The notes beneath the pieces are model-generated. The model ran no database searches, was not told the origin of the DNA, and was given only the letters and a program-made list of their open reading frames with translations. A stretch of 64,000 nucleotides of DNA, taken from the NCBI GenBank assembly GCA_048538215.1, contig JBLYPV010000001.1, positions 139,495 to 203,494 of the forward strand, in the 5' to 3' direction. Positions 1 to 64,000 of the stretch are shown piece after piece (within the stretch, counting starts at the first letter, position 1; each line of letters starts with the position of its first letter). The stretch comes from Patescibacteria group bacterium (GTDB taxonomy: Bacteria > Patescibacteriota > Minisyncoccia > Phycocordibacterales > GCA-2747955). Both the position numbers and the translations under genes were made by a program.

Positions 1-1266
1 ACCATTCTATTTAATTATCTTTATGCCAAGCAAAAAGGAGGGAAGTGTATCCTGCGTTTTGAAGATACCGATAAAGAACGAAGTAGTCGTGAACACGAAA
101 AGTATGTACTAGATGCTCTACACATTTTAGGTATTACTTATGATGAAGGGCCATACCGACAATCAGAACGCACCGCTATATATTCGCAAAAGATTCAAGA
201 ATTAGTAGATGCAGATTTGGCCTACGAGGCGGAAAGCTCAAGTGATGATGAATCAAAAAAAGTAATTCGTTTTCGAAATCCAAATACTAAAATTTCTTTT
301 AATGATGCAATTCGCGGGGAGATTACCATAGACACCACTGATTTCGGAGATTTTGTAATTGCTCGCAATATTGATGATCCCCTCTATCACCTCAGTGTAG
401 TGGTAGATGATATTGAAATGGGAGTCACTGATGTAATTCGAGGAGAAGATCACATTACTTCAACCCCAAGACAAATATTACTCATCAATGCTCTGAAAGC
501 TAAGTGTCCGCGCTATGCTCATCTCCCTTTAATTATTGGTGATGACAAGAAAAAGCTTTCAAAGCGCCATGGAGCAGTGACAGTAGGAGGTTTCTTGGCT
601 CAAGGTTATCTGCCACAGGCAATCGTAAACTACCTTTCTCTTTTAGGCTGGAATCCAGGTGATAATAGAGAAATTTTTTCAATTGATGAGCTCATAGCTG
701 AATTTGATCTCAAACGAGTACAAAAGAATCCGGCAATGTTTGATTATCATAAGTTGGATGATATCAACCGACAGTATTTACTAAAGCAAGATGCGGAATA
801 TGTCGCTCAGGAAATTTATAATTTTCTTCCAAAAGATACGAGAGCGCTGTTTGAGTCAGATAGTACCAAGTCAGAGCTTATTATGGAGTTGGTAATTTTG
901 GAGCGCATTAATAAGTTTGGTGATGTAACAAAAATGGCGGATAGAGGGGAATTTGATTATTATTTTAATGCACCAGCAGTCGATATTGAGCTTATTAGAT
1001 ATAAAGAAGACACTGCCATAGAATTACAAGCATACATCCAAGAAATAATTAATATATTAGAGCAGGTCAAGCTCTGGAGTAAGGATGCTATCAAGGATGC
1101 TCTCTGGGAATATGCGAGTGGTGTAGGAAGGGGACACATACTTCATCCCCTACGTACTATTCTTTCTGGAAAAAAGGAATCACCCGATCCATTTACAATC
1201 GCGACAATCCTAGGCAAAGAAGAGACATTGAATCGTTTGCGTCAAGCTTTAAACACGGTATCATAA
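1..1266 (+). CDS. gltX: Glutamyl-tRNA synthetase, 5'-partial (reading frame is open to the window start)
   Basis: Frame 1 is open from nt 1 with no stop before 1266. The upstream translation '...RFEDTDKERS...' is the class I GluRS N-terminal region. The catalytic-core motif 'VVDDIEMGVTDVIRGEDH' is present and 'KLSKR' is a KMSKS-type motif. The M at 217 listed in the ORF track is internal. Confidence 0.9.
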   Translation, partial: TILFNYLYAKQKGGKCILRFEDTDKERSSREHEKYVLDALHILGITYDEGPYRQSERTAIYSQKIQELVDADLAYEAESSSDDESKKVIRFRNPNTKISFNDAIRGEITIDTTDFGDFVIARNIDDPLYHLSVVVDDIEMGVTDVIRGEDHITSTPRQILLINALKAKCPRYAHLPLIIGDDKKKLSKRHGAVTVGGFLAQGYLPQAIVNYLSLLGWNPGDNREIFSIDELIAEFDLKRVQKNPAMFDYHKLDDINRQYLLKQDAEYVAQEIYNFLPKDTRALFESDSTKSELIMELVILERINKFGDVTKMADRGEFDYYFNAPAVDIELIRYKEDTAIELQAYIQEIINILEQVKLWSKDAIKDALWEYASGVGRGHILHPLRTILSGKKESPDPFTIATILGKEETLNRLRQALNTVS

Positions 1267-1270
1267 TAGT

Positions 1271-2059
1271 ATGAAGCACTTCATCGTAATGCTCAGTATG
1301 GTACTTTTAGCTGGAGCAATTATTACAACTGGTCTCTGGCAGCGAGAGCAAGAGCGATTAGCTCTTGAATTTGCCAGAGAACAAGCTATGCAAAATCGTA
1401 GCACTCCTCCCCCTAATATAGATAACACTACAAGTGATACAGACCCATTTGGCTTGTTTGGACCAGAAGAGACAGCTTATGAAGTAACGCTCTCCACAGA
1501 ATGGACCCCAGATAATCATGGTGAGTACTTTTTATCGACTGCCCATTTTTCTTCACCAGTAGTATGGGTGGGCAAAGATAACCCAGTATTTAGTCTGCAG
1601 GCCCCTGCAAGCCCAGGGATTGAAGAGATGGCAGAAGAGGGCCGTACGCGTACTTTAAAGAAAGAATTAGAAGCTTTACTGGAATTAGGGGAGATCCAAT
1701 CATTTAATATTTATGAACGAGTGGAGACACCAGATACATTTTCATTTGAGGTCAAAGTGGATAGAGATCACTCAGTGATTTCCCTCGTATCAATGATCGC
1801 ACCATCACCAGATTGGTTTGTGGCTCTCGAGGGGCTAGATATGCTCAAAGAGGGAAGCTGGCGTAAACAAGTAGAGATTCCGCTTCTGGTATTGGATGCA
1901 GGTACTGAAGATGGATCAGATTTTCGTTTATTGAATACTGATACAAATCCGCGAGGAGTAATTAGTACATTAGTGGACATACCAGCTCAAGAACTACCAC
2001 CTTTTGCTACCCTTAGATTCCGTGAGATTGGATATAGTGAGGTGAATCAACAAAAATAG
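1271..2059 (+). CDS. Membrane-anchored or secreted protein, possibly with a spondin_N-like domain
   Basis: The N-terminal segment is hydrophobic. 'APSPDWFVALEGLD' resembles the SPDWFVG signature of spondin-N domains. The ORF follows gltX closely. The domain assignment is from memory only. Confidence 0.4.
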   Translation: MKHFIVMLSMVLLAGAIITTGLWQREQERLALEFAREQAMQNRSTPPPNIDNTTSDTDPFGLFGPEETAYEVTLSTEWTPDNHGEYFLSTAHFSSPVVWVGKDNPVFSLQAPASPGIEEMAEEGRTRTLKKELEALLELGEIQSFNIYERVETPDTFSFEVKVDRDHSVISLVSMIAPSPDWFVALEGLDMLKEGSWRKQVEIPLLVLDAGTEDGSDFRLLNTDTNPRGVISTLVDIPAQELPPFATLRFREIGYSEVNQQK

Positions 2060-2085
2060 AGCTGTCTTTATGTTAGTATTAAAAT

Positions 2086-2718
2086 ATGAAAATATCGCGA
2101 AATATTTATTTCGTTCGTCATGGGCAAACAGATGCAAATGTCGGTGATTATCCTCAAGCAAATGAATCCAAGCTCACCCTATGTGGGCACAATCAGGCCA
2201 AGGTAGTGGCAGATCGTGTATCAAAATTATCTATTGATGGTATTTATACAAGCCCGCTTCAGAGAGCTCAAGAAACTGCAGAGCATATCTCTAATGCTTT
2301 AGGCTTAGACTATAAGACACTAGATTTACTTAGTGAGCGCAAAAAGCCCAGCGATTTGATAGGATTGTCTCGACATAAGGGCAAAGGAAAGGAAATATAT
2401 GCGCAGATTGAAGCTAATTGGGGTAAGAATGATTGGCATTACAGTGACGAGGAGAATTTTGATGATTTATATATACGAATTGAAGCATTGATTGATTACT
2501 TAGAAAATAATACACAAGGAAATATTCTATGTGTAACTCATGGATATATATTGAGGCTTATTGTTTGTTTTTTAATCACACGCTCACGCGATAGCGAGCA
2601 CTATTTACAAGCTACAAAATCGCTCAAATTTGAAAATACAGGTATTACTCATGCATATATAGAAGGGCAAAATTCTTGGCACTTTGGATCAATCAATGAT
2701 TCCACCCATCTTTCGTGA
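2086..2718 (+). CDS. Histidine phosphatase family protein (phosphoglycerate-mutase-like)
   Basis: The N-terminal 'FVRHGQTDAN' is the RHG catalytic motif of the PGM/His-phosphatase superfamily. The length of ~210 aa fits. Confidence 0.75.
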   Translation: MKISRNIYFVRHGQTDANVGDYPQANESKLTLCGHNQAKVVADRVSKLSIDGIYTSPLQRAQETAEHISNALGLDYKTLDLLSERKKPSDLIGLSRHKGKGKEIYAQIEANWGKNDWHYSDEENFDDLYIRIEALIDYLENNTQGNILCVTHGYILRLIVCFLITRSRDSEHYLQATKSLKFENTGITHAYIEGQNSWHFGSINDSTHLS

Positions 2719-2725
2719 TTGTGAG

Positions 2726-2761
2726 CCCGGTACTTCGGCACCCGGGCGCCGAAGTACCGGG
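2726..2761. repeat. GC-rich perfect hairpin: 14-bp stem and 8-nt loop (cccggtacttcggc-acccgggc-gccgaagtaccggg)
   Basis: The reverse-complement stem is perfect and sits directly after the stop of the phosphatase gene. No U-tract follows, and it is very GC-rich in an AT-rich context. Confidence 0.5.
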
Positions 2762-2890
2762 TGCCTATAATTACTCACAGTATTTTATTTGGGTAAAGGG
2801 CTATACTCTTGTATGATGAAATATATTAGCAAGTGCGGATATAGCTATAGTGACTTATGAGAAACTATAGCTATTGTATAAATAATACAT

Positions 2891-3733
2891 ATGCCAACAT
2901 CATTACTCATTGTTTCTTATTTTGCGTATCTGCTCTCGGTATGGCTCGTGGCCTTAATTCCTATACTTATACTAGCTATCGTGGGCTTCTTGTATTCACT
3001 GTATGCCAAGCGCAATGATATCGCTTTAGTGCTTTTTCCAGTAGGGATAGCACTGTCTGCAATTACACTTTTTTTGATATTAGATTATCCTAGTACGGTT
3101 TTAGAAATTGTGATCATTTTAATTACTATATGGGCAACACGAAAGGCATATCACCTAGGAGCCGAGCACTTTACACGAACTAAAGAAAGTGATCAGTATG
3201 CACGGTTTCGTGATACTTGGAAATGGCTACGTGCACGAAGCTTCTTTCAGATTTTTCTTGTACAAGCTCTATATATGAGCCTCGTGCTTTCTCCGGTAAT
3301 CGTTTTTGTATTCAGTCCTGGGTATGTACCACTCTGGCAAATATTACTTGGAATGTGGTTGTGGCTTGTAGGATTTGTGTTTCAGGTGGTGGGGGATTGG
3401 CAGCTTGGCCAATTCAATAAAACACCGAGCAGATATGGCCTTGAAAAAGGAGATCTGATGACCAAAGGCATCTGGAGCATCACTCGACACCCACATTATT
3501 TTGGTGAGATTTGTATGTGGTGGGGTATTTTTATCATCACTCTGCACTCGTTTAGTGCTTGGCTACTTGTACCAAGTATTATCGGGCCAGTACTTCTTAG
3601 TTTTGTTACTTACAAGCTATCTGGAGTCAAAACTACCGAAAAATATTGGCAGGAGAAACACCCAGAATCTTTTGAAAAATATAAATCATCGACCCCCGTG
3701 CTTTTCCCTCGCATTTTTCGAAAAAAAAGATAG
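2891..3733 (+). CDS. DUF1295 / steroid-5-alpha-reductase-ICMT-like polytopic membrane protein
   Basis: There are multiple TM segments. The C-terminal 'ITRHPHYFGEICMWWGIF' matches the RHPxYxGE motif of the DUF1295/ICMT/5-alpha-reductase superfamily. Confidence 0.6.
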   Translation: MPTSLLIVSYFAYLLSVWLVALIPILILAIVGFLYSLYAKRNDIALVLFPVGIALSAITLFLILDYPSTVLEIVIILITIWATRKAYHLGAEHFTRTKESDQYARFRDTWKWLRARSFFQIFLVQALYMSLVLSPVIVFVFSPGYVPLWQILLGMWLWLVGFVFQVVGDWQLGQFNKTPSRYGLEKGDLMTKGIWSITRHPHYFGEICMWWGIFIITLHSFSAWLLVPSIIGPVLLSFVTYKLSGVKTTEKYWQEKHPESFEKYKSSTPVLFPRIFRKKR

Positions 3734-3844
3734 ACTAGCTAAAAAATATAGAATATGCTACTCTATAGGCATCTTACCAGGTGGTGCATGTCTCTCGGAG
3801 CTTGGGTCAGGTGGTGAGAAGGATTAAAAATTAAAGTACACACT

Positions 3845-4105
3845 ATGGCAAACAAGCTATTTGTAGGTAATCTTGCGTGGGAGACCACTGCTGATGACCT
3901 CAAAGAGACTTTTAGCCCTTATGGGACAGTCACTGATGCATTTGTTGCAACCGACAAATTCTCAGGACGATCACGAGGTTTCGGATTCGTAACATTCGAA
4001 GATGGAGCTAGTGCTCAAGAGGCTAAAAAGAATCTACTTGATGTAGAACTCAAAGGACGTGCAATGATGGTAGATGATGCTACCGAACGTCCACAGCGCG
4101 ACTAA
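3845..4105 (+). CDS. RRM-type RNA-binding protein
   Basis: RNP-2 'KLFVGNLAW' and RNP-1 'RGFGFVTF' are both present. At 86 aa it is a glycine-poor single-RRM protein. Confidence 0.85.
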   Translation: MANKLFVGNLAWETTADDLKETFSPYGTVTDAFVATDKFSGRSRGFGFVTFEDGASAQEAKKNLLDVELKGRAMMVDDATERPQRD

Positions 4106-4127
4106 GTATCTATTTAGATAGGGTTTC

Positions 4128-4172
4128 GCTTATAAAATACACAGGCCACTTATATGGTGCCTGTGTATTTTA
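4128..4172 (+). terminator. Intrinsic terminator after the RRM gene
   Basis: The stem 'acacaggc...gcctgtgt' is followed by 'attttatttg'. Confidence 0.5.
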
Positions 4173-4175
4173 TTT

Positions 4176-4616
4176 GTGTTAAATCGCCTAATACTGGTAC
4201 AATATAAGTATATGGATATAGAAATGATTCGTATTGGCTACGAGCTACTAGAAAAGCCAAGCTTTGCACCAGAGTCGTGGGTATTTACTTTGGCATGGGG
4301 GCTTATCTACCCTATGATTTTTGTAGCGTTTTCGCTAGCTATTTATTCGGCGGTCCGTAAGAAAATATCACAGACGATTTATTTACCATTGATGCTGAAT
4401 CTTGTTTTTAATTTGAGCTTTACTCACATCCAATTTACCTTACAAAATAATATACTAGCCACAATGTGGATTATTATAGTATTACTCTCACTTGCTTGGA
4501 TTATGTATTTCTTATGGCCCAAACAGAAAATAGCTTTTTTCCTTCTTATTCCTTATGCTGTATGGGCTAGCTTTGCTACTATTTTGCAGATCACCATTAC
4601 CATCATCAATTTATAA
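4176..4616 (+). CDS. tspO: TspO/MBR family tryptophan-rich sensory protein (true start may be the internal Met near 4224)
   Basis: The ORF is ~150 aa with 5 TM segments. 'KPSFAPESWVFTLAWGLIY' and the C-terminal 'LIPYAVWASFATILQI' match the conserved N- and C-terminal TspO signatures. Confidence 0.7.
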   Translation: MLNRLILVQYKYMDIEMIRIGYELLEKPSFAPESWVFTLAWGLIYPMIFVAFSLAIYSAVRKKISQTIYLPLMLNLVFNLSFTHIQFTLQNNILATMWIIIVLLSLAWIMYFLWPKQKIAFFLLIPYAVWASFATILQITITIINL

Positions 4617-4624
4617 ATGAGCTA

Positions 4625-5377
4625 ATGCTGGATCTTAGAAAAAATCAAGTGCTCCTCGAGGGCTTTCATGCCTCTAAGCACGCAATACGATTTGGAGCTT
4701 GTATTGTGGAGCTTGTAAGCCCTAATTTAAAGGATTTGAAAAAGATGACGGATTCTTATGCTCCTGATATTGAAGCGTACTTAAATTCAAAAGTACGAAA
4801 GATCAGCGAGGAGGGATTTAGCGCTTATAGTGATATTGATATTCGTACACCTCTCGCTGGGATCGCGAAAAGGAAAGAATATACGATAGAGGATATTGAT
4901 AAAAATAAAAATATAATCCTGCTTGACTCACCTAGAGATCTCGAAAATATTGGAGCAGTAGTGCGGGTGGCGGCTGGCCTTGATCTTGCGGCTTTATGTA
5001 CAACTGGAGAGCATGATCCTTGGCATAAAAATTGTATTCGAGCTAGCCAAGGGATGCATTTTGCCTTACCAGTAATTCATTTAAGTGATCAAGATTCCGA
5101 GCTTATGAGTGGTAGAGAACTTTGGGTATTTGATGAATCAGGAGATGATCTCCGAGATTTAGATATACCAAATGATGCTATATTACTTTTCGGAAGTGAA
5201 AGGAATGGAGTAAGTAAAGAGTGGCTCAATCGAGCCGATCGGGTAGTGCGTATTCCTCAGATAGGTTTAATGTCGAGCTATAATTTAGCTACCGCTGTAG
5301 CAATGGGAGCCTATCACGCCAGATTTTGCTCATACAAAGCTGGGGACATAGCCCGTGAAGCAAAGCTTCACTCGTGA
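4625..5377 (+). CDS. TrmH/SpoU family RNA 2'-O-methyltransferase
   Basis: 'NIGAVVRVAAG' and 'LLFGSERNGVS' are SPOUT-class motifs. Confidence 0.8.
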   Translation: MLDLRKNQVLLEGFHASKHAIRFGACIVELVSPNLKDLKKMTDSYAPDIEAYLNSKVRKISEEGFSAYSDIDIRTPLAGIAKRKEYTIEDIDKNKNIILLDSPRDLENIGAVVRVAAGLDLAALCTTGEHDPWHKNCIRASQGMHFALPVIHLSDQDSELMSGRELWVFDESGDDLRDLDIPNDAILLFGSERNGVSKEWLNRADRVVRIPQIGLMSSYNLATAVAMGAYHARFCSYKAGDIAREAKLHS

Positions 5378-6644
5378 TAAAATAAGTAGTATGAAAAAGA
5401 CATTAACCCCTTTTCTTTTGCTTGCAATAGCACTACCTATGATAGCATGGGGGGCCACTCGTTTTATTCCTTCCGATGTTAAATATATTTTTTTAGATGA
5501 ACGCGGGGGTGATGAGTATAGAATTATTGTAGAAAATAAAAAAGGAGGATTGTACCGTATGGGTGAGGTAAATTATAGCGGTAGTCGCTATCAATTATAC
5601 GAAGACATTGCAGATGAGATAAATCGTCATCGATTCTATACTTCGTTTGATGACGATGATATCGGAGATTTGCTTTGGGGGCTTGTGCCTTTTACACCTG
5701 AAGAAATTGCAGACATTCGCTCAAATTTTAGCGAAGGGAAAGATGGTGATTTTCTCACTCTATATATACGATTCACTACTGGAGATTCTACATCTCATAA
5801 GGTGAAAATTGATAAAACATTTACAAGCTCTGCTGATGTTTCTGCATTCATAGCTCAGACTATCAATGATATGGACAAGCTAAAAGAGGGCAAAATTGAT
5901 GTTGCTATGGTGCAGGATTTGCATGAAGAGGCATACACAGGTCTTTCATATTTTGCCCCTCAATTAAATTCTGTAGTGTTTGAATATGATGATGAGGAAT
6001 TGATGTTTACAGTGAAAATTTCTTTTGCCAATGAAGAAACGAGAGAGTTTGATCTTCCATATAAAACTTCCAAAAAAGAATTAGTAGCTCTTGCAACAGA
6101 GTATATCAATGACACTTTTGTAGAGTATGATGATGCCGACTTTTTTACCAATGAAATTCAATCATACACAAGTTGGAAAAACACACCATGGATGATTGAT
6201 GATATTGAAGAAATTCATTTTGCGACCAGTACGGATGATTTAATAAGCGTACAATTTACTGTTAAGTCGCGCCTTTCAAGTACTTTGATAGGTACCACTA
6301 TTCTTTCAACGGACAAAGAGGTCGATATAAACAATCTCGACGCTTTAGCTTCTGTTGCTACAGAGCTTTTAGAAGAAAATCAATTATTTGTACATCAATT
6401 TGATGAACAAGCTGTGCGGAAAATTCTAGCCAAAACTATGGGCATAGAAATACCAGACAAAGAGGATGACTCGTCTGTTTCAACGAATGATTCTACTGAT
6501 GAATCAGAAGTGAGTGGTGGAGAAGAAGAAATTCTTACTCAAAAGGATGAAGATGAACAGGAAAAAATGTACGCTTTGTTGCTGATGATTATTTTGCAAT
6601 ATATTATAGATAATAATTTAGACATTGACATATCTAATTTTTAA
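5355..6644 (+). CDS. Hypothetical secreted protein with an acidic C-terminus (start probably the Met at 5391)
   Basis: There is a signal-peptide-like 'MKKTLTPFLLLAIALPMIAWG'. This is a long ORF with an Asp/Glu-rich tail and no recognisable motifs. Confidence 0.5.
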   Translation: MKQSFTRDKISSMKKTLTPFLLLAIALPMIAWGATRFIPSDVKYIFLDERGGDEYRIIVENKKGGLYRMGEVNYSGSRYQLYEDIADEINRHRFYTSFDDDDIGDLLWGLVPFTPEEIADIRSNFSEGKDGDFLTLYIRFTTGDSTSHKVKIDKTFTSSADVSAFIAQTINDMDKLKEGKIDVAMVQDLHEEAYTGLSYFAPQLNSVVFEYDDEELMFTVKISFANEETREFDLPYKTSKKELVALATEYINDTFVEYDDADFFTNEIQSYTSWKNTPWMIDDIEEIHFATSTDDLISVQFTVKSRLSSTLIGTTILSTDKEVDINNLDALASVATELLEENQLFVHQFDEQAVRKILAKTMGIEIPDKEDDSSVSTNDSTDESEVSGGEEEILTQKDEDEQEKMYALLLMIILQYIIDNNLDIDISNF

Positions 6645-6673
6645 TTGACAAATTAATTTAGAGAGGTACAATC
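6645..6673 (+). promoter_or_regulatory. Sigma70-like promoter, TTGACA-16nt-TACAAT
   Basis: Near-consensus -35 and -10 boxes sit immediately upstream of the GC-rich small ORF. A GGAGG sequence lies 7 nt before the ATG at 6709. Confidence 0.5.
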
Positions 6674-6708
6674 GTGGGGAAGTGAGGACTTTATATGGAG
6701 GAAAACTT

Positions 6709-7137
6709 ATGCAACGGCTTGCAGTGATCGCCCTCATCTTTCTTTTTTCAAGCACTGGCACTCTGTCTGCACGTACAAGTGATGCGTGCTTCATCGACCC
6801 CAGGGAAACGATCGGGGTGATCAATGAAATCATCAAGCAAGAGATTCTGCGTGGCGGATTCTATGGTACGGGGATCTACCAATTCTGGCATGGCAAGGCC
6901 ACGGTTGAAATCATTTGGAAGAGGGAGGAATACCTCCCCCAAATGATCATCACCGGCGTCTACAAAGGCTCACCTGTACGCTATATCAATTACGGTATGG
7001 ATGAGCGTATCAACGAGGTCACTTACCGCGGAAAGCGACGGCCAGTGACCTTCGATGCCGAATCCGATGCTTGTGAAATTTACAAGCGGGTGATGGAGAC
7101 ATATGGCATCAAGGTGGAGCGTCGCTCGCCCATATAA
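6709..7137 (+). CDS. Small secreted hypothetical protein in a GC-rich cassette
   Basis: There is a signal peptide 'MQRLAVIALIFLFSSTGTLSA' and a strong SD. GC content is visibly higher than the flanks. It has its own promoter and terminator. The ORF track start at 6682 lacks an SD. Confidence 0.5.
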   Translation: MQRLAVIALIFLFSSTGTLSARTSDACFIDPRETIGVINEIIKQEILRGGFYGTGIYQFWHGKATVEIIWKREEYLPQMIITGVYKGSPVRYINYGMDERINEVTYRGKRRPVTFDAESDACEIYKRVMETYGIKVERRSPI

Positions 7138-7148
7138 GAAAGCTCGTA

Positions 7149-7183
7149 GCCCGGCAAACATATGATGATTTGCCGGGCTTTTG
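7149..7183 (+). terminator. Intrinsic terminator (gcccggcaaa...tttgccgggc followed by TTTTG)
   Basis: A perfect 10-bp GC-rich stem is followed by a T-tract. Confidence 0.65.
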
Positions 7184-7221
7184 AATTGTATTTGAAAAAT
7201 CTCCTGCTACACTGATACTAT

Positions 7222-7770
7222 ATGAGTACTAATATACAAGCACCGCTTGTTTGGATAGATTGTGAATTCACAAGCTTAGACTTTCATCATAATAAAATGG
7301 TAGAAATAGCTTGTGTAATTACTGATGCAGAGCTTAATATACTGGGCGAGCCAGTATCATGTATTATCGGATATACTCCAGAAGAGCTAGACCCCCTTTT
7401 AAGTGAATGGAGCAGAGAGCATTTTGAAGAATCACTGCTTCTAGAAAAAATTTACCAGAGCACTACTACTCTCCAAGAAGCAGAAGAGTGTATTTTAAAT
7501 TATCTCGGTCAGTTTACACAAAGTGGAGAGAGTCCTTTGTGTGGCAATAGTGTGAGCCAAGACCGCAGAGTACTCTATACAAATATGCCCAAACTTGATA
7601 CATTTCTGCACTATCGAATAATTGATGTCTCCACTCTGAAGGAATTAGTAAATAGGTGGCGTCCTGAGATTGCAGAATATGTCAATAAAAAACAAGCTCA
7701 CCGAGCACTCGATGATATATATGAATCAATTGAAGAATTACGGGTATATAAGAATCATTTATTCAAATAA
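7222..7770 (+). CDS. orn: Oligoribonuclease (DEDDh 3'-5' exonuclease)
   Basis: 'VWIDCEFTSLD' is the Exo I motif. The length of ~180 aa fits, and the C-terminal H/D motifs 'HRALDDIYESI' are present. Confidence 0.85.
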   Translation: MSTNIQAPLVWIDCEFTSLDFHHNKMVEIACVITDAELNILGEPVSCIIGYTPEELDPLLSEWSREHFEESLLLEKIYQSTTTLQEAEECILNYLGQFTQSGESPLCGNSVSQDRRVLYTNMPKLDTFLHYRIIDVSTLKELVNRWRPEIAEYVNKKQAHRALDDIYESIEELRVYKNHLFK

Positions 7771-7815
7771 TCTAATTTTACTAGGGTAGATAGTGATAAG
7801 TGATATAATGCTTGT

Positions 7816-9849
7816 GTGGAAAAACGCAACAAGGCATTTCAAATAGCAAGTGGATATAAACCAGCAGGAGATCAAGCTCAAGCAATTTCTGCTCTCGTAG
7901 AGGGAATTGAGAAGCGTTACAAGTACCAAACTCTTCACGGAGCAACAGGCACCGGGAAGACTTTTACTATGGCGAATATTATCCAAGAGCTACAGAAGCC
8001 CACGCTTATTATTGCCCATAATAAAACACTTGCAGCTCAATTAGCTCAGGAATTCTCGTCATATTTCCCAAACAATGCTGTGCACTATTTTGTATCCTAC
8101 TACGATTATTATCAGCCAGAGGCTTACGCGGTTACCACTGACACCTATATTGAAAAAGAAGCTACTATAAATAAAGAGATAGATATGCTCCGCCACGCAT
8201 CTACACAGTCATTATTGAGTAGAAATGACGTAATTATCGTGGCCTCGGTATCCTGTATTTATGGATTGGGATCACCTGACACATATGAGAAATATCATAT
8301 GCGAATTAGTAAGGGGGCAGATTTTAATAGAAGCGCAGTTCTTAAGCACTTGGTATCAATTCAATACACTCGTACCAACGCTGATTTAGAGCCCGGTACC
8401 TTTCGAGTCCTTGGTTCGGTAATAGAAATTATGACGGTAAATGCAGAATTAGTGTACCGTATTGAGAGTGCTGGAGGAGTAATTCATTCTATAGTATTAC
8501 TTGATCCAGTGACGCGTGAGCTTATGGAAGAAGTGGAGGATGTTTTTTTATTTCCTGCCAAACACTTTATTACAAGTCCTGATCGCTTAGAAAGCGCGAT
8601 TATAGAAATAGAAAAAGAGCTTGCAGAGCGTGTAGCCGAATTTGAATCAGAAAATAAAATCCTCGAAGCACAACGTCTGGAGCGACGCACTCGCCAAGAC
8701 TTGGCGATGCTTCGTGAGATAGGATTTTGCCAAGGTGTTGAAAATTATTCTCGTCATCTTTCAGGTAAAAAGGAGGGAGAGGCACCAGATACTCTACTCT
8801 CATATTTCCCAAAGGATGAGGAGGGCAATCCTGATTTCTTGTGCTTTATTGATGAATCTCATATGACTATTCCCCAAATATCAGGTATGTACCGAGCTGA
8901 CGCTAGCCGTAAGCAAAATCTTGTCGATCATGGCTTTCGCCTCCCTTCAGCACGGGATAATCGCCCACTGATGTTTGATGAATTTATTTCTCGTACAGAT
9001 TCGATGATAATGGTATCAGCTACCCCCGGTAAATTTGAGCTCGAAAATGAAGAAAAGCGGGTAGAACAAATCATTCGCCCAACGGGTCTTGTAGATCCAC
9101 TGTTGGATGTGCGTCGAGTAACACAAGAGGGAAGCTATCCTGGACAAGTGCATGATTTTGTTTCTGAGGCGAAAAAGGTTATACAAAAGGGTAATCGAGT
9201 ACTTGCTACTACGCTGACAAAAAAAATGGCAGAAGACCTTACCGATTATTTAAAAGACAGAGATATGCTTGCCGTATATTTGCATAGCGAAGTCGACACG
9301 CTAGATAGAATAAAAATTATAAGTGATTTTCGCAAGGGAATATACGATGTATTAGTAGGGGTAAACCTATTACGAGAGGGGCTTGATATGCCTGAAGTAG
9401 CTCTTATAGGTATTTTGGACGCTGACAAAGAAGGATTTCTACGAAGTGATACGGCACTTATTCAAACGATTGGCCGTGCTGCTCGAAATGAAGATGGACG
9501 AGTAATTCTATATGCTGATAGGGTGACTAATTCTATGAAACGAGCAATGGATGAAACCAATAGACGGCGAGAAAAACAACTTGCTTATAATAAGGCTCAC
9601 AATATTACTCCTAAAACAATTCATAAAAACATCCAAGACATTACCAGTGAAATTCAATCACAGCATAAGCAAACAGTGCAAAGGGCATTACAGGCCGAGA
9701 TTAAAGATTTCCATAAAAATCCAGAAACATTCATCAAAAAGAAACGAAAACAAATGGAAAAAGCCGTTTCCGAGCTCGATTTTGAAACGGCCGCTATTTT
9801 GCGTGATGAGATATATTATCTAGTAAAAAAATTGGATGATCTTAAATAA
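7816..9849 (+). CDS. uvrB: Excinuclease ABC subunit B (GTG start)
   Basis: The N-terminal 'FQIASGYKPAGDQAQAI' matches UvrB. A Walker A 'GATGTGKT' is present, and the C-terminal UVR domain 'ILRDEIYYL' is there. The ORF is 677 aa. Confidence 0.95.
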   Translation: MEKRNKAFQIASGYKPAGDQAQAISALVEGIEKRYKYQTLHGATGTGKTFTMANIIQELQKPTLIIAHNKTLAAQLAQEFSSYFPNNAVHYFVSYYDYYQPEAYAVTTDTYIEKEATINKEIDMLRHASTQSLLSRNDVIIVASVSCIYGLGSPDTYEKYHMRISKGADFNRSAVLKHLVSIQYTRTNADLEPGTFRVLGSVIEIMTVNAELVYRIESAGGVIHSIVLLDPVTRELMEEVEDVFLFPAKHFITSPDRLESAIIEIEKELAERVAEFESENKILEAQRLERRTRQDLAMLREIGFCQGVENYSRHLSGKKEGEAPDTLLSYFPKDEEGNPDFLCFIDESHMTIPQISGMYRADASRKQNLVDHGFRLPSARDNRPLMFDEFISRTDSMIMVSATPGKFELENEEKRVEQIIRPTGLVDPLLDVRRVTQEGSYPGQVHDFVSEAKKVIQKGNRVLATTLTKKMAEDLTDYLKDRDMLAVYLHSEVDTLDRIKIISDFRKGIYDVLVGVNLLREGLDMPEVALIGILDADKEGFLRSDTALIQTIGRAARNEDGRVILYADRVTNSMKRAMDETNRRREKQLAYNKAHNITPKTIHKNIQDITSEIQSQHKQTVQRALQAEIKDFHKNPETFIKKKRKQMEKAVSELDFETAAILRDEIYYLVKKLDDLK

Positions 9850-9886
9850 TTATTTAGTGTTATACATCTGAAAAAATAATAAAAAT

Positions 9887-9895
9887 TGTTATAAT
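9887..9895 (+). promoter_or_regulatory. Extended -10 element TGTTATAAT upstream of hpf
   Basis: It matches the TGnTATAAT consensus and lies ~40 nt upstream of the hpf start. Confidence 0.4.
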
Positions 9896-9930
9896 ATAGA
9901 TAGATTACTAGTAAATAATCATCCTAGCTT

Positions 9931-10296
9931 ATGCTACACAAACTCAAATTACATTTCAAAAATATGACGGAGAATCCAAATTTTGTGAAATATGCAAACA
10001 AACGATTTGCGCCACTTGAAGGTTTCTTTAAAAATCGTAAAGGAATTCGTTGGAATGTACGGATGAGCAAAGAGGGGCATCAAAAAAAGCGTGATGATTT
10101 ATATCATGTGGAAGCCCAGATTCGCTCGCCAAAAAAGAATTTTGGCGCAGAAGCAGACGGAGAAACACCATATGAAGCGATTGATAATGTTAAAAATCAA
10201 TTAACACAAAAAATTACAAGCCATAAAGAAAAGAAGATTACTCGTTTTCGTAAGGGAGCCCGCTATGCAAAAAATATGCTTCGTGGTGAAAAGTAA
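9931..10296 (+). CDS. hpf: Ribosome hibernation promoting factor / RaiA (YfiA) family
   Basis: 'PYEAIDNVKNQLTQKI..HKEKK' matches the conserved C-terminal helix of the HPF/YfiA family. The length of ~120 aa fits. Confidence 0.7.
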   Translation: MLHKLKLHFKNMTENPNFVKYANKRFAPLEGFFKNRKGIRWNVRMSKEGHQKKRDDLYHVEAQIRSPKKNFGAEADGETPYEAIDNVKNQLTQKITSHKEKKITRFRKGARYAKNMLRGEK

Positions 10297-10307
10297 ATAT
10301 AAGAAAT

Positions 10308-10778
10308 ATGAAACGAATAATAAGTATCCTGGCGCTTATAATAATTGCTGTAGTGATATGGTATCTATATACCAATAGTGATTTATTTATACGAGAGAAT
10401 GCTACTAATAACTCTAACAATACTATGACAGAAGATTATATTACCACCAATTCTGGACTGAAATATAAAATTATCAATGAGACAGCTCAAGGAGCACGAC
10501 CAAGTGGCCCTACATCGCAAGTCGAAGTACATTATGAAGGACGTCTTACAGACGGCACCATTTTTGATTCTTCACGGGCACGAGGGGAGGCAATTACTTT
10601 TGGACTCAATCAGGTGATTGCTGGCTGGAGTGAAGGAGTACAATTGATGAGTGAGGGAGATACTTATGAATTCTATATCCCAGCAAATTTGGGGTACGGT
10701 GCTAAGGGAGTGCCTGGAGTCATCCCACCAAATGCAGATCTCATTTTTGAGGTAGAATTGATCAAGGTACTCAATTAA
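10308..10778 (+). CDS. FKBP-type peptidyl-prolyl cis-trans isomerase, membrane-anchored
   Basis: 'VEVHYEGRLTDGTIFDSS' and 'FGLNQVIAGWSEG...YIPANLGYG...LIFEVELIKV' are classic FKBP motifs. An N-terminal TM segment is present. Confidence 0.85.
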   Translation: MKRIISILALIIIAVVIWYLYTNSDLFIRENATNNSNNTMTEDYITTNSGLKYKIINETAQGARPSGPTSQVEVHYEGRLTDGTIFDSSRARGEAITFGLNQVIAGWSEGVQLMSEGDTYEFYIPANLGYGAKGVPGVIPPNADLIFEVELIKVLN

Positions 10779-10784
10779 ACTACT

Positions 10785-11510
10785 ATGACCAAAAAGGGCA
10801 GGGGAGCGAAAGACGGTAAAAGTTTTTGGGATGCTGAATATACAGATGCGCAACACTTAGCACTTTCTGATGAGCCAAGTAGTGATCTCCTGGCTTTTAT
10901 GAGGTGGTCTGATCGTCAAAAAAATGAAATAGATAGGGTGGTAGATAAGCCACGAGTACTAGATATTGGTTGTGGAAATGGGAGGAATGTTATTTTTTTA
11001 CAAAACGTAGCGCAAGCACAGTGCTATGGTTTTGATATATCAGATAGTGCCATAGAGCAAGTACGAGCCAAGAGTAGCTCTCCTGATCGTTTCATCGTAC
11101 ATTCCATCAAGGAAATCCCATATCCTTATGAAAATGAAGCTTTCGATCTTGTACTTGATATGATGTCGAGTCATATCCTTAACAGCAAAGAGCGTAAAGC
11201 TATGAGAGATGAGATCGATAGACTACTTGTGCCAGGTGGATGGATATTTTATAAAACATTTTTGCTTGATGGTGATAGAAATGCTAGAGAAATGATATCA
11301 AAGTATCCAGGCGATGAAGAATATAGCTATGTGCATCCGCGTATAGGTCATTTGGAGTATGTCTTACCCCAAGATGAGATAATTCGTGAAATAGAAGAGC
11401 AGGGATGGGAAATACATAAAATTAGCAAATCTCATAAACATATCAAAAATGGCAAAGTGGGGAAGAGGCGTAATGTTGTACTATATCTTCGCAAGCCACT
11501 TGGGTGGTAG
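10785..11510 (+). CDS. Class I SAM-dependent methyltransferase
   Basis: Motif I 'VLDIGCGNGRN' is present, with a downstream acidic residue and motif II. Confidence 0.7.
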   Translation: MTKKGRGAKDGKSFWDAEYTDAQHLALSDEPSSDLLAFMRWSDRQKNEIDRVVDKPRVLDIGCGNGRNVIFLQNVAQAQCYGFDISDSAIEQVRAKSSSPDRFIVHSIKEIPYPYENEAFDLVLDMMSSHILNSKERKAMRDEIDRLLVPGGWIFYKTFLLDGDRNAREMISKYPGDEEYSYVHPRIGHLEYVLPQDEIIREIEEQGWEIHKISKSHKHIKNGKVGKRRNVVLYLRKPLGW

Positions 11511-11531
11511 TTTGAGATATATAAATCAACC

Positions 11532-12365
11532 CTAGTCGTATTCAAATGCGGTATATGCTTGCGTTTGTTTGCCTTCTGGTGTCACTTTTGTAATCCTAAA
11601 GCCATCCTCTTTTGTATAATGTGCTTCACTGACGACATAACGCTTTCCTTCATACATCACAAATGGTTTGGGGAAAGCGCAATAATGGCGATATTTATCA
11701 TATTCATCCATATTGGAAAAAATTTGCATATCAGACTTAGTATACTTAGTAGTGTAGGTAGCAGTGGGCGCTTGCTGTGCTTGAGGAGATATTTTACCGG
11801 CAAGATATCGTGGTACAACTTGGGTGAATAGGTCGGCAGCTTTCGAGGCAGCCTCTTGCTCTAGCTTGTCGTATTTCTGCCATTCGTCTATTTGCCAATC
11901 TAATTGCCCAATAATATCGCCCGCGTCCATTTCCTCCGACATTTCAATGATACTAATACCAGTAGCTTTAGTATCATCGAGAATTGCTTTAGTAATGGGG
12001 GAGGCTCCACGATACTGAGGTAGGAGCGAAGGGTGTATATTGATAAAATGCGTACGCGGAAGATCAAGAAGCTCCCCTCGTATCTTATTTCCATAAGCAA
12101 AGACACAGACAAAATCGTCTTGAGTAAAAAAATGAGAGTATGGATCAAGCGTATCAGATTGAATTACCTCGAGCCCTTGGCTAATTGCATATATGTATAC
12201 TGGCGAAGGAGTTAGTATTTGTTTACGTCCTACTGGGCGAGGAAGTGATGTAAAGATTCGTGTAGGTTGGATATGGTACTCTTTTTTTAGACTATCCAAA
12301 AAATATATTGCTATGTTTGAATTCCCAATAAAGCTCCAATTAGCTTTTTCTAATATATTTTTCAT
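11532..12365 (-). CDS. fmt: Methionyl-tRNA formyltransferase (start taken at the internal Met 'MKNILEK')
   Basis: 'NIHPSLLPQYRGASPI' is the formyltransferase active-site motif. The gene lies directly downstream of def, giving the classic def-fmt pair. Confidence 0.85.
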   Translation of the reverse strand: MKNILEKANWSFIGNSNIAIYFLDSLKKEYHIQPTRIFTSLPRPVGRKQILTPSPVYIYAISQGLEVIQSDTLDPYSHFFTQDDFVCVFAYGNKIRGELLDLPRTHFINIHPSLLPQYRGASPITKAILDDTKATGISIIEMSEEMDAGDIIGQLDWQIDEWQKYDKLEQEAASKAADLFTQVVPRYLAGKISPQAQQAPTATYTTKYTKSDMQIFSNMDEYDKYRHYCAFPKPFVMYEGKRYVVSEAHYTKEDGFRITKVTPEGKQTQAYTAFEYD

Positions 12366-12366
12366 A

Positions 12367-12909
12367 TTACAAATTTTCCTTTTGATAGCGGGACCGGGCT
12401 TGTTCAAATTCTTTCCGTTCTTGTGCGTTTAGCACTTCGATTTCGTGAGCTTTATCGATAAAAAGTATTCCATCTAAATGATCGATCTCGTGTTGAAATA
12501 TTTGAGCCAATAAGCCACTTGCTCCTCGCTCATGCCACACGGCATTTTGATCTTGGTATCGAATGGTTACCTGAGTATGTCGTTTCACCTTACCATATTT
12601 GTAGCGCACAGAAAGACAACCTTCCTCTAAAAGCTCCGTACTTTTTGATTTACGGACGATACTTGGATTGATGCAGACCATTGCTTCAGTAGCTTCTTCT
12701 CCGAATACACGAGGGCTTACAATAAATATACGCCGTGATATACCAATCTGTGGGGCAGCAAGAGCGACCCCATCATATTCTTGAGCAAGTATGTTCTTCA
12801 TAAGGGCAATTTCTTGACCTAAAGTCGCCCCCCCAATTAGTTCTGGGGCCACCTCACGAGCCTTTGTGCGCAATATAGCTGATCCTTCTTGTACAATCTC
12901 GATATCCAT
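12367..12909 (-). CDS. def: Peptide deformylase
   Basis: All three PDF motifs are present: 'GVALAAPQIG', 'EGCLSV' and 'QHEIDHLDG'. Confidence 0.9.
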   Translation of the reverse strand: MDIEIVQEGSAILRTKAREVAPELIGGATLGQEIALMKNILAQEYDGVALAAPQIGISRRIFIVSPRVFGEEATEAMVCINPSIVRKSKSTELLEEGCLSVRYKYGKVKRHTQVTIRYQDQNAVWHERGASGLLAQIFQHEIDHLDGILFIDKAHEIEVLNAQERKEFEQARSRYQKENL

Positions 12910-12934
12910 ATACTAATTGCTAGTATATCACGAA

Positions 12935-13624
12935 CTATTTTTCTTTGTCTTGCCTTAAATATTGTCCAATTTTCCACCAAAATAGCTTTTTCTTTTGCAA
13001 ACGGGATTTATTTGGTGCCTGCTTTGCCTCGCCAAAGATTTGATAAAGAGTATGCATTGGTATTTTTTTGCACATTCCAAGGTAGTAAGAAAAAGATCCT
13101 ATACCGTGTCGAGATGTTTCGCCAAAATAATTACGTGCATCATCTACAAAAAGCTGGAGAGGAGTATGATGTAAAGCTGATTGATTGGCATACCTATCAA
13201 TTGATAATGATTGCAGACTACCATCCTTGGTGGCGCGTGTTTGTTTAGTTTTTGTTTGTTTACTTTTTCGTCGAGGGAAAAGCTCTCGTAAAATTTTATC
13301 AGTCGTTGTAGATAGAGCATCAGCATTGTTGAAATAGCGCTTTATGTCAGCAATGGGATAATGGGCTATCACCACGCCTCCTGCGCGATCTCCTGTTTTA
13401 GATAGCTTAAGCGCAGAAATTTCAAAAGACCCATCTCTAATAGCTTGCTTATATTTGACTGCACTTTCTATTTTAAGAATGACTGCAAGATTTTTTTTGT
13501 TACCGTCTATCACTTCAATAACATCACCAGCTTGATACTCTTTCCTTGTGTAGTAGCTTTGTTTGCGTCTATGTCTGTCAGTCTCTTGCAAACTTCGCTT
13601 AGTAGCGATAGTGATTATATGCAT
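12935..13624 (-). CDS. Hypothetical basic protein
   Basis: A long ORF upstream of def-fmt on the same strand. No recognised motif. Confidence 0.45.
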   Translation of the reverse strand: MHIITIATKRSLQETDRHRRKQSYYTRKEYQAGDVIEVIDGNKKNLAVILKIESAVKYKQAIRDGSFEISALKLSKTGDRAGGVVIAHYPIADIKRYFNNADALSTTTDKILRELFPRRKSKQTKTKQTRATKDGSLQSLSIDRYANQSALHHTPLQLFVDDARNYFGETSRHGIGSFSYYLGMCKKIPMHTLYQIFGEAKQAPNKSRLQKKKLFWWKIGQYLRQDKEK

Positions 13625-13664
13625 ACGGTTTTTTTTCTTTATAGCTATAGTATAATACTAAGAT

Positions 13665-14414
13665 ATGGAAACAAAACACAATAAATTAATTATAGCATCC
13701 CTCGCGCTTGCTACTACAGCATTACTAGTTTCTTTATTAGGTGGTAAAGATATTACATTAAATCCAAACGTACAAGAACACACCATCACCGTACAAGGTG
13801 AGAGCGATCGTTTGGTAGTCCCTGATACCGCAAAAGTATCACTCACTATGACTCGAAAGAGTGCTAATCTTTCCCAGGGGACTGATTCGGTAAACAAACG
13901 TATAGGGGAGATGATAGACGCTCTCTCTGAATATAGTGTAGACAAAAAAGATATTAAAACCACTACTTATAGCGTACAGCCAGAATACAATTATATGCGT
14001 GAGTCCGGAGAGCGAGTATTTGATGGCTACCGAGTGCGACAAACAGTCGAGCTTACTATTCGAGACCTGGATAAGGTAGCCCCAATTCTTACAAAAATTT
14101 CTAGTTTTGAGGTGGATAATGTTTCTGGCCTTTCATTTTTTGTAGATGAGGATGAGAAAATCAAAAATGAACTACGAGAGGAGGCGATTGCCGATGCTAA
14201 GGAAAAGGCAAAAATTCTTGCCCGTAATCTTGGAGTCTCCCTTGATAGTATCGTGAGCTTTAATGAAGGTGGGGGATCAATGCCACCATATCCAATATAC
14301 GAGGAGCGAATGTATCTAGAGGCCAGGGACTCCAGTGTGTCAAATGCAGTAGTCCCCACAGGTGAAAATGAATATACTTCACAGGTATCAATTACCTATC
14401 TTATTGAAAACTAG
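13665..14414 (+). CDS. SIMPL/DUF541 (YggE-like) secreted protein
   Basis: A signal peptide is present. 'ITVQGESDRLVVPDTAKV...' and the overall pattern fit the 26-kDa periplasmic immunogenic protein family. Confidence 0.65.
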   Translation: METKHNKLIIASLALATTALLVSLLGGKDITLNPNVQEHTITVQGESDRLVVPDTAKVSLTMTRKSANLSQGTDSVNKRIGEMIDALSEYSVDKKDIKTTTYSVQPEYNYMRESGERVFDGYRVRQTVELTIRDLDKVAPILTKISSFEVDNVSGLSFFVDEDEKIKNELREEAIADAKEKAKILARNLGVSLDSIVSFNEGGGSMPPYPIYEERMYLEARDSSVSNAVVPTGENEYTSQVSITYLIEN

Positions 14415-14473
14415 TATTGCGAAATCTGATAGCTCACGGTATAGTAGCTATATAGCAGTATAAGCAAATTTCT

Positions 14474-14734
14474 ATGGCTGAACGAGATCAAGAATTCTTG
14501 GAGTACTTAGTAAAATCTATCGTGGATAATCCCGACGATATACGAATCGAGCGACAAGTAGATGAGCTTGGGGTACTTCTTACACTGAGTGTGCATCCTG
14601 ATGATATGTCACAAATTATTGGGAAAATGGGTCGTACAGCGAGCGCAATTCGTACTCTTCTACGAATCGTAGGGATGAAGCATGAATCGCGAGTTAATCT
14701 AAAAATAAGCGAGCCTGAGGAAAGGGTAGGATAA
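14474..14734 (+). CDS. KH-domain RNA-binding protein (YlqC/UPF0109-like)
   Basis: 'IIGKMGRTASAIRTLLR' contains the GxxG KH loop. The length is ~85 aa, and in other genomes this gene sits in the rpsP-ylqC-rimM-trmD neighbourhood. Confidence 0.75.
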   Translation: MAERDQEFLEYLVKSIVDNPDDIRIERQVDELGVLLTLSVHPDDMSQIIGKMGRTASAIRTLLRIVGMKHESRVNLKISEPEERVG

Positions 14735-14740
14735 ACGCTT

Positions 14741-15115
14741 ATGTCTATTACGCACAATAGCAAAGAAAGCTTGGAGCTCTCACTTACTCCGGCTTTTTTT
14801 GCTGCCGGTTGTTGTGCTACTCTTCCAATAATGGTTGTTTTTGGTTTATCATTAGCTGAAGAATCACTTATTTGGTATCAATGGTATTTCAGAATTGGTG
14901 GAGTATTCATTCTACTAGGATCACTCATTTGGTATTTTTATAAATCAGGAATCAAAAGCTATGTCGATTTTCAAAATAATAAAATGATGATACTCCTCAT
15001 TAGTCTGCATACTATCCTTTATTGTGGGCTTTTGTATTTATTCTTTATAAAGATAATTACACCTATGCTATGGTATTATCTTGTAGGCGAAATACATAAT
15101 TGTTGTAACATTTAA
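14741..15115 (+). CDS. Hypothetical membrane protein
   Basis: Hydrophobic segments are present. It occupies the position where rimM is usually found. Confidence 0.4.
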   Translation: MSITHNSKESLELSLTPAFFAAGCCATLPIMVVFGLSLAEESLIWYQWYFRIGGVFILLGSLIWYFYKSGIKSYVDFQNNKMMILLISLHTILYCGLLYLFFIKIITPMLWYYLVGEIHNCCNI

Positions 15116-15118
15116 TCT

Positions 15119-15796
15119 ATGATTACCTTCCATATAATTACTTTGTTTCCTGATTCTATTTCTTGTTATATCCAACATTCAATCATCAAGCGAGCTATTC
15201 AAGATAAAACAATATCAATTTTATTTTATAACCCGATGGATTATACAACACCAAGAAGTAAGGGGGCTCTGGCACAACGAGTGGATGACAAACCATACGG
15301 AGGCGGTCCAGGAATGGTAATTCGTGCCGAGCCTATTATAAAAGCTGTCCAGGATGCTATCGGGCGTAAGCGAAATGTAGAATATATCCACTTTGCTCCG
15401 CGTGCCCATCCATATTCCAACAAGGATGCACAAGAAATAGTAGATAATGCAAAATCACCCAAAGGGGCAATACGAGACATTGTCATATTTTGTGGCAGGT
15501 ATGAAGGAATTGATAGTCGTATTGAAGAAATATACCCAGGAAGGAAAATTTCCATTGGAGAGTATGTGCTGACTGGAGGCGAATTACCAGCTATGATTGT
15601 TATTGATTCTGTAACAAGGAGGATACCAGGAGTATTAGGTGACCAAGAATCAATAGAAGAACAGAGAATTGCCCCAGAAGCTTACTATACTCGGCCACAA
15701 CGTTTACATCATCGAGGAAAAAATTATGATGTACCACAAGTATTAGTGGAAGGAAATCATGCAGAAATTGAAAAATGGCGCAAAAATAAGAAGTAA
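15119..15796 (+). CDS. trmD: tRNA (guanine37-N1)-methyltransferase
   Basis: 'ITLFPD' and 'DDKPYGGGPGMV' are TrmD SPOUT motifs. Confidence 0.9.
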   Translation: MITFHIITLFPDSISCYIQHSIIKRAIQDKTISILFYNPMDYTTPRSKGALAQRVDDKPYGGGPGMVIRAEPIIKAVQDAIGRKRNVEYIHFAPRAHPYSNKDAQEIVDNAKSPKGAIRDIVIFCGRYEGIDSRIEEIYPGRKISIGEYVLTGGELPAMIVIDSVTRRIPGVLGDQESIEEQRIAPEAYYTRPQRLHHRGKNYDVPQVLVEGNHAEIEKWRKNKK

Positions 15797-15977
15797 TAGG
15801 GGAGAGGGGAGATTAGTCATCAACAATATACTTTTTACTATTTGCATATAATTGTTATTATATAAGTATGAACTCACGATCAAATAGCAATTTTCTCAAA
15901 GTACTTATCCAGCTTTTTGCATGGATACTAGTGCTTTCTGCTTTCGGGGTTACGATAGGGGATATTGTTAGCTTTAA

Positions 15978-16409
15978 TTGGCTTGGTACTGTAGCGGAGA
16001 TGCTCATAAAATTCTTTACTATATAAAAATATATTATATGAGTCTACATATTTCATCAAAGCTGAGAGAAGAGCTTACCAACACCCCTCTCTGTGCACAC
16101 AGAAAGGATAAGGGTATGATCAAGATGATCATCCTAATTATTATTGCGATTATTATCGTATCGGTCTTGGGATTTGATATTCGATCTGCAATTGAACATC
16201 CTCAAACACAAGAAAATTTTTCTTATCTTGCTCAATTTGCAATCAATTTCTGGAATAATTATTTAGCCAATATTTGGGCAGTGATATGGAATGTGATTGG
16301 GCCCATACTTACTTGGTTTTGGGATCAGCTTGCACATTTCAGCTGGCAGGGCTTTAGTGCTGACACCTCTCATTTCTTAGATCAAGCTCCTAGAATATCA
16401 AACAATTAG
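15978..16409 (+). CDS. Small hydrophobic hypothetical protein (likely starts at the internal 'MIKMIILII')
   Basis: It has a single TM helix. It is preceded by another unlisted 52-aa hydrophobic ORF at 15868-16026. Weak. Confidence 0.3.
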   Translation: MAWYCSGDAHKILYYIKIYYMSLHISSKLREELTNTPLCAHRKDKGMIKMIILIIIAIIIVSVLGFDIRSAIEHPQTQENFSYLAQFAINFWNNYLANIWAVIWNVIGPILTWFWDQLAHFSWQGFSADTSHFLDQAPRISNN

Positions 16410-16807
16410 ACAATTAGATCTGGCTGTTTGTCGCAGAATATACAAAGGTAGGGAATAGGAGGAGAGGGCAGGTAAGCATACTATCTAAGCCTTTACTCAG
16501 AGTTTCACAACAGTTTATACCTGTTTCATACGAGTTTCATAAGCTCCATATACCTCTGGAGTATCTAGAGTAGATAACTAGAAAATAAAAAAGTACAGTT
16601 AAAATGAAATTTCTAAATAAATTAGAATAGATTGATTTTCAAATGATAAAAGAATAAATCGGTATTACTACTATATTATAGTTATTATGATCAATGGCCT
16701 TTACTTTTAAATCATCGAATATCAGCCCCTGATTATAATATAAAGGACAGAGCTTTATGACCTTAAGTAAGGGGCAACACTTTCAATAGCAGTCAGGGGA
16801 GTAGAAA

Positions 16808-16860
16808 AATAGATATTATGTCGCAAAATGTATATTGTGCGACAGATGAGAATATCTATT
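16808..16860. promoter_or_regulatory. Nested palindrome: outer AATAGATATT/AATATCTATT, inner TGTCGCA/TGCGACA
   Basis: Perfect reverse-complement arms lie inside a 500-bp ORF-free region. Confidence 0.35.
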
Positions 16861-16905
16861 GATACCACTCCCTACCCACAAACCCACATAAACAAAGAAA
16901 GCTTT

Positions 16906-17274
16906 TTATTTATCCTTTTGAGCTATTTTAAGTATTACCCCTCCCGCTAGTAGTATTAATCCAGTAATAACAATATCCCAATCACCGTGTCCAAATGATT
17001 CAGCCAAAATATGTACAAAGCCAAACACAAGAAGAATGCCTCCCACAGCCAGCAAGGTATATATAAGTAGTGCTCTACGAACATCTCGTTCTACCTCCCC
17101 TACTCTCTTGTTTATAAATGCACTAGCAATGCGTGCTCCCTTGAGTAATATTCCAGTTTTTATCAATAAATTTACAATAGTAGTAAATGCATCTGTTTTA
17201 GCAGTTTGTACTTTATCATCCTTATGTACATCCTTATAATCTTTATCTTTTTGTAGTTTCTTAGTGTTAGTCAT
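16906..17274 (-). CDS. Hypothetical membrane protein (holin-like topology)
   Basis: A charged N-terminus is followed by two TM helices. It is an isolated gene. Confidence 0.45.
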   Translation of the reverse strand: MTNTKKLQKDKDYKDVHKDDKVQTAKTDAFTTIVNLLIKTGILLKGARIASAFINKRVGEVERDVRRALLIYTLLAVGGILLVFGFVHILAESFGHGDWDIVITGLILLAGGVILKIAQKDK

Positions 17275-17303
17275 AGTAGTACAAATTGTAACATACCACC
17301 CAA

Positions 17304-17328
17304 CACTTAGGGACCCGGTCCCTAAGTG
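17304..17328. repeat. GC-rich perfect palindrome: cacttagggacc-C-ggtccctaagtg
   Basis: The arms are 12 bp and perfect, with a central CCCGG. It lies in the divergent intergenic region between the membrane-protein gene and rpmA. Confidence 0.45.
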
Positions 17329-17385
17329 GGTGCTTGCAGTGTAAGGAAAAACTGTTACAATACCTTCACTTAATCGAACAAAAGT

Positions 17386-17664
17386 ATGGCAAAAAAGAAA
17401 GCAGGAGGATCAGCTAAAAGTTTGCGTGATTCAAACCCACAATATCTAGGCGTCAAGCTTGGAGATGGCACTACGGCAAAAACTGGACAAGTTATTGTAC
17501 GCCAGCGAGGTACTAAAATTATGGCTGGTGCCAATGTAGGTGTTGGTAAAGATGATACGCTATTTGCACTCAAAGACGGAGTGGTACATTTTGGCTCAAA
17601 GCGAAAGCTTAATTTTGATAATAGTGTCACTCGCCGTAAGGAGGCACGAATTGATACTGCTTAG
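17386..17664 (+). CDS. rpmA: 50S ribosomal protein L27 (with a C-terminal extension)
   Basis: 'LGVKLGDG...[34 protein letters not shown]' matches L27. Confidence 0.85.
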
Positions 17665-17682
17665 TATTATCCTATATAAATT

Positions 17683-17720
17683 AAACAACAAATCCCACCT
17701 AAGGTGGGATTTGTTGTTTT
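17683..17720. terminator. Bidirectional intrinsic terminator between rpmA and rplI
   Basis: The stem 'aaacaacaaatcccacc / ggtgggatttgttgtttt' has flanking A and T tracts. Confidence 0.7.
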
Positions 17721-18144
17721 AGCCTTCAATCATTAGATGGACACTTCCTTTGTGATCTCCCACTACTATGGGTATATCGTAGCTTCCCCGTTCTTTTATT
17801 GGACGCTTAAGTTTGATGTGTTCTTTTTTGAGACCTTGGATCTCTGAAGCAATTTTACTTGAATTGATTGATTCAAACAGAGTACCCCTTTCATTTGCTG
17901 GACTTTGTATACTAATTATAGAATTATTAATTTTAGCAAATAATTGTGCATCGAGCTCGTCTTTCTTATTTCTTTTGCTTTGATTGCGATCCTTGTTTTT
18001 TTCAAATTGAATAATGTCTTGTTCGCTAGCATGAGAGGCCAAGCCACGAGGTATTAAGTAAGAGGAGGCATACCCATCTGACACCTCATATATCTCTCCT
18101 TTCCTGCCAAAACGCTTAATATCTTGTAGTAATTTTATTTTCAT
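17719..18144 (-). CDS. rplI: 50S ribosomal protein L9
   Basis: 'MKIKLLQDIKRFGRKGEIYEVSDGYASSYLIPRGLA' matches the L9 N-terminal domain. Confidence 0.85.
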   Translation of the reverse strand: MKIKLLQDIKRFGRKGEIYEVSDGYASSYLIPRGLASHASEQDIIQFEKNKDRNQSKRNKKDELDAQLFAKINNSIISIQSPANERGTLFESINSSKIASEIQGLKKEHIKLKRPIKERGSYDIPIVVGDHKGSVHLMIEG

Positions 18145-18153
18145 AATAAGAAT

Positions 18154-19584
18154 TTATTTTACTTGAATTTTATATTTGTCAGGCACTTCAATGAAAAAAT
18201 CTTGATAATCATTCCTTTTGATAATGGCTATTGCATCCATTATGACAGAGTCTTGTGCAAAATCTTGATTGAAGGTACCCGCGTTAATCTCGGAGGTATC
18301 ATCCTCATTCTCTTGAGGTAGAATTGCGATATCAGGAGTTAGACCATTTTTACTGATATCTACACCCGACGGAGAGAGCCATTTAGCAATAGTAATCTTG
18401 AGTGAAGTATCTTTTGTAAGCTGGAAAAGCTCCTGCACCGAGCCTTTACCAAAGCTTTGCTCCCCTCCCAATAAAGCTCTATTATTGTCCCTAAGAGCTC
18501 CTGCTAAAATCTCTGCCGCTGAGGCTGACCCCCCATTAATCAATACGAGAACATCCACTTCCCCATCGATACGATTATATCCATAGGAGTAGTGCTGGAT
18601 AGAATTTATCTCGTCACTATATTTTTCGGTAACAACTAGCTCGTCGCTCTCTAAGAATTGGGAAGCAATATCGACTGCAGCTTCGAGTAAACCACCTGGA
18701 TTATTGCGTAAATCGATCACCAATTTATTATACCCCCCTCGATTAAAAGCGATAAGGGCATCCTCAAATTGAGAAGCAGCTTGAGCACTAAACGAATATA
18801 GCTTTATAATATACGCATTATCTATTACCTGTGTTTGTATTGTAGGAATCTCAATTCTATCACGCACTATATTGACTACTATTGGCTCTGTCTCCCCTTC
18901 TCTCAAGAGCTCAAGCTTTACTTTCTTCCCTTTTGGTCCTCGTATGAGCTCTACTGCTTTCTCGGCGCTCATAGTTATAGATTCTTGGTCATCAATTGCA
19001 GAAATAACATCCTTTGCCCTTACTCCTGCCCTATAAGCTGGAGTACCAGGAAGAGGAGCAACTACCATAAGGAGCCCTCGACGATTAGTAATCTCTATCC
19101 CCACACCTGTGAATTCTCCTGCAATACTTGATTCAAATGAAGCTGCCTCCTCTGGTGGAAGAAAAGTGGTAAATGGATCACCATAAGAAGCAGTAAGTCC
19201 GCTGATTGCCCCCCATATTCGATCTTGCGCAGTCGCTTTTTCACTTGAGCTTGTTGCGCTCCCATTTACAAAATTTTTTTCAAGCAATACCCAAGCATCC
19301 CAAAATGGTGAAAAATCGGCCGTGCCAATATCTACCTCTTGTTTAAAATAGGCATCTGGATCAAGATTAGTAATACCCCGAAGCTCATTGCGAGCATATG
19401 ATGAAAATTGATGACTACCTACCTTATAGCCAATTTGATAGCCAAGATAAGATACCGTAGCAAGAGCTATCGATACCATTAAAAAGCTAAAGATTATAAG
19501 TGATCGTAGGTGATCTGGTCGGATGAATTTGCGAGCCTTCTTGCGGTATCGGCTAATCATTTCTATATTACGCCCTTTTGTCAT
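18154..19584 (-). CDS. Carboxyl-terminal processing protease (S41 family)
   Basis: It has an N-terminal TM segment and a PDZ-like region. 'LVIDLRNNPGG' is present, along with the catalytic 'GGSASAAE' and 'FGKGSVQ'. Confidence 0.9.
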   Translation of the reverse strand: MTKGRNIEMISRYRKKARKFIRPDHLRSLIIFSFLMVSIALATVSYLGYQIGYKVGSHQFSSYARNELRGITNLDPDAYFKQEVDIGTADFSPFWDAWVLLEKNFVNGSATSSSEKATAQDRIWGAISGLTASYGDPFTTFLPPEEAASFESSIAGEFTGVGIEITNRRGLLMVVAPLPGTPAYRAGVRAKDVISAIDDQESITMSAEKAVELIRGPKGKKVKLELLREGETEPIVVNIVRDRIEIPTIQTQVIDNAYIIKLYSFSAQAASQFEDALIAFNRGGYNKLVIDLRNNPGGLLEAAVDIASQFLESDELVVTEKYSDEINSIQHYSYGYNRIDGEVDVLVLINGGSASAAEILAGALRDNNRALLGGEQSFGKGSVQELFQLTKDTSLKITIAKWLSPSGVDISKNGLTPDIAILPQENEDDTSEINAGTFNQDFAQDSVIMDAIAIIKRNDYQDFFIEVPDKYKIQVK

Positions 19585-19662
19585 AAGACTATTATCGCAT
19601 AAAATCTTCTATGCGGAAAATCGCTTAGTCTATGAAAAATCTGATGTATAATAAAGCGATAT

Positions 19663-21075
19663 ATGAAAGACCAGATACGACTCTTTAATACCCTGAATCG
19701 CGACTATGAAATCTTTACTCCTTTAAAGAATAAGGAGGTTATGATTTATCATTGTGGCCCTACAGTGTATTGGACGCAACATATCGGCAATATGCGGGCA
19801 GCTTTTTTTGGTGATATTATTCATCGAACACTACTTTATGCCGGCTATAAGGTGATTTTTGTCCGAAATTATACTGATGTAGGACATTTATCCGGAGATA
19901 ATGAAGGCGATGCGGACACTGGCGAAGATAGAATGCAAAAAGCTGCTCGGCGCGAAGCTAGTACCCCAGAAGCAATCGCCCGTAAATACCAGCAGATGTT
20001 TGATGCTGATCTCGAGGCACTCAACATCCTCACTCCAGATCATCGTCCGCATGCTACAGAATATATTCAAGCGATGATCGCGATGATTGAAGAACTCATA
20101 GCAAAAAGCTATGCTTACCAAACAGAATTAGCTATATATTTTGATACGACAAAACTATCCGATTACTATAAATTATCTGGCCAAACAAAAGAAAAGCTTA
20201 CAAGCGGTGCCGGTACTGGTGAAGTGCGAGATAGTGATAAACATAATCCTGCTGATTTTGCTCTTTGGTTTTTCAAAAAGGGCGTTCATAGCAAAGCTCT
20301 ACAAACATGGTTAAATCCATTTTCTGACGTAGAAGGTTTCCCTGGGTGGCATATTGAGTGCTCCGCAATGATAAAAGAAATTCTAGGAACTACGATTGAC
20401 ATCCATCTTGGCGGTATAGAGCACATTCCCATCCACCACACTAATGAAATAGCGCAATCAGAATCTCTCAACAACGCACCTTTAGCACACTATTGGCTAC
20501 ACAACGAACACCTTGATGTTGATGGTGCAAAAATGAGCAAATCTGATGGTACCTCTTATTCTCTAGCAGATGTAATAAGCAAAGGATATAGCCCGCTGGA
20601 TTTGCGCTATTTTTTCCTTCAAGCTCATTATCGTAGCAAGCAAAATTTTACCTGGGAAGCGCTTAAAGCGGCACAGACCGCTCGCACTCGTCTCAATACC
20701 CAAATGAAAGCTTTGCCACAAAATGGCAAGGTAAATATAGATTGGAAAAGTAGATTCAAAGAGGCATTATTTAATGATTTCAACACTGCACAAGCTCTAG
20801 GAGTGGTAAATGAAATGCTCAAAAGCGATATTGATGGAGCCGACAAGCGCGCTACTATTCTTTCCTTTGATACTGTTCTTGGTTTGGAATTAGATATGAT
20901 AAAAGAAGGTACAATGGAAGTCCCCAATGAGATACAAACACTCTTCGACCTACGAAAGCAAGCTCGAGATGCTCAAAACTGGGAAAAATCAGATAGCTTA
21001 CGCGATGAAATGCTTTCTTTGGGATACGAGGTGCACGATACTCCGCAAGGACAAAGGATAAGCAAAAAAATATAA
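19663..21075 (+). CDS. cysS: Cysteinyl-tRNA synthetase
   Basis: 'YHCGPTVY..HIGN' is a HIGH-type motif. 'KMSKSDG' and the Zn-binding Cys/His residues are present. Confidence 0.95.
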   Translation: MKDQIRLFNTLNRDYEIFTPLKNKEVMIYHCGPTVYWTQHIGNMRAAFFGDIIHRTLLYAGYKVIFVRNYTDVGHLSGDNEGDADTGEDRMQKAARREASTPEAIARKYQQMFDADLEALNILTPDHRPHATEYIQAMIAMIEELIAKSYAYQTELAIYFDTTKLSDYYKLSGQTKEKLTSGAGTGEVRDSDKHNPADFALWFFKKGVHSKALQTWLNPFSDVEGFPGWHIECSAMIKEILGTTIDIHLGGIEHIPIHHTNEIAQSESLNNAPLAHYWLHNEHLDVDGAKMSKSDGTSYSLADVISKGYSPLDLRYFFLQAHYRSKQNFTWEALKAAQTARTRLNTQMKALPQNGKVNIDWKSRFKEALFNDFNTAQALGVVNEMLKSDIDGADKRATILSFDTVLGLELDMIKEGTMEVPNEIQTLFDLRKQARDAQNWEKSDSLRDEMLSLGYEVHDTPQGQRISKKI

Positions 21076-21088
21076 ATTGAATTAAGAT

Positions 21089-21718
21089 CTACTTTCGCTT
21101 TAGAGATATCTTCATTCTGTAAATATCCTTACCCTCATCTATTTTCACGCGCTCCCAGTGGCTCTGTATGCCCCACAGTGGCTCTTGATACTCTTCGTGC
21201 TCCCATTGTGGCATCTCGTCGACAAGTGCTTGTGTATCGAAAAAGAGCGACTCTTGATCAGTTTGAAATACAAGCAAACTTTCATAATCAAATAGTAGCG
21301 CTAAAGTATCTAAAAATTGCCTTGTTACAATTCGCCGTTTTTTGTGCTTATCCTTAAGCCAAGGATCAGGGAAATTTACAAATATATAGGCTATCCTACT
21401 CCCCTGCTCCACTGATGACTGGAGTAAGCCTTGTATATTATTCGCACTATTGCCAGTAAAAACCCGCACATTCCCATACTGGTTAAACAATTCTTCTAAA
21501 TACCAAGCAAACGGCTTGCGAATCTCTGTAACTATATAATTATAGCTCCTGCCAAAAGCACCCAGTAGTTTGCTCGTAAATTCACCTTTGTATGCCCCAA
21601 TGTCGACTATAATTGGCTGAGTATTTCCAAAGCCCTCAAATCGAATTTCTGTACGGTCTGCCAGTGGATTTACATGTTTTCGTACTCGTTTGGGCATTCT
21701 TGGCTTAACGCTTGGCAT
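21089..21718 (-). CDS. trmB: tRNA (guanine46-N7)-methyltransferase
   Basis: The 'FPDPWLKDKHKKRR' signature is present, with 'VDIGAYKGEF' as SAM motif I. Confidence 0.85.
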   Translation of the reverse strand: MPSVKPRMPKRVRKHVNPLADRTEIRFEGFGNTQPIIVDIGAYKGEFTSKLLGAFGRSYNYIVTEIRKPFAWYLEELFNQYGNVRVFTGNSANNIQGLLQSSVEQGSRIAYIFVNFPDPWLKDKHKKRRIVTRQFLDTLALLFDYESLLVFQTDQESLFFDTQALVDEMPQWEHEEYQEPLWGIQSHWERVKIDEGKDIYRMKISLKRK

Positions 21719-21729
21719 AACAATACACT

Positions 21730-22725
21730 TTACTGTTTGGCCAAAAATCGTTTAACATCATCGGGAATACCATCATCCTTATGATCTTCTTTGTTGTCTT
21801 TATCTCCATCATCATGAGAAGTATAGTGCTCAAATATGATTAAAAGAATTGGTGCGAGTGCAAGAGATGAGTAAGTCCCTGCAATAACACCTATTGCTAA
21901 AACATAAGCAAATGGAGCAGTGGTTGGCCCACCAAAAATTGCTAAGGAGATCATCGCCACAAAAGTAGTCGTGGATGTCATAAGCGAACGACGCAAGCTC
22001 GCACGAACGGCCTGCCCTACTACCTTGGCAAATTCTTCACCTCGTGGGTAACTTTTATTTTTAGCATAATAATCATTCAAAATTTCACGAATTCTATCAA
22101 AGATCACGATGGTATCATTCACTGAATATCCAAGAGTAGCCAGAATCGCTGTTACAAATAAGACATCGATTTGATAGTCTATAAAAATACTACCAAGCAG
22201 AGCAAAGACCCCTACAGGAATAATAGTATCGTGCGCAAGAGCAACGACCGCAGTGAGGCCATACTTAAAGCTAGACACGGGCTGAGAGATACCTCTGAAT
22301 GCGTAGGCAATAAAAATAATAATTAATACAATTACGAGCGCAATGGCGAACAAAGATTTATTAACAAGCTCAGCAGAAAAAGCAGGTCCGAGTGACTTGA
22401 ATCGCACATCACTTATAGCAATCTCCCCTCCCCTGCTCAGTATATTCTGAATCTCTTTCTTATTCTCTTCACTAATACTTATATCTTTTATCAAGACATT
22501 CTGCTCGCCAGATAATTGTACAATTGCTGTAGGCAACTCCTGCTTTACTGACGCCTCAAGAGTATCAAGAGACGGACGATCTGCCTCATAAGCCACCTCA
22601 TAAACTGAGCCACCTTGAAAATCAATACTAGAGTTGAATCCAAATATTCCCACCATAGCTATACTAGCCAGTACAAATACGGATGTGATTGAGAGAAAGA
22701 TTCGTTTATGTGCCAAAATATACAT
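21730..22725 (-). CDS. secF: Protein translocase subunit SecF
   Basis: It has an N-terminal TM segment followed by 'IDFQGGSV', and a polytopic C-terminus. It lies directly downstream of secD. Confidence 0.85.
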   Translation of the reverse strand: MYILAHKRIFLSITSVFVLASIAMVGIFGFNSSIDFQGGSVYEVAYEADRPSLDTLEASVKQELPTAIVQLSGEQNVLIKDISISEENKKEIQNILSRGGEIAISDVRFKSLGPAFSAELVNKSLFAIALVIVLIIIFIAYAFRGISQPVSSFKYGLTAVVALAHDTIIPVGVFALLGSIFIDYQIDVLFVTAILATLGYSVNDTIVIFDRIREILNDYYAKNKSYPRGEEFAKVVGQAVRASLRRSLMTSTTTFVAMISLAIFGGPTTAPFAYVLAIGVIAGTYSSLALAPILLIIFEHYTSHDDGDKDNKEDHKDDGIPDDVKRFLAKQ

Positions 22726-22745
22726 AGTAGTAATAAATTATTGAT

Positions 22746-24026
22746 TTAGAGGAAAAAACGTTTGAACCATTCTGAGTCTATGGCGATCGCTTTTAATAAA
22801 CTTCGGGTGATTACCACAGCTGTAAACATAGAGAGTAATATACCTACTCCAAAAGAAAGCGCAAATCCTTTTACAAAGGAAGTAGTGAGATAGTAAAGAA
22901 TAATTGCCACAATGATTGAAGAAAGATTACCATCACGAATAGATGGCCAAGCTCGAGCAAATCCTATGTGAATTGCTTCGTTGAGCGAAGCGGATGAATA
23001 ATACATTTCTTCACGAATTCGCTCAAAAATGAGTACATTCGCGTCAACCGCCATACCGATAGTAATAATAATACCTGCAATCCCTGCTGCTGTAAGATCA
23101 GTACCGGTGAGTTTGAAATAAGCAAGGAGTAGCAGTATATAAATTGCTAATGCAATACTTGCTACTACCCCCGCAATCCGATAGAGTGCTATTAAAATGA
23201 GAGCAATCATAGCTAAAGCTACCCATCCAGCAATTATCCCCTTCTCAAGGATATCGTGCCCAAGAGTAGGAGAAATAGACTGAGTAGATACGAGTTCGAT
23301 AGGAATAGGCAGTGCGCCAAACTGTAAATTTTGAGCCAAATTAGCCGCCTCTTCCCTACTAAACTGACCATAAATTTGAGCATTTCCGTTGCTGATAGCT
23401 GTTTGTATCACTGGTGCTGAAATAAGCTCACCGTCCAAAAAGATTCCTAAAGCTCTTCCTACATTTTCTCGAGTAATATCAGCAAATAATTTTGTGCCTG
23501 TGCTGTCAAATTGCAAGCTCACAGTGTGTTGACCAGTTTGTGGATTAGTAGATACCACAGCATTATCAATATAGCGACCGGTAAGCTCAGTAGGTACAAA
23601 GCGATCGGTGGTGCTCGTGCCTGTGATAATTCCAGATTGTTCAAGCCGAAAATCTAAAGTAGGTATAGCACCAATCAAACTTTTTGCTTCTTCTGCATCA
23701 AATACGCCTGGAATCTCTACATTGATGCGATAGCTTTCCTCATTATTCTGTGCAAATATCGACGCCTCTTCTATTGTCACCCGAATATCGCTTGATCCAA
23801 GTGCATTTAATCGAGCTTCAAGTACAGCACGGAGAGCGCTCATTGAGCCTTGCACATCTCCTGGATCAAGCTCAGAAATATCAGCTTGGTACACAAGCTG
23901 GGTACCTCCAGCAAGGTCAAGCCCCAGATCGAAACCACCATTAGGATCATCTTTTGATGATAAAAGCCCTACTAAGAGTAAGCCGGCAAAAATAAATATC
24001 GAGATGAGCGGTAATAAGCGCTTCAT
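22746..24026 (-). CDS. secD: Protein translocase subunit SecD
   Basis: 'LGLDLAGGTQLVYQAD' is present, followed by a periplasmic domain and a 6-TM C-terminus. Confidence 0.85.
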   Translation of the reverse strand: MKRLLPLISIFIFAGLLLVGLLSSKDDPNGGFDLGLDLAGGTQLVYQADISELDPGDVQGSMSALRAVLEARLNALGSSDIRVTIEEASIFAQNNEESYRINVEIPGVFDAEEAKSLIGAIPTLDFRLEQSGIITGTSTTDRFVPTELTGRYIDNAVVSTNPQTGQHTVSLQFDSTGTKLFADITRENVGRALGIFLDGELISAPVIQTAISNGNAQIYGQFSREEAANLAQNLQFGALPIPIELVSTQSISPTLGHDILEKGIIAGWVALAMIALILIALYRIAGVVASIALAIYILLLLAYFKLTGTDLTAAGIAGIIITIGMAVDANVLIFERIREEMYYSSASLNEAIHIGFARAWPSIRDGNLSSIIVAIILYYLTTSFVKGFALSFGVGILLSMFTAVVITRSLLKAIAIDSEWFKRFFL

Positions 24027-24072
24027 AAATAAGTGAAAATAATTATATCAGATAATCTACATAAACCAAGAT

Positions 24073-24381
24073 CTATTTTTTTCTTTTACTTGCAAGGATT
24101 AAAGCATCTATATTATCATTTTCCCTAAAATGATCCCGACTAGTTGCACCACAGGAAAGACACTTATGTACTAAAGTATAGCCATCTCCTTTGCGAATGA
24201 TATCCGCAACTGGCATTAGTCCAGCGCAATCTTCGAGCCTATCACCCGGAAATACATCAAGATGTTTACTATATAAGCAGTTGGGGCAGTGATTCGTAAA
24301 GCCGTCCCCTTTTACCTCGTAAGTGCAGTGCTCACAAATAAAGTCTTCTACTCGTTTCTGAAACTTTTTTACTACATTCAT
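24073..24381 (-). CDS. RNHCP-domain Cys-rich protein
   Basis: 'CEHCTYEV...FTNHCPNCLYSKH' and a second 'CLSCGATSRDH' form Zn-ribbon-like CxxC pairs around an RNHCP motif. Confidence 0.55.
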   Translation of the reverse strand: MNVVKKFQKRVEDFICEHCTYEVKGDGFTNHCPNCLYSKHLDVFPGDRLEDCAGLMPVADIIRKGDGYTLVHKCLSCGATSRDHFRENDNIDALILASKRKK

Positions 24382-24382
24382 A

Positions 24383-25522
24383 TTATGCTTCGTGAAGCCG
24401 AGCTATTTCGAGAATTTCATCAGCAATTTTGAGTGCTGAATCCTTACGGCTAAATGCCTTAGCTGCTTCAATCATTTCATTTCTAATATCATCATCATTC
24501 ATAATCCGTTCGATTTCTGAATACAAGATACTTGCTGATAAATTACTCTGTTTTATAACTGTCGAAGCCCCGCTTCGTGCATAAGCAAAGGCATTGGATT
24601 CTTGGTCGCGTGAAACATCTTCAGGGATTGGAATAAGAATTGATGGCAGTCCCCAATTTGCTACTTCGGAAATAGTACCTGCCCCAGCACGAATAATCGC
24701 TAAAGATGAAGCGCCTACAGACATACGCATTGCTAAATCATCAAGATATGGATATAGCTTGTAGCGAGATTTGAATGGATGATCATAAAGCACTACATCG
24801 CTATGCCCTTTTACCTCTTCAAAATTATTTTTACCACACTGGTGGATAACATTATATTTAAGTAGTAGCTTAGGAAGGGTATCTACCAAGACATCATTCA
24901 TTGCTTGTGCCCCTTGTGATCCACCCAAGACTAGAATGGTTGGAATATCTCTTGATAGCTCAAGAAACTCACGAGCACCACTTGATAAAGGCTTTTCAAT
25001 TTCATCACGAATTGGATTGCCAAGAAGGGCAATCTTGTTTTGATCTTTTTTTCGAAAGTACTTTGTTGCTCCCGGAAAAGCAATAGATATTTTTTTTGCA
25101 AAACGAGAGGCAAATATAAGCGCACGCCCAGGCACAGTATCAGAAGCATGAATGACTACTGGTATCCGTAATATTCTTGCAGATACCAATACGGGCATCG
25201 AAACATATGAGCCATTAGTAAAGACCACATCAGGATATAAGCGAAACATTAAAAAAAAGGTCTTAATAGTGCCAAATATGGTGGTGAATAGGTCGGTTAT
25301 ATTACGCCATGAGAAATACCGACGCATTTTTCCAGCATAAATTTTATGATAAATGATACCCTTTCGTAAAAGAAGGTTTTCGTTATATGGATCGTCAGCA
25401 AGATAGTGTATTTCCGGTACCAACATCTTTCGATCCTCAGCTGATTCAATGATTTTGTCTGCTACTGCAATAAGTGGGTAGAAGTGTCCCCCAGATCCTC
25501 CCCCCGTTATGACTATTTTCAT
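24383..25522 (-). CDS. murG: UDP-N-acetylglucosamine--N-acetylmuramyl-(pentapeptide) pyrophosphoryl-undecaprenol N-acetylglucosamine transferase
   Basis: The N-terminal 'ITGGGSGGHFYPLIAVA' and the C-terminal 'ILVLGGSQGAQAMN' are MurG signatures. Confidence 0.85.
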   Translation of the reverse strand: MKIVITGGGSGGHFYPLIAVADKIIESAEDRKMLVPEIHYLADDPYNENLLLRKGIIYHKIYAGKMRRYFSWRNITDLFTTIFGTIKTFFLMFRLYPDVVFTNGSYVSMPVLVSARILRIPVVIHASDTVPGRALIFASRFAKKISIAFPGATKYFRKKDQNKIALLGNPIRDEIEKPLSSGAREFLELSRDIPTILVLGGSQGAQAMNDVLVDTLPKLLLKYNVIHQCGKNNFEEVKGHSDVVLYDHPFKSRYKLYPYLDDLAMRMSVGASSLAIIRAGAGTISEVANWGLPSILIPIPEDVSRDQESNAFAYARSGASTVIKQSNLSASILYSEIERIMNDDDIRNEMIEAAKAFSRKDSALKIADEILEIARLHEA

Positions 25523-25546
25523 ACAAAACAATTATATCACAAGAGC

Positions 25547-26689
25547 CTATATTCTTTGTGAGCGACGATTACTAAGGGTTATACGAGATATATTTACCAA
25601 GATCGCGATTACTAATAGTGAGGTAACGATCGACGAACCCCCTTTTGAAATGAATACTAGGGGCATACCCGAGAGTGGCAACATACCAAGCATTGCCATA
25701 ATATTATAAAGAGCTTGAGCAAGAAGCAAGACAGTTAGCCCTACCGCTATATACCTACCAAATTCTTCGCGAGTATCGAGAGCAATCTTCAATCCAGAAT
25801 AAAAAAGTAGGAAGTATAGTGAAAGTAGCGCCATAGTGCCAGCAAAGCCCCACTCTTCACTATATACAGCAAAAATACTATCAGTAAGAGGTTCAGGTAA
25901 GTGCTTATGTTTTTGTAATGATTCACCAAAGCCTCTACCAATAATCTCTCCTGCACCGATAGTCATCACTGATTGAATAATTTGATACCCATTACCTTGG
26001 GGATCATAATTTTCATTTGAATATGCGTGTATCCGTTCTCGAGCGTACTCTCCTTGTGGCGTAAAAAGTATGTATCCACCTAAAGCAAGCCCGGCAAGCA
26101 AAAAAATACCAAGTGTGTAGCGGAATCGGATACGAGACACTAGAAGCATTGCAAGGCAAGCAATACTTGTAATAAATAGAGTCCCCATATCTCTTATGGA
26201 TATCATTAGAACAAAGAAGATCGATGCTAATAAGCCAATAATGCCTAGGGTATACCATATATTATCTATCTCCTTACGAAAACGAACAATCAAAAAAGCA
26301 AGCATAATAATTATTGCTATCTTAAATAGCTCTGATGGTTGAATTACAGTAATACCGATATCGAGCCATCTATTTGCTCCATTTTTTGTCACCCCAAGAG
26401 GACTAAATACTAGAAGCTGTAAAAATAGTGTGGCGATAAAAAAATATAAAGCATATGATTTCTTATACAGTAATCGATAATCAATAGATTTTATATATAT
26501 AGCAAGGTATATCATTAGAAATCCAATCGACAAACTTACAAGCTGTATAAGGAGAGTCCTGTAGAAAGTCATCTGTGAGTCTAATAGACTTAAGGATGCT
26601 GAGAAGAGAGAGATCATTCCTAATATACAGAGGAGCACAGTAATGATTATGAGAGACTTATGATATACAGGGCGCTTAATCAGTTTCAT
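25547..26689 (-). CDS. ftsW: SEDS family cell-cycle protein (FtsW/RodA)
   Basis: It has ~10 TM segments. 'QPSELFKIAII' is present, with a conserved periplasmic loop. It is adjacent to murG. Confidence 0.8.
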   Translation of the reverse strand: MKLIKRPVYHKSLIIITVLLCILGMISLFSASLSLLDSQMTFYRTLLIQLVSLSIGFLMIYLAIYIKSIDYRLLYKKSYALYFFIATLFLQLLVFSPLGVTKNGANRWLDIGITVIQPSELFKIAIIIMLAFLIVRFRKEIDNIWYTLGIIGLLASIFFVLMISIRDMGTLFITSIACLAMLLVSRIRFRYTLGIFLLAGLALGGYILFTPQGEYARERIHAYSNENYDPQGNGYQIIQSVMTIGAGEIIGRGFGESLQKHKHLPEPLTDSIFAVYSEEWGFAGTMALLSLYFLLFYSGLKIALDTREEFGRYIAVGLTVLLLAQALYNIMAMLGMLPLSGMPLVFISKGGSSIVTSLLVIAILVNISRITLSNRRSQRI

Positions 26690-26744
26690 ATTTGTATTAT
26701 AGCACCTTGCAGAATTGCTATCTTGATGTATATTGTTGATACTT

Positions 26745-27100
26745 CTATGGAAGATAGTTGCCCGGCCGTGTATATGATACGCGGAGGGAGGAAAGTCCGG
26801 ACTTGTATCAACGGTAGCAGGTAACGCCTGCCTGGAGTGATCCTAGCGATGCGAGCAGAGACGCTATAATAAGTAATTATTATAGACACTAGTGCTTTAA
26901 ATGATAGTGTAGTCTCTCATTGTGGGCACCGCATGAGAGGGTGAAACGGCTAAATTCGTACTGGCAAGCAAGGCCGTGTTGGAATTTTTCCATCGAGCCG
27001 CAAAGAATTACTTGGCGACAAGTAATCAAGGTAAATAACTATCAGCACACACAACAACCGTGTGTGCGACAGAATCCGGCTTACGAAGTAGAAGTACATC
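26745..27100 (+). ncRNA. rnpB: RNase P RNA (bacterial type, compact)
   Basis: 'GGAGGGAGGAAAGTCCGGAC...GCAGGTAACGCCTGC' matches the P4/P5 region. 'AGGGTGAAACGGC' is the A-rich universally conserved CR-II/III. The 3' 'ACAGAATCCGGCTTA' matches the conserved P4 3' strand. It lies in a 430-bp ORF-free gap. The ends are approximate. Confidence 0.8.
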
Positions 27101-27135
27101 GAAACAAGCGCCTCATCGGCGCTTGTTTTGTTTAA
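27099..27135. terminator. Bidirectional terminator (aaacaagcgcc-tcat-ggcgcttgttt plus TGTTT)
   Basis: A perfect 11-bp stem has flanking A and T runs. It lies between the rnpB 3' end and the proS stop. Confidence 0.65.
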
Positions 27136-28391
27136 GTAAATTTTGCAAGAGCTTCATCGATTGAAAGAATACTCGACTCATCTTCGGCACGATGCTTGTA
27201 TTCGACTCCACCTTGCTCAAGCGAACGGCTCGAAATAGTAATTCGATGTGGAATGCCAATTAAATCAGCATCGGCGAATTTTTCTCCTGCTCGAGCATCA
27301 CGATCATCATACAGCACATCCACCCCTCTTGCCCTAAGCTCAAGGTATAGGGCTTCCGCTTGCTTATCTTCACCAATAGAAATAAGATGTATTTGAAATG
27401 GCGCTATTGCTTCTGGCCACACAAGCCCCTTAGCATCTGAAAGAACCTCGGCGATAGTACCCATAAGTCTTGCTGGGCCAATTCCATATGAGCCCATATA
27501 GACTGGTTGTTGCCTCCCCTCTTCGTCGGTATAAAATAAGCCAATTGCTTCGGAGTATTTTGTACCTAAGGGGAATATATTGCCCACCTCAATAGATTTT
27601 TTATTATCTAATTTGGATCTATCGAGTCGTAATTCTTCCATTGTGGCATCGTCAAACACCCCTTCTTCATCATTGATAGCGATATTTTTATCATAATCTA
27701 TCGAGATTGTATCTTCACCGGCATCAGATAAAGTTTGGAATTCATCGCTAAATTTTGAAAATGATCCTCCCCCAGCGTATGTTCGATAGGTAATATCTCC
27801 TATACCAAGGCGATTGAATATTCGTGTATAGGCATCTGCGCACTGCTCATAAAAAATTCTAAAAGAAGCTTCATCTTTAGAAAAGGAATATAGATCTTTC
27901 ATTACAAATTCTCGCGTTCGCATTATGCCACTTTTTGCCCTAACCTCATTTCTAAATTTAGTTTGAAATTGATAAGCATATTTAGGAAGATCTTTGTAAG
28001 ATGTAATATGATGACTCATAAGAGCAGTCAGAGCTTCTTCATGAGTGTTTGCAAGCCCAAGCTCACTTCCACTATGAAAATTGTCACCACTGTGTAGGTG
28101 AGTTTTAAACCATACATCAACCACAGAGTCCTCCCATCGTCCTGATTTCTTCCAAGCTTCTGGATTTTGTAGGGTGGTCATATGCAACTCTTGTCCACCA
28201 ATAGCATTCATTTCTTCCCTGATTATCTCGACAATTTTATTAAAGGTGCGTAACCCCAAAGGAAGCATATCGTACACGCCAGCCATCTCTTTGTGTATGT
28301 AGCCTGCCTGTATCAATAGCTGAGCATTACGAGAGACTTCATCCGTCGGTGCTTCTTTGCGAGTTTTAGTAAGTAATTGCGAGTGTTTCAT
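27132..28391 (-). CDS. proS: Prolyl-tRNA synthetase, short bacterial-type form without the INS editing domain
   Basis: The N-terminal 'LLTKTRKEAPTDEVSRNAQLLIQAGYI..AGVYDMLPLGLR' is the bacterial ProRS start. Class II motifs and the C-terminal anticodon-binding domain are present. At 419 aa it is much shorter than the ~570-aa INS-containing forms. Confidence 0.9.
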   Translation of the reverse strand: MKHSQLLTKTRKEAPTDEVSRNAQLLIQAGYIHKEMAGVYDMLPLGLRTFNKIVEIIREEMNAIGGQELHMTTLQNPEAWKKSGRWEDSVVDVWFKTHLHSGDNFHSGSELGLANTHEEALTALMSHHITSYKDLPKYAYQFQTKFRNEVRAKSGIMRTREFVMKDLYSFSKDEASFRIFYEQCADAYTRIFNRLGIGDITYRTYAGGGSFSKFSDEFQTLSDAGEDTISIDYDKNIAINDEEGVFDDATMEELRLDRSKLDNKKSIEVGNIFPLGTKYSEAIGLFYTDEEGRQQPVYMGSYGIGPARLMGTIAEVLSDAKGLVWPEAIAPFQIHLISIGEDKQAEALYLELRARGVDVLYDDRDARAGEKFADADLIGIPHRITISSRSLEQGGVEYKHRAEDESSILSIDEALAKFT

Positions 28392-28442
28392 ATTAGCATT
28401 GTAGCAAATATCATTTGTTTGCCTACTTGTGTCTTAGGTATT

Positions 28443-29417
28443 TTATAATTGGAGTAGTTCCTTCACAATCTTGGAGGCATCATGTCGGATGAGGGATCGC
28501 TTCACCGTATCACCTTTTTGTGGAATATGCTTTTCTTTGGCAATAAATTTTTTTGCGATTGTTTTAATCGACAAACTATTAATATCCCCCGGATGTATCA
28601 GATGCTCTCCATCTTGACGATACTTTTCTTCCAAATCTTTATCCCTTAATTCGAGCTGAGTGTTGTATAGCAAGACATCTATAAATGCATAGTCTACTGC
28701 CTTATGAGCTTGTGACACAAAATCGACGACTGTCATATCAGTCGTGTGTCCATATTTGGAAACTAGATTTGAAATAAATACTTTTGTTGCGCGTGAATCT
28801 CGTAGAGCTTGATGCATTCCATGTATCAGTAAATTTGGCATAATTGAGCAGTAAAAGTTGCCAGGGCAAATGACTACCATATCAGCTTCCCTTATGGCCT
28901 TTGATGCTTTAGGGTTGATAGGAGTATGTTTATTAAAATATATGGCACGGGGATTGGCTACTACTGATTCATCTATTCTATCCTCACCATAAAAAATTTC
29001 ATCATTGTGAGTTTCGATAATTAATTGAGAATTTTCAAGGGTAATTGGCAAAACAGCACCTTTTGTTTGTAAAATGCGACTTGCTTGCTCAAGTGATTTT
29101 TCAAAAGAGCCAGTCATTTTTTCTAGTGCTCCCAAGACGAGATTCCCCATTGTATGTCCACTCAGTCCTCCCTCGCTAAAGCGATAGGTAAATAGCTCTC
29201 GCCACACATCCTGAGCACCAGAAAGTGCTACAAGTGCTTGCCGAGCATCCCCTGCTGGTAGTACACCAAGCTCATCCCGTAAAAGCCCTGTAGACCCACC
29301 CGCATCAGTCATATTTACAATAGCGGTAATATCGATATCGTCATGTCTAGCTAATTCGGACAAAAGCATAAACTGCCCAGTGCCACCCCCAATAGTCACT
29401 ATCCGTTTCTTTCGCAT
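28443..29417 (-). CDS. YvcK/CofD-family protein (gluconeogenesis factor / UPF0052)
   Basis: 'IVTIGGGTG...TAIVNMTDAGGSTGLLR...LPAGDARQALVAL' is the family signature. Confidence 0.8.
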   Translation of the reverse strand: MRKKRIVTIGGGTGQFMLLSELARHDDIDITAIVNMTDAGGSTGLLRDELGVLPAGDARQALVALSGAQDVWRELFTYRFSEGGLSGHTMGNLVLGALEKMTGSFEKSLEQASRILQTKGAVLPITLENSQLIIETHNDEIFYGEDRIDESVVANPRAIYFNKHTPINPKASKAIREADMVVICPGNFYCSIMPNLLIHGMHQALRDSRATKVFISNLVSKYGHTTDMTVVDFVSQAHKAVDYAFIDVLLYNTQLELRDKDLEEKYRQDGEHLIHPGDINSLSIKTIAKKFIAKEKHIPQKGDTVKRSLIRHDASKIVKELLQL

Positions 29418-29491
29418 ACTATTATTGTATCAAAATTATAGCTAATCCTTTGCTGTGTATTAGATATCACTTCTTATAAAGTAACCCACTG

Positions 29492-30613
29492 TTATTCGTC
29501 CAGTGAATACTCTTTGGGCTTATCTAATGCTGCTGGCTCAAATACTTCTCCCCCACCGGTAATCTTTTGAGTGTCCCGACTAATCATACGGAGTTGCTTC
29601 CCGGAAGCATCATAGTGATTGATCACCGTGCCAAGGCTGTTGCCCATTTTTTCATGATATGTTTCATAGGCAGAAATATGCTTTTGCAAATCACCTACCT
29701 TTTTAATAATGGTGGTAGCCTGTTTTTCTATTTGTAATGCTCGTAAGCCCTGCATAATTGTTTGTAAATATGCGTAAAGTGTAGATGGTGAGACCACGAT
29801 TACTTTTTTTTCACGGAAGGCATACTCGAGAAAATTCTGACTATTGACTACCCCAATCTCAGAAATAAGCAAATCGTAATATATTCCCTCCGATGGAATA
29901 AACATAAATGCAAAATCCATTGTGCCCTCGTTTGGCTTGATATATTTGGCCGTTTCATTAATTCGTAGCTTGAGATCTTCTCTAAATTGTTTCTTATATT
30001 GTTCTTTAGTAACATCATCATTTGCTTGCACAATGTTGTTGTAATTTTCTAAGCTAAACTTACTATCAATTGCTAATAGCTTATCTCCATCAAGTTTAAT
30101 CACCGCATCTGCAATCAATCCATCCTTAAAACTATACTGAAAGGTATAGTTATCAGGCGGGAGTATGTTTTTGATAGTTGTTTCGAGAAAATATTCTCCA
30201 AGAGCACCTCGCTGTTTGCTATTCTGTAAAATATCTTGAAGGTTCTTTAATTGCTCACCAAAGCCAACCACCCGATCTTGCCCCTGTTTCACTTGATGTA
30301 ATTGCTCAGTAACCTGAGAAATAATTTTTTGCGATTCTTTGAATTGATCTTGTACCGACTGGGACATTTCTCTATGTGATTGTCCAAGCTTTTCATTGAG
30401 TTTTTCTGATAAATCAGATTTTAATTGTTCATTTGAAAGCTTGAGCTCATAATTAGAGCTGGCAATTTCTTGTAATTGTCGATAGAGAGTATCCCCCTCT
30501 TGCATATTATTATTGCGTAAAGAATGCCGTAAAAACCACCATAATATTGAAAATCCTATAATCAAAACGATTGAGGGCACTATACCTAGTAGAATAAGTG
30601 AATCGCTATCCAT
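29492..30613 (-). CDS. rmuC: DNA recombination protein RmuC
   Basis: It has an N-terminal TM segment and a long coiled-coil. The C-terminal nuclease-like domain carries 'ADAVIKLDGDKLLAIDSKFSLENY' and 'FAFMFIPSEGIY'. Confidence 0.8.
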   Translation of the reverse strand: MDSDSLILLGIVPSIVLIIGFSILWWFLRHSLRNNNMQEGDTLYRQLQEIASSNYELKLSNEQLKSDLSEKLNEKLGQSHREMSQSVQDQFKESQKIISQVTEQLHQVKQGQDRVVGFGEQLKNLQDILQNSKQRGALGEYFLETTIKNILPPDNYTFQYSFKDGLIADAVIKLDGDKLLAIDSKFSLENYNNIVQANDDVTKEQYKKQFREDLKLRINETAKYIKPNEGTMDFAFMFIPSEGIYYDLLISEIGVVNSQNFLEYAFREKKVIVVSPSTLYAYLQTIMQGLRALQIEKQATTIIKKVGDLQKHISAYETYHEKMGNSLGTVINHYDASGKQLRMISRDTQKITGGGEVFEPAALDKPKEYSLDE

Positions 30614-30671
30614 AAGCCTATTGTACTATGGAGAGACAAACTTGTCTTGTGTAAATAGGTATTTTTTAAAA

Positions 30672-30717
30672 AAATTAGGTATTAATCCCTACACGTGTAG
30701 TTTTTATTACCTAATTT
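30672..30717. promoter_or_regulatory. Nested palindrome upstream of rmuC: outer AAATTAGGTA/TACCTAATTT, inner CTACACGTGTAG
   Basis: A perfect 12-bp inner palindrome sits inside perfect 10-bp outer arms, ~60-100 nt upstream of the rmuC start. Confidence 0.4.
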
Positions 30718-30733
30718 GGAAGTAGAAGAATAC

Positions 30734-30760
30734 AAAAGGCCGCGCTTCGCGCGGCCTTTT
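30734..30760. terminator. Bidirectional hairpin aaaaggccgcgc-ttc-gcgcggcctttt
   Basis: The GC stem is 8 bp with flanking A4/T4. It lies immediately 3' of the small minus-strand ORF. Confidence 0.6.
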
Positions 30761-30776
30761 GCATCTTCGTATGCCG

Positions 30777-30950
30777 TCACATATATCGTATCCGTGCCTG
30801 TTGCCCATGCACGACTCTAAGCGCAGTTTCGAGCGCTTTCGATTCTCCTGCTTGCACACAGATGTCGACCCGACGGCCGAGAGCCTGCACAAGCGAAAGA
30901 AGCTCTTCGTAGCTTGGAACAATACCTTTACGGATATGGACCCTGACCAT
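30777..30950 (-). CDS. Small (57 aa) GC-rich hypothetical protein MVRVHIRKGIVPSYEELLSLVQALGRRVDICVQAGESKALETALRVVHGQQARIRYM
   Basis: The ATG is preceded by GAGGAGG 7-13 nt upstream. The stop is followed by a hairpin. GC content is far above the surrounding DNA. The longer track ORFs overlapping here start in AT-rich sequence without an SD. Confidence 0.45.
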   Translation of the reverse strand: MVRVHIRKGIVPSYEELLSLVQALGRRVDICVQAGESKALETALRVVHGQQARIRYM

Positions 30951-31080
30951 TTCAGACCTCCTCTGTCGTTCATACTTCCTTATACTATTTATACTTATAA
31001 TTGTAATCAAACACAAACCACTTATCCACTTTCCCTTTTAGTGATATACTTAGCGTTACAAACTATCATAAATAAATCCT

Positions 31081-31536
31081 ATGAAAAAAATAGAAGAAAT
31101 ACGCGAAGATATGAAACAAGCAATGCGCAATAAAGATATAGTAGCCCTCAATACGCTTCGAGGATTAATGGCCACCTGTACTAATGAAATTATATCTCAA
31201 GGCGGTCGCCCGCAAGACGCAATCACTGACGAAATTACTAATGCAGTGATAAAACGACTTGTTAAACAAAGAAAAGACGCGATTGAACAGTACAAATCGG
31301 GTGGGCGTAATGATTTAGCTGCTAATGAGCAAGCAGAATTACAAATCCTAGAAAATTACCTTCCCGAAATGATGGGCCGAGATCAAATCAGCCAAATTGC
31401 AAAAGATAAGAAAGATGAGCTTGGACTAAATGATCCAAGTAAGACAGGTATCTTGGTAGGGATGGTGATGAAAGAAGTGCAGGGCGATGCCGATGGAGCA
31501 CTCGTAAAAGAGGTAGTTGAGGAGCTTTTTGATTAA
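31081..31536 (+). CDS. yqeY: GatB/YqeY domain protein
   Basis: The length is ~150 aa. 'LKQAMRNKD...LRGL' and a C-terminal helical GatB-like domain are present. Confidence 0.8.
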   Translation: MKKIEEIREDMKQAMRNKDIVALNTLRGLMATCTNEIISQGGRPQDAITDEITNAVIKRLVKQRKDAIEQYKSGGRNDLAANEQAELQILENYLPEMMGRDQISQIAKDKKDELGLNDPSKTGILVGMVMKEVQGDADGALVKEVVEELFD

Positions 31537-31570
31537 ACTATTCTTTTTTATGAGAAAATACTCAAAAACC

Positions 31571-31596
31571 CACCGCTAGAAAGCGGTGGGTTTTTT
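31571..31596 (+). terminator. Intrinsic terminator caccgc-tagaaa-gcggtg plus TTTTTT
   Basis: A stem is followed by a T6 run after yqeY. Confidence 0.7.
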
Positions 31597-31597
31597 A

Positions 31598-31673
31598 GGT
31601 GCTGAGAGGCAGACTCGAACTGCCGACCCTTCGCTCTTCAGGCGAATGCTCTAGCCAACTGAGCTATCTCAGC
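31598..31673 (-). tRNA. tRNA-Phe (anticodon GAA)
   Basis: The reverse complement reads GCUGAGAUAGCUCAGUUGGCUAGAGC...UUCGC-CUGAAGA-GCGAA...GGUUCGAGUCUGCCUCUCAGCACC. The cloverleaf is consistent and the anticodon loop reads CU-GAA-GA. Confidence 0.85.
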
Positions 31674-31791
31674 ATATCGAGCACAAACAATAAAGTTTGT
31701 ACTCGATAGTATGCCCCATCCCAACATTATATGTCGGTGGGCATGCGGGCTATTGTAACAACTTCCCTCCACTTTTCAATACCCATAGCCA

Positions 31792-32196
31792 TTACTTTTC
31801 TTCATTACTTGATTCGATTTTTTCAAAAAAACCATTAACAAAATTACCTATTTGCGAAACATCTACCATCATACTCTCTTGCTCTTGATCTTTTTGAGTA
31901 ACGAAATTAATGACCGGCTGGATAAAGTTTAGGTAAACATAAGCAATAATGGCAATAATCACTCCCCATTTTATAAGAGCAAAAATGGTACGCCGGGTAT
32001 ACTGAGATTGAATATTCCGTACTCGTGAATTGTTATCGCCCATCATATGTAGTATTCGATTGAGCTTATCGTCCATAATGCTTACCTGTCGCATTAGTCG
32101 ACGCTCAAAAGCACTCATATCATAATACTCTGTTTCCTCTTCCGAAGAATAAAAATTTTCATCCTCCATAATATCTTCATTATGTTTCGTTGCCAT
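31792..32196 (-). CDS. Hypothetical single-TM protein
   Basis: It has an acidic N-terminus and one TM helix. It is co-directional with and downstream of leuS. Confidence 0.45.
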   Translation of the reverse strand: MATKHNEDIMEDENFYSSEEETEYYDMSAFERRLMRQVSIMDDKLNRILHMMGDNNSRVRNIQSQYTRRTIFALIKWGVIIAIIAYVYLNFIQPVINFVTQKDQEQESMMVDVSQIGNFVNGFFEKIESSNEEK

Positions 32197-32200
32197 ATGT

Positions 32201-34972
32201 TTATTCTACTATGAGATTACAGATCTTCCCAGGAACATAAATTACCCTCGTAATTACACCCTTATCTATCCAACGCTTAATTACATCCACTTCTTGAGAT
32301 GCATTGATTACATCCTCCTCGCTTGAGTCTGGCGCTATAGATATAGTGCCACGCGTCTTTCCATTGATTTGTATCGCAAGCTCTACCACCCGATCTGCCA
32401 ACATAGCTTCATCATATTCTGGCCACGAATAATCAGAAATGTACTTATCCTCTCCAGTAATAATACTTATGATCTCTTGCGATATATGCGGAGCAAATAC
32501 TGATAGTAATTTAATGAATTTGATGTAGCTATCTTTATCTATCTTATCTGCCTTATCTATTGCATTCACGCAAATCATTAGAGCCGAAATTGCTGTATTG
32601 AATTGGAGTTCTTGAATATCATCCCCTACTTTTTTAATTGTTTTGTGCAAAATCTTAGTGAGACTTTCTGGCGTTGATTTAGCTATTTTATCTTGCTGAC
32701 GCCATACTTTTTCCAAAAATCTATACATTCCCACTACCCCATTTTCATTCCACATTATTTCGTCCTCAAGTGGTCCTGCAAACATCATATACATACGTGT
32801 AGCATCAGCACCAAATCGCCGGACCATTTCATCCGGGTTTACCACATTACCTTTTGACTTAGACATTTTTTTGCCCTGCTTATCTAATACATAACCTTGA
32901 TGACGCAACTTAAGGAAAGGCTCGTCAAAATCAAGTAAGCCAATTGATTTCATTGCTTTTACCCAAAATCGAGCATACAAAAGATGCATATAGGTGTGCT
33001 CTGCCCCACCAATATATAAATCCACTGGCTGCCAATATTTGCAATTTTCCTTACTACACCATTCTGTATCGTTTTGTGGATCTGCGTAGCGAAGATAGTA
33101 CCAAGAAGAACATACAAAAGTATCCATTGTGTCTGTCTCAGGAGTCCACCCTTCCCCAAATAATTTTTCAGTGCGTTCGTGTAGCTCTTTACTTTCAGCA
33201 AGTGGAGCGGTGCCTCGAGGCACGAAATTTACATCAGTCGGAAGTGTCCACGGCAAATGCTCATCGGGTACCAAATGTGCCCTACCATCGGGATCATACA
33301 CGATTGGTATAGGAGCTCCCCAATAACGCTGACGGGATATCGACCAATCCTTTAGACGATATGTAGCGGTCATTTCTCCACCTACCTTTTTAGTGATCGC
33401 CTCTCCGGCTTCTTCTGAAGATTGGCCATCAAATTCTTTTGAATTAAATAAGATACCTTTATCGCAATAGATTGCTTTCTTATTTTTGTAGTTTTCTAAA
33501 AAAATTCGTAATGAATCTGCAATATTATTTTGATTTAAAGCTTCAGATATAGTCATCTCTAGTATTTTTTCTCCTTCATGAAGAACAAGCCTGGAAGTAT
33601 TTACCCCCGAGATAAAATTCATACATACATAGTGTTCGGCTTCAGCACCTTTATATGTATAGGTATCTCTAATATTTTGAGAATTCACATCTAATTCAAG
33701 CTCTTCTTTAAGCTCACGGATTATTGTATCCTGCACACTCTCTCCTTCTTCTCTGGTACCACCAAATACTGCTATTTTTCCTGGATTAGTTTTAGCATCA
33801 GTGCTTCTTTTTTGGAAGAGAAAGACTCCGGGTTTGTCTACAAGCTCTATCATTGCTCCTGCGTGTGTAATTTTTTGAGGAGCTACAACAGAACGAATTG
33901 GTAAATTATACTTTTGTGCAAATTCGAAATCCCTATCGTCATGAGCTGGCACCGCCATAATTGCTCCCGTGCCATACCCAGCCAATACATAATCAGCAAT
34001 AAATATAGGAATTTCTTCTCCTGATGCTGGATTGATAGCACTGACGCCCTCAAGCTTTATCCCAGTTTTTTCTTTGTTCTCAAGACGCTGAAGATTAGAT
34101 TTCTTACTTGTATTGTATTGATACTCCTTGATCTCCTCCAGATTCCCCAACTTGGGAGCTAAGCTCCCAAGTAGTAGGTGCTCTGGTGCAAGTACCATAT
34201 AGGTAGCTCCAAAAAGAGTATCTGGACGCGTAGTAAATACCTCAATTTGATAATCAGTGCCTTGTACCTTAAAAGTAATTTTTGCTCCCTCAGATTTACC
34301 AATCCACTCATTTTGGTTTTTCTTTGTGTGAGTCGGCCAGTCTATCTTGGAATCATCCGTATGAATTAGATCATCAGCAAAATCAGTAATCCTCAAATAC
34401 CATCCTGGAATTTCTTTTTGGACTACCTCGCTCTTACATCGCTCACACTCTCCCTGCTCTACTTGTTCGTTTGCTAAAGTAGTATGACACGATGGACACC
34501 AATTGACTGTCTGTGTATCTTTATACACAAGATCATTTTCAAAAAATCGTGCAAAGAGCCATTGTGTCCATTTATAATACGCAGGGTCAGATGTATAAAA
34601 TATGTCGCCATAATCATAGCCGAAGCCAAGTGACTTCATTTGCTTGATAAAATTCTCTCCAGCAGTGCGTACTGTTTGGCTAGGATGAATACCTGTCTTA
34701 ATAGCATAATTCTCGGCCGGCAAACCAAAAGAATCAAAGGCTTGATTGTGTAGCACACTGTAGCCCTGCATTCTTTGGTAGCGATACACTATGTCGCTTG
34801 CGGTGTATGATTCGGTATGGCCCATATGCAGACCGTCTCCTGATGGATAGGGCAGCATATCAAGCATAAAAAACTTTTCATTCGAATGAGCATTTTTATC
34901 TGTCTGGTCTACCTTCTGCTCACTCCAATGTTTTTGCCACTTTGATTCTACTTCTTTATGCTTGTACTTCAT
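32201..34972 (-). CDS. leuS: Leucyl-tRNA synthetase carrying an inserted Nudix-like domain
   Basis: 'PYPSGDGLHMGH' is the HIGH motif and 'KMSKSKGN' the KMSKS motif. 'TTRPDTLFGATY' marks the CP1 start and 'GTGAIMAVPAHDDRDFEFA' follows. An extra ~140 aa with 'GGTREEGESVQDTIIRELKEELEL' lies between that and 'GILFNSKEFDG'. Confidence 0.95.
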   Translation of the reverse strand: MKYKHKEVESKWQKHWSEQKVDQTDKNAHSNEKFFMLDMLPYPSGDGLHMGHTESYTASDIVYRYQRMQGYSVLHNQAFDSFGLPAENYAIKTGIHPSQTVRTAGENFIKQMKSLGFGYDYGDIFYTSDPAYYKWTQWLFARFFENDLVYKDTQTVNWCPSCHTTLANEQVEQGECERCKSEVVQKEIPGWYLRITDFADDLIHTDDSKIDWPTHTKKNQNEWIGKSEGAKITFKVQGTDYQIEVFTTRPDTLFGATYMVLAPEHLLLGSLAPKLGNLEEIKEYQYNTSKKSNLQRLENKEKTGIKLEGVSAINPASGEEIPIFIADYVLAGYGTGAIMAVPAHDDRDFEFAQKYNLPIRSVVAPQKITHAGAMIELVDKPGVFLFQKRSTDAKTNPGKIAVFGGTREEGESVQDTIIRELKEELELDVNSQNIRDTYTYKGAEAEHYVCMNFISGVNTSRLVLHEGEKILEMTISEALNQNNIADSLRIFLENYKNKKAIYCDKGILFNSKEFDGQSSEEAGEAITKKVGGEMTATYRLKDWSISRQRYWGAPIPIVYDPDGRAHLVPDEHLPWTLPTDVNFVPRGTAPLAESKELHERTEKLFGEGWTPETDTMDTFVCSSWYYLRYADPQNDTEWCSKENCKYWQPVDLYIGGAEHTYMHLLYARFWVKAMKSIGLLDFDEPFLKLRHQGYVLDKQGKKMSKSKGNVVNPDEMVRRFGADATRMYMMFAGPLEDEIMWNENGVVGMYRFLEKVWRQQDKIAKSTPESLTKILHKTIKKVGDDIQELQFNTAISALMICVNAIDKADKIDKDSYIKFIKLLSVFAPHISQEIISIITGEDKYISDYSWPEYDEAMLADRVVELAIQINGKTRGTISIAPDSSEEDVINASQEVDVIKRWIDKGVITRVIYVPGKICNLIVE

Positions 34973-35022
34973 ACCAAGAGTATACCATTGCGTAGATTAC
35001 AATTCCAAAAATATAAATAAAA

Positions 35023-36447
35023 TTATTTATTTTTTTCTCTTTTTTCCTTGAGGGTAAGGCCTAATTCATCCCATTGTCCTTTTGATACAGTAGATGGGCT
35101 TCCCATCATGGGATCACGCCCTTCTCTTGTCTTGGGAAATGCAATTACTTCACGAATATTTGGCTCTCCTTGCAAAAGCATTACAAGCCGATCCAAGCCC
35201 CAGGCAATTCCACCGTGTGGTGGACAGCCAGATTCAAGCATTGCAAGCATATGTCCAAAATTGGTATCAATAGCTTCTTCATCGTGTCCCAACAATTGCA
35301 AAATAGCACGTTGTACATCTGCATTATGACAGCGGATTGACCCTCCCCCAATCTCATATCCATTAAGGACAATATCGTACTGTGAGGCAATGATATTTTC
35401 AATATTTTCTTTATTCATTAAATCATTAATGTGTTCTTCTTTAGGAAGTGAAAAAGGGTTGTGAGTAAATGTCCACTCTCCTTGAGCTTGGGGATCATCT
35501 GATTTATCAGTACGCTCAAAAGCTGGAAAATCCACTATCCAACAAAAAGCCAATAAATTGGGGTCTTCCCTGTCGGTGCGAATATCGGGACGGTCGCTTG
35601 CATATTTTTCCATTGCTTCTTGGTATGAAATTCTAGGGAATGGAATTTCTTGTATACGCTTTTCTGGATAGAGAGTCTCTACTAGCTTGACTAGAAGCCT
35701 TTCATTTATCTCCATCACTTCTTCTTCGGTGGTGAATGCCATTTCTAAGTCCATTTGTGTAAACTCAGGCTGTCTATCACCTCGCAAGTCTTCATCACGC
35801 ATACAGCGAGCTACTTGAAAATATCGCTCAAAACCGGAGCCCATTAATAGCTGTTTGTATTGCTGAGGAGACTGAGGTAAGGCATATGCATTGCCCGGAT
35901 ATAATCGAGATGGCACAAGATAATCCCGAGCGCCTTCTGGGGTGGATTTGGTAAGAATGGGTGTTTCTATTTCATTAAAATCGTATGTATAAAAATACTC
36001 ACGAATACTACGAATAATTTGTGACCTCATACGGATATTATTCTGCATACGAGGAGTACGCAAATCGAGATAGCGATGTGCTAGCCGTACCTCCTCACCT
36101 ATCTGGCGTGTGTCCTTATCCAGCTCAAAAGCAGGAGTAACTGCTTCGTTTAGCACTTTAATATGAGTAATTTCAAGCTCAATATCACCATTGAGAACAT
36201 CTTGATTTTTCATCTTGTCTGGTCTCTCATTCACTATACCAGTGATTTCCACTACCCACTGGGCTCGAAGCGTCTTTGCCACCTCGAGTACCTCTGGCTT
36301 CCCAAATACTACACCCTGCACCTTGCCCGTAGCATCACGAAAATCAAAGAAAGCCATTTTGCCTTGATGACGAGCTACATCTATCCACCCTTTGATAGTA
36401 CGCTCTTCTTTTTTATATTCTCCTAATTTGCTAATTTGTGTTCTCAT
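35023..36447 (-). CDS. aspS: Aspartyl-tRNA synthetase, bacterial-type core lacking the GAD insertion domain
   Basis: 'LPQSPQQYKQLLMGSGFERYFQVARCMRDEDLRGDRQPEFTQMDLEMAF' is class II motif 2 of the AspRS type. It is 474 aa, compared with ~590 aa for GAD-containing forms. Confidence 0.9.
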   Translation of the reverse strand: MRTQISKLGEYKKEERTIKGWIDVARHQGKMAFFDFRDATGKVQGVVFGKPEVLEVAKTLRAQWVVEITGIVNERPDKMKNQDVLNGDIELEITHIKVLNEAVTPAFELDKDTRQIGEEVRLAHRYLDLRTPRMQNNIRMRSQIIRSIREYFYTYDFNEIETPILTKSTPEGARDYLVPSRLYPGNAYALPQSPQQYKQLLMGSGFERYFQVARCMRDEDLRGDRQPEFTQMDLEMAFTTEEEVMEINERLLVKLVETLYPEKRIQEIPFPRISYQEAMEKYASDRPDIRTDREDPNLLAFCWIVDFPAFERTDKSDDPQAQGEWTFTHNPFSLPKEEHINDLMNKENIENIIASQYDIVLNGYEIGGGSIRCHNADVQRAILQLLGHDEEAIDTNFGHMLAMLESGCPPHGGIAWGLDRLVMLLQGEPNIREVIAFPKTREGRDPMMGSPSTVSKGQWDELGLTLKEKREKNK

Positions 36448-36492
36448 ACTTCTTATTATAATTATCCATTATGTGTATTCCTAAGGCTATCA

Positions 36493-37497
36493 CTATAATG
36501 TAAAGCCGATCTTTTCTCTCACCTCTTTCATCTTGTGATCTGCAATTTCTTGTGCCTTCAAGGCGCCCTCTTGAAGCATCTGCTTAATATATTCTGGATT
36601 TTGTGCCAATTCTACACGACGAGTACGCATTTCACGCAAATAATCATTGATAATGCGTGCTATATGCTCTTTAATCTCACCGTAGCCCACACCGCCTTCG
36701 CTAAACATAGCTCGTAATGCAACATCCTGTTCTTTATTGCAAAAAAGTGATGCTATTTTATATAAAGTATACTCATCAGGATTTTTGAATTCTTCCACCT
36801 TTTTACTATCCATAGGAATAGCCATAATATACTCGAGTGTCTCTTCTTCACTTGCAAAAAGTGAGAGTTGATTACCATAAGACTTACTCATTTTTTGTCC
36901 ATCGCTACCAACAATCGTGCCTACCTCCTCTTTAATATACTCATCTGGCTCAATAAAAGTATCACCAAATGTATTATTGAATTTTCTGACAATTTCACGG
37001 GTCATCTCAATGTGTTGTCTTTGGTCCTCTCCGACAGGCACCACCTCGGTATCATAAAGCGCAATATCGGCAGCCTGTAACACAGGATAATCAAATAGCC
37101 CCACTGATACCTCTTTCTTCTTTGCTTCTCCATCTTTGAAGGCATGTCCGCGCATAAGCTGAGGCATTGTGGTAAGACAATTAAAAATCCAACAAAGCTC
37201 TGTGTGAGCCGGGATATCCGATTGTTTATAGAGGGTGACTTGGTTTGGATCAATGCCAATTGCTAGTAAATTAAGGGCTGTATTGTATACAAGCTCCTCC
37301 ATTTTATTTTTATCCTGTACCGTAATGAGCGCGTGATAATCAGGAATGAAGATAAAAGAATCATACTCGTACTGCATCTCCACCCATTGCTTGAGTGCTC
37401 CAAAATAATTACCAATGTGCATCTCACCAGTGGGCTTAATGCCAGACAACATTCGTTTCATACCTTGTGTATTGTAGCATATACACGTTATAATCAA
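36493..37497 (-). CDS. trpS: Tryptophanyl-tRNA synthetase (start may be the internal 'MKRMLSG' at 37461)
   Basis: 'LSGIKPTGEMHIGNYFGAL' is present, and 'KMSKSYGN' is the KMSKS motif. Confidence 0.9.
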   Translation of the reverse strand: MIITCICYNTQGMKRMLSGIKPTGEMHIGNYFGALKQWVEMQYEYDSFIFIPDYHALITVQDKNKMEELVYNTALNLLAIGIDPNQVTLYKQSDIPAHTELCWIFNCLTTMPQLMRGHAFKDGEAKKKEVSVGLFDYPVLQAADIALYDTEVVPVGEDQRQHIEMTREIVRKFNNTFGDTFIEPDEYIKEEVGTIVGSDGQKMSKSYGNQLSLFASEEETLEYIMAIPMDSKKVEEFKNPDEYTLYKIASLFCNKEQDVALRAMFSEGGVGYGEIKEHIARIINDYLREMRTRRVELAQNPEYIKQMLQEGALKAQEIADHKMKEVREKIGFTL

Positions 37498-37504
37498 TCC
37501 AGCT

Positions 37505-37957
37505 ATGAGTGAGCAAATGATACCTCCACATATTCCAGATAATACTAATCGAGCGCCTGACGACAGACATCTAGGGCCAGAGCAAACTAGTGTTCTCGAC
37601 TTTAGTAAAATCGAAATTTTGGATTTATTTCATAATCGAATTATTTCAAATATCCTAAGTGATGTTGAAATTGAAAAGGATACCCGGGATTATATCCACC
37701 ATAAGTTTCGTGAAATTCTCCTTAGATATAATCATATTACAATTGAAAGTAAGGACGGAAAAGATTTTTTATCACCTCAGTGTATTCAATATATAAAAAC
37801 AAGTATCCGTAACACACTCGAACAAATATATGAATCCAACCGTGATACAGAAGATGCTCAAATTAAAAGTGAGTTCAACAACATAAATAAGTATGTGAGT
37901 GACATCCTTACCTCGCTCGAACGAGGCATACCACAAAATGTGGTAAAGCTTAGCTAA
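37505..37957 (+). CDS. Hypothetical cytoplasmic protein
   Basis: An ORF with no recognised motifs, divergent from trpS. Confidence 0.45.
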   Translation: MSEQMIPPHIPDNTNRAPDDRHLGPEQTSVLDFSKIEILDLFHNRIISNILSDVEIEKDTRDYIHHKFREILLRYNHITIESKDGKDFLSPQCIQYIKTSIRNTLEQIYESNRDTEDAQIKSEFNNINKYVSDILTSLERGIPQNVVKLS

Positions 37958-37962
37958 TATTT

Positions 37963-38631
37963 ATGCATATCAATATAGAGTCAAGCTGGAAACAAGCACT
38001 TAGCCCCTATCTACATTCTCCAGAATTTGAAAAAACTATAAAAAGAGTGCAGAAAGCTTATACGGAAGAACAAGTATTTCCAGCACAAGAAAATATATTC
38101 ACTGCTTTCAATCTTTGCCCTTTCAACGCCGTGCGAGTTGTCATCCTTGGACAAGATCCGTATCACAATCCTGGGCAAGCAATGGGACTTTCTTTTTCAG
38201 TACCAAATAATGTAGCCCTGCCTCCATCGCTACAAAATATATATAAGGAAATTAGTGGTGATATTGGTAAGCCGAGCCAGAATGCACCACAAGGCGATCT
38301 TACCTCATGGGCAAAGCAGGGCGTGCTTTTACTCAACAGCGTACTAACAGTGCGTGCACATGAAGCAGGAAGCCATCAGGATATGAACTGGCAAAGCTTT
38401 ACTGATGAAGCCATAGCAGAGCTTTCAAATAAGCGGGAGCATATTGTCTTTATGCTTTGGGGGAACTATGCGCAAAGTAAAGTAGAGCTTATTGATAGAA
38501 GCAAGCATCTCATTCTTATTGCTCCTCACCCATCTCCCCTCTCGGCCCATCGTGGATTTTTTGGATCAAAACACTTTTCGCAATGCAATCAATATCTACT
38601 GTCACACAATATTACTCCCATACTATGGTAG
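37963..38631 (+). CDS. ung: Uracil-DNA glycosylase (family 1)
   Basis: 'VVILGQDPYHNPGQAMGLSFSV' is the water-activating loop and 'LLLNSVLTV' follows. The C-terminal 'HPSPLSA' with His is present. Confidence 0.9.
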   Translation: MHINIESSWKQALSPYLHSPEFEKTIKRVQKAYTEEQVFPAQENIFTAFNLCPFNAVRVVILGQDPYHNPGQAMGLSFSVPNNVALPPSLQNIYKEISGDIGKPSQNAPQGDLTSWAKQGVLLLNSVLTVRAHEAGSHQDMNWQSFTDEAIAELSNKREHIVFMLWGNYAQSKVELIDRSKHLILIAPHPSPLSAHRGFFGSKHFSQCNQYLLSHNITPILW

Positions 38632-38640
38632 TTTTATTGC

Positions 38641-40062
38641 GTGCAGTTGTTTGATACAATAGTAGGACTATATTTATTATTATTTAAAATTATTATGCCA
38701 GCAAAAAAACAAAATAGTGCAAAGAAAGGATCGGTAAAAAAGACGAGCTCAAGTACTAATACAAGCAAGGGAAAATCTCTTTCTAAAAAGAAAGCTCCAG
38801 CTCGTACAAAGAGTGAGAAAATTGCCGATAAAGATATGATGCCAAAGATCAAAGTAATTGGCGTGGGTGGCTCGGGTAAAAATGCCGTCAATTATATGAT
38901 CAAGCATGATGTAAAAGGTGTAAAATTTGTCGCAATCAACACCGATGCTCAAGATCTTGATCAATCAAAAGCTACAAAAAAGCTTCATATCGGAAGAAAT
39001 ACTACTGCAGGTACGGGGACGGGCATGAATCCAGAGGTAGGCAAAGAGGCTGCACTAGAAAACAAAGAGGATATTATAAAAGTCCTTGAGGATAGCTCTA
39101 TTGTATTTATTACTGGTGGTATGGGAGGAGGTACTGGTACCGGTGCCAGCCCTATTATCGCTCAATTAGCGAAAGAACTTGGCATTCTCACTATTGCTGT
39201 GGTGACACAGCCATTCACCTTCGAAGGAGGTAAGCGTATGGCTTTGGCCACTGCAGGTATTGAGGAGCTCGGGCAGTATGTAGATGCTTATATCGTTATT
39301 CCCAACGATAAAATTCTCGAAGTGGCCGATGAAGAAGCCACCATGAATGATGCTTTTTCATTATCAGATGATATTTTACTACAAGCTGTCACCGGTATTT
39401 CTAATCTAATTACCACTCCAGGACGTATCAATATTGATGCTTCTGATGTCCGTACTGTTTTAGAAGATCAAGGGCTTTCGCTTGTAGGTATCGGTAAGGC
39501 CGCGGGTGAAAATCGAGCAGAAGAGGCTGCTGCTAAAGCTATCAATTCTCCCCTCTTGGATATTTCTGTCCGTGGAGCTCGATCTGTACTCTTTTCTATC
39601 ACTGCTGGAGATGATTTGAAAATGACCGAAGTATCACAAATTGCTGAGACGATTACCAAAGAGATTGACCCTGAAGCAACAGTAAAATTTGGAACTATCC
39701 GTGATCTCAAGCTGAAGAAAGGAGAAATCCGTGTGACAGTAGTAGCTTCTGGCTTTGATGCCCACGGGCGCAGCACCGAATCAAAAATTAAACAAGTAAT
39801 TATCGATGAACCAGTAGATTTTTTTAAGGAATTAGAATCCGCTAAGAATCAGACGTCTTATACTCCCCTCACTACTCCTGTAGAAGTTGGCCAGCCGACA
39901 AGCACTATTCGTGGCAAAACTACCGTACACCCTACTTCATCAGCCAAAAAAGACACTAAAGATACTCAAGCTTCCCCAAAGGATAAAGAAGCTAACAAAG
40001 CTCCTCAAGCGGAGGACGACAGTGAAGATTTTTGGTCGCTTCCTGCTTTTCTTAAAAAATAA
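38641..40062 (+). CDS. ftsZ: Cell division GTPase FtsZ with a Lys/Ser-rich N-terminal extension (start possibly at 38696)
   Basis: 'IKVIGVGGSGKNAVNYM' is present, along with the 'GGGTGTGASP' tubulin signature. The C-terminal 'DFWSLPAFLKK' is a conserved tail peptide. Confidence 0.9.
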   Translation: MQLFDTIVGLYLLLFKIIMPAKKQNSAKKGSVKKTSSSTNTSKGKSLSKKKAPARTKSEKIADKDMMPKIKVIGVGGSGKNAVNYMIKHDVKGVKFVAINTDAQDLDQSKATKKLHIGRNTTAGTGTGMNPEVGKEAALENKEDIIKVLEDSSIVFITGGMGGGTGTGASPIIAQLAKELGILTIAVVTQPFTFEGGKRMALATAGIEELGQYVDAYIVIPNDKILEVADEEATMNDAFSLSDDILLQAVTGISNLITTPGRINIDASDVRTVLEDQGLSLVGIGKAAGENRAEEAAAKAINSPLLDISVRGARSVLFSITAGDDLKMTEVSQIAETITKEIDPEATVKFGTIRDLKLKKGEIRVTVVASGFDAHGRSTESKIKQVIIDEPVDFFKELESAKNQTSYTPLTTPVEVGQPTSTIRGKTTVHPTSSAKKDTKDTQASPKDKEANKAPQAEDDSEDFWSLPAFLKK

Positions 40063-40073
40063 TTTTTCTTTTT

Positions 40074-40997
40074 ATGACTTATGATCTTATCATTATAGGC
40101 GGGGGGCCCGCTGCAGTTGCCGCAGCGGTATACGCTGCACGCAAAGGGCTTCATACTGCACTGATTACTGATTCTTTTGGTGGACAGTCTATTGTATCGC
40201 TTGATATTGAAAACTGGATTGGCGACCAGCATATCAGTGGCGAAGAATTGGCGGATAAATTAGAAGCGCATATCCGTGCTTATGAAAGCGATGATTTTCA
40301 TATTTTTACCGGAGAAAAAGCTCAATCAGTAAATAGAAATGATGATGGTAGCTTTGTTGTCACTACTAGCAAAGGAGAACACACTGCCCAAACAATTCTT
40401 GTCACCACGGGCTCTCATCGCAAGAAGCTACCTGTGGCTGGAGCTGATCAATTTGAACACAAAGGTATCACCTATTGTGCTTCTTGTGATGGCCCTTTCT
40501 TTACTGGCAAGGATGTTGTAGTGATTGGGGGTGGAAATGCTGGCTTTGAATCAGCCGCACAGCTACTTGCTTATACTAAATCAGTCACGCTCCTTCAGCG
40601 AAGTGAGAATTATCGAGCAGACGCAGTGACAGTAGAAAAGGTACTTGAACATCCAAATATGACAGGGCTAACAGGAGTGCATATCAAAGAAATCAGAGGC
40701 GACAAAATGGTAAACGAAATTGTATATGAAAAAGATGGTGAAGAGATAGTGCTTCCCACCGATGGTATTTTTGTAGAGATTGGCTCTATCCCTACCACTG
40801 GATTTGTGCAAGAAATAGTGGATTTAGATGAGCACAATAATATTGTTGTAGATCCAAAGACTCAGCGTACGACCACTACTGGCATATGGGCTGCAGGAGA
40901 TTGTACCGATGGGCTATATCACCAAAATAATATCGCTGCAGGTGATGCAGTGAAAGCTCTTGAGAATATTTATCTCTATCTCAAAGCTGGAAAATAA
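40074..40997 (+). CDS. trxB: Thioredoxin-disulfide reductase
   Basis: 'IIGGGPAAVAAAVYAARKG' is the FAD site. 'CASCDG' is the redox-active CxxC. 'GGGNAGFESAAQL' is the NADPH site. Confidence 0.9.
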   Translation: MTYDLIIIGGGPAAVAAAVYAARKGLHTALITDSFGGQSIVSLDIENWIGDQHISGEELADKLEAHIRAYESDDFHIFTGEKAQSVNRNDDGSFVVTTSKGEHTAQTILVTTGSHRKKLPVAGADQFEHKGITYCASCDGPFFTGKDVVVIGGGNAGFESAAQLLAYTKSVTLLQRSENYRADAVTVEKVLEHPNMTGLTGVHIKEIRGDKMVNEIVYEKDGEEIVLPTDGIFVEIGSIPTTGFVQEIVDLDEHNNIVVDPKTQRTTTTGIWAAGDCTDGLYHQNNIAAGDAVKALENIYLYLKAGK

Positions 40998-41081
40998 TTC
41001 TTTGTTTTTTTCGCTCCTTTGCTATAATGCCCACATAATTTTCGCAAGAGAATTGTTTCTGAGGTATGACCTTGGAAGCTC

Positions 41082-41153
41082 GGCCCCATCGTCTAACGGC
41101 TAGGACATCAGGTTCTCATCCTGGAAATCGGAGTTCGATTCTCCGTGGGGTCA
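41082..41153 (+). tRNA. tRNA-Glu (anticodon CUC)
   Basis: GGCCCCAUCGUCUAACGGCUAGGACAUCAGG-UUCUCAU-CCUGGAAAUCGGAGUUCGAUUCUCCGUGGGGUCA. The acceptor stem is 7 bp with a G-U pair and the T-loop is UUCGAUU. CCA is not encoded. Confidence 0.8.
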
Positions 41154-42670
41154 CAAAACGAGACTTCGTCTCGACTTAAGGAACGCGCCGAAGGCGCACA
41201 AGAAAAAGTAGAAGCCAAAATATGCCGTCGCGACGCGACGAATTGGGACGGGACGGGTGCGCCGAAGCGCGCGGATTTGTCACGAACCAAGGGGTTCGTT
41301 CCGACTTTTTTGACGAAGGCGGCGATTTCGGAGAAATCATAGCTGGAGGATAAAAAGGTGGCTTGTTTCGTATCTAAAATCCACTCACGCAGGGGTTCGA
41401 CCCAATTATTTCCTTGGCGGGCAAAATCTTTCTTTTCCTGCTTCAAAGTCAGTGTGGCGCGCATGATTTCGTCTTTCTTTTTAAGATACAAGTCTTTTGG
41501 TATATCGCCATCTAAGTAACTCTCCACCAGCTTATCCATGCGTGCTTCACTGGCTTTGATACTATCTGAAAGATTTTGCACACCACTTTGCGATGCAGTA
41601 CTTTCCGCTTTCTCCCATTCCTCCACTTTACCAAGCATGTATGCGGTATACGCATCGCAAAGCGAAATTGTGTGAAGCTGTTCCTTTAGTTGGTCAACGA
41701 GAACGTCCTCGCGTACATACCCTTGGGAGCATGACCCTTTCTTTTTTGTGCAACGATAATAGCGATACTTTCCTCCGCACTTGCCCGTAGCCCACTGCGC
41801 GGTGATCATGCTCCCACACTCACCACACTCGAAAATACCAACAAACGGAAAATCATGCCTCACTTTCCGCTTACGAGGACGTTCACGCTCGACCAATACC
41901 TTTTGGACAGCTTCAAACAATTTCGAGGAAATGACTGGAACAAAGCTTCCATCAAACCACTCACCATGATGACTAACGAAACCGAGGTACGCACGATTGG
42001 TCAGCATGCGTTTGATGGAAGCTTTGGCAAGTGGCGTTCCTTTACCAGTCGTTACACCGTGAAGCGCCAAAAAGTCGGCGAGCGATACTAGTCCATGTTT
42101 ACCTGTGGCGTACTCCTCAAAAGCACGCACAATAATCTTGCTATGGACTGGATGAGGTTCGATATTCCGCGTACGCGGATTATTCACATAGCCAAATGGT
42201 GCTTTTGTGAGCCACTCACCTCGCCGAACTTTTTGGCGCATCCCTCTCTTCACATTCTGCGTCAGATTGTCTGAATAGTATTTCGACTGACCGAACGCCA
42301 CTTGCAACATAAAGAGCCCCTGCGGGGTGGGTTCAAACCAAGATGTCGGAAAGCGTAAAGACGACAGCTTGCTCGTATCTACCGCGTAGATGATGCGCCC
42401 ACCATCAATACTGTTTCTCGCCAAACGGTCAGGATGCCACGCTAAAACCGCGCTTGCTTCTCCCGCTTCAATGCGCGTCATCATCTCTGCAAATTGCTCA
42501 CGACCGGGAGTCTTTGCGCTTTTCGACTCTTGAAACTCCTTTAGGATTTCAAGATTTTCTTTACGCGCAAATTCACGCAATTCAAAAAGTTGTGCCTCAA
42601 TAGACATGACCTGCTTATCATCATCTTCTTTTGATTTGCGAGCGTATAGAAAATATTTTGGTTTGGACAT
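41108..42670 (-). CDS. Large serine recombinase (resolvase-like catalytic domain, recombinase domain and zinc ribbon); start at internal 'MSKPKYFLYARKS'
   Basis: 'YARKSKEDDDKQVMSIEAQ' is the Ser catalytic motif. The middle recombinase domain is present. 'CGECGSMITAQW...YYRCTKKKGSC' is the zinc ribbon, and the C-terminus is a coiled-coil. The ORF 3' end runs through the left TIR into the tRNA-Glu 3' end. Confidence 0.85.
   Translation of the reverse strand: MSKPKYFLYARKSKEDDDKQVMSIEAQLFELREFARKENLEILKEFQESKSAKTPGREQFAEMMTRIEAGEASAVLAWHPDRLARNSIDGGRIIYAVDTSKLSSLRFPTSWFEPTPQGLFMLQVAFGQSKYYSDNLTQNVKRGMRQKVRRGEWLTKAPFGYVNNPRTRNIEPHPVHSKIIVRAFEEYATGKHGLVSLADFLALHGVTTGKGTPLAKASIKRMLTNRAYLGFVSHHGEWFDGSFVPVISSKLFEAVQKVLVERERPRKRKVRHDFPFVGIFECGECGSMITAQWATGKCGGKYRYYRCTKKKGSCSQGYVREDVLVDQLKEQLHTISLCDAYTAYMLGKVEEWEKAESTASQSGVQNLSDSIKASEARMDKLVESYLDGDIPKDLYLKKKDEIMRATLTLKQEKKDFARQGNNWVEPLREWILDTKQATFLSSSYDFSEIAAFVKKVGTNPLVRDKSARFGAPVPSQFVASRRHILASTFSCAPSARSLSRDEVSFCDPTENRTPISRMRT
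41151..41281. repeat. Left terminal inverted repeat of the recombinase element
   Basis: Aligns to the reverse complement of 42698-42828: a 17-bp perfect outer segment, a diverged middle with a shared CGCGCC-RAAGGCGC motif, and a 48-bp perfect inner core. Confidence 0.7.
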
Positions 42671-42697
42671 ATATAAAGGTTTTAGATACGAAACAAG

Positions 42698-42828
42698 GAC
42701 AAATCCGCGCGCTTCGGCGCACCCGTCCCGTCCCAATTCGTCGCGGAGCGACGAGGTATTTTGCCTGCCTGTTCTGCTCGCGCGCCTTTGGCGCGCTCGC
42801 TGACTTCGTTAGAAGTCTCGTTTTGTGA
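42698..42828. repeat. Right terminal inverted repeat of the recombinase element
   Basis: Reverse complement of 41151-41281 (see left TIR). Confidence 0.7.
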
Positions 42829-43175
42829 TGAATTACTACATGTTGCTCGAACCCATTTTGAACAATCGCGAAGCGATTGATCTTCGCACGCGCCGCGCGC
42901 GTTGTGGCTTTGAACCAAATCGTACGCTCCGATTGCGTGGTGATTCTGCGCGCCTCGCTGCCTCGCTCCTCCCCAGACCTTTCTAAAAGAAAGTAAGGAA
43001 ATTTTTTATTTTTACATGCACGCAGAGCAAGCATCCAAGGAGCGTTCAAGAGTCGCTACGCACGCAGAGCGTGCGATATAGTTCAAAGCCACCACGCGCT
43101 TCGCGCGTGCAAACTCAATCGCTTCGTGATGTGGAATAAGTTAGAGTAAAGGATATGATTTCATCACTAACATGG

Positions 43176-43205
43176 AAAAAGCCATACTAATGTATGGCTT
43201 TTTTC
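43176..43205. terminator. Bidirectional hairpin aaaaagccatac-taat-gtatggcttttt
   Basis: A perfect 12-bp stem with an A5/T6 flank lies immediately 3' of the DEAD-box helicase gene. Confidence 0.6.
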
Positions 43206-43241
43206 TATGTATAATGGCAAATATGATCAGATGCACCCTGC

Positions 43242-44468
43242 TTACTCCGCTACAAAAGTAAGCGCCTGGCCTCGCTCTGCCCCACGCCCGGTACGGCCAA
43301 TGCGGTGTACATAATCTTCAAAGGTAGAAGGTAAATCATAATTAATCACATGAGATACATTATCTACATGGATTCCTCGTGCTGCTACATCTGTAGCTAC
43401 AAGTACCCGCGAATCCCCTGCTTTGAATCGCTTGAGTGATCGCTGGCGCTGAGTATGATTTTTATTACCGTGAATTGATTCTGCTTTGATTCCACTATCA
43501 CATAATTGATTAGATAGATTCTCTACACTATGCTTCATAGCTCCAAAAATAATCACTCGACTAAAGTCATCCTGCTTAAGTAAATCAACCAGTACATCGT
43601 ATTTCGCATCCCGACCAAATCGCACTACATCTTGAGCAATGCTGTCTGTTACATCTTTTTTCTTGACCGAAATTGTAATTGGATTCTTCATAAAATCCCC
43701 AATTAGCTCCTTTGTCTTTCTATCCATGGTAGCTGAGAAGAAGAGATTCTGACGATTGTCTGTCAATTCACTTAAAATAGCTCGCATATCATGAATAAAG
43801 CCCATATCAAGCATTCTATCTGCTTCATCCAAGACTACGGAGTCAATTCGATCCACTGGGATCAAGCCCCGTGATTGCAAATCCTTTATCCGGCCTGGAG
43901 TACCAATTATAAATTGATTAGTTCTTCGTAAACCACGAATTTGTGGGCCGATGCTCGTACCTCCTACACATACGGTAGAAAAGTATCGAAAATATTTAGA
44001 TAGCAATCGTAATTCGCTATCTATTTGAATAGCAAGCTCACGAGTAGGAGTAAGGATGAGCGTAGTACCACGATGATTATGCTTGCGTCGCTCAATCAAA
44101 GGAATCAGGAAAGCAGCTGTCTTACCTGTACCTGTTTCGGCAACACCTACTATATCCTTGCCATCTAAAATAGCTGGAATTGCTTGATCTTGAATGGGTG
44201 ATGGTGTCTTTATCTGCATTTCTTCTAATGCTCGCTTAAGCTTGTCATCTATAACAAAATCAGCAAAAGCATGCTGGGGAGTATATACCTCCTCTACCGC
44301 TTCTGTAGGATTAGTATTAATAAATCGAGTAGGATCAAATGTAGGCATAGTTCTCTGTCTACCTCCTCGTCGATTAGATGAATATGAGCGTCTGTTCCCT
44401 CCCCCTCTCTGTGCATAGGCACCTCTTGAGGCATGCGGACGCACTCGTCGTTGTTGTGTTGTGTACAT
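43242..44468 (-). CDS. DEAD-box ATP-dependent RNA helicase with an Arg/Gly-rich N-terminus
   Basis: 'TPSPIQ' is the Q motif, 'AETGTGKTAAF' motif I, 'VLDEADRMLDMGF' motif II, 'SAT' motif III and 'HRIGRTGRG' motif VI. Confidence 0.9.
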   Translation of the reverse strand: MYTTQQRRVRPHASRGAYAQRGGGNRRSYSSNRRGGRQRTMPTFDPTRFINTNPTEAVEEVYTPQHAFADFVIDDKLKRALEEMQIKTPSPIQDQAIPAILDGKDIVGVAETGTGKTAAFLIPLIERRKHNHRGTTLILTPTRELAIQIDSELRLLSKYFRYFSTVCVGGTSIGPQIRGLRRTNQFIIGTPGRIKDLQSRGLIPVDRIDSVVLDEADRMLDMGFIHDMRAILSELTDNRQNLFFSATMDRKTKELIGDFMKNPITISVKKKDVTDSIAQDVVRFGRDAKYDVLVDLLKQDDFSRVIIFGAMKHSVENLSNQLCDSGIKAESIHGNKNHTQRQRSLKRFKAGDSRVLVATDVAARGIHVDNVSHVINYDLPSTFEDYVHRIGRTGRGAERGQALTFVAE

Positions 44469-44661
44469 ATATAATATTATTTAGTGAGTACAATATTAAT
44501 TATATGTACTCATTATTTTTGAGTGCAGGTGGTAATAAGAGACAAGATAGGATCGTGTCGGCACTAATGAGCCCTACACGAGTTTCAATAGTCGTACCAT
44601 AATGCTATACAAAAGTAGAAAAGTCAAGCTCGTAGTGTGGAATAACTATATCTTTATGATA

Positions 44662-44751
44662 TGGCGGAGGAGGAGGGATTCGAACCCTCGATGCGGGTTA
44701 GCGCATACTCGATTTCGAATCGAGCGCATTCAGCCTCTCTGCCACTCCTCC
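44662..44751 (-). tRNA. tRNA-Ser (anticodon CGA), long variable arm, CCA encoded
   Basis: The reverse complement reads GGAGGAGUGGCAGAGAGGCUGAAUGCG-CUCGA-UUCGAAA-UCGAG-UAUGCGCUAACCCGCAUC-GAGGGUUCGAAUCCCUCCUCCUCCGCCA. Confidence 0.8.
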
Positions 44752-44788
44752 ATATTTACTTTCCTGATACTTTATCAAATTTATTTAT

Positions 44789-46102
44789 TCAATCAATCTC
44801 TTTGATATCTTTAATACGCTCATTCTGCTGGGGATCAATTAAAAAGCCTTTCAAATCCTTCCGCCCTATAATTACATCACTACGTAAGTGCTCCCTATCA
44901 GTGACAGAAATAAGTGTAGGAATTTTTCTATTTTTAATCGAGAGTACCACTTCAGCTGTTTCACGAATAGCAGTACCTGTCGCGCTACGCACATGGATCA
45001 TTCTTGGTGTAGTCTCGAGCTTTAGTTTATTTGCAAGTTCTTGGTCAATCGAAGTGCGATAAGCCCCCGTATCTATCTTTGCTTCTATTTGTACATCTTT
45101 GCCGTTTTGCGGATTAAAAATCCCAACTTGCTCAAAGATGCCGATTATATTTGCATTCTTATCTTTTGATACTTTTTGTGAAAAATTTTCTGTAAATAAA
45201 TTTTTCCCAATTTCTATACCTCGTTTTATATCTGGTTTTGGGGTAATATTTGTCACACGCTTTAATCGTTCCCAAAGAGAAGCTCGACACACAGATTGAA
45301 TAGACAGTCCTGGTCGAGCATTAATTTCAATAACTAACGGACCTTTGTTTTTATCCAAAATTATATCAATACCTGCAAAGCCAAGCTTGCTAGCATTTGC
45401 TGATTGTACAGCTTGTTCTAATACCTCCTCCCACATTGGTATTTTTATACCTCTAAGTTTTATACGCGTACCAGGAAATAATCTAATAGTTTTGCCTCGT
45501 TGCCAACCGCTTGTAGTAATACCTGTTGATATATCGATCCCAAGCCCCACTGCGCCTTGAGTCAAATTGGCCTTGCCTTCTGAGATTATTGTTGGTATTC
45601 TCATCATTGCCATTACAGGCACTCCAGAAAATACGATAACCCTAATATCAGGCGTGCCGTATATGGGGATTTTCTTAAAAAACTTCATAGGCACAATTCG
45701 CTCTTCAATAAAAGCTTTATCTGCCAAGGAACTAAGCGAAAACATTCCCATAATGATATCGAAGATGTGTGATTCTAAGTCCTGTACACTAATATGCTCT
45801 CCATCCTCTGTAATACCTGATATTCCATCCCACTTTTTTACTAAAATTATTCCACCTCCTCCATACCCTCTCGCTGGTTTTACCACAAAACTTTTGGGTA
45901 ATTGATACCAATCAAAATCTCTTACATTTTTAACAGAATTAAAACTTGCTAATAGTGCTGGAGTATTGAGTCCCTTTTGTAAAAGTAAACGCTTTGTTTT
46001 CAGTTTATCATCTGCATTTTGTTTAGCATGCGATTTATTATATGGCAAAATGTACAAAAAATTGCGCGCATTCATTCCTAGGGGTGGTTGGCTGCCATTC
46101 AT
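44789..46102 (-). CDS. RimK-like ATP-grasp ligase fused to a C-terminal retropepsin-like aspartic protease domain (DUF785/'Zn_protease' type)
   Basis: The ATP-grasp part carries 'FVVKPARGYGGGGIILV' as the Gly-rich ATP loop and 'LVIEINARPGLSIQ' as the C-terminal grasp motif. The C-terminal ~120 aa carry 'EAKIDTGAYRTSID', a D-T/S-G aspartyl protease signature. Confidence 0.7.
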   Translation of the reverse strand: MNGSQPPLGMNARNFLYILPYNKSHAKQNADDKLKTKRLLLQKGLNTPALLASFNSVKNVRDFDWYQLPKSFVVKPARGYGGGGIILVKKWDGISGITEDGEHISVQDLESHIFDIIMGMFSLSSLADKAFIEERIVPMKFFKKIPIYGTPDIRVIVFSGVPVMAMMRIPTIISEGKANLTQGAVGLGIDISTGITTSGWQRGKTIRLFPGTRIKLRGIKIPMWEEVLEQAVQSANASKLGFAGIDIILDKNKGPLVIEINARPGLSIQSVCRASLWERLKRVTNITPKPDIKRGIEIGKNLFTENFSQKVSKDKNANIIGIFEQVGIFNPQNGKDVQIEAKIDTGAYRTSIDQELANKLKLETTPRMIHVRSATGTAIRETAEVVLSIKNRKIPTLISVTDREHLRSDVIIGRKDLKGFLIDPQQNERIKDIKEID

Positions 46103-46105
46103 ATA

Positions 46106-47002
46106 TTATCTTGATTTTAGAAGATCTCTAAAACGAAATCGCTCCATTAAACGTAAGCCAAAAAATCGACCTATGTAGATATTAAGTGGAATCAATAACA
46201 ATATCATTTCGGGATAATTGATTAAAAAAATGCGAGCTGATTCCCACAGTAATAAGTAATACCCACCAATTCCTAATATAAGAGTAGTGAATACCGTATT
46301 CCATGCGTGTCCAGGATGAGAATCAAATTGCAGTCGTACAATCCGCTCTGACATAATAATCAAAAGCAAAACAGGAACTACTGATATTGATGATACAGGA
46401 ACAATCCCCCAGGCTGCAAAAGCAAAAAGTGCAAATAAGACAGCAATAGATACAAATAACATAGAGAGAGTAATTTTGGGTTGTTGCATAATTCGTACTT
46501 TACGAAATACCATACGAGCTACGATTGAAGCTATTAAAATTACTGCCAAGAGCAATACGCCAATTACTATATTTGATGCTAAAAGTGCAATAGAAAAAGA
46601 GATAACCACAAGTGTATCAAGGCTGGGTAAGCCAATTAAGTTTCTTGAAATAGTAACCAGTGTGGCAAGTACGGGTATCATCATAGTAAGCACAAGGGTC
46701 TCTACAGGAATCCCATACTCTACAGCTTGCGAAAGTCCATAGGTAAAAAAATTAGTAAATTTTAGTGTACTAACATCACGAGTAAATACTTCTTCGCTAC
46801 TTTTTTCTCCAGGAACAAGAAGTGGTTCGTGCTCAGTAAATCCAGGAAGCGTCCAAATAGATGTAAAGCCACTGTTTGTAACTTTTGCATCTGAATCCGC
46901 CTGTGCTAATAATACACTTGGGCTTGATAATAAAACTAATACTACAAGCACATAAAGTTTATTCATGTCCCCTATTGTAAAAAAAGAAAACCCACTAGCC
47001 AA
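46106..47002 (-). CDS. Secreted-N-terminus 7TM membrane protein (7TM_transglut-like, without a transglutaminase domain)
   Basis: A signal peptide and a ~90-aa extracytoplasmic segment are followed by ~7 hydrophobic helices. It lies 4 nt upstream of, and co-directional with, the ATP-grasp-protease gene. Confidence 0.6.
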   Translation of the reverse strand: MASGFSFFTIGDMNKLYVLVVLVLLSSPSVLLAQADSDAKVTNSGFTSIWTLPGFTEHEPLLVPGEKSSEEVFTRDVSTLKFTNFFTYGLSQAVEYGIPVETLVLTMMIPVLATLVTISRNLIGLPSLDTLVVISFSIALLASNIVIGVLLLAVILIASIVARMVFRKVRIMQQPKITLSMLFVSIAVLFALFAFAAWGIVPVSSISVVPVLLLIIMSERIVRLQFDSHPGHAWNTVFTTLILGIGGYYLLLWESARIFLINYPEMILLLIPLNIYIGRFFGLRLMERFRFRDLLKSR

Positions 47003-47044
47003 GTGGGTGTTTCTTGCGTATTTTTTTAGATATGATAGCTCATA

Positions 47045-47488
47045 CTACTGTTCTCGTAATATTTTTTCTGCACCGAGAACCACCATTTTAGCAATCTCAT
47101 CTTGCGAAGAGTGCACAAGCTTTTCTTTAAGGTGCTCCCCTTTGTGCTCTGCTTCTTTAAGAATCTCTTCAGCCCGTGTATTTGCTCCCATAATAATATC
47201 AGCTTCTCTTTTCTTGGCCGTATCGACTGCTTGTTTTATCTCTTGGCTAGCCTCCTCCCCTGCTTTTTGCAGTATATCCATTTTCTCTGCCTCAGCTTTT
47301 TCTAAAGTGGCTTGAGCTTGCTCGGCATTCTCTACTCCTTCCCTGATAGTCTCTGAGCGCTCATCGAGTAATTGTGATATCTTACGGAAAATAAAATAAT
47401 ATAAAATTCCTAAAATAATCAAAAAATTAATAATTTCAGCAATAAATATTTTTGGGTCTAATCCGAATTGTCCTATAATTTCTTGCAT
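47045..47488 (-). CDS. atpF: F-type ATP synthase subunit b
   Basis: An N-terminal TM helix is followed by a long charged Ala/Glu/Lys-rich helix. It lies downstream of atpE. Confidence 0.8.
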   Translation of the reverse strand: MQEIIGQFGLDPKIFIAEIINFLIILGILYYFIFRKISQLLDERSETIREGVENAEQAQATLEKAEAEKMDILQKAGEEASQEIKQAVDTAKKREADIIMGANTRAEEILKEAEHKGEHLKEKLVHSSQDEIAKMVVLGAEKILREQ

Positions 47489-47505
47489 AGAATTTGCAAT
47501 TTATC

Positions 47506-47709
47506 TTACAGTACAAAAAATAGTCCGATAGCGGCAAGTCCAAAAAGCTCTACCATACCTGCCCCAACAAACATAAAAGGAATTATTTTCCCGCTTGCTT
47601 CTGGATTGCGAGCTATCCCCTCGAGTGACTTTGAAAAAATCATAGCTACTCCGATAGCGGGCCCTAATACACCAAATCCTACTATAATTGCTTGTGCCAA
47701 TGTTTCCAT
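47506..47709 (-). CDS. atpE: F-type ATP synthase subunit c
   Basis: It is a 67-aa two-helix hairpin. 'ARNPE' forms the polar loop and the conserved carboxylate is in 'GMVELFGL'. Confidence 0.8.
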   Translation of the reverse strand: METLAQAIIVGFGVLGPAIGVAMIFSKSLEGIARNPEASGKIIPFMFVGAGMVELFGLAAIGLFFVL

Positions 47710-47851
47710 ATCTATATCGTTTACATATTTAATAATACCAAGCTATTGTAGCAAACGAGGGCGAAGTTTCAAACACAAAAGTGAGAATTCCTAGGCCTTC
47801 ATTAAACAATACGAAGGGTTTATGATTTTGATTGTACTCTCTCATTTACCT

Positions 47852-48709
47852 CTAGTGAGGCTCATCTGTAGCGAGCTTGACATAGATAATAGTAAGTAGA
47901 GCAAAGATACCCGCTTGCAGAAATGCCACGAAAATTTCAAACAGAATAAGTGGTACAGGAAGAATAAAGTGTACTGTGTGTGATACGAGCAATAGCAAAA
48001 TTCCTCCCACCAAAATATTTCCAAAAAGTCGGAATGAGAGAGATACAAGCTTAGCTGCCTCAGATACAAGCTCAATAAGCCCTAGTGGTATAGAAAGTGG
48101 CTTTCTAATATTGATAAACTTACTTCCATAGCGAAACAAGCCGAGCACAAAAATACCCGTAATTTGCACAAAAATAAACGCCGTCAGTGCCAAGGCGATG
48201 GTCATATTCAAATCCGAATGCAGTGGCTTAAATAAGAGCTCATCATTGAATGTGATTGATTCTGATCCTGGGATAAATTTTATAAGATTAAAAAATACTA
48301 TAAAGATAAAAAGTGATGCTACCAAAGGAAATGTTTTCTTAGAAATAGCCTCATTTTCTATAATTGAATTTGTAAATTCGTATCCTTTTTCTACTAGTAG
48401 CTCAAAAAGGGATTGTATTCTACTGGGAATAGTCTTGATCCGTAATGAAAAAATCAATACAAATATAACTAAAATCAAACTACCTACCAAAGAAGTGATC
48501 ATCGAATTGGTAATTGGAAAATTACCTATCATTCCAAAGTGCTGCGCCTTTAATGCTACCTCAAATTCTGAATGATCCGCATCTTGATTTATGTGTACAC
48601 TGCTTGTTGCTATGCTCTCGCCTTGGCTATCTTCTGTAGATTCCGGATCAAAAAGCGTAGTATTCAATACTCCTTCACCAGAATTTGTAGCTATACTTGT
48701 ACTAATCAT
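47852..48709 (-). CDS. atpB: F-type ATP synthase subunit a
   Basis: 'LSFRLFGNILVG' is the essential Arg motif. The protein is polytopic. Confidence 0.85.
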   Translation of the reverse strand: MISTSIATNSGEGVLNTTLFDPESTEDSQGESIATSSVHINQDADHSEFEVALKAQHFGMIGNFPITNSMITSLVGSLILVIFVLIFSLRIKTIPSRIQSLFELLVEKGYEFTNSIIENEAISKKTFPLVASLFIFIVFFNLIKFIPGSESITFNDELLFKPLHSDLNMTIALALTAFIFVQITGIFVLGLFRYGSKFINIRKPLSIPLGLIELVSEAAKLVSLSFRLFGNILVGGILLLLVSHTVHFILPVPLILFEIFVAFLQAGIFALLTIIYVKLATDEPH

Positions 48710-48751
48710 ATCACGCGCTATTGTATCACAATCACTTTCCCCTTAAAGCTA

Positions 48752-49906
48752 TTAAAATTCACGTAGGCGATCTGAATCACTACTTTGGCGAATTCGTTCG
48801 TGTGCCTTTGCCTCAATTTGACGAATACGTTCACGAGTCACGCCGAATTCCCTCCCCACTTCTTCAAGAGTGTGAAATATTCCATCTTCCAAGCCATGTC
48901 TCATCTCAAGAATTTTCCGCTCTTTATCAGATAAAGTATCCAATACTTCCAAAATTTGTTTTCTCAAAAGCTTTTGATCTGCTTCCTCCTCAGGTGAGAG
49001 CAAGCGATCCCCCGCTGAAGATTCATTGGAGATAAAATCACCAAGGGTAGACTTACCCTCTTCATTATCATTAGCTACTGGAGTTTCCAGTGACACGGTG
49101 ACCTGATCGATCTGCATAATATGGTGCACTTTGTCTAAATCAAGCTCCATTTCCTCAGCAATTTCTTCTGGCATCGGTGATCGCCCCAAGTGCTGTGAAA
49201 GTTGGCGTACAATCTGCTTGTATTTGGTAATAGTCTCCACCATATGTACGGGAATACGAATAGTCTTTGATTGATCAGCGAGGGCTCGAGTGACTGCCTG
49301 ACGAATCCACCAGGTAGCGTAGGTAGAAAATTTGTATCCTTTTTCCCATTCAAACTTATCCACCGCCTTAAACAAGCCGATATTCCCCTCCTGAATTAAA
49401 TCTAAAAGAGTCAGATCGGGCGAGCGCCCAACATACTTTTTTGCAATTGATACTACTAATCGTAAATTTGCTCGAGCAAGCTCATTTTTTGCTTCCTCGT
49501 CTCCTTTTTCAATTCGCTTAGCTAGCTCCACCTCTTTCTTTGCATCAATCAAATCGTACTTCCCTATCTCTTTGAGATACATTTGCACCGAATCATATTT
49601 CTTGTCTTTGTTTTTTTCTTCCTCTTGAGCTTCAGCTGCTGCCATATCCAAGAGACCACCACCTGTTTCTAGTATTTCGGTGAGAGTATCTGAGTATCCC
49701 TCTTCCTCGAGCTCTTCTTCTAAGTCTTCTAAATCTTCTAAATCCGGCTCTTCTTTATCAAACATATCCTCATCAGACACTATTTCATCATCTTTCTTGT
49801 CTTCGTCTACTGTCGGGATATTCTTTTTCTTTGTACTTTCTTTTTGTAAAGCTTTACTTTTAGTTTTATTTGCCGTGGTCGTCTTTTTTGTTTGTTTTAT
49901 TGCCAT
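48752..49906 (-). CDS. rpoD: RNA polymerase sigma-70 factor RpoD with an acidic N-terminus
   Basis: '[40 protein letters not shown]' is region 2 and '[22 protein letters not shown]' is region 4.2. Confidence 0.9.
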
Positions 49907-51617
49907 ATTGGGTAAGAGTTTGTTGTAATTGTTGTAAAAATGTTATGGCCTTTTCTTCATCGCCACGGGCTTTCGCCTGGCGATATTGTTGCATCAATGA
50001 TTGTTGATGTTCTTTAAAACGATATGTAGACAAATGCTCCAATAGCTCAGTGATGTCATTTTTGAGTATTATACTTGTTTCGTAAAGCTTTTCAAGTTTA
50101 AAGAGCTCCGCTTCAAGATGTTCTAAATGTGATAGCTCCTCAAGGGCCGACTCTAGAGACACTCTTGTGTCCTCATCAATTTGAGCATAAATATCCATCT
50201 CAATATCAATCATTCGTTTTGGAATCGAGAGTGTCTTTTGCCAGTGAGTAATAAGAGCCAGTCGCCTAAGAGGAGTGTGCCCTGGCTCTATAAGCGAAGT
50301 GGGTGCTCTTTCTTCTCTTTGATTGGCAGGTAGAGCTTGAGCTTTCGATCGCTTCGTGCCATATTTGCCAAGCTCCATTCGTAGGGCATCAGAGCTTAGG
50401 TGGAGCTTTTGGGCAACATACTGGAGATATCTGTCTTGCTCGATAGCATTACCATGATGAGCAAGTAATGGGAAAATAGTATCTTCGATAGCTTTATTCC
50501 GCTCACGCTCTTTCATACCTGTATGCACTATGTGGTGCACCCAATACTCAAACACGTCCTTAGATTCTCTAATAATCCGCTTGTATTCTTCTTTGTCTTT
50601 TACAATGATATCAGCAGGGTCTAGGCCTTGGGGTAAACTAGCAATTTTCACTTCAAAATTTAGCTCAAGAGCGAGCAGTGATGCACGAAAGGCCGCCCGA
50701 ATTCCTGCTTCATCACTATCAAAGACAAAAATAAGCCTATCGGCAAATCTGCGAATAAGAGACAGGTGATCTTTTGAAAGAGCAGTTCCTGAAGTAGCAA
50801 GCGTATTGGGAAATACTGATTGCCCCATTACTAAATCTACCTGTCCCTCTACTATGATAGCGAAGTTATTCTTACGAATTGCATGCTTGGCAGTATCGAT
50901 ACCATATAGCTCCTTAGATTTATTAAAGATAGCTGTTTCTGGCGAATTAAGATACTTAGCACTTTGATCGTCACTACCTATATATCGCCCCGATACTGCT
51001 ACTACCTTGCCACTCATATTCCTAAGCGGAAAAATAATCCTTTCACGAAAGCGATCATAATAATTTCCTTGATCTCCTTTTTTGATTAGCCCTACTTTTT
51101 CAATTATTTTTTTATCAATTCCTTTTTTTGACAAAAAGGTTTCCAAATGATTCCATCCCGCTGGAGCATAGCCAATTTGATAATCAATAATTTGCTGTTT
51201 GGTAAATCCTCGCTTTTTTAGATAATCTAAGGCTTCAGAGTGCGTAGCAAGCTCTTTTTGCCAATACCATCGTGCCCACTCCATAATGGCATAGTAATTG
51301 TCTTTACTATCACGAGAAGCTTGTTTGGAATATTCTTTTTGCTCAAGGGGTATTCCGAGCTCCTCAGAAAATTTTTTTAATACTTCAAGAAACTCCATCC
51401 CCTCCATTGCTTGAACAAAGCTAAATATATCTCCCCCTTCTCCACAGCCAAAACATTTATAGCTTCCCCTTTCAGGAGATACAAAAAAAGATGGGGTCTT
51501 TTCTGAGTGAAAAGGGCAAAGCCCAGAATAATTTATCCCAGCTTTTTTGAGCTCTACATATCGCCCGACCACTTCTTCGATAGCCAAAGCTTCTTTTATA
51601 CGCTCTACATCTTGCAT
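49866..51617 (-). CDS. dnaG: DNA primase
   Basis: '[11 protein letters not shown]...CFGCGEGGD' is the zinc finger. A Toprim 'EGQVDLV...FDSDEAG' is present. It forms a dnaG-rpoD pair. Confidence 0.9.
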
Positions 51618-51638
51618 AACTATGCCTAGTATAGCCCC

Positions 51639-52721
51639 TTAGAGTTTAGCGTCAAATGTATCAATTACTTGTGATCCAGAACGAATATAGATAGTGAGCG
51701 ATTCTTCACCTTCTAAATATGAGGGAATATCGAGTGTGCGCTCACCCATTCCTGCGATAGCAGATCCTAAATAGTGTCGGCGATTATTTGAATCAATGGC
51801 CTCAATATATACAACTGCATTTGGATTAATTGCTCTTGTGTTCCAGCGAGCGGTAATTTGCCCAAGGGAGGCCGAAGGAATACCTGCTGAGAGTGCATTA
51901 GAAGAAAATCCATAATTATTGGTCGGTGTATATGAATTATATGCTGAATAAGAATTAGTGTAGCTGAAATTACTCGAGCCATAGCTTGTATACGGATTGT
52001 TCGAATAAGAATTTAGCGATGGTGACCGATCGTTGTATGTACTTAATGCTGAGCCACTACTAGCTCCTCGTGAAGAATAGTTTCCAGGTGTATAGCTTGA
52101 GCTAAAATTAGTATAGGAGCCCAAGGAATTATAATCGCGATTATTTGTAGTATATGAAGATCCAGATAGACTAGTATTACTTGAAGAGTACGAAGTATTA
52201 TTTTGAGTATTTGAGCTCGTAGTATTAGTAGTCCAAAGATTAGAGTGATCAGCAAAGGGATCGACCCCTAAATTACTAATTTGAGCAGCTAGACTATCAA
52301 AAAGGAATGTGCGTACTACTAGGCTTGAAAGCTCCTTTGTCTGCTTATGGGTAATCAACTCATCAAAAGTAAAGCTTGTATCGAGAAATTGTATATGAGG
52401 AATATCGATGAGGGTATCACGGCCATAGCGACACTTTTTTGTATCTTCAATTATAAGAGTATTATCCCCCTTCTTGCTAATATTAAATTCGTTAACATCA
52501 GCAAAATACTTTACCGTATCTCCATGATTGCTTTGAGTATAGCGCTTGTTGCCATCACCGCAGTGTCCAATACGAGCAGATGCAAAGCCGGTACTTGATA
52601 TAAACAATATTATTACCAGGGCTATAGAGCGTTTCATACTAATCATTATATCATCCGTCTCCATTTCAAGCACCTTTGTTGTACACAAAATAAGCTTTTT
52701 ACTCAATGAAATAGATGCCAA
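51639..52721 (-). CDS. Secreted protein with a long Ser/Tyr/Asn/Thr-rich low-complexity region (probable start at the internal 'MKRSIALVIILF', ~52637)
   Basis: It has a signal peptide. A structured N-terminal ~120 aa is followed by ~150 aa of 'SSNTSLSGSSYTTNN...YSNNPYTSYGSSNFSYTNSYSAYNSYTPTNNYG', and then a structured C-terminus. Confidence 0.55.
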   Translation of the reverse strand: MASISLSKKLILCTTKVLEMETDDIMISMKRSIALVIILFISSTGFASARIGHCGDGNKRYTQSNHGDTVKYFADVNEFNISKKGDNTLIIEDTKKCRYGRDTLIDIPHIQFLDTSFTFDELITHKQTKELSSLVVRTFLFDSLAAQISNLGVDPFADHSNLWTTNTTSSNTQNNTSYSSSNTSLSGSSYTTNNRDYNSLGSYTNFSSSYTPGNYSSRGASSGSALSTYNDRSPSLNSYSNNPYTSYGSSNFSYTNSYSAYNSYTPTNNYGFSSNALSAGIPSASLGQITARWNTRAINPNAVVYIEAIDSNNRRHYLGSAIAGMGERTLDIPSYLEGEESLTIYIRSGSQVIDTFDAKL

Positions 52722-52745
52722 TAATAGACAAAAGCCCCGAAGGGC

Positions 52746-52773
52746 TTTTGTCTATTATTGAATAATTTTTGAA
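52746..52773. terminator. Hairpin agacaaaagccc-cgaa-gggcttttgtct downstream of rpoC
   Basis: A perfect 12-bp stem containing A/T runs lies 20 nt after the rpoC stop. Confidence 0.6.
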
Positions 52774-52792
52774 ATTAAACCTACGATTTTAT

Positions 52793-55700
52793 CTATCCTA
52801 TCTCGGAATCCTCACTTACTCGGGCAGCTTCTCGTTCAGCTTCAAGCGCCTCTTCCTCTGCTCTTCGAGCTTCTTCTTCTTGTGCAACTTCTTCTTGCAC
52901 TCGGGCAATCATCTTATACTTTTGAGATTCACTATGCCCTGATCCAGCAGGGATGAGTCGTCCAATGATTACATTTTCTTTCAATCCCTTAAGGTGATCC
53001 TTTGCTCCCTTAAGTGAGCTGTCAATTAAGATACGCACCGTGTGCTGGAACGATGCAGCCGAAAGGAAAGAATCTCGAGAAAGTGACACCTCCGTAATTC
53101 CTAAAACCATTAGATTTGCCTTGGCTTGCGTCTTCCCCTCTTTCTTCAAAAGAGCGTTGACTTCATTAAGCGTAGAATTTTCTACCACTTCACCAACGAT
53201 AAAGCTACTGTCACCGATTTCACTAATACGTGAGCGAGAAAACATTTGCTTAATTACCACCTCGATATGCTTTCGCGATACAGATGATCCTTGTAGCTCA
53301 TAAATTGCCACCGTCTCAGCAATAATGTAATTTTCTGTGGTTTGACGACCTGCAAGCTCTAAAAGCTCCTCCAGATTAGCAGAACCATCTGTCATAAAAT
53401 CTCCTCTTTTGAGCTTATCACCTATTTCTACAGTAGGTGTACGCAAGAATGGTATTTTATATACAGTTTCTTGTGATCCTTTCGATGTGCCACTTGGCTC
53501 TTCCAAGACTGTTATGAGCTTTTTAGTACCGTCATCTTCAATAGCAATGATCTCCCCATCTGCTTTAGCCAGGACTGCTGGTACTTTTGGCTTGCGTCGC
53601 TCAAAAATTTCTTCTACACGGGGCAATCCTTGAGTAATGTCCCCAGCTTGTGAAGCAGCTCCAGCTGCATGGAAGGTACGCATAGTCAGCTGAGTACCTG
53701 GCTCTCCAATTGCCTGGGCTGCGATAGTACCCACCGTCTCTCCCATATCAACAATCTGATCGCTTCCCATATCCATTCCATAACACTTCTGACATACACC
53801 ATTGAGCGTCTTACAAGTAATTGGTGAAAATACTTTCACTAATTCAATATGATCGAGAGCCTCAATATCCATAGCATCTTTAATGGTCACAAAGTGTCCA
53901 GCTTCATAGAGCATTTTGCCTTTCGGTCCGGTAATTGCCTCTGCAAGATGTCGACCACGAATATTTTTGGATAGTGGAATCTGGATACCAGATGTTGTGC
54001 GAGCAATTGTAATAGAATCTTTTGTTTTACAATCTTTTTCGCGAACAATCATATCTTGACACACATCGAAGAGTCGCCGGGTCAAATATCCAGCCTTAGC
54101 AGTATTAAGCGCCGTATCTGCCAAACCTTTGCGTGATCCATGAGTAGTAATAAAGTATTCAATTGGATCAAGCCCTTCTTTGGTAGATGATTTAACAGGA
54201 AACTCAATCGACTCATTAGTCACATCATTTACAATTCCTTTCATACCTGCCATCGTAGAGAGATTTCCTTTTGATCCACGAGCGCCAGAATTAGTCATAT
54301 CTGATACTGATGAATTCTCATTCATTGCCTTAGGAATTGCATCCTCCACTTGTGATTTTATATCCATCCAAATTTCCACATTCTTTCTTCGTCGTTCTGC
54401 TTGGGAAATCAATCCTGTCTCATATTGCCCCCACACTTCCTTGACTCGCTTATTCCCTTCTTCAATCAAGCCAGCTTTAGACTCTGGGATGACTACATCA
54501 TCATTCGACCATGTAATACCAGAAACGGTAGCATATTTAAATCCAAAATTCTTAATTGAATCAAGGATTTTTGGTATTTTTGCAATCCCATAGAAGGCAA
54601 TTAGCTCATTTTCAAGCTTTCCAATTCCTTTTTTATCCATTAAGCCATTCACAAATGGATAGTCGCTTGGTAGATAAGAATTAAAGAGCAATCGGCCAAC
54701 AGTCGTTTCAAATACTTGTCCATCATAAGAGCTATATTTTGGAGTGTCTGTGCCGAGCACTTTGATTTTTGCTCTAAAATCAGTAATACCATAATCCCAT
54801 GAATTAATAGCATCATTGGGTGAAGAAAAACATTTTCCTTCCCCTTTCGCACCACTAATCATTTTTGTTGCCCAGTAAGTACCTAGGACAATATCCAGCT
54901 TGCTATTGACAATGAGCTCACCATTACCTGGCTTAAGCACATTCTTATCACTTGCCATAATTTCTCGTGCTTCTGCTTGTGCCTCAGCTGAAAGTGGTAA
55001 GTGAACGGCCATAGTGTCACCATCAAAGTCAGCATTAAAGGCTGCACAAACTGAGGGATGAATCTGAATTGACTTTCCTTCAGCTAGCTGTGGACGAAAG
55101 GCCTGGAGTCCTAATTTGTGCAATGTCGGAGCTCGGTTGAGCATGACATACTTCCCTTCCATCACCTCTTCGAGAAGGGCCCATACATAATCCTCACCCT
55201 CATCTATCAAACGATTAGCAAGCTTGATATTATGAGCGTATTCTTGCTCGAGAAGCTTTGATACTACAAATGGACGGAAAAGCTCGAGTGCCATCTTTTT
55301 GGGCAATCCACACTCATCCATATCAAGCTCAGGGCCCACCACAATTACTGAACGACCAGAATAATCTACTCGTTTACCAAGCAAATTCTGTCGAAATATT
55401 CCCGACTTTCCTTTTAGATTTTCAGATAGCGATTTGAGTGGTCGCTTTTGTGCCGATGAAAGAGCTTGTGAGCCACCGGATCGCATATTATTGTCAATGA
55501 GAGCATCAATGGCTTCTTGGAGAATTCGTTTTTCATTTCGTAAAATTACATCAGGTGCCCCTATGTTCATCAGCTTTTTGAGTCGATTGTTACGGTTAAT
55601 AACACGACGATAGAGATCATTAACATCAGAAGTAGCATGTCTTCCACCTCCTAGAGGTACCATTGGGCGTAGAGCTGGTGGCGTAATCGGCAAGTGAGTA

Positions 55701-56545
55701 AGAAACATCCATTCTGGGCGCAAATTTGCAGCAATAAGCTGAGTAAGTAGATTGATGCGCTTGACAAGCTTTGGTCTCTCCACGGCACTGGCGTCGGGAA
55801 GTCGTTTTTCTAATTGCTTAAGCAATTTAGGCATATTAATTTCTTTGACTAAATTATATACTGCCTCCGCTCCAATCCCAGATTTGAAAAGGCCTGGATA
55901 TTTTACTTCGTATCTGGAATGAGTAATTTCATCCAATACATCTCCCTCTCGCAAGCCGGTAACCTCTTTTTTTACCTTAGTCAAAAGCTCTTTCAAATTA
56001 TCAATATCGGAATCTTTTTCAAGCTGTTTAACTTTATCTTTATATTCCTTATCAAGCTTTGCAAGGATATTTTTCCGTTCATCTTCATTAATATTATGTA
56101 CGATATATCCGCCAAAATATACTACTTTTTCGAGCTCAGAGGCTTGAATACCCATAATCAATCCTATTCGAGATGGGATTGATCGTAAGTACCAAATATG
56201 TGATACAGGGCTTGCAAGCTCAATATGCCCCATACGAGACCGGCGCACTACTGAACGAGTGATTTCTACTCCACATTTTTCGCATACTATACCACGATAG
56301 CGTACCCCTTTATACTTACCACAATAACACTCATAATCCTTTTCTGGGCCAAAAATTTTTTCATCAAAAAGTCCGCCCTTTTCTGATCGTTGTGTACGAT
56401 AATTGATCGTTTCAGGACGAGTGACTTCTCCATATGACCACGAAAGAATATCCTCAGGTGAAGCGAGCTTTAATTGTACTGTATCGAAGTTCTGCATTTT
56501 ATTTTGTTGACTCATAGTATATTCTGATTTAGTTGGCGTGTTCAC
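52793..56545 (-). CDS. rpoC: DNA-directed RNA polymerase subunit beta'
   Basis: 'NADFDGDTMAVHLPLS' is the catalytic motif. Zn-finger Cys residues are present near the N-terminus. The ORF is 1250 aa. Confidence 0.97.
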   Translation of the reverse strand: MNTPTKSEYTMSQQNKMQNFDTVQLKLASPEDILSWSYGEVTRPETINYRTQRSEKGGLFDEKIFGPEKDYECYCGKYKGVRYRGIVCEKCGVEITRSVVRRSRMGHIELASPVSHIWYLRSIPSRIGLIMGIQASELEKVVYFGGYIVHNINEDERKNILAKLDKEYKDKVKQLEKDSDIDNLKELLTKVKKEVTGLREGDVLDEITHSRYEVKYPGLFKSGIGAEAVYNLVKEINMPKLLKQLEKRLPDASAVERPKLVKRINLLTQLIAANLRPEWMFLTHLPITPPALRPMVPLGGGRHATSDVNDLYRRVINRNNRLKKLMNIGAPDVILRNEKRILQEAIDALIDNNMRSGGSQALSSAQKRPLKSLSENLKGKSGIFRQNLLGKRVDYSGRSVIVVGPELDMDECGLPKKMALELFRPFVVSKLLEQEYAHNIKLANRLIDEGEDYVWALLEEVMEGKYVMLNRAPTLHKLGLQAFRPQLAEGKSIQIHPSVCAAFNADFDGDTMAVHLPLSAEAQAEAREIMASDKNVLKPGNGELIVNSKLDIVLGTYWATKMISGAKGEGKCFSSPNDAINSWDYGITDFRAKIKVLGTDTPKYSSYDGQVFETTVGRLLFNSYLPSDYPFVNGLMDKKGIGKLENELIAFYGIAKIPKILDSIKNFGFKYATVSGITWSNDDVVIPESKAGLIEEGNKRVKEVWGQYETGLISQAERRRKNVEIWMDIKSQVEDAIPKAMNENSSVSDMTNSGARGSKGNLSTMAGMKGIVNDVTNESIEFPVKSSTKEGLDPIEYFITTHGSRKGLADTALNTAKAGYLTRRLFDVCQDMIVREKDCKTKDSITIARTTSGIQIPLSKNIRGRHLAEAITGPKGKMLYEAGHFVTIKDAMDIEALDHIELVKVFSPITCKTLNGVCQKCYGMDMGSDQIVDMGETVGTIAAQAIGEPGTQLTMRTFHAAGAASQAGDITQGLPRVEEIFERRKPKVPAVLAKADGEIIAIEDDGTKKLITVLEEPSGTSKGSQETVYKIPFLRTPTVEIGDKLKRGDFMTDGSANLEELLELAGRQTTENYIIAETVAIYELQGSSVSRKHIEVVIKQMFSRSRISEIGDSSFIVGEVVENSTLNEVNALLKKEGKTQAKANLMVLGITEVSLSRDSFLSAASFQHTVRILIDSSLKGAKDHLKGLKENVIIGRLIPAGSGHSESQKYKMIARVQEEVAQEEEARRAEEEALEAEREAARVSEDSEIG

Positions 56546-59500
56546 CTTCTTCTAATAATTCAATATCAAGTGCCAAGCCCTTGAGATTATAGGTCATCAC
56601 ATTAAATGATTCTGGCAAATTCGGCAAAACAGTATTTCGGCCCTTAATAATAGCTTCATACATTGCAGATCTACCAATAATATCATCTGATTTTACAGTA
56701 AGCATTTCTCGTAGAGTATAGGCTGCTCCGTGTCCCAACAACGCCCAGACCTCCATTTCTCCAAATCGTTGTCCTCCTTCATTTGATTTTCCACCAAGAG
56801 GCTGTTGATTGATCAAGCTATAAGGCCCGACCGAGCGCATATGAATTTTATCCTCCACCATATGATGCAATTTAAGAATATACATATACCCCACTGCTAT
56901 ATCTTGAGCAAAGAATTCTCCTGTGCGTCCATCCATCAGTGGCACCTTTCCACTATCTTTAAATCCGGCTTTAGTAAGCTCTGCTTTAATTTCTTCATCG
57001 GTAGCACCAGAAAATGGTGGCACAATGGCCTGATAATCAAGCGTATGTGCTGCAAGTCCAAGGTGTAGCTCAAGAATCTGTCCAAGATTCATACGAGAAG
57101 GTACACCGAGCGGAGTAAGGATGATGTCAATAGGTGTCCCATCCTCCATATAAGGCATATCTTCTTCAGGTAGTATTTTTGATACCACACCCTTATTCCC
57201 ATGTCGACCAGCGAGCTTGTCCCCGACATTGATATTCCGCATTTCAGCCAATTGAATATAGATTTTTCTAATGACACCCGATTCCGAGATCTCTCCCTGA
57301 GCACGATCAAAAATTCTTACTCCAATGACTCGAGCTTTTGTACCCCCCTTGTATCGCAATGAGGTATCCTTAACATCACGCGCCTTCTCTCCAAAAATAG
57401 ATCGGAGTAAACGCTCTTCTGGGGTGAGCTGGCTCTCACCCTTAGGGGTAATCTTCCCTACCAAAATATCTCCTTTCTCCACCTCGGCTCCCACGCGGAT
57501 AATTCCATCTTCATCCAGAAATCGTAATTTAGCCTCAGATACATTTGGAATATCGTGAGTTGTCTGCTCGGGGCCAAGCTTGGTATCACGCACCTCCATG
57601 ACTGCCTCTTCGATGTGAATATTGGTAAATCGAGCGTGTTTGACTAAGCGTTCTGAAACAACAATCGCATCCTCGAAATTCGCCCCATAAAATGACATAA
57701 AGGCAGTCAGTATATTTTGTCCAACTGCTATTTGCCCATTATCTGATGATGAAGTATCAGCCAAGAGAGCTCCCTGCTTCACCTTATCTCCAACATTGAC
57801 GACTGGACGCTGGTGAAAATTAGATGAGGCGTTGGTGCCAGCAAAATTAATCAATGAATATTCTATCTCTCGCTTACTTCCCTTCACTACAATCTTATCA
57901 GCATTTGCTACGGTGACTGTCCCTGCTTCCTTGGCATAGACAAGACGACCAGTATAGCGTGCCGCATCTTCCTCAATACCAGTAGCTATAATCGGGGCTT
58001 CTGGCTTCAAACAAGGCACTGCTTGCTTCTGCATATTACTACCCATAAGTGCCCGGTTTGCCTCATTGTGATTAACAAAAGGAATCATAGCAGTCGCTAT
58101 CGAAAATGGCTGATAGGCAGACACATCTACGAATTCTACTTCTTCACGAGAGACTACTCGTGGATCTCCCTGATTACGCACCTCAATAGTATCTTGGGTA
58201 AGATTCCCATCTTTATCACATGCTACTGCTGAGTGGGCTATGTTTGCTTCTGCTTCAGCATAAGCATCTAAATAGTGTATTTTATCAGTAATTTTTCCAT
58301 CCTTTACTACTGCATAGGGAGTTTCAATAATACCGAATCGATTGACAGTGGCATATGATGACATACGCAAAATCAATCCAATATTTTGTCCTTCAGGAGT
58401 CTGAATGGGACACAATCTTCCGTAGTGGGATGGGTGCACATCACGTACCTCAAAGCCCGCACGCTCACGCACGAGCCCTCCCGGCCCAAGAGCCGATACC
58501 GTACGTAGCTTCTCTAGCTCCATTAAGATATTTTCTTGCTCTGCAAACTGGCAAAGCTGGTTGGTGTTGTAGAATTCTTTGATACGAGCCTGCAATGGTC
58601 GTGGATTGACAAAAGAAGAAGGATCAATGGCCTCACTATCAGAAATCGACATCCTGTCCTGGATATTTCGCTTCATTTGCAAAAGACCTAATCGAAATTT
58701 TTGTGCGATCATTTCATCAAAAAATCGTAGTCGTCGTGAGCCAAGATTATCAATATCATCTGGCATACTTCCCGGAATAGTATTAAGCTCAACAATTTTT
58801 TCTACAATAGTCACCAAATCATCAAGACTTAGAATTTGTTCTGCTTGCGTATATTTCTTTGGCATCTTTTTGCCAAAACGAGAATTAAATCGTACCCGAC
58901 CCATTTCTGAAAGATCATATCGCTCGACACCAAAAAATAGTGTTTCAATAAATTCTTTAGCATGCACCGAAGCTACTACTTCTCCATCTCGTAGTCTCTT
59001 GTATATCTCTACGTATGATGAATCTGTATCGTGAGCTGAATCCTTAGCAAGCGATGCTTCAATAAAACGCTTGGCGTCATCAGATTTAAAAAGTTTTAGT
59101 ATGTCTTCATTGCTCCCTGCACCGAAAACTCGCAAGAGCGAAGTAACGGCTATTTTTCGCTTTCGGTCGATTTTGACATAAATTGCGTCGTTTAGATCTG
59201 ACTCAAATTCAAGCCAACTACCCCGAGCAGGAATAATTTTGGCTCCAAACAACTGCTTTGTTTTAGTCTCATCAACAGTAAAAAACACCCCAAAGCTTCG
59301 CGCGAGCTGAGGAATAATAACTTTTTCAATTCCATTGACAATAAATGTACCGTAATCGGTCATTATAGGTAAGTCCAAAAGGAAAAGCTCTTGGGTTTTA
59401 CTCATCCCAGTATTTTTATTGGTAAGGGTAGCATTTACCTTGATGCTACACTCATACGAAAGGCGATGCTCTTTTGCAAAGTATTCGTTATGATCTGGAT

Positions 59501-59744
59501 GAGTGATTTTTATATCATCAAACGAAAGGGTGAATTTTTTACCTGAGTAATCTTCAAGTGGTGAAAATTCATTAAGGAGATTTTTGATTCCTTCCTCAAG
59601 AAATCTATTAAAGGAGTCTGTTTGGTGCTGTACTAAATTGGGCAAAGGGGCACGTGGGAGCCTAAAAGCTCCGAAAGTCTTTTTCTCTTTTGATCCAACC
59701 ATATATAAGTGATCGATTATATGCTTACAAAGTACGCGTGCCAC
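56529..59744 (-). CDS. rpoB: DNA-directed RNA polymerase subunit beta
   Basis: The ORF is 1071 aa with conserved beta-subunit blocks, for example 'GDKLAGRHGNKGVVSKI'. It overlaps rpoC by 17 nt. Confidence 0.97.
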   Translation of the reverse strand: MARVLCKHIIDHLYMVGSKEKKTFGAFRLPRAPLPNLVQHQTDSFNRFLEEGIKNLLNEFSPLEDYSGKKFTLSFDDIKITHPDHNEYFAKEHRLSYECSIKVNATLTNKNTGMSKTQELFLLDLPIMTDYGTFIVNGIEKVIIPQLARSFGVFFTVDETKTKQLFGAKIIPARGSWLEFESDLNDAIYVKIDRKRKIAVTSLLRVFGAGSNEDILKLFKSDDAKRFIEASLAKDSAHDTDSSYVEIYKRLRDGEVVASVHAKEFIETLFFGVERYDLSEMGRVRFNSRFGKKMPKKYTQAEQILSLDDLVTIVEKIVELNTIPGSMPDDIDNLGSRRLRFFDEMIAQKFRLGLLQMKRNIQDRMSISDSEAIDPSSFVNPRPLQARIKEFYNTNQLCQFAEQENILMELEKLRTVSALGPGGLVRERAGFEVRDVHPSHYGRLCPIQTPEGQNIGLILRMSSYATVNRFGIIETPYAVVKDGKITDKIHYLDAYAEAEANIAHSAVACDKDGNLTQDTIEVRNQGDPRVVSREEVEFVDVSAYQPFSIATAMIPFVNHNEANRALMGSNMQKQAVPCLKPEAPIIATGIEEDAARYTGRLVYAKEAGTVTVANADKIVVKGSKREIEYSLINFAGTNASSNFHQRPVVNVGDKVKQGALLADTSSSDNGQIAVGQNILTAFMSFYGANFEDAIVVSERLVKHARFTNIHIEEAVMEVRDTKLGPEQTTHDIPNVSEAKLRFLDEDGIIRVGAEVEKGDILVGKITPKGESQLTPEERLLRSIFGEKARDVKDTSLRYKGGTKARVIGVRIFDRAQGEISESGVIRKIYIQLAEMRNINVGDKLAGRHGNKGVVSKILPEEDMPYMEDGTPIDIILTPLGVPSRMNLGQILELHLGLAAHTLDYQAIVPPFSGATDEEIKAELTKAGFKDSGKVPLMDGRTGEFFAQDIAVGYMYILKLHHMVEDKIHMRSVGPYSLINQQPLGGKSNEGGQRFGEMEVWALLGHGAAYTLREMLTVKSDDIIGRSAMYEAIIKGRNTVLPNLPESFNVMTYNLKGLALDIELLEEGEHAN

Positions 59745-59796
59745 TACTCATTCAAAACGCTGGGAGCATTATACATATAATATACCTAAGAGCAAG

Positions 59797-61095
59797 CTAG
59801 CAAGCCCCCGCCCATCCCGGCAATGGGGCGTATGGCTTCGCTCCACCATAGCACCAATATGTTCTACTCCCCGAATCGTTTCCACTAGGTGCACAATCAG
59901 CCCCATATACGCCGTTCCACTGTACATGCATATAGCTCGAGCCAAATCCCATCCGACAAACACCCAAATCCAAGAGTAACTGTAAAAAAAGTACCTTCTC
60001 ACCTCGGTCTAATTGACTCAAGCTCATATCTACAGATTCATAGTAGGGATGATTACTTCCTTTTCCATCCGTAATACAAGGGCCTTGATTGCGTGGATTA
60101 CTCCGATATGCACTGGTAATCGGAAGTGCTCTATCAATAATACCCGCTTCAAAAAGCACCTGATTGATGTAGGCATCATTTTCTACTGTACGCTCTGAAA
60201 TCATCACATCTTTAGTAGCAGTAGGGACTCCATGCCGACAATCAGCAAAATCTTCTGGAGTCCGATATGGGTTGACTGGCCAGTAGGCGAGCTCACTACC
60301 AGCCCCAGCACTCCCTCTAATACTCGCAGCTCGAGCCTCTGAAATTGCTTCTCTTGTCAGCCGAGTCTTATAATCTGGATCGGTATGTGACATAAATAGG
60401 CGCCTCCCACCTCCTGGATTCATAGGCGGGGCATTGTAGGTAGATACATAATCTGTATTAGTAATTTGTGAGCAACTACCCCCAGTAGCTCTTTCGCATT
60501 CTTCCTTTGTCTCATAACGAGTTGCATTACTATTCCCCAGTTCATCATCAGATTGCCAGACATAGGGCTGTACCTCTATTCCACCATGATCTGGATCGGT
60601 GGGGTCTTCTATCTCAAACATCGTACCATCCGTAACCACCCCCACACCAACATTAGAAGGGAGAATATTATTTTTGCCTAAGTCACCAAAATTTACTAGT
60701 TGTATAGGATTAATAAGAGCAAGAAACATATAGGCACCAATTAAGAGAATTAATCCACCAAAGACAAGAGCGATACGCTCTTTAATATCTGATTTAACTC
60801 CTGGAATAGCACTAGCACTATAACGGACTCCTTCTATCACTAAAATGATTACTGCTAGTGCTATAGAGAGAGCTATAGATAGTTTATAGATAGTGTTGAT
60901 GAGTTCGGTGAAGTTGCCAGCTTCACTTGCTGATTTAAATCCAGGAATATCGGTAAGTAGCTGATAATCACCTTGGCTTTGAGTACCTCCTGTACTTTCT
61001 GCAAAAACATTTCCACTCACAAAAAAAAGCGCGAGCAGTAAGACACTTACGCCTAGTGCAAAAAAGAAAAGGTACCGTGGCAATCGCAAATGCAT
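59797..61095 (-). CDS. Membrane-anchored secreted protein with a possible C-terminal LAS/M15-like zinc peptidase domain
   Basis: It has a signal peptide plus two TM helices. The C-terminal region carries 'SNHPYYESVD' (S-x-H-x6-D) and later 'SYMHVQW'. These resemble the H-x6-D and second-His motifs of VanY/hedgehog-type peptidases. Tentative. Confidence 0.4.
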   Translation of the reverse strand: MHLRLPRYLFFFALGVSVLLLALFFVSGNVFAESTGGTQSQGDYQLLTDIPGFKSASEAGNFTELINTIYKLSIALSIALAVIILVIEGVRYSASAIPGVKSDIKERIALVFGGLILLIGAYMFLALINPIQLVNFGDLGKNNILPSNVGVGVVTDGTMFEIEDPTDPDHGGIEVQPYVWQSDDELGNSNATRYETKEECERATGGSCSQITNTDYVSTYNAPPMNPGGGRRLFMSHTDPDYKTRLTREAISEARAASIRGSAGAGSELAYWPVNPYRTPEDFADCRHGVPTATKDVMISERTVENDAYINQVLFEAGIIDRALPITSAYRSNPRNQGPCITDGKGSNHPYYESVDMSLSQLDRGEKVLFLQLLLDLGVCRMGFGSSYMHVQWNGVYGADCAPSGNDSGSRTYWCYGGAKPYAPLPGWAGAC

Positions 61096-61199
61096 ATTAC
61101 TATTCTACCAGGAAAAATATGCTCTCATAAACAGCTTGTACACATAGCTATCCCACTTTGAAATATGAGCTCGTTTCTCTCTCGTGCTATAATTATTTT

Positions 61200-62588
61200 A
61201 TGACTAATCAAGGCCCTATCCCTCCTCAATCAATAGAAGCAGAGCAAGCGCTATTAGGATCGATTTTAATCAAACCAGATGCTTTGTATGAAATTGTAGA
61301 ATATATTTTTCCAGAGGTATTTTATGATACTCGACATCAAATAATTTTTGAAGCTGCCTATGAGCTCTTTAATAACTCAAGCCCTATTGATCTTCTTACC
61401 CTGTCAGACAAGCTTAAGACGCTCAAACAGCTCGACCAAATAGGTGGCGAAGAATACCTCGCTCACCTTGCTACGACTGTCCCTAGCGCTGCTAATATTG
61501 AGCATTATGCACAAATTGTCCACAGCCGATTTATCAAGCGACGCTTGATTCAAGCTTCCGAAGAAATTGCCCATCTCGGCTACGATGAATCACAGGAGAC
61601 GGAATACGCCATTGATCAAGCAGAAAAATCACTTTTCAGCATATCTCAATCTCTCAGTGGGTCGGAGTTCGTGGGGATGGTGGAGCTCGCAAAAGATGCG
61701 AGTGAGCGTATTATGAAACTTCAGGATGGTGGAGAAAAGCTTCGTGGGCTCCCTACTGGATTTGAATCAATCGACCGGAAGCTTTCTGGATTCCAAGGCG
61801 GTGATTTAATCATCCTCGCTGCCCGTCCATCCGTAGGTAAAACTTCACTTGCCCTTGATTTTGTCCGGAAAATTGCCGTCAACCACGATAAATCTATTGC
61901 CTTTTTTTCGCTTGAAATGTCCCAAGATCAGCTGATTGATAGAATGCTCTCGGCAGAATCTAGAGTAGATTACTGGAAAATGCGTACGGGTACTATCAAG
62001 GAGCAGACTGATTTTGGAGCTCTACAAGATGCTATAGGTAGATTATCAGAAGCTAAGATACATATTGACGATAATTCATACAATAATGTTTTAAGAATGA
62101 AATCTGCTGCGCGCAAGCTCAAGCGCCGACACGGCCTTGATCTTATAGTGGTAGACTACCTACAATTAATGGCACCAGTAAAAACAGGACCAAATGTATC
62201 GGTTGTACAAGAAATCACCGAAATATCTCGAGGCCTCAAACAGCTTGCAAAAGAGCTCAATGTGCCTGTTATTGCTCTCTCTCAACTTTCAAGAAATATT
62301 GAACACCGTGGTAATGATGCTCGCCCCAAGCTTGCTGATTTACGAGATTCAGGATCAATCGAGCAAGATGCAGATTTAGTAATGTTTATCCATCGTCCAA
62401 AGCAAGAAGATGAGTCAGCTGGGCGCGGAGCGCAAACAGAGCTTATTATTGAAAAACACCGCAATGGAGCGACTGGCACTGTAGAGCTATTCTTTGATGC
62501 TGAGAAGACTACTTTCCATGAGGTCGACTCAGGGCACGAGGCATATGCAATGGCTGATTTTGAAGATCAAGCTGATGACGATTTTTAG
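61200..62588 (+). CDS. dnaB: Replicative DNA helicase (start taken at 'MTNQGPIPPQ')
   Basis: The N-terminal 'PQSIEAEQALLGSIL' matches DnaB. 'ILAARPSVGKTSLAL' is Walker A. The C-terminal RecA-like domain is present and there is no intein. The track start at 61158 overlaps a TGcTATAAT -10 element. Confidence 0.9.
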   Translation: MTNQGPIPPQSIEAEQALLGSILIKPDALYEIVEYIFPEVFYDTRHQIIFEAAYELFNNSSPIDLLTLSDKLKTLKQLDQIGGEEYLAHLATTVPSAANIEHYAQIVHSRFIKRRLIQASEEIAHLGYDESQETEYAIDQAEKSLFSISQSLSGSEFVGMVELAKDASERIMKLQDGGEKLRGLPTGFESIDRKLSGFQGGDLIILAARPSVGKTSLALDFVRKIAVNHDKSIAFFSLEMSQDQLIDRMLSAESRVDYWKMRTGTIKEQTDFGALQDAIGRLSEAKIHIDDNSYNNVLRMKSAARKLKRRHGLDLIVVDYLQLMAPVKTGPNVSVVQEITEISRGLKQLAKELNVPVIALSQLSRNIEHRGNDARPKLADLRDSGSIEQDADLVMFIHRPKQEDESAGRGAQTELIIEKHRNGATGTVELFFDAEKTTFHEVDSGHEAYAMADFEDQADDDF

Positions 62589-62607
62589 AAATTGATAAGA
62601 CATTCTT

Positions 62608-63222
62608 ATGAACGAACTCGACACCCTCCAACAATTACTCACACGGCTCCCTGGTATTGGCCCACGCCAAGCTCGGCGTTTTTCTTTTTTTCTTATGCAA
62701 GCTCCCAGGCAATATATTGATGAGCTTATTGAGAGCATTACAAACTCGCGTCAATTACGCCACCATTGTCAATTATGCAACCGTATTTTTTTTATAAACC
62801 ACGCACATACCAACACTACGAATTGCCCTACATGTATTGATAGCGCCCGTGATGCTTCCAAGCTCCTGCTCGTTCTCAAACAAGCTGATTTTGAGCAAAT
62901 AGAATCTGCATCAACTTGGGATGGACACTATTTCCTTATTAATAGAAACGTCCGATTAGCGGACAAAAATCCGGAAAATCTTCTCCCACTCGATATGCTA
63001 AAGCGTCGTATTACCGACTCTCAGGTGCAAGAAATTATCTTTGGCTTACCTATCAATCCAGAGGGCGAATATACTACCGAGGTGCTCGAAACAGCCCTGG
63101 CTTCCATTGTAAAAGAAAAAGGTATCACTATCTCACACTTGGCCCGTGGGCTCTCGAGTGGTAGTGAACTTGAATACTCAGACCCCCAAACCCTCAAATC
63201 AGCTCTAGAGAATAGAAACTAG
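62608..63222 (+). CDS. recR: Recombination protein RecR
   Basis: 'LTRLPGIGPRQARR' is the HhH motif. 'CQLCNR...CPTC' is a C4 zinc finger. A Toprim domain is present. Confidence 0.9.
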   Translation: MNELDTLQQLLTRLPGIGPRQARRFSFFLMQAPRQYIDELIESITNSRQLRHHCQLCNRIFFINHAHTNTTNCPTCIDSARDASKLLLVLKQADFEQIESASTWDGHYFLINRNVRLADKNPENLLPLDMLKRRITDSQVQEIIFGLPINPEGEYTTEVLETALASIVKEKGITISHLARGLSSGSELEYSDPQTLKSALENRN

Positions 63223-64000
63223 CTATTGCTTGCAATAAACGACTCCCACATTAATTTAAATTTATCATTTCTTTTAAACAAATCTTCAAAACTACCTTGA
63301 TCAACTACAGTGCCATCTTCAAACATAATAATCATATCAAAATATTTTAATAGATTCATTTTGTGAATGCTGGCAATGAATGTTTTCCCTTTAAAGTGAT
63401 TAAAAATATTTTGGTATATTTCTACTTCTATTTCAGGATCAACGGAGCTAGTAGACTCATCAAGTAGGATAATATTTTTATCTAGTGCAAATAAAAGTGC
63501 CCGTGCGAGAGCTAATCGTTGCTTTTGTCCACCAGATAGATTCACCCCCTTCTCATTAATCCTGCTCGCAAAGCCATCTGCTAAACTATCGACTACTTCT
63601 GTAAACATAGCTAGATCAGTAACTTTTCGAATAGATTTTTCATTATAATCAAGACCAAATGTAATATTTTCCTCAATAGTACTACTAAATAGCTCCGGAT
63701 CTTGTGGGACTAGTGTAGTGGATAAGTCAATTTCATGAAGTTGTTTGTGAATTTGTTCACCATCTATATAAATATCACCAATTGCCCCCTCATACATTCC
63801 ATGTAGCAATTTGAGAAAGGTTGTTTTCCCTGACCCTGATTGTCCAATAAGCGCCACTCTTTGCCCTTGTTGTATTGTAAGTGAAACATCTCGTAAGGTC
63901 GTAAATTCTTGTTGATCTTGGCTATAATCAAATTTTACCTCATTAAACCGTATTGATTGCGCTACATCCACTTTTAAACGATCAATTTTTGAATGCTCGA
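63219..64000 (-). CDS. ABC transporter ATP-binding domain (C-terminal part; the 5' end lies beyond the window)
   Basis: 'GQSGSGKTT' is Walker A, 'LSGGQKQRLALARAL' the ABC signature and 'ILLDESTSSVD' Walker B. The ORF is open at the window end. Confidence 0.85.
   Translation of the reverse strand, partial: EHSKIDRLKVDVAQSIRFNEVKFDYSQDQQEFTTLRDVSLTIQQGQRVALIGQSGSGKTTFLKLLHGMYEGAIGDIYIDGEQIHKQLHEIDLSTTLVPQDPELFSSTIEENITFGLDYNEKSIRKVTDLAMFTEVVDSLADGFASRINEKGVNLSGGQKQRLALARALLFALDKNIILLDESTSSVDPEIEVEIYQNIFNHFKGKTFIASIHKMNLLKYFDMIIMFEDGTVVDQGSFEDLFKRNDKFKLMWESFIASNS

Follow-up and report, generated by a model that had tools for sequence, protein, structure and literature searches.

A gene for a large serine recombinase (LSR) abuts the 3' end of a tRNA-Glu(CTC) gene in the 64,000-nucleotide stretch of Patescibacteria DNA analysed here (the window), where it is enclosed by two long inverted repeats. 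This arrangement raises the question of what kind of element the repeats belong to, and of where that element ends. A preliminary description of the locus took the repeats as the element termini and left a choice between an IS-like element and a self-contained invertible module. Comparison with ~90 related loci, each of which comes from a Patescibacteria MAG or a metagenome, leads us to a different reading that we regard as probable. Specifically, the feature appears to be the recombinase half of an integrative element of ~2.0 kb (~41151-43167), which was inserted by its LSR at the 3' end of tRNA-Glu(CTC) (Table 1).

Table 1. Features of the element and its surroundings in the window. Attachment-site roles are those proposed in the text.
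Feature	Position	Strand	Remarks
tRNA-Glu(CTC)	41082-41153/4	+	ARAGORN call; Rfam RF00005, 56.6 bits
LSR open reading frame, 520 aa	41108-42670	-	ATG at 42670; stop at 41108, within the tRNA, antisense
Core TCAC at attL	41151-41154		last tRNA nucleotides; recurs at 42825-42828 (as GTGA) and 43164-43167
Left arm	41151-41281		putative P' side of attL; codes for the last ~45 LSR codons; from inverted-repeat alignment
Coding segment, 80 nt	41282-41361	-	uncopied on the 5' side; encodes conserved ATFLSSS..VGTNPLVR
Inner inverted repeat, coding copy	41362-41379		codons I-L-D-T-K-Q; perfect 18-bp repeat
Inner inverted repeat, 5' leader copy	42680-42697		ends 9 nt upstream of the ATG; perfect 18-bp repeat
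Right arm (arm')	42698-42828		putative P' side of an internal, intact, inverted attP; would be the LSR 5' leader; from inverted-repeat alignment
Module F_A	42829-42947	-	putative P side of the internal attP; GGTTCG motif, -35/-10-like site facing the LSR, GC-rich hairpins
Spacer, 101 nt	42948-43048		at the cargo position of relatives
Module F_B	43049-43167	+	inverted, degenerate copy of F; proposed attR; ends with TCAC (43164-43167) against host DNA
Host hairpin	43176-43203		AAAAAGCCATAC-TAAT-GTATGGCTTTTT; perfect 12-bp inverted repeat, 8 nt past the F_B core

Much of the preliminary anatomy is borne out. A foreign element does lie at the tRNA-Glu 3' end, its sole gene encodes an LSR, and an Rfam scan of 40500-43500 returned no match besides the tRNA. 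The resolvase-type serine, recombinase and zinc-ribbon domains attributed to the 520-aa protein are matched by the Pfam profiles Resolvase (PF00239, E = 3.7e-23, residues 7-153), Recombinase (PF07508, E = 8.2e-12) and Zn_ribbon_recom (PF13408, E = 3.2e-11). Alignment of 24 homologues, which had been advised as a check on the catalytic domain, reveals that R11 and S13 of the catalytic Arg-x-Ser are invariant, as are zinc-ribbon residues C282, C285, C307 and C314, and that invariant residues extend to K465. An AlphaFold model of the protein, which is poor as a whole (mean pLDDT of 52) and was too poor for use in a fold search, places helices at residues 339-386 and 392-419 with pLDDT values up to 85. 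These low-confidence predictions suggest that residues 339-419 might form a coiled coil. The closest solved structure is that of the SPbeta integrase (E = 1.7e-11).

More than 6000 homologues share 67-94% identity with this LSR, and all named ones derive from Patescibacteria. Relatives in species-representative genomes number 524, no relatives were found in IMG/VR, and an exact-protein look-up of the window LSR returned no record. Among NCBIfam models the best similarity is to CcrB (NF047343), but the score of 98.3 bits falls far under the cut-off of 900 and we reject membership in that family. An IS607 model matches with 25.6 bits, over the catalytic domain only. Whereas the LSR reaches 94% identity in other assemblies, identities of the host helicase beside it do not exceed 73%, and this difference points to recent horizontal spread.

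The inverted repeats comprise 131 bp per arm with perfect outer and inner stretches of 17 bp and 48 bp, respectively, which agrees with the preliminary estimate of ~130 bp, and the recombinase frame indeed reads through the left repeat into the tRNA. The inner 101-nt block of the arms is 84% complementary with two 9-nt indels, and a 46-nt core pattern occurs exactly twice where no occurrences are expected. A further repeat of 18 bp lies inside the arms, such that 80 nt of coding sequence in the left copy have no equivalent in the right copy; across loci, this unrepeated gap between the inner repeat and the arm measures 81-94 nt and is found only on the coding side. The GC content of the element, which had been called much higher than that of the host, is moderately higher (0.48-0.50 versus ~0.39), and values of 0.55-0.58 are reached in the arms only.

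Related loci share a common order of parts, consisting of tRNA, short core, arm, LSR, arm', core, module F_A, cargo, module F_B, core and host flank. The 3' end of the LSR gene meets a tRNA 3' end in ~65 of 80 loci (Glu, Ser, Arg, Leu, Lys, Val, Ala and Gly), and the remaining loci are mostly cut by contig ends or adjoin tRNA-like sequence that ARAGORN did not call. One exception, locus L049, carries an intact F-core-arm on both sides of the LSR, which corresponds to an un-integrated configuration. Arms are universal in the family, measure 130-145 bp and are mostly 98-100% identical to their partners. Moreover, the 4-6 nt preceding arm' are without exception those with which the neighbouring tRNA ends. 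Several genomes carry two copies at different tRNAs, as exemplified by the closed genome CP060229.1 (L001 and L011). The repeats of L001 are perfect, and this copy is more likely than that of the window to be active. The search for additional copies that had been recommended yielded one copy in the window, along with relatives at other tRNAs in other genomes. An assembly artefact was considered as the source of the repeats and rejected, given that the same arrangement is found in a closed genome as well as in the output of many assemblers.

Module F follows the right-hand repeat in every related locus, and it is conserved beyond arm' in 18 aligned loci with GTTCG.GC invariant. A second, inverted copy of F is located 1.1-3.4 kb away in at least 14 loci, in addition to the layout seen in the window, and F_B matches F_A with 98-100% identity over 150-270 bp in these other loci. 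Three-way comparison of 14 loci reveals that the tRNA/arm, F_A/arm' and F_B/flank junctions share only a core of 3-7 nt, which equals the last 3-7 nt of the tRNA. Unoccupied tRNAs lack module F. In the window, element sequence is conserved past 42828 and as far as 43167. The right repeat is consequently internal rather than terminal, with a conserved F and its second copy lying beyond it, and the far boundary falls not at a repeat end of an IS-like element but at the inverted F_B, where the tRNA end recurs as a short direct repeat.

The cargo of relatives spans 1.1-3.4 kb or more and includes varied genes for restriction-modification systems, toxin-antitoxin parts, transporters, surface proteins and enzymes. 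The absence of cargo noted in the preliminary description is therefore true of the window copy but is not typical of its relatives. As in tRNA islands, the window locus combines insertion at a tRNA 3' end with an adjoining recombinase gene and an intact tRNA, but only the 101-nt spacer separates the recombinase from the far site.

From these sequence comparisons we infer an assignment of the attachment sites. The attP site of the free element would be F-core-arm, and the chromosomal attB would comprise the tRNA 3' end, the core and the tRNA trailer, with the 3' part of the tRNA serving as the B half. Integration would then produce attL (tRNA-core-arm, 41151-41281) and attR (F_B-core-flank, ending at 43167). 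The crossover is predicted to occur within the last 3-7 nt of the tRNA, and so the tRNA would stay intact. The internal F_A-core-arm' segment (42698-42947) would represent a second, complete attP in inverted orientation, and the presence of this site would explain the apparent 'terminal inverted repeats'. A promoter-like site in the F part of this internal attP would be aimed through arm' at the recombinase gene. The internal attP probably serves to retain an element-borne promoter for the recombinase gene once the element is integrated, and probably also allows the recombinase to bind the promoter region of its own gene. At the position equivalent to F_A, promoter-like sites were called in two relatives (L041 and L005) with 10 of 12 matches. 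A promoter scan of window F_A called none, and the -10 element there reads TAGTAA.

Junction sequences also provide a parallel with known integrases. From the start of GTTCG to the end of the core there are 28 nt in F versus 22 nt in the tRNA T-loop. This 6-bp offset resembles the arrangement in serine integrases, wherein the zinc-domain motif lies 5 bp further outward in attP than in attB (PMC3783163), and by this analogy GTTCG would be the zinc-domain motif. A scan for dyad symmetry gave a weak signal at the core (9.1 of 28 matches versus ~6-7 at other offsets) and did not fix the crossover dinucleotide. Some findings are left unexplained by the integration model. Conservation around the attP-like site extends over ~400 bp, in excess of the 40-50 bp needed by known serine integrases, and ~98% of loci use the attP copy at the LSR 3' end, which would be unexpected if the two copies are identical. 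No candidate for a recombination directionality factor (RDF) was found in the window. An XRE-type HTH gene often adjoins F_A in relatives, and nothing ties this gene to directionality.

If this model is correct, the empty site should carry GGGTCAC joined to TAACATGG, which would appear in reads as ...CCGTGGGGTCAC followed directly by TAACATGGAAAAAGCC, and the circle junction would appear in reads as ...GGATATGATTTCATCAC followed directly by AAAACGAGACTTCGTCTCG. Boundaries at 41151 and 42828 only would instead give an empty site in which the tRNA is joined to TGAATTAC.... The comparison of tRNA loci among relatives, proposed earlier as a means of defining the insertion, set the boundaries (tRNA core to F_B core) but supplied no empty site for this locus, and neither a circular junction nor an excision product was observed. 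When an empty site was sought via the neighbouring helicase, the nearest relatives were 73% identical and non-syntenic, and none was obtained. Close relatives of the host are absent from the databases.

The F_A and F_B modules of the window copy are collinear up to TCAC and are identical at 120 of 151 positions. Its right arm is nearest to that of one lineage (L088) and its left arm to that of another (L089); judged by these affinities, the window element is a mosaic or recombinant of two lineages. Loss of cargo, recombination between two lineages and decay of the outer F_B together suggest that this copy is probably poorly mobile or immobile.

Both readings offered in the preliminary description must be weighed against the integration model. 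Formation of the locus by an IS-like transposon, comprising a 1.68-kb unit (41151-42828) with 131-bp TIRs and an LSR that acts as a TnpX/IS607-like serine transposase, is very unlikely. Although inverted ends and a single gene are as expected for such an element, and many metagenome contigs of 1.6-2.0 kb carry just the arm-LSR-arm' unit, assemblers yield such short contigs when a perfect inverted repeat exceeds the k-mer. Furthermore, no insertion was seen outside tRNA 3' ends, the left repeat adjoins a tRNA (or F, in L049), F lies beyond the right repeat in every case, and the three-way junctions put the outer boundary at F_B. The alternative of a self-contained invertible module is weakly supported and, in our estimation, improbable. 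Under this reading, the arm-LSR-arm' segment would be turned around by the LSR or by homologous recombination, so that the recombinase would be expressed alternately from its own promoter (F_A) and by tRNA read-through, inversion being the purpose of the repeats. Consistent with this proposal, the repeats are near-identical and inverted, the half-site make-up is the same at both sites, and concerted evolution of the repeats implies physical interaction of the two copies. Two contigs, L002 (92% amino acid identity) and L090, present tRNA, arm and then the LSR start on the same strand. However, these are the only inverted examples among ~90 loci, both contigs stop exactly where the second arm should begin and are possibly assembly artefacts, and a metagenome-wide pattern scan for the opposite orientation gave a single match. 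Where an HTH gene is present (8 loci), it is always beside F_A, and frequent flipping would be hard to reconcile with this. In addition, known serine integrases recombine only attP with attB, or attL with attR in the presence of an RDF, and recombination of an attL-type with an attP-type site is unknown for these enzymes (PMC3783163). Inversion would also leave F and its second copy unexplained.

Two further proposals, each of which we hold only tentatively, concern the purpose of the long repeat. In one, the integration biology is unchanged and the repeat serves single-strand pairing, as an mRNA panhandle or as an ssDNA hairpin. In the panhandle version, the 5' leader of the LSR mRNA would pair with its 3' coding end, and the start region would be hidden unless ribosomes traverse the arm. 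An inner leader stretch of 18-24 nt co-varies with LSR codons 431-437 located ~1.3 kb away (~60 loci), including amino-acid-changing variants (T, M, S, L, I; Q or K), and does so despite the one-sided, unrepeated segment of 81-94 nt before the arm. In 59 of 59 loci, no stop codon interrupts the LSR frame within the arm, compared with 63% and 37% for the other frames. Codon-position entropies of the arms (0.87/0.63/1.06 and 1.21/0.90/1.29) give a weak coding-like signal from only 9 sequences. Perfect hairpins of at least 6 bp occur 1.56 times per arm versus 0.12 in shuffled sequences, with stems that vary between elements, and terminator-like hairpins in the arms point outward. In contrast, RNAalifold applied to a sequence alignment of 23 arms recovered almost no consensus structure, because the hairpins are out of register in such an alignment, and a per-sequence hairpin census was used in its place. 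Also difficult to reconcile with pairing is that F_A is upstream of the predicted transcript start and F_B is outside the transcript, yet the two match each other just as closely. Some homogenising process must therefore act at the DNA level, and this process could also explain the inner repeat. The other proposal, which may hold but which we would not favour, is that the inverted duplication of attP plus promoter has a function found only in this Patescibacteria family, with copies kept identical within each element and with the duplication reaching the co-evolving leader segment. Possible functions include control of recombinase expression or directionality via an mRNA panhandle that ribosomes would open when translating the arm, a C-terminal tail that would differ in sequence between the integrated and free states, and a two-site design for integration or inversion in either orientation. 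Any such function might replace the separate directionality factor of known serine integrases.

Comparisons with established systems help to place the integrative element proposed here. The yeast 2-micron plasmid carries FLP/FRT within 599-bp inverted repeats, and is a replicating plasmid with a tyrosine recombinase and proven frequent inversion. The free form of the present family would similarly be a circle of two unique segments and two long, identical, site-bearing inverted repeats, but the element has no replication gene and one isomer predominates. The invertases Hin, Gin and Cin likewise pair a serine recombinase gene with inverted copies of its own site, although these belong to the small serine recombinases, use 26-bp sites together with an enhancer, and flip a promoter or tail-fibre segment. 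An invertase of this type would be ~190 aa with a C-terminal HTH, whereas the window protein is a 520-aa LSR. IS607 TnpA and Tn4451 TnpX also move small elements by means of a serine recombinase, but insertions of the present family are restricted to tRNA 3' ends and its repeats are not termini.

Phage serine integrases (phiC31, Bxb1, A118/LI and SPbeta SprA, the last being the best match to the window LSR among solved structures) have the same resolvase domain, recombinase domain, zinc ribbon and long helices, the last being predicted in the window LSR. They also appear to share with this family a short crossover core common to attL and attR, and an outer motif that is further from the centre in attP than in attB. 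Nevertheless, phage integrases in our collection are at most 29% identical to the window LSR, and elements of the family are 2-5 kb in length, carry no phage genes and target the extreme 3' end of many tRNAs. The family also differs in its attP-associated conservation of ~400 bp, which is duplicated in inverted orientation, and no RDF was identified. The SCC recombinases CcrA, CcrB and CcrC similarly insert small-to-medium cargo cassettes at the 3' end of a conserved housekeeping gene. Their target is rlmH, whereas the present family uses a tRNA, a single recombinase and an inverted, duplicated attP. Genomic islands that target tRNAs, as well as tycheposons, have a recombinase beside the tRNA 3' end, variable cargo and short direct repeats at their ends, as observed here. 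However, these mostly employ tyrosine recombinases and carry a copied tRNA 3' segment. Crossover at the last few nucleotides would mean that no tRNA segment beyond 3-7 nt is duplicated in the present family.

A literature search found no description of this family, which is apparently a large, undescribed group of Patescibacteria elements that inserts at tRNA 3' ends. Highly expressed 'ccrB'-like recombinases reported for Patescibacteria in a metatranscriptome study (PMC9938205) may belong to it. On the basis of sequence comparison, the window element is a variant form of serine-integrase element, and the duplicated, co-evolving attP/promoter architecture is without a described counterpart among serine integrases in the searchable literature. 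The genomes of Patescibacteria (CPR) are tiny, and knowledge of gene exchange in the group is scarce. The presence of the family in hundreds of species-level genomes and among thousands of metagenome proteins, together with its varied cargo, suggests that it may be a major vehicle of gene flux in these organisms. It would represent a compact serine-integrase system aimed at parts of tRNA genes that are universally conserved, the T-loop and the acceptor end. A few core nucleotides appear to determine specificity, a property of relevance to integrase engineering.

Host sequence just beyond the proposed attR forms a perfect hairpin (Table 1), which probably terminated transcription of both tRNA-Glu and the convergent helicase gene until the insertion displaced it. 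An equivalent hairpin is present a few nucleotides past the 3' end of an unoccupied tRNA-Phe gene in the window.

The preliminary description of this segment named a large serine recombinase (LSR) gene, tRNA-Glu, inverted repeats and an open reading frame, all of which are present in the window, and the observation behind it is real. The LSR segment has a GC content of 0.48-0.50 versus ~0.39 in the surrounding genome, an elevation for which "much higher" had been an overstatement. The repeat core pattern occurs exactly twice, where no occurrence is expected. The two copies (arm on the left, arm' on the right) are perfect over their outer 17 bp and inner 48 bp, whereas the middle has diverged and carries two 9-nt indels. 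An additional 18-bp inverted repeat indicates that the left copy differs from the right copy by an 80-nt coding insertion.

Features of the LSR locus in the window
Feature	Position	Strand	Remarks
tRNA-Glu(CTC)	41082-41153/4
LSR ORF, 520 aa	ATG 42670 to stop 41108	minus	Pfam Resolvase, Recombinase and zinc-ribbon domain matches
Inverted repeats bracketing the LSR ORF	41151-41281 and 42698-42828
Perfect 18-bp inverted repeat	41362-41379 / 42680-42697
F_A (conserved module at arm')	42829-42947	minus
F_B (second, inverted copy of the module)	43049-43167	plus	collinear with F_A as far as a shared TCAC, 120/151 positions identical

The earlier view of a lone recombinase bounded by terminal inverted repeats proved only partly right, as revealed by a sample of 80 loci from 524 relatives in species-representative genomes, together with about a dozen metagenome loci (loci are designated by L and a number). 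Inverted arms of 130-145 bp are universal in the family and usually near-perfect (131/131, 134/134, 140/140), the arm-to-arm identity of 84% in the window being an exception. In every locus examined, a conserved module (F) lies beyond the right-hand arm. It contains GC-rich hairpins, an invariant GTTCG.GC and a -35/-10-like pair, followed by 4-6 nt that match exactly the terminal nucleotides of the tRNA on the other side, whichever tRNA that is. At least 14 loci carry an inverted second copy of F 1.1-3.4 kb farther out, with 98-100% identity across 150-270 bp. Because conserved sequence of this kind extends past the right arm and recurs in inverted form farther out, the element does not end at the arms.

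When the three junctions (tRNA/arm, F_A/arm' and F_B/flank) are aligned, only a 3-7-nt core is common to them, for example TCAC(AAA), CCGCA or GCACA. On the simplest reading of these sequences, the mobile unit would run from the tRNA end through the core of F_B. The predicted attP would be F-core-arm, and attB would comprise the end of the tRNA, followed by the core and the trailer. A second complete attP, inverted and internal to the element, would then be F_A-core-arm'. This scheme is supported by L049, an un-integrated arrangement with intact F-core-arm on both sides of the LSR gene, and by unoccupied tRNAs in the same genomes, which lack F.

Several smaller features were noted in these regions. 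A reverse-oriented solo remnant of the F hairpin region (L051:2171-2290), with neither arm nor recombinase, lies ~30 nt past an otherwise unoccupied tRNA-Ser(CGA) and looks like the scar of a lost element. The short motif AGAAAG(G)TAAGGAAATTTTT reappears along the outer border of F, both in the window (42985-43003), where its orientation is that of F_B and not of F_A, and upstream of F_A in L001, L003, L034 and L047 (alignment A2, of the region beyond arm'). In the genome record of L013, a masked stretch of Ns breaks the F region (A2 columns ~104-157).

The window copy carries a 101-nt spacer in place of cargo. Its F_B directly abuts TAACATGG, after which comes a perfect terminator-type hairpin (43176-43203). 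A similar classic terminator hairpin follows the unoccupied tRNA-Phe of the window, and thus the predicted pre-insertion site resembles a normal tRNA locus. The GGTTCG motif is gone from F_B, and the -10 of F_A is poor (TAGTAA). A promoter scan called nothing in the window F_A; in L041 and L005, it called the expected site (10/12 matches), ending 2-5 nt before the core. Two lineages are represented in this copy, which is therefore a recombinant: L089 matches the left arm and gene body (91-96%), and L088 matches the right arm and the DNA next to it (90-92%). We conclude that the window copy is cargo-less and decaying, with an intact LSR gene.

Databases hold more than 6000 relatives of the LSR (67-94% identity), every named one from Patescibacteria. 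No relatives were found in IMG/VR. Among solved structures, the SPbeta integrase comes closest. Phage integrases share at most 29% identity with the window LSR. CcrB gives the best similarity among curated families, but with a score far under the CcrB cut-off. Highly expressed 'ccrB'-like recombinase genes described for Patescibacteria in a groundwater study (PMC9938205) may belong to the same family. Our literature search found no account of this family, nor of a serine-integrase element with inverted duplicate attP. The family, of which the window copy is one member, is a large and apparently undescribed group of tRNA-targeting serine-integrase mini-elements, and it is mainly at this level that the finding is of interest, the unusual trait being a duplicated, co-evolving architecture of attachment site and promoter.

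At ~65 of the 80 loci, the LSR gene and an oppositely oriented tRNA gene meet at their 3' ends. The target is most often Glu, then Ser (several anticodons), Arg, Leu, Lys, Val, Ala and Gly, and several genomes, including closed genome CP060229.1, carry two copies at different tRNAs. GTTCG is both the tRNA T-loop and the invariant motif of F, where it lies 6 bp farther from the core than in the tRNA. Rutherford et al. showed that the zinc-domain motif is 5 bp closer to the centre in attB than in attP (PMC3783163). By analogy, we infer that GTTCG plays the role of this motif. If so, recognition of the universal T-loop would account for the use of many tRNAs by a single family, the core nucleotides matching each target. 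The other two tRNAs of the window, tRNA-Phe(GAA) (31598-31673) and tRNA-Ser(CGA) (44662-44751), are unoccupied, the latter being a frequent target in other genomes. In L020 (5490-5520) and L029 (5500-5530), the arm borders on a tRNA-like stretch whose T-arm is damaged and that ARAGORN leaves uncalled; it may be a decayed or partial tRNA copy at attL.

Inverted sites might be expected to permit flipping, but ~98% of loci have one orientation and the HTH gene is always next to F_A, which argues against frequent inversion. Furthermore, known serine integrases recombine only attP with attB, or attL with attR given a directionality factor (PMC3783163). The opposite arrangement (tRNA, arm and recombinase start on one strand) occurs in two contigs, L002 (92% identity) and L090, the sole match of a metagenome-wide pattern scan for it. 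They may be true variants, arising when the segment inverts or when the other attP copy is used for integration, or may reflect how the assembler resolved a repeat; both contigs stop exactly where the second arm would start. In approximately 35 of the 80 contigs (among L006-L080), the sequence stops within arm' or F_A, 100-300 nt before the recombinase gene begins, and many metagenome contigs of the family are 1.6-2.0 kb long. Perfect repeats systematically break short-read assemblies, which makes MAGs an unreliable guide to copy number and orientation.

Across the family, both attP copies of any one element are kept nearly identical, yet they differ greatly from those of other elements. This identity, along with three further features, suggests that the copies may pair in a single strand, for example as an mRNA panhandle that would mask the start region except when ribosomes traverse the arm. 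Immediately before the start codon lies an inner 18-24-nt repeat that co-varies with the LSR codons W-I-L-D-x-K-Q/K, amino-acid-changing variants included, despite 81-94 unrepeated nt between patch and arm on the coding side only. The LSR frame has no stop within the arm in 59/59 loci and always ends in or past the tRNA antisense, whereas the other two frames are open in 63% and 37%. Perfect hairpins of at least 6 bp average 1.56 per arm versus 0.12 in shuffles; the main one lies 35-65 nt from the core, with stem sequences that differ among elements. However, F lies outside the predicted transcript yet is equally identical, so some DNA-level homogenisation must also operate. Terminator-like hairpins in the window arms (41150-41173, 41215-41241, 42737-42765 and 42802-42826) have T-runs only when read outward from the LSR. 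Read on the LSR sense strand, they come before the stop codon, located in the tRNA antisense, and a transcript ending there would lack a stop codon.

Evidence of mobility comes from the cargo, which varies between loci. An XRE-type HTH gene adjoins F_A in at least eight, and other genes encode a beta-helix/PKD surface protein, a Panacea-domain antitoxin, a GTP cyclohydrolase II-methyltransferase fusion, a deaminase, GrpB, an ABC transporter and an aromatic amino acid lyase. Two close relatives (L081:719-3500 and L086:1294-4740) have defence-type genes on the far side: a DpnII-like restriction-modification set plus HTH in one, and HTH, an M78 peptidase and DUF4411 in the other. No second F was found in the 3.5-5 kb upstream of these LSRs, and the genes are either cargo or neighbouring DNA. 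The window LSR (41108-42670) has relatives at 87-94% identity in other assemblies, whereas the adjacent host DEAD-box helicase (43242-44468) shares no more than 73% identity with any of 5.8 billion proteins. This sharp contrast in conservation is also counted as evidence of mobility.

What the first reader, a model, noticed from the sequence alone, without database searches (positions are those of the whole stretch)
44789..47002. Two-gene predicted peptide-tagging/processing system: 7TM membrane protein followed by an ATP-grasp ligase fused to a retropepsin-like protease
The 7TM gene (46106-47002) and the ATP-grasp-protease gene (44789-46102) are co-directional and separated by 4 nt.
- The ATP-grasp portion has intact nucleotide-binding motifs (VVKPARGYGGGG, EINARPG) of the RimK/alpha-L-glutamate-ligase type.
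- Its C-terminal ~120 aa carry a D-T-G aspartyl-protease signature typical of the DUF785 'putative ATP-dependent zinc protease' family, which is actually retropepsin-like.
- To my recollection, comparative surveys of ATP-grasp amidoligases report co-occurrence of RimK-like ligases, retropepsin-like proteases and 7TM (often transglutaminase-fused) proteins.
- No substrate or function is experimentally established. Here the ligase and protease are fused into one polypeptide and the 7TM partner lacks the transglutaminase domain.
- The cassette is wedged between the atpBEF genes and tRNA-Ser, an odd place for it.
Basis: partly seen in the sequence, partly recalled or inferred. Interest (0 to 1): 0.65.

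Follow-up and report, generated by a model that had tools for sequence, protein, structure and literature searches.

The report
Minimal Rlo-type ligase–protease membrane module
This is a stripped-down version, common in ultra-small CPR bacteria but not described in the papers I could search, of the recently characterised RloABC envelope-stress system, in which the glutamate-ligase-like enzyme and the poly-glutamate-cutting protease are welded into one cytoplasmic protein that always travels with a seven-helix membrane partner.

Summary
Two co-directional genes, 3 nt apart, encode a 7TM_transglut-family membrane protein and a 437-aa RloC-type ATP-grasp ligase fused to a retropepsin with intact D-T-G-A. 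The 7TM gene most likely starts at ATG 46966, not TTG 47002. The family is no longer uncharacterised: it is a variant of RloABC of Pseudomonas aeruginosa (mBio 2025), where RloA retropepsins cut runs of 8 or more glutamates and loss of RloB/RloC suppresses loss of the proteases. The fused form is the standard form in CPR/Patescibacteria. All 85 fused loci examined are of this type, and the 7TM gene lies directly upstream in all 80 (of 83 tested) with upstream DNA. The catalytic Asp and the residues aligning with RloA's poly-Glu-binding Lys/Arg are invariant. Differences from canonical Rlo: the protease is cytoplasmic rather than secreted, the 7TM protein has no transglutaminase domain, and this genome carries only the two-gene core. 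Relatives of the same protease are instead fused to the outer end of the 7TM protein, so the three parts work together across the membrane. Most likely function: membrane-docked synthesis and trimming of an acidic (poly-α-glutamate-like) peptide. Substrate and 7TM role remain inferred. New variant of a known kind; moderate interest.

The parts
46106..46966 (-). RloB-like 7TM membrane protein gene (286 aa from ATG 46966; the maximal ORF extends to TTG 47002). It has a signal peptide (aa 1-22), an acidic extracytoplasmic linker (aa 23-87), a 7TM core (aa 88-266), and no transglutaminase domain.
   Evidence: PF14402 E 1e-15, above the gathering score. NCBIfam RloB model matched only at positions 304-507 of 508. 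AF2 pLDDT 83.7. N-out/C-in topology by charge distribution across 47 homologues. Start-site evidence.
46109..46168 (-). Conserved basic cytoplasmic C-terminal helix of the 7TM protein (GRFFGLRLMERFRFRDLLKSR). It is the candidate docking site for the ligase.
   Evidence: G266, R267, G270, L271, E275, R278 and F279 are invariant in 47 homologues. The motif is also present in Pseudomonadales RloB and in protease::7TM fusions. Mean K+R 4.2 vs D+E 1.3. The docking role is inferred.
44789..46102 (-). Fusion gene: RloC-type ATP-grasp ligase joined to a retropepsin (437 aa).
   Evidence: AF2 pLDDT 88.8 with two confident domains and a disordered linker at residues 307-315.
45188..46081 (-). ATP-grasp ligase domain (aa about 8-305), RloC/TIGR02291 type. 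It lacks the N-terminal 'pre-ATP-grasp' domain of RimK.
   Evidence: PF14397 E 1.6e-63, TIGR02291 E 1e-77. Foldseek top hits are RimK 5zct/4iwx/7qys at E about 3e-11. Query residue 16 aligns to RimK residue 83. D246, E259, N261 and R263 are invariant.
45152..45187 (-). Flexible linker between ligase and protease (aa about 306-317).
   Evidence: pLDDT below 50 for residues 307-315. Stand-alone RloC of a Pseudomonadales genome ends at the aligned position.
44822..45151 (-). Retropepsin (clan AA, RimB/RloA-like) domain, aa about 318-427.
   Evidence: PF13650 above the gathering score; PF13975, PF05618 and TIGR03698 below threshold. The family profile hits 9G59 (6e-8), 9G58 and 2PMA best.
45062..45073 (-). 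Catalytic D-T-G-A motif (D344-A347).
   Evidence: D344, G346 and A347 are invariant and T345 is at least 90% conserved in 51 diverse fusion proteins. K342, R380, R403 and I411-x-G413 are also invariant.
46980..47008 (-). Terminator-like hairpin plus T-run between atpF and the 7TM gene. It may separate the pair from the atp transcript.
   Evidence: This is a consensus match only (5 terminator-like sites found vs 3.0 expected in the region). The adjacent promoter-like match is at chance level.

Best explanation
The two genes form the minimal CPR form of the Rlo module. The cytoplasmic RloC-type ATP-grasp domain uses ATP to build an acidic, probably alpha-linked poly-glutamate-like peptide (free, or on an unidentified acceptor). 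It does this while docked on the conserved basic cytoplasmic face of the 7TM protein. The retropepsin domain fused to its C-terminus dimerises when the ligase oligomerises, and it cleaves runs of glutamates. This limits chain length or releases the product, and probably also stimulates the ligase, as RimB does for RimK. The 7TM protein links this chemistry to the envelope, most likely by passing the peptide to the cell surface; alternatively it gates the enzyme. Fusing the protease to the ligase guarantees that the ligase is never made without the enzyme that removes its harmful product. Shown here: domain identities, intact catalytic and substrate-binding residues, N-out/C-in topology, obligate synteny, and alternative fusions. 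Shown elsewhere: RloA and RimB cut poly-Glu, deletion of rloB or rloC suppresses loss of the proteases, and RimB activates poly-alpha-Glu synthesis by RimK. Inferred: glutamate specificity of the RloC-type ligase, docking on the 7TM protein, export, and a role in osmotic or envelope homeostasis.
For: Ligase: PF14397 E 1.6e-63, TIGR02291 E 1e-77. The closest solved folds are RimK poly-alpha-Glu synthetases. Mg/ATP-site residues are invariant. Protease: D-T-G-A and I-x-G-R are conserved, and the family profile matches the RloA-family structures 9G59/9G58/2PMA best. K342, D344, R380 and R403 align with K46, D48, R114 and R137 of RloA, with the same 23-residue Arg-Arg spacing. R114A and R137A had the strongest effect on poly-Glu cleavage in vitro and failed to complement in vivo. 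Partnership: the 7TM gene is directly upstream in 80 of 80 fused loci with upstream DNA, in unrelated neighbourhoods, often overlapping by 4-14 nt. Rosetta-stone fusions of close relatives of this protease: to the ligase (this case), to the 7TM protein, to RimK, and to ligase plus MATCAP. Genetics in P. aeruginosa: deletion of rloB or rloC fully rescues the hypo-osmotic lethality of the triple protease mutant. RimB raises RimK ATPase about 4-fold and is needed for poly-alpha-Glu synthesis, and a RimB-RimK hybrid is proteolytically active. Topology: acidic N-terminal linker outside, basic loop 3 and C-terminal helix inside.
Against: No RloC-type ligase has been assayed, so glutamate specificity is extrapolated from RimK (about 22-24% identity). 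In P. aeruginosa the relevant proteases are secreted, and cytoplasmic RimB shows no genetic interaction with them. The cytoplasmic protease here may therefore do a different job. About half of the CPR loci add one to three further ATP-grasp ligases, and about 10-12 add a MATCAP-type peptidase. That points to a more complex product than plain poly-Glu in those lineages. The 7TM fold matches no solved transporter or receptor (best Foldseek E 0.7), so export is unproven. No complex model could be computed.
Confidence: 0.55

Rival explanations
1. Reversible protein tagging. The ligase adds glutamates to the C-terminus (or a side chain) of a specific protein, as RimK does to ribosomal protein S6 or TTL/TTLL enzymes do to tubulin. 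The fused retropepsin removes the tail, and the 7TM protein is the target or the scaffold.
For: This is the RimK/RimB paradigm. There are faint TTL-family matches. A MATCAP-type carboxypeptidase gene is adjacent or fused in about 10-12 of 85 loci, and MATCAP is the enzyme family that reverses tubulin tyrosination. About a third of fusion proteins have acidic C-terminal tails, and 30 of 173 end in Glu-Glu.
Against: Apart from the pair and lineage-specific housekeeping genes (ruvC, yebC), no third gene is conserved next to it. The 7TM C-terminus ends in K/S/Q/R rather than Glu. The window protein's own tail is only weakly acidic. S6 is not in the window, so it could not be examined. Lormand et al. 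found no plausible encoded poly-acidic substrate in P. aeruginosa.
Confidence: 0.2
2. Sensor-controlled cytoplasmic glutamate/poly-glutamate buffer. The 7TM protein is a receptor that senses membrane tension or an external cue, not a conduit. It switches the ligase-protease between polymerising and releasing glutamate, an osmolyte, entirely inside the cell.
For: Both enzymatic domains are cytoplasmic (no signal peptide or TM segment). The Rlo phenotype is hypo-osmotic sensitivity, and glutamate is an osmolyte. The 7TM N-terminal ectodomains are highly variable (none, acidic linker, PKD, transglutaminase), as is typical of sensor modules. There is no transporter-like fold match.
Against: Close relatives put the same protease outside the cell. 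These are secreted RloA and protease::7TM fusions with N-terminal signal or anchor sequences, including a tandem-protease form. This is hard to explain if the product never leaves the cytoplasm.
Confidence: 0.15
3. Envelope polymer modification. The ligase adds an amino acid to a sugar-linked or peptidoglycan-related precursor at the membrane (hence Pfam's name 'sugar-transfer associated ATP-grasp'), and the protease edits it.
For: The Pfam family name. Ddl, LysX and ArgX appear among the fold matches. P. aeruginosa protease mutants show cell-shape and beta-lactam phenotypes. One relative has a YdjC-like carbohydrate deacetylase fused. FemAB and Mur-ligase genes lie near one locus.
Against: The poly-Glu-binding residues of the protease are invariant. 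No glycosyltransferase or cell-wall gene is consistently linked. RimK-type ligases are the closest structures.
Confidence: 0.07
4. RiPP (graspetide-like) pathway: an ATP-grasp macrocyclase, a leader-peptide protease and a membrane exporter.
For: The ligase + protease + membrane protein triad resembles RiPP clusters. The PsnB graspetide ligase is among the weaker Foldseek hits (E about 3e-9).
Against: There is no room for a precursor gene: the gaps are 3 nt, 37 nt and about 40-80 nt. No conserved small ORF of 50 aa or more is adjacent. The ligase is much closer to RloC/RimK, and the protease keeps poly-Glu-binding residues. There are also no matches to PADLOC defence-system models.
Confidence: 0.03

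Closest known systems
RloABC operon of Pseudomonas aeruginosa (Lormand et al., mBio 2025, PMC12239564)
   Same: It has the same three modules: an RloC-type ATP-grasp (a Pseudomonadales RloC is 39% identical over residues 8-310), a PF14402 7TM protein with the same C-terminal cytoplasmic motif, and a RimB/RloA-family retropepsin that retains the residues aligning with the poly-Glu-binding Lys/Arg. The genes are co-directional and adjacent.
   Different: Here the protease is fused to the C-terminus of the cytoplasmic ligase, not secreted with a signal peptide. The 7TM protein lacks the inactive transglutaminase ectodomain and has a signal peptide plus a short acidic linker instead. Gene order is B-(C::A) rather than A-B-C. 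The host is CPR/Patescibacteria, whereas 96% of RloB hits were reported from Proteobacteria. NCBIfam's curated cut-offs for RloB and for TIGR02291 are not reached.
RimBK hybrid enzyme of Desulfotalea psychrophila and the RimK-RimB pair (Little et al., J Biol Chem 2025, PMC11957791)
   Same: A retropepsin and a glutamate-ligase-type ATP-grasp sit in one cytoplasmic polypeptide. The retropepsin cuts poly-Glu and activates the ligase.
   Different: The domain order is opposite (RimB is N-terminal in RimBK). The ligase there is true RimK with its N-terminal domain. Here the ligase is RloC-type (215 bits to PF14397 vs 55 to PF08443) and lacks that domain. RimBK has no 7TM partner, acts on ribosomal protein S6, and is found mainly in Flavobacteriales and Rhodobacterales.
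Protease::7TM fusions (e.g. Rubrobacteraceae locus L083; P0218, P0224, P0235, P0250, P0188)
   Same: The same retropepsin and 7TM families are involved, with a stand-alone RloC-type ligase gene next door (shown for L083 only).
   Different: The protease is at the extracytoplasmic N-terminus of the 7TM protein, behind a signal or anchor sequence. That is the opposite side of the membrane from the window's protease.
Poly-gamma-glutamate synthetase PgsBCA/CapBCA with its hydrolase (from general knowledge, not tested here)
   Same: It is a functional analogy only: membrane-associated, ATP-dependent, non-ribosomal glutamate polymerisation coupled to export, with a dedicated depolymerase.
   Different: The proteins are unrelated (a Mur-ligase-type PgsB), the linkage is gamma, and no retropepsin is involved.
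Tubulin TTL/TTLL ligases and the MATCAP detyrosinase (from general knowledge)
   Same: An ATP-grasp ligase is paired with a peptidase that reverses it. MATCAP-family domains are adjacent to or fused with this ligase-protease in some CPR relatives.
   Different: The window itself has no MATCAP gene, the targets are unknown, and these are bacterial membrane-linked systems.

Membership tests
RloABC system | RloC: cytoplasmic ATP-grasp of the TIGR02291 / PF14397 family | tested here: met
   PF14397 215 bits (gathering score 31.4). TIGR02291 E 1e-77 but 261 bits, below the curated equivalog cut-off of 314. 39% identity to a Pseudomonadales RloC over residues 8-310. No signal peptide or TM segment.
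RloABC system | RloB: 7TM domain (PF14402) fused to an inactive periplasmic transglutaminase domain | tested here: not met
   The 7TM half is met (PF14402 58 bits vs 25). The transglutaminase half is absent: the NCBIfam RloB model is matched only at positions 304-507 of 508, at 52 bits vs a cut-off of 900. All CPR homologues found are PF14402-only.
RloABC system | RloA: retropepsin that is secreted (N-terminal signal peptide) | tested here: not met
   The retropepsin is present with intact D-T-G-A, but it is fused behind a cytoplasmic ligase by a linker of about 12 residues, with no signal peptide or TM segment.
RloABC system | Protease recognises and cleaves runs of 8 or more glutamates through conserved Lys/Arg | tested here: inconclusive
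   K342, R380 and R403 are invariant and align with K46, R114 and R137 of RloA with the same spacing. Activity itself cannot be tested with these tools.
RloABC system | Genes co-directional in one operon | tested here: met
   3-nt gap in the window. Adjacent in 80 of 80 fused loci with upstream DNA.
RloABC system | Required for hypo-osmotic stress tolerance; rloB/rloC epistatic to the proteases | not testable with these tools
   Needs genetics.
RimK / RimBK | RimK-family ligase (TIGR00768, PF08443) with the N-terminal pre-ATP-grasp domain | tested here: not met
   TIGR00768 72 bits vs a cut-off of 143. PF08443 matches only partially. RimK residues 1-82 have no counterpart. Residues 1-45 of the model are helices only.
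RimK / RimBK | RimB domain N-terminal to the ligase; no membrane partner | tested here: not met
   The order here is ligase then protease, and a 7TM partner is obligate.
Clan AA retropepsin, RimB/RloA-like (PF05618) | Single D-T/S-G-A active-site motif, a flap, and a C-terminal hydrophobic-hydrophobic-G-R motif, acting as a homodimer | tested here: met
   D344-T-G-A and I411-I-G-R are conserved. The beta-rich domain has pLDDT above 90. The family profile matches 9G59/9G58/2PMA best. The window sequence's own PF05618 score is below threshold (20.3 vs 27). Dimerisation was not tested.
Graspetide/RiPP cluster | Adjacent precursor-peptide gene | tested here: not met
   No space or conserved small ORF.
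Anti-phage defence systems (PADLOC) | Match to a known defence-protein model | tested here: not met
   No families matched either protein.

The most novel reading that the evidence does not exclude
The 7TM protein plus the ligase::protease would be a self-contained two-protein 'synthase-dependent' secretion machine for a non-ribosomal acidic peptide. The ligase polymerises glutamate at the cytoplasmic mouth of the 7TM protein, the growing chain is threaded outward through it, and the retropepsin acts as the chain-length or release factor. This would explain why evolution has placed the protease on either side of the membrane (fused to the ligase inside, or to the 7TM N-terminus outside). It would be a new class of polymer exporter and would identify the missing Rlo substrate.
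Probability: 0.15. Interest if true: 0.8.

Novelty: new variant of a known kind. Interest (0 to 1): 0.5.

Why it matters
[quoted passage not shown] The CPR form reduces the system to two proteins and keeps the putative poly-Glu-binding residues. It also shows that the transglutaminase ectodomain and secretion of the protease are dispensable for the core. Together with the protease::7TM fusions, it gives a natural topology experiment: the protease works on either face of the membrane, which constrains where the product is. Its wide retention in genome-reduced Patescibacteria argues for an important envelope or osmotic role in these poorly understood organisms. It also offers a compact target for biochemical reconstitution.

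Tried and rejected
- A single-sequence PDB search with the protease domain was only marginal (E 0.18); a family profile was needed.
- I considered whether an acidic C-terminal tail on the fusion protein is a built-in primer or pseudo-substrate. It is present in only about 37% of members and is weak in the window protein, so I rejected it as a family feature.
- I looked for a conserved third (substrate) gene. Only lineage-specific ruvC/yebC, extra ATP-grasp ligases and MATCAP recur, and none is in the window.
- I looked for S6 in the window as a possible RimK-like target; it is absent.
- Horizontal-transfer explanation for the 'odd place': rejected, because GC is 36-37%, like the neighbouring atp genes, and the arrangement is shared with an 83%-identical relative.
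- The promoter-like match before the 7TM gene is at chance level (16 found vs 16.1 expected). The G-rich stretch before ATG 46966 ends only 1 nt upstream of it, too close to be a canonical ribosome-binding site, so neither is used as evidence.
- Defence-system reading: no PADLOC match.
- Literature searches for a CPR retropepsin/ATP-grasp description, or a bacterial MATCAP/ATP-grasp link, found nothing.
Full report
OBSERVATION. The downstream gene (44789-46102, 437 aa) carries the quoted motifs FVVKPARGYGGGG, VIEINARPGLS and KIDTGAYRTS. The upstream ORF runs to a TTG at 47002, but the real start is most likely the ATG at 46966 (286 aa). NCBI's model of the identical protein is 286 aa. Most homologues begin at the aligned Met of a signal peptide. 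The TTG sits in the loop of a terminator-like hairpin (47008-46990, then a T-run) that follows atpF. The genes are 3 nt apart: TAA ends at 46106, then 'tat', then ATG at 46102. Upstream are atpB, atpE and atpF. Downstream are tRNA-Ser(cga), 37 nt away, and a DEAD-box helicase.

DOMAIN IDENTITIES. Fusion protein residues 13-284 match PF14397 (ATPgrasp_ST) at E 1.6e-63 and TIGR02291 ('alpha-L-glutamate ligase-like protein') at E 1e-77. The RimK matches are weaker and partial. The TIGR02291 score (261 bits) is below NCBI's equivalog cut-off (314). An AlphaFold2 model built on 51 homologues is confident (mean pLDDT 88.8). It shows two domains joined by a disordered linker at residues 307-315. Foldseek against the PDB puts RimK poly-alpha-L-glutamate synthetases first (E about 3e-11), then cyanophycin synthetase and ArgX/LysX. 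Residue 16 of the query aligns to residue 83 of RimK, and residues 1-45 of the model are helices only. This ligase type therefore lacks RimK's N-terminal pre-ATP-grasp domain, which in ATP-grasp enzymes generally helps bind the acceptor (general knowledge). The Mg/ATP-site residues D246, E259 and N261 are invariant.

The C-terminal about 110 residues match clan-AA aspartic protease models: PF13650 above threshold, and PF13975, TIGR03698 and PF05618 below it. A profile of 25 family members finds the RloA-family crystal structures 9G59 (6e-8) and 9G58, and Legionella 2PMA, ahead of Ddi1 and retroviral proteases. 9G58 and 9G59 are the structures deposited with the Rlo paper.

The 7TM protein matches only PF14402, and only the last 200 of the 508 positions of NCBIfam's RloB model, so the transglutaminase domain is absent.

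THE KNOWN SYSTEM. Lormand et al. (mBio 2025, PMC12239564) described rloA-rloB-rloC in P. aeruginosa. RloA is a secreted retropepsin. RloB is an inactive transglutaminase fused to 7 TM helices. RloC is a cytoplasmic ATP-grasp. The three RloA paralogues are redundantly needed for growth in low-osmolarity medium, for biofilm, for beta-lactam tolerance and for normal cell shape. Deleting rloB or rloC suppresses these defects. RloA cuts runs of 8 or more glutamates. K46, R114 and R137 line the substrate channel. R114A and R137A had the strongest effect on cleavage in vitro and failed to complement in vivo. The natural substrate is unknown.

Little et al. (J Biol Chem 2025, PMC11957791) showed that the cytoplasmic homologue RimB cuts poly-Glu tails from S6. 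RimB raises RimK ATPase about 4-fold and is needed for poly-alpha-Glu synthesis. A natural RimB-RimK hybrid (RimB N-terminal) is proteolytically active.

HOW COMMON IS THE FUSED FORM. The exact protein is in NCBI from a Patescibacteria MAG (contig 622,806 bp). More than 120 full-length homologues of about 430 aa and about 50% identity carry both domains. A pattern scan of one genome per GTDB species found at least 592 genomes with a relative. Of the best 80, 77 are fused. They come from Kaiser-, Pacei-, Levy-, Nomura-, Moran-, Shapiro-, Andersen-, Kerfeld-, Dojka- and Saccharibacteria. Some MAGs are labelled Gammaproteobacteria or Bdellovibrionales; for one of these the record is a whole chromosome of about 0.8 Mb.

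With my own HMMs, 83 loci (82 fetched plus the window) carry the fusion. The 7TM gene is directly upstream on the same strand in all 80 that have upstream sequence, and it abuts or overlaps in 77. Independent gene calls show 14-nt overlaps or 3-nt gaps. Two further fused loci fetched later (L086, L087) show the same adjacency, giving 85 fused loci in all. Beyond the pair, the neighbourhoods differ.

In 51 fusion proteins, K342, D344, G346, A347, R380, R403, I411 and G413 are invariant. By the profile alignment, K342, D344, R380 and R403 correspond to RloA K46, D48, R114 and R137. The Arg-Arg spacing of 23 residues is identical. This mapping is inferred by alignment through homologous structures, not through RloA of P. 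aeruginosa itself.

VARIATION THAT INFORMS MECHANISM.
(a) The 7TM partner comes in three size classes: about 215-250 aa (bare 7TM), about 285-355 aa (signal peptide plus an acidic linker, as here), and about 500-550 aa. The one long form tested has a PKD domain, not a transglutaminase. The ectodomain is therefore dispensable and interchangeable. The cytoplasmic C-terminal motif GRxFGLRLxExxRF is invariant and is shared with proteobacterial RloB.
(b) Charge distribution across 47 homologues gives N-out/C-in topology. The linker has D+E 12.8 vs K+R 6.7. Loop 3 has K+R 2.85 vs D+E 0. The C-terminal helix has K+R 4.2.
(c) The closest representatives of the protease domain in 1.84 billion proteins occur in several architectures. 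Some are C-terminal to RloC-type ligases. Others are N-terminal to 7TM proteins behind a signal or anchor sequence, once as a tandem pair. Others are N-terminal to RimK, or sit in ligase-protease-MATCAP and ligase-protease-YdjC proteins (also locus L083). These are classical Rosetta-stone fusions linking all three components. They place the protease on either side of the membrane.
(d) 45 of 85 fused loci have one to three further ATP-grasp genes (RimK-like, PF08443 E 1.6e-29, or a type of about 500 aa) directly downstream. About 10-12 have a MATCAP-family metallopeptidase gene adjacent or fused. The 64-kb window has neither, so it carries the bare core.

LOCAL CONTEXT. The order rpoC-?-dnaG-rpoD-atpB-E-F-7TM-fusion is shared with an 83%-identical relative but not with more distant ones. 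The cassette's GC (36-37%) equals that of the atp genes. The 'odd place' is a lineage-specific arrangement and not a sign of recent insertion. Whether the pair is read through from atp or has its own promoter is open. The terminator-like hairpin is only a consensus match, and the promoter-like match is at chance level.

MECHANISM. The best-supported reading is a membrane-docked ligase that builds an acidic, poly-alpha-glutamate-like peptide. An in-cis retropepsin trims or releases it, and the 7TM protein couples the process to the envelope. The fusion ensures the ligase is never made without the protease. That fits the P. aeruginosa finding that RloB and RloC are harmful when the proteases are missing. 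It also fits RimB's role as an activator of RimK. The placement of the protease on either membrane face in different lineages is most simply explained if the product crosses the membrane via the 7TM protein. This is inference, and the 7TM fold has no solved relative.

Rivals are reversible tagging of a protein, a purely cytoplasmic sensor-gated glutamate buffer, envelope-polymer modification, and a RiPP pathway. They are weighed in the Rival explanations section of this report. The RiPP reading is disfavoured because there is no room for a precursor gene. No PADLOC defence-system model matches either protein.

COMPARISON AND NOVELTY. It works like Rlo/Rim but fails two defining features of RloABC: a secreted protease and a transglutaminase-bearing RloB. 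It also fails the defining features of RimBK: a RimK-type ligase, a protease-first order, and no membrane partner. It is best filed as a new, CPR-wide variant of a known kind. I found no paper describing it. The Rlo paper reports RloB as 96% proteobacterial and does not mention fusions or Patescibacteria.

VERDICT. Interest is moderate (0.5). The kind of system is known. The inverted protease topology, the minimal two-protein form and the set of alternative fusions give testable constraints on an unsolved mechanism.

Noticed in passing
window 41082-42800: A large serine recombinase gene (Resolvase + Recombinase + Zn_ribbon_recom) is flanked by 101-nt inverted repeats, 84% complementary (41181-41281 and 42698-42798). 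It abuts tRNA-Glu (41082-41154). This segment has 48-50% GC against 36-43% around it, so it is probably an integrated or invertible mobile element.
   Followed up: partly
window 42883-43113: A second inverted repeat, with arms of 65 nt (78% complementary) separated by 101 nt, lies in the non-coding stretch between the recombinase segment and the DEAD-box helicase gene.
   Followed up: no
window 32201-34972 (-): The leucyl-tRNA synthetase ORF (923 aa) has a NUDIX-domain match (E 1.4e-9) at residues 372-472, next to the editing domain. This is an unusual insertion.
   Followed up: no
window 47045-48709 (-): atpB-atpE-atpF are not followed by atpHAGDC. A terminator-like hairpin follows atpF. The F1 genes were not among the large ORFs checked in the window. 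The same split is seen in the 83%-identical relative L086.
   Followed up: partly
L004:3783-5036, L087:2650-3957, L061:6001-8403 and about 8 other loci: MATCAP-family (PF08014, formerly DUF1704) metallopeptidase genes lie next to, or are fused with, the ligase-protease in some CPR relatives. This pairs a bacterial ATP-grasp ligase with the peptidase family that reverses tubulin tyrosination in eukaryotes. No paper linking the two in bacteria was found.
   Followed up: partly
45 loci, e.g. L022:7387-8382, L024:7368-9196, L040:5231-6730: One to three additional ATP-grasp ligase genes (RimK-like of about 300 aa, or a type of about 500 aa) sit directly downstream of the fusion gene on the same strand. 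This suggests a multi-step or hetero-peptide product in those lineages.
   Followed up: partly
P0241, P0257, P0187, P0188 (representative library): Close relatives of the protease domain show odd architectures: fused to a class-I lysyl-tRNA synthetase (P0241), ligase-protease-YdjC (P0257), tandem retropepsin domains in one chain (P0187), and a tandem pair ahead of a 7TM domain (P0188).
   Followed up: partly
C-termini of fusion-protein homologues (P0001-P0120 and loci): About 37% of family members have a strongly acidic tail after the protease domain, and 30 of 173 end in Glu-Glu, like the S6 tail that primes RimK. The window protein's tail (DPQQNERIKDIKEID) is only mildly acidic.
   Followed up: partly
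L008, L009, L023, L025 and others: Many MAG records carrying this CPR-type fusion are titled 'uncultured Gammaproteobacteria' or 'Bdellovibrionales'. One of them (L023) is a single chromosome of 810,692 bp. The labels look wrong.
   Followed up: no
window 51639-52721 (-): A 360-aa ORF between rpoC and dnaG has no Pfam match. A 346-aa gene, also without a Pfam match, sits at the same position in the relative L086, so it is a conserved hypothetical gene.
   Followed up: no
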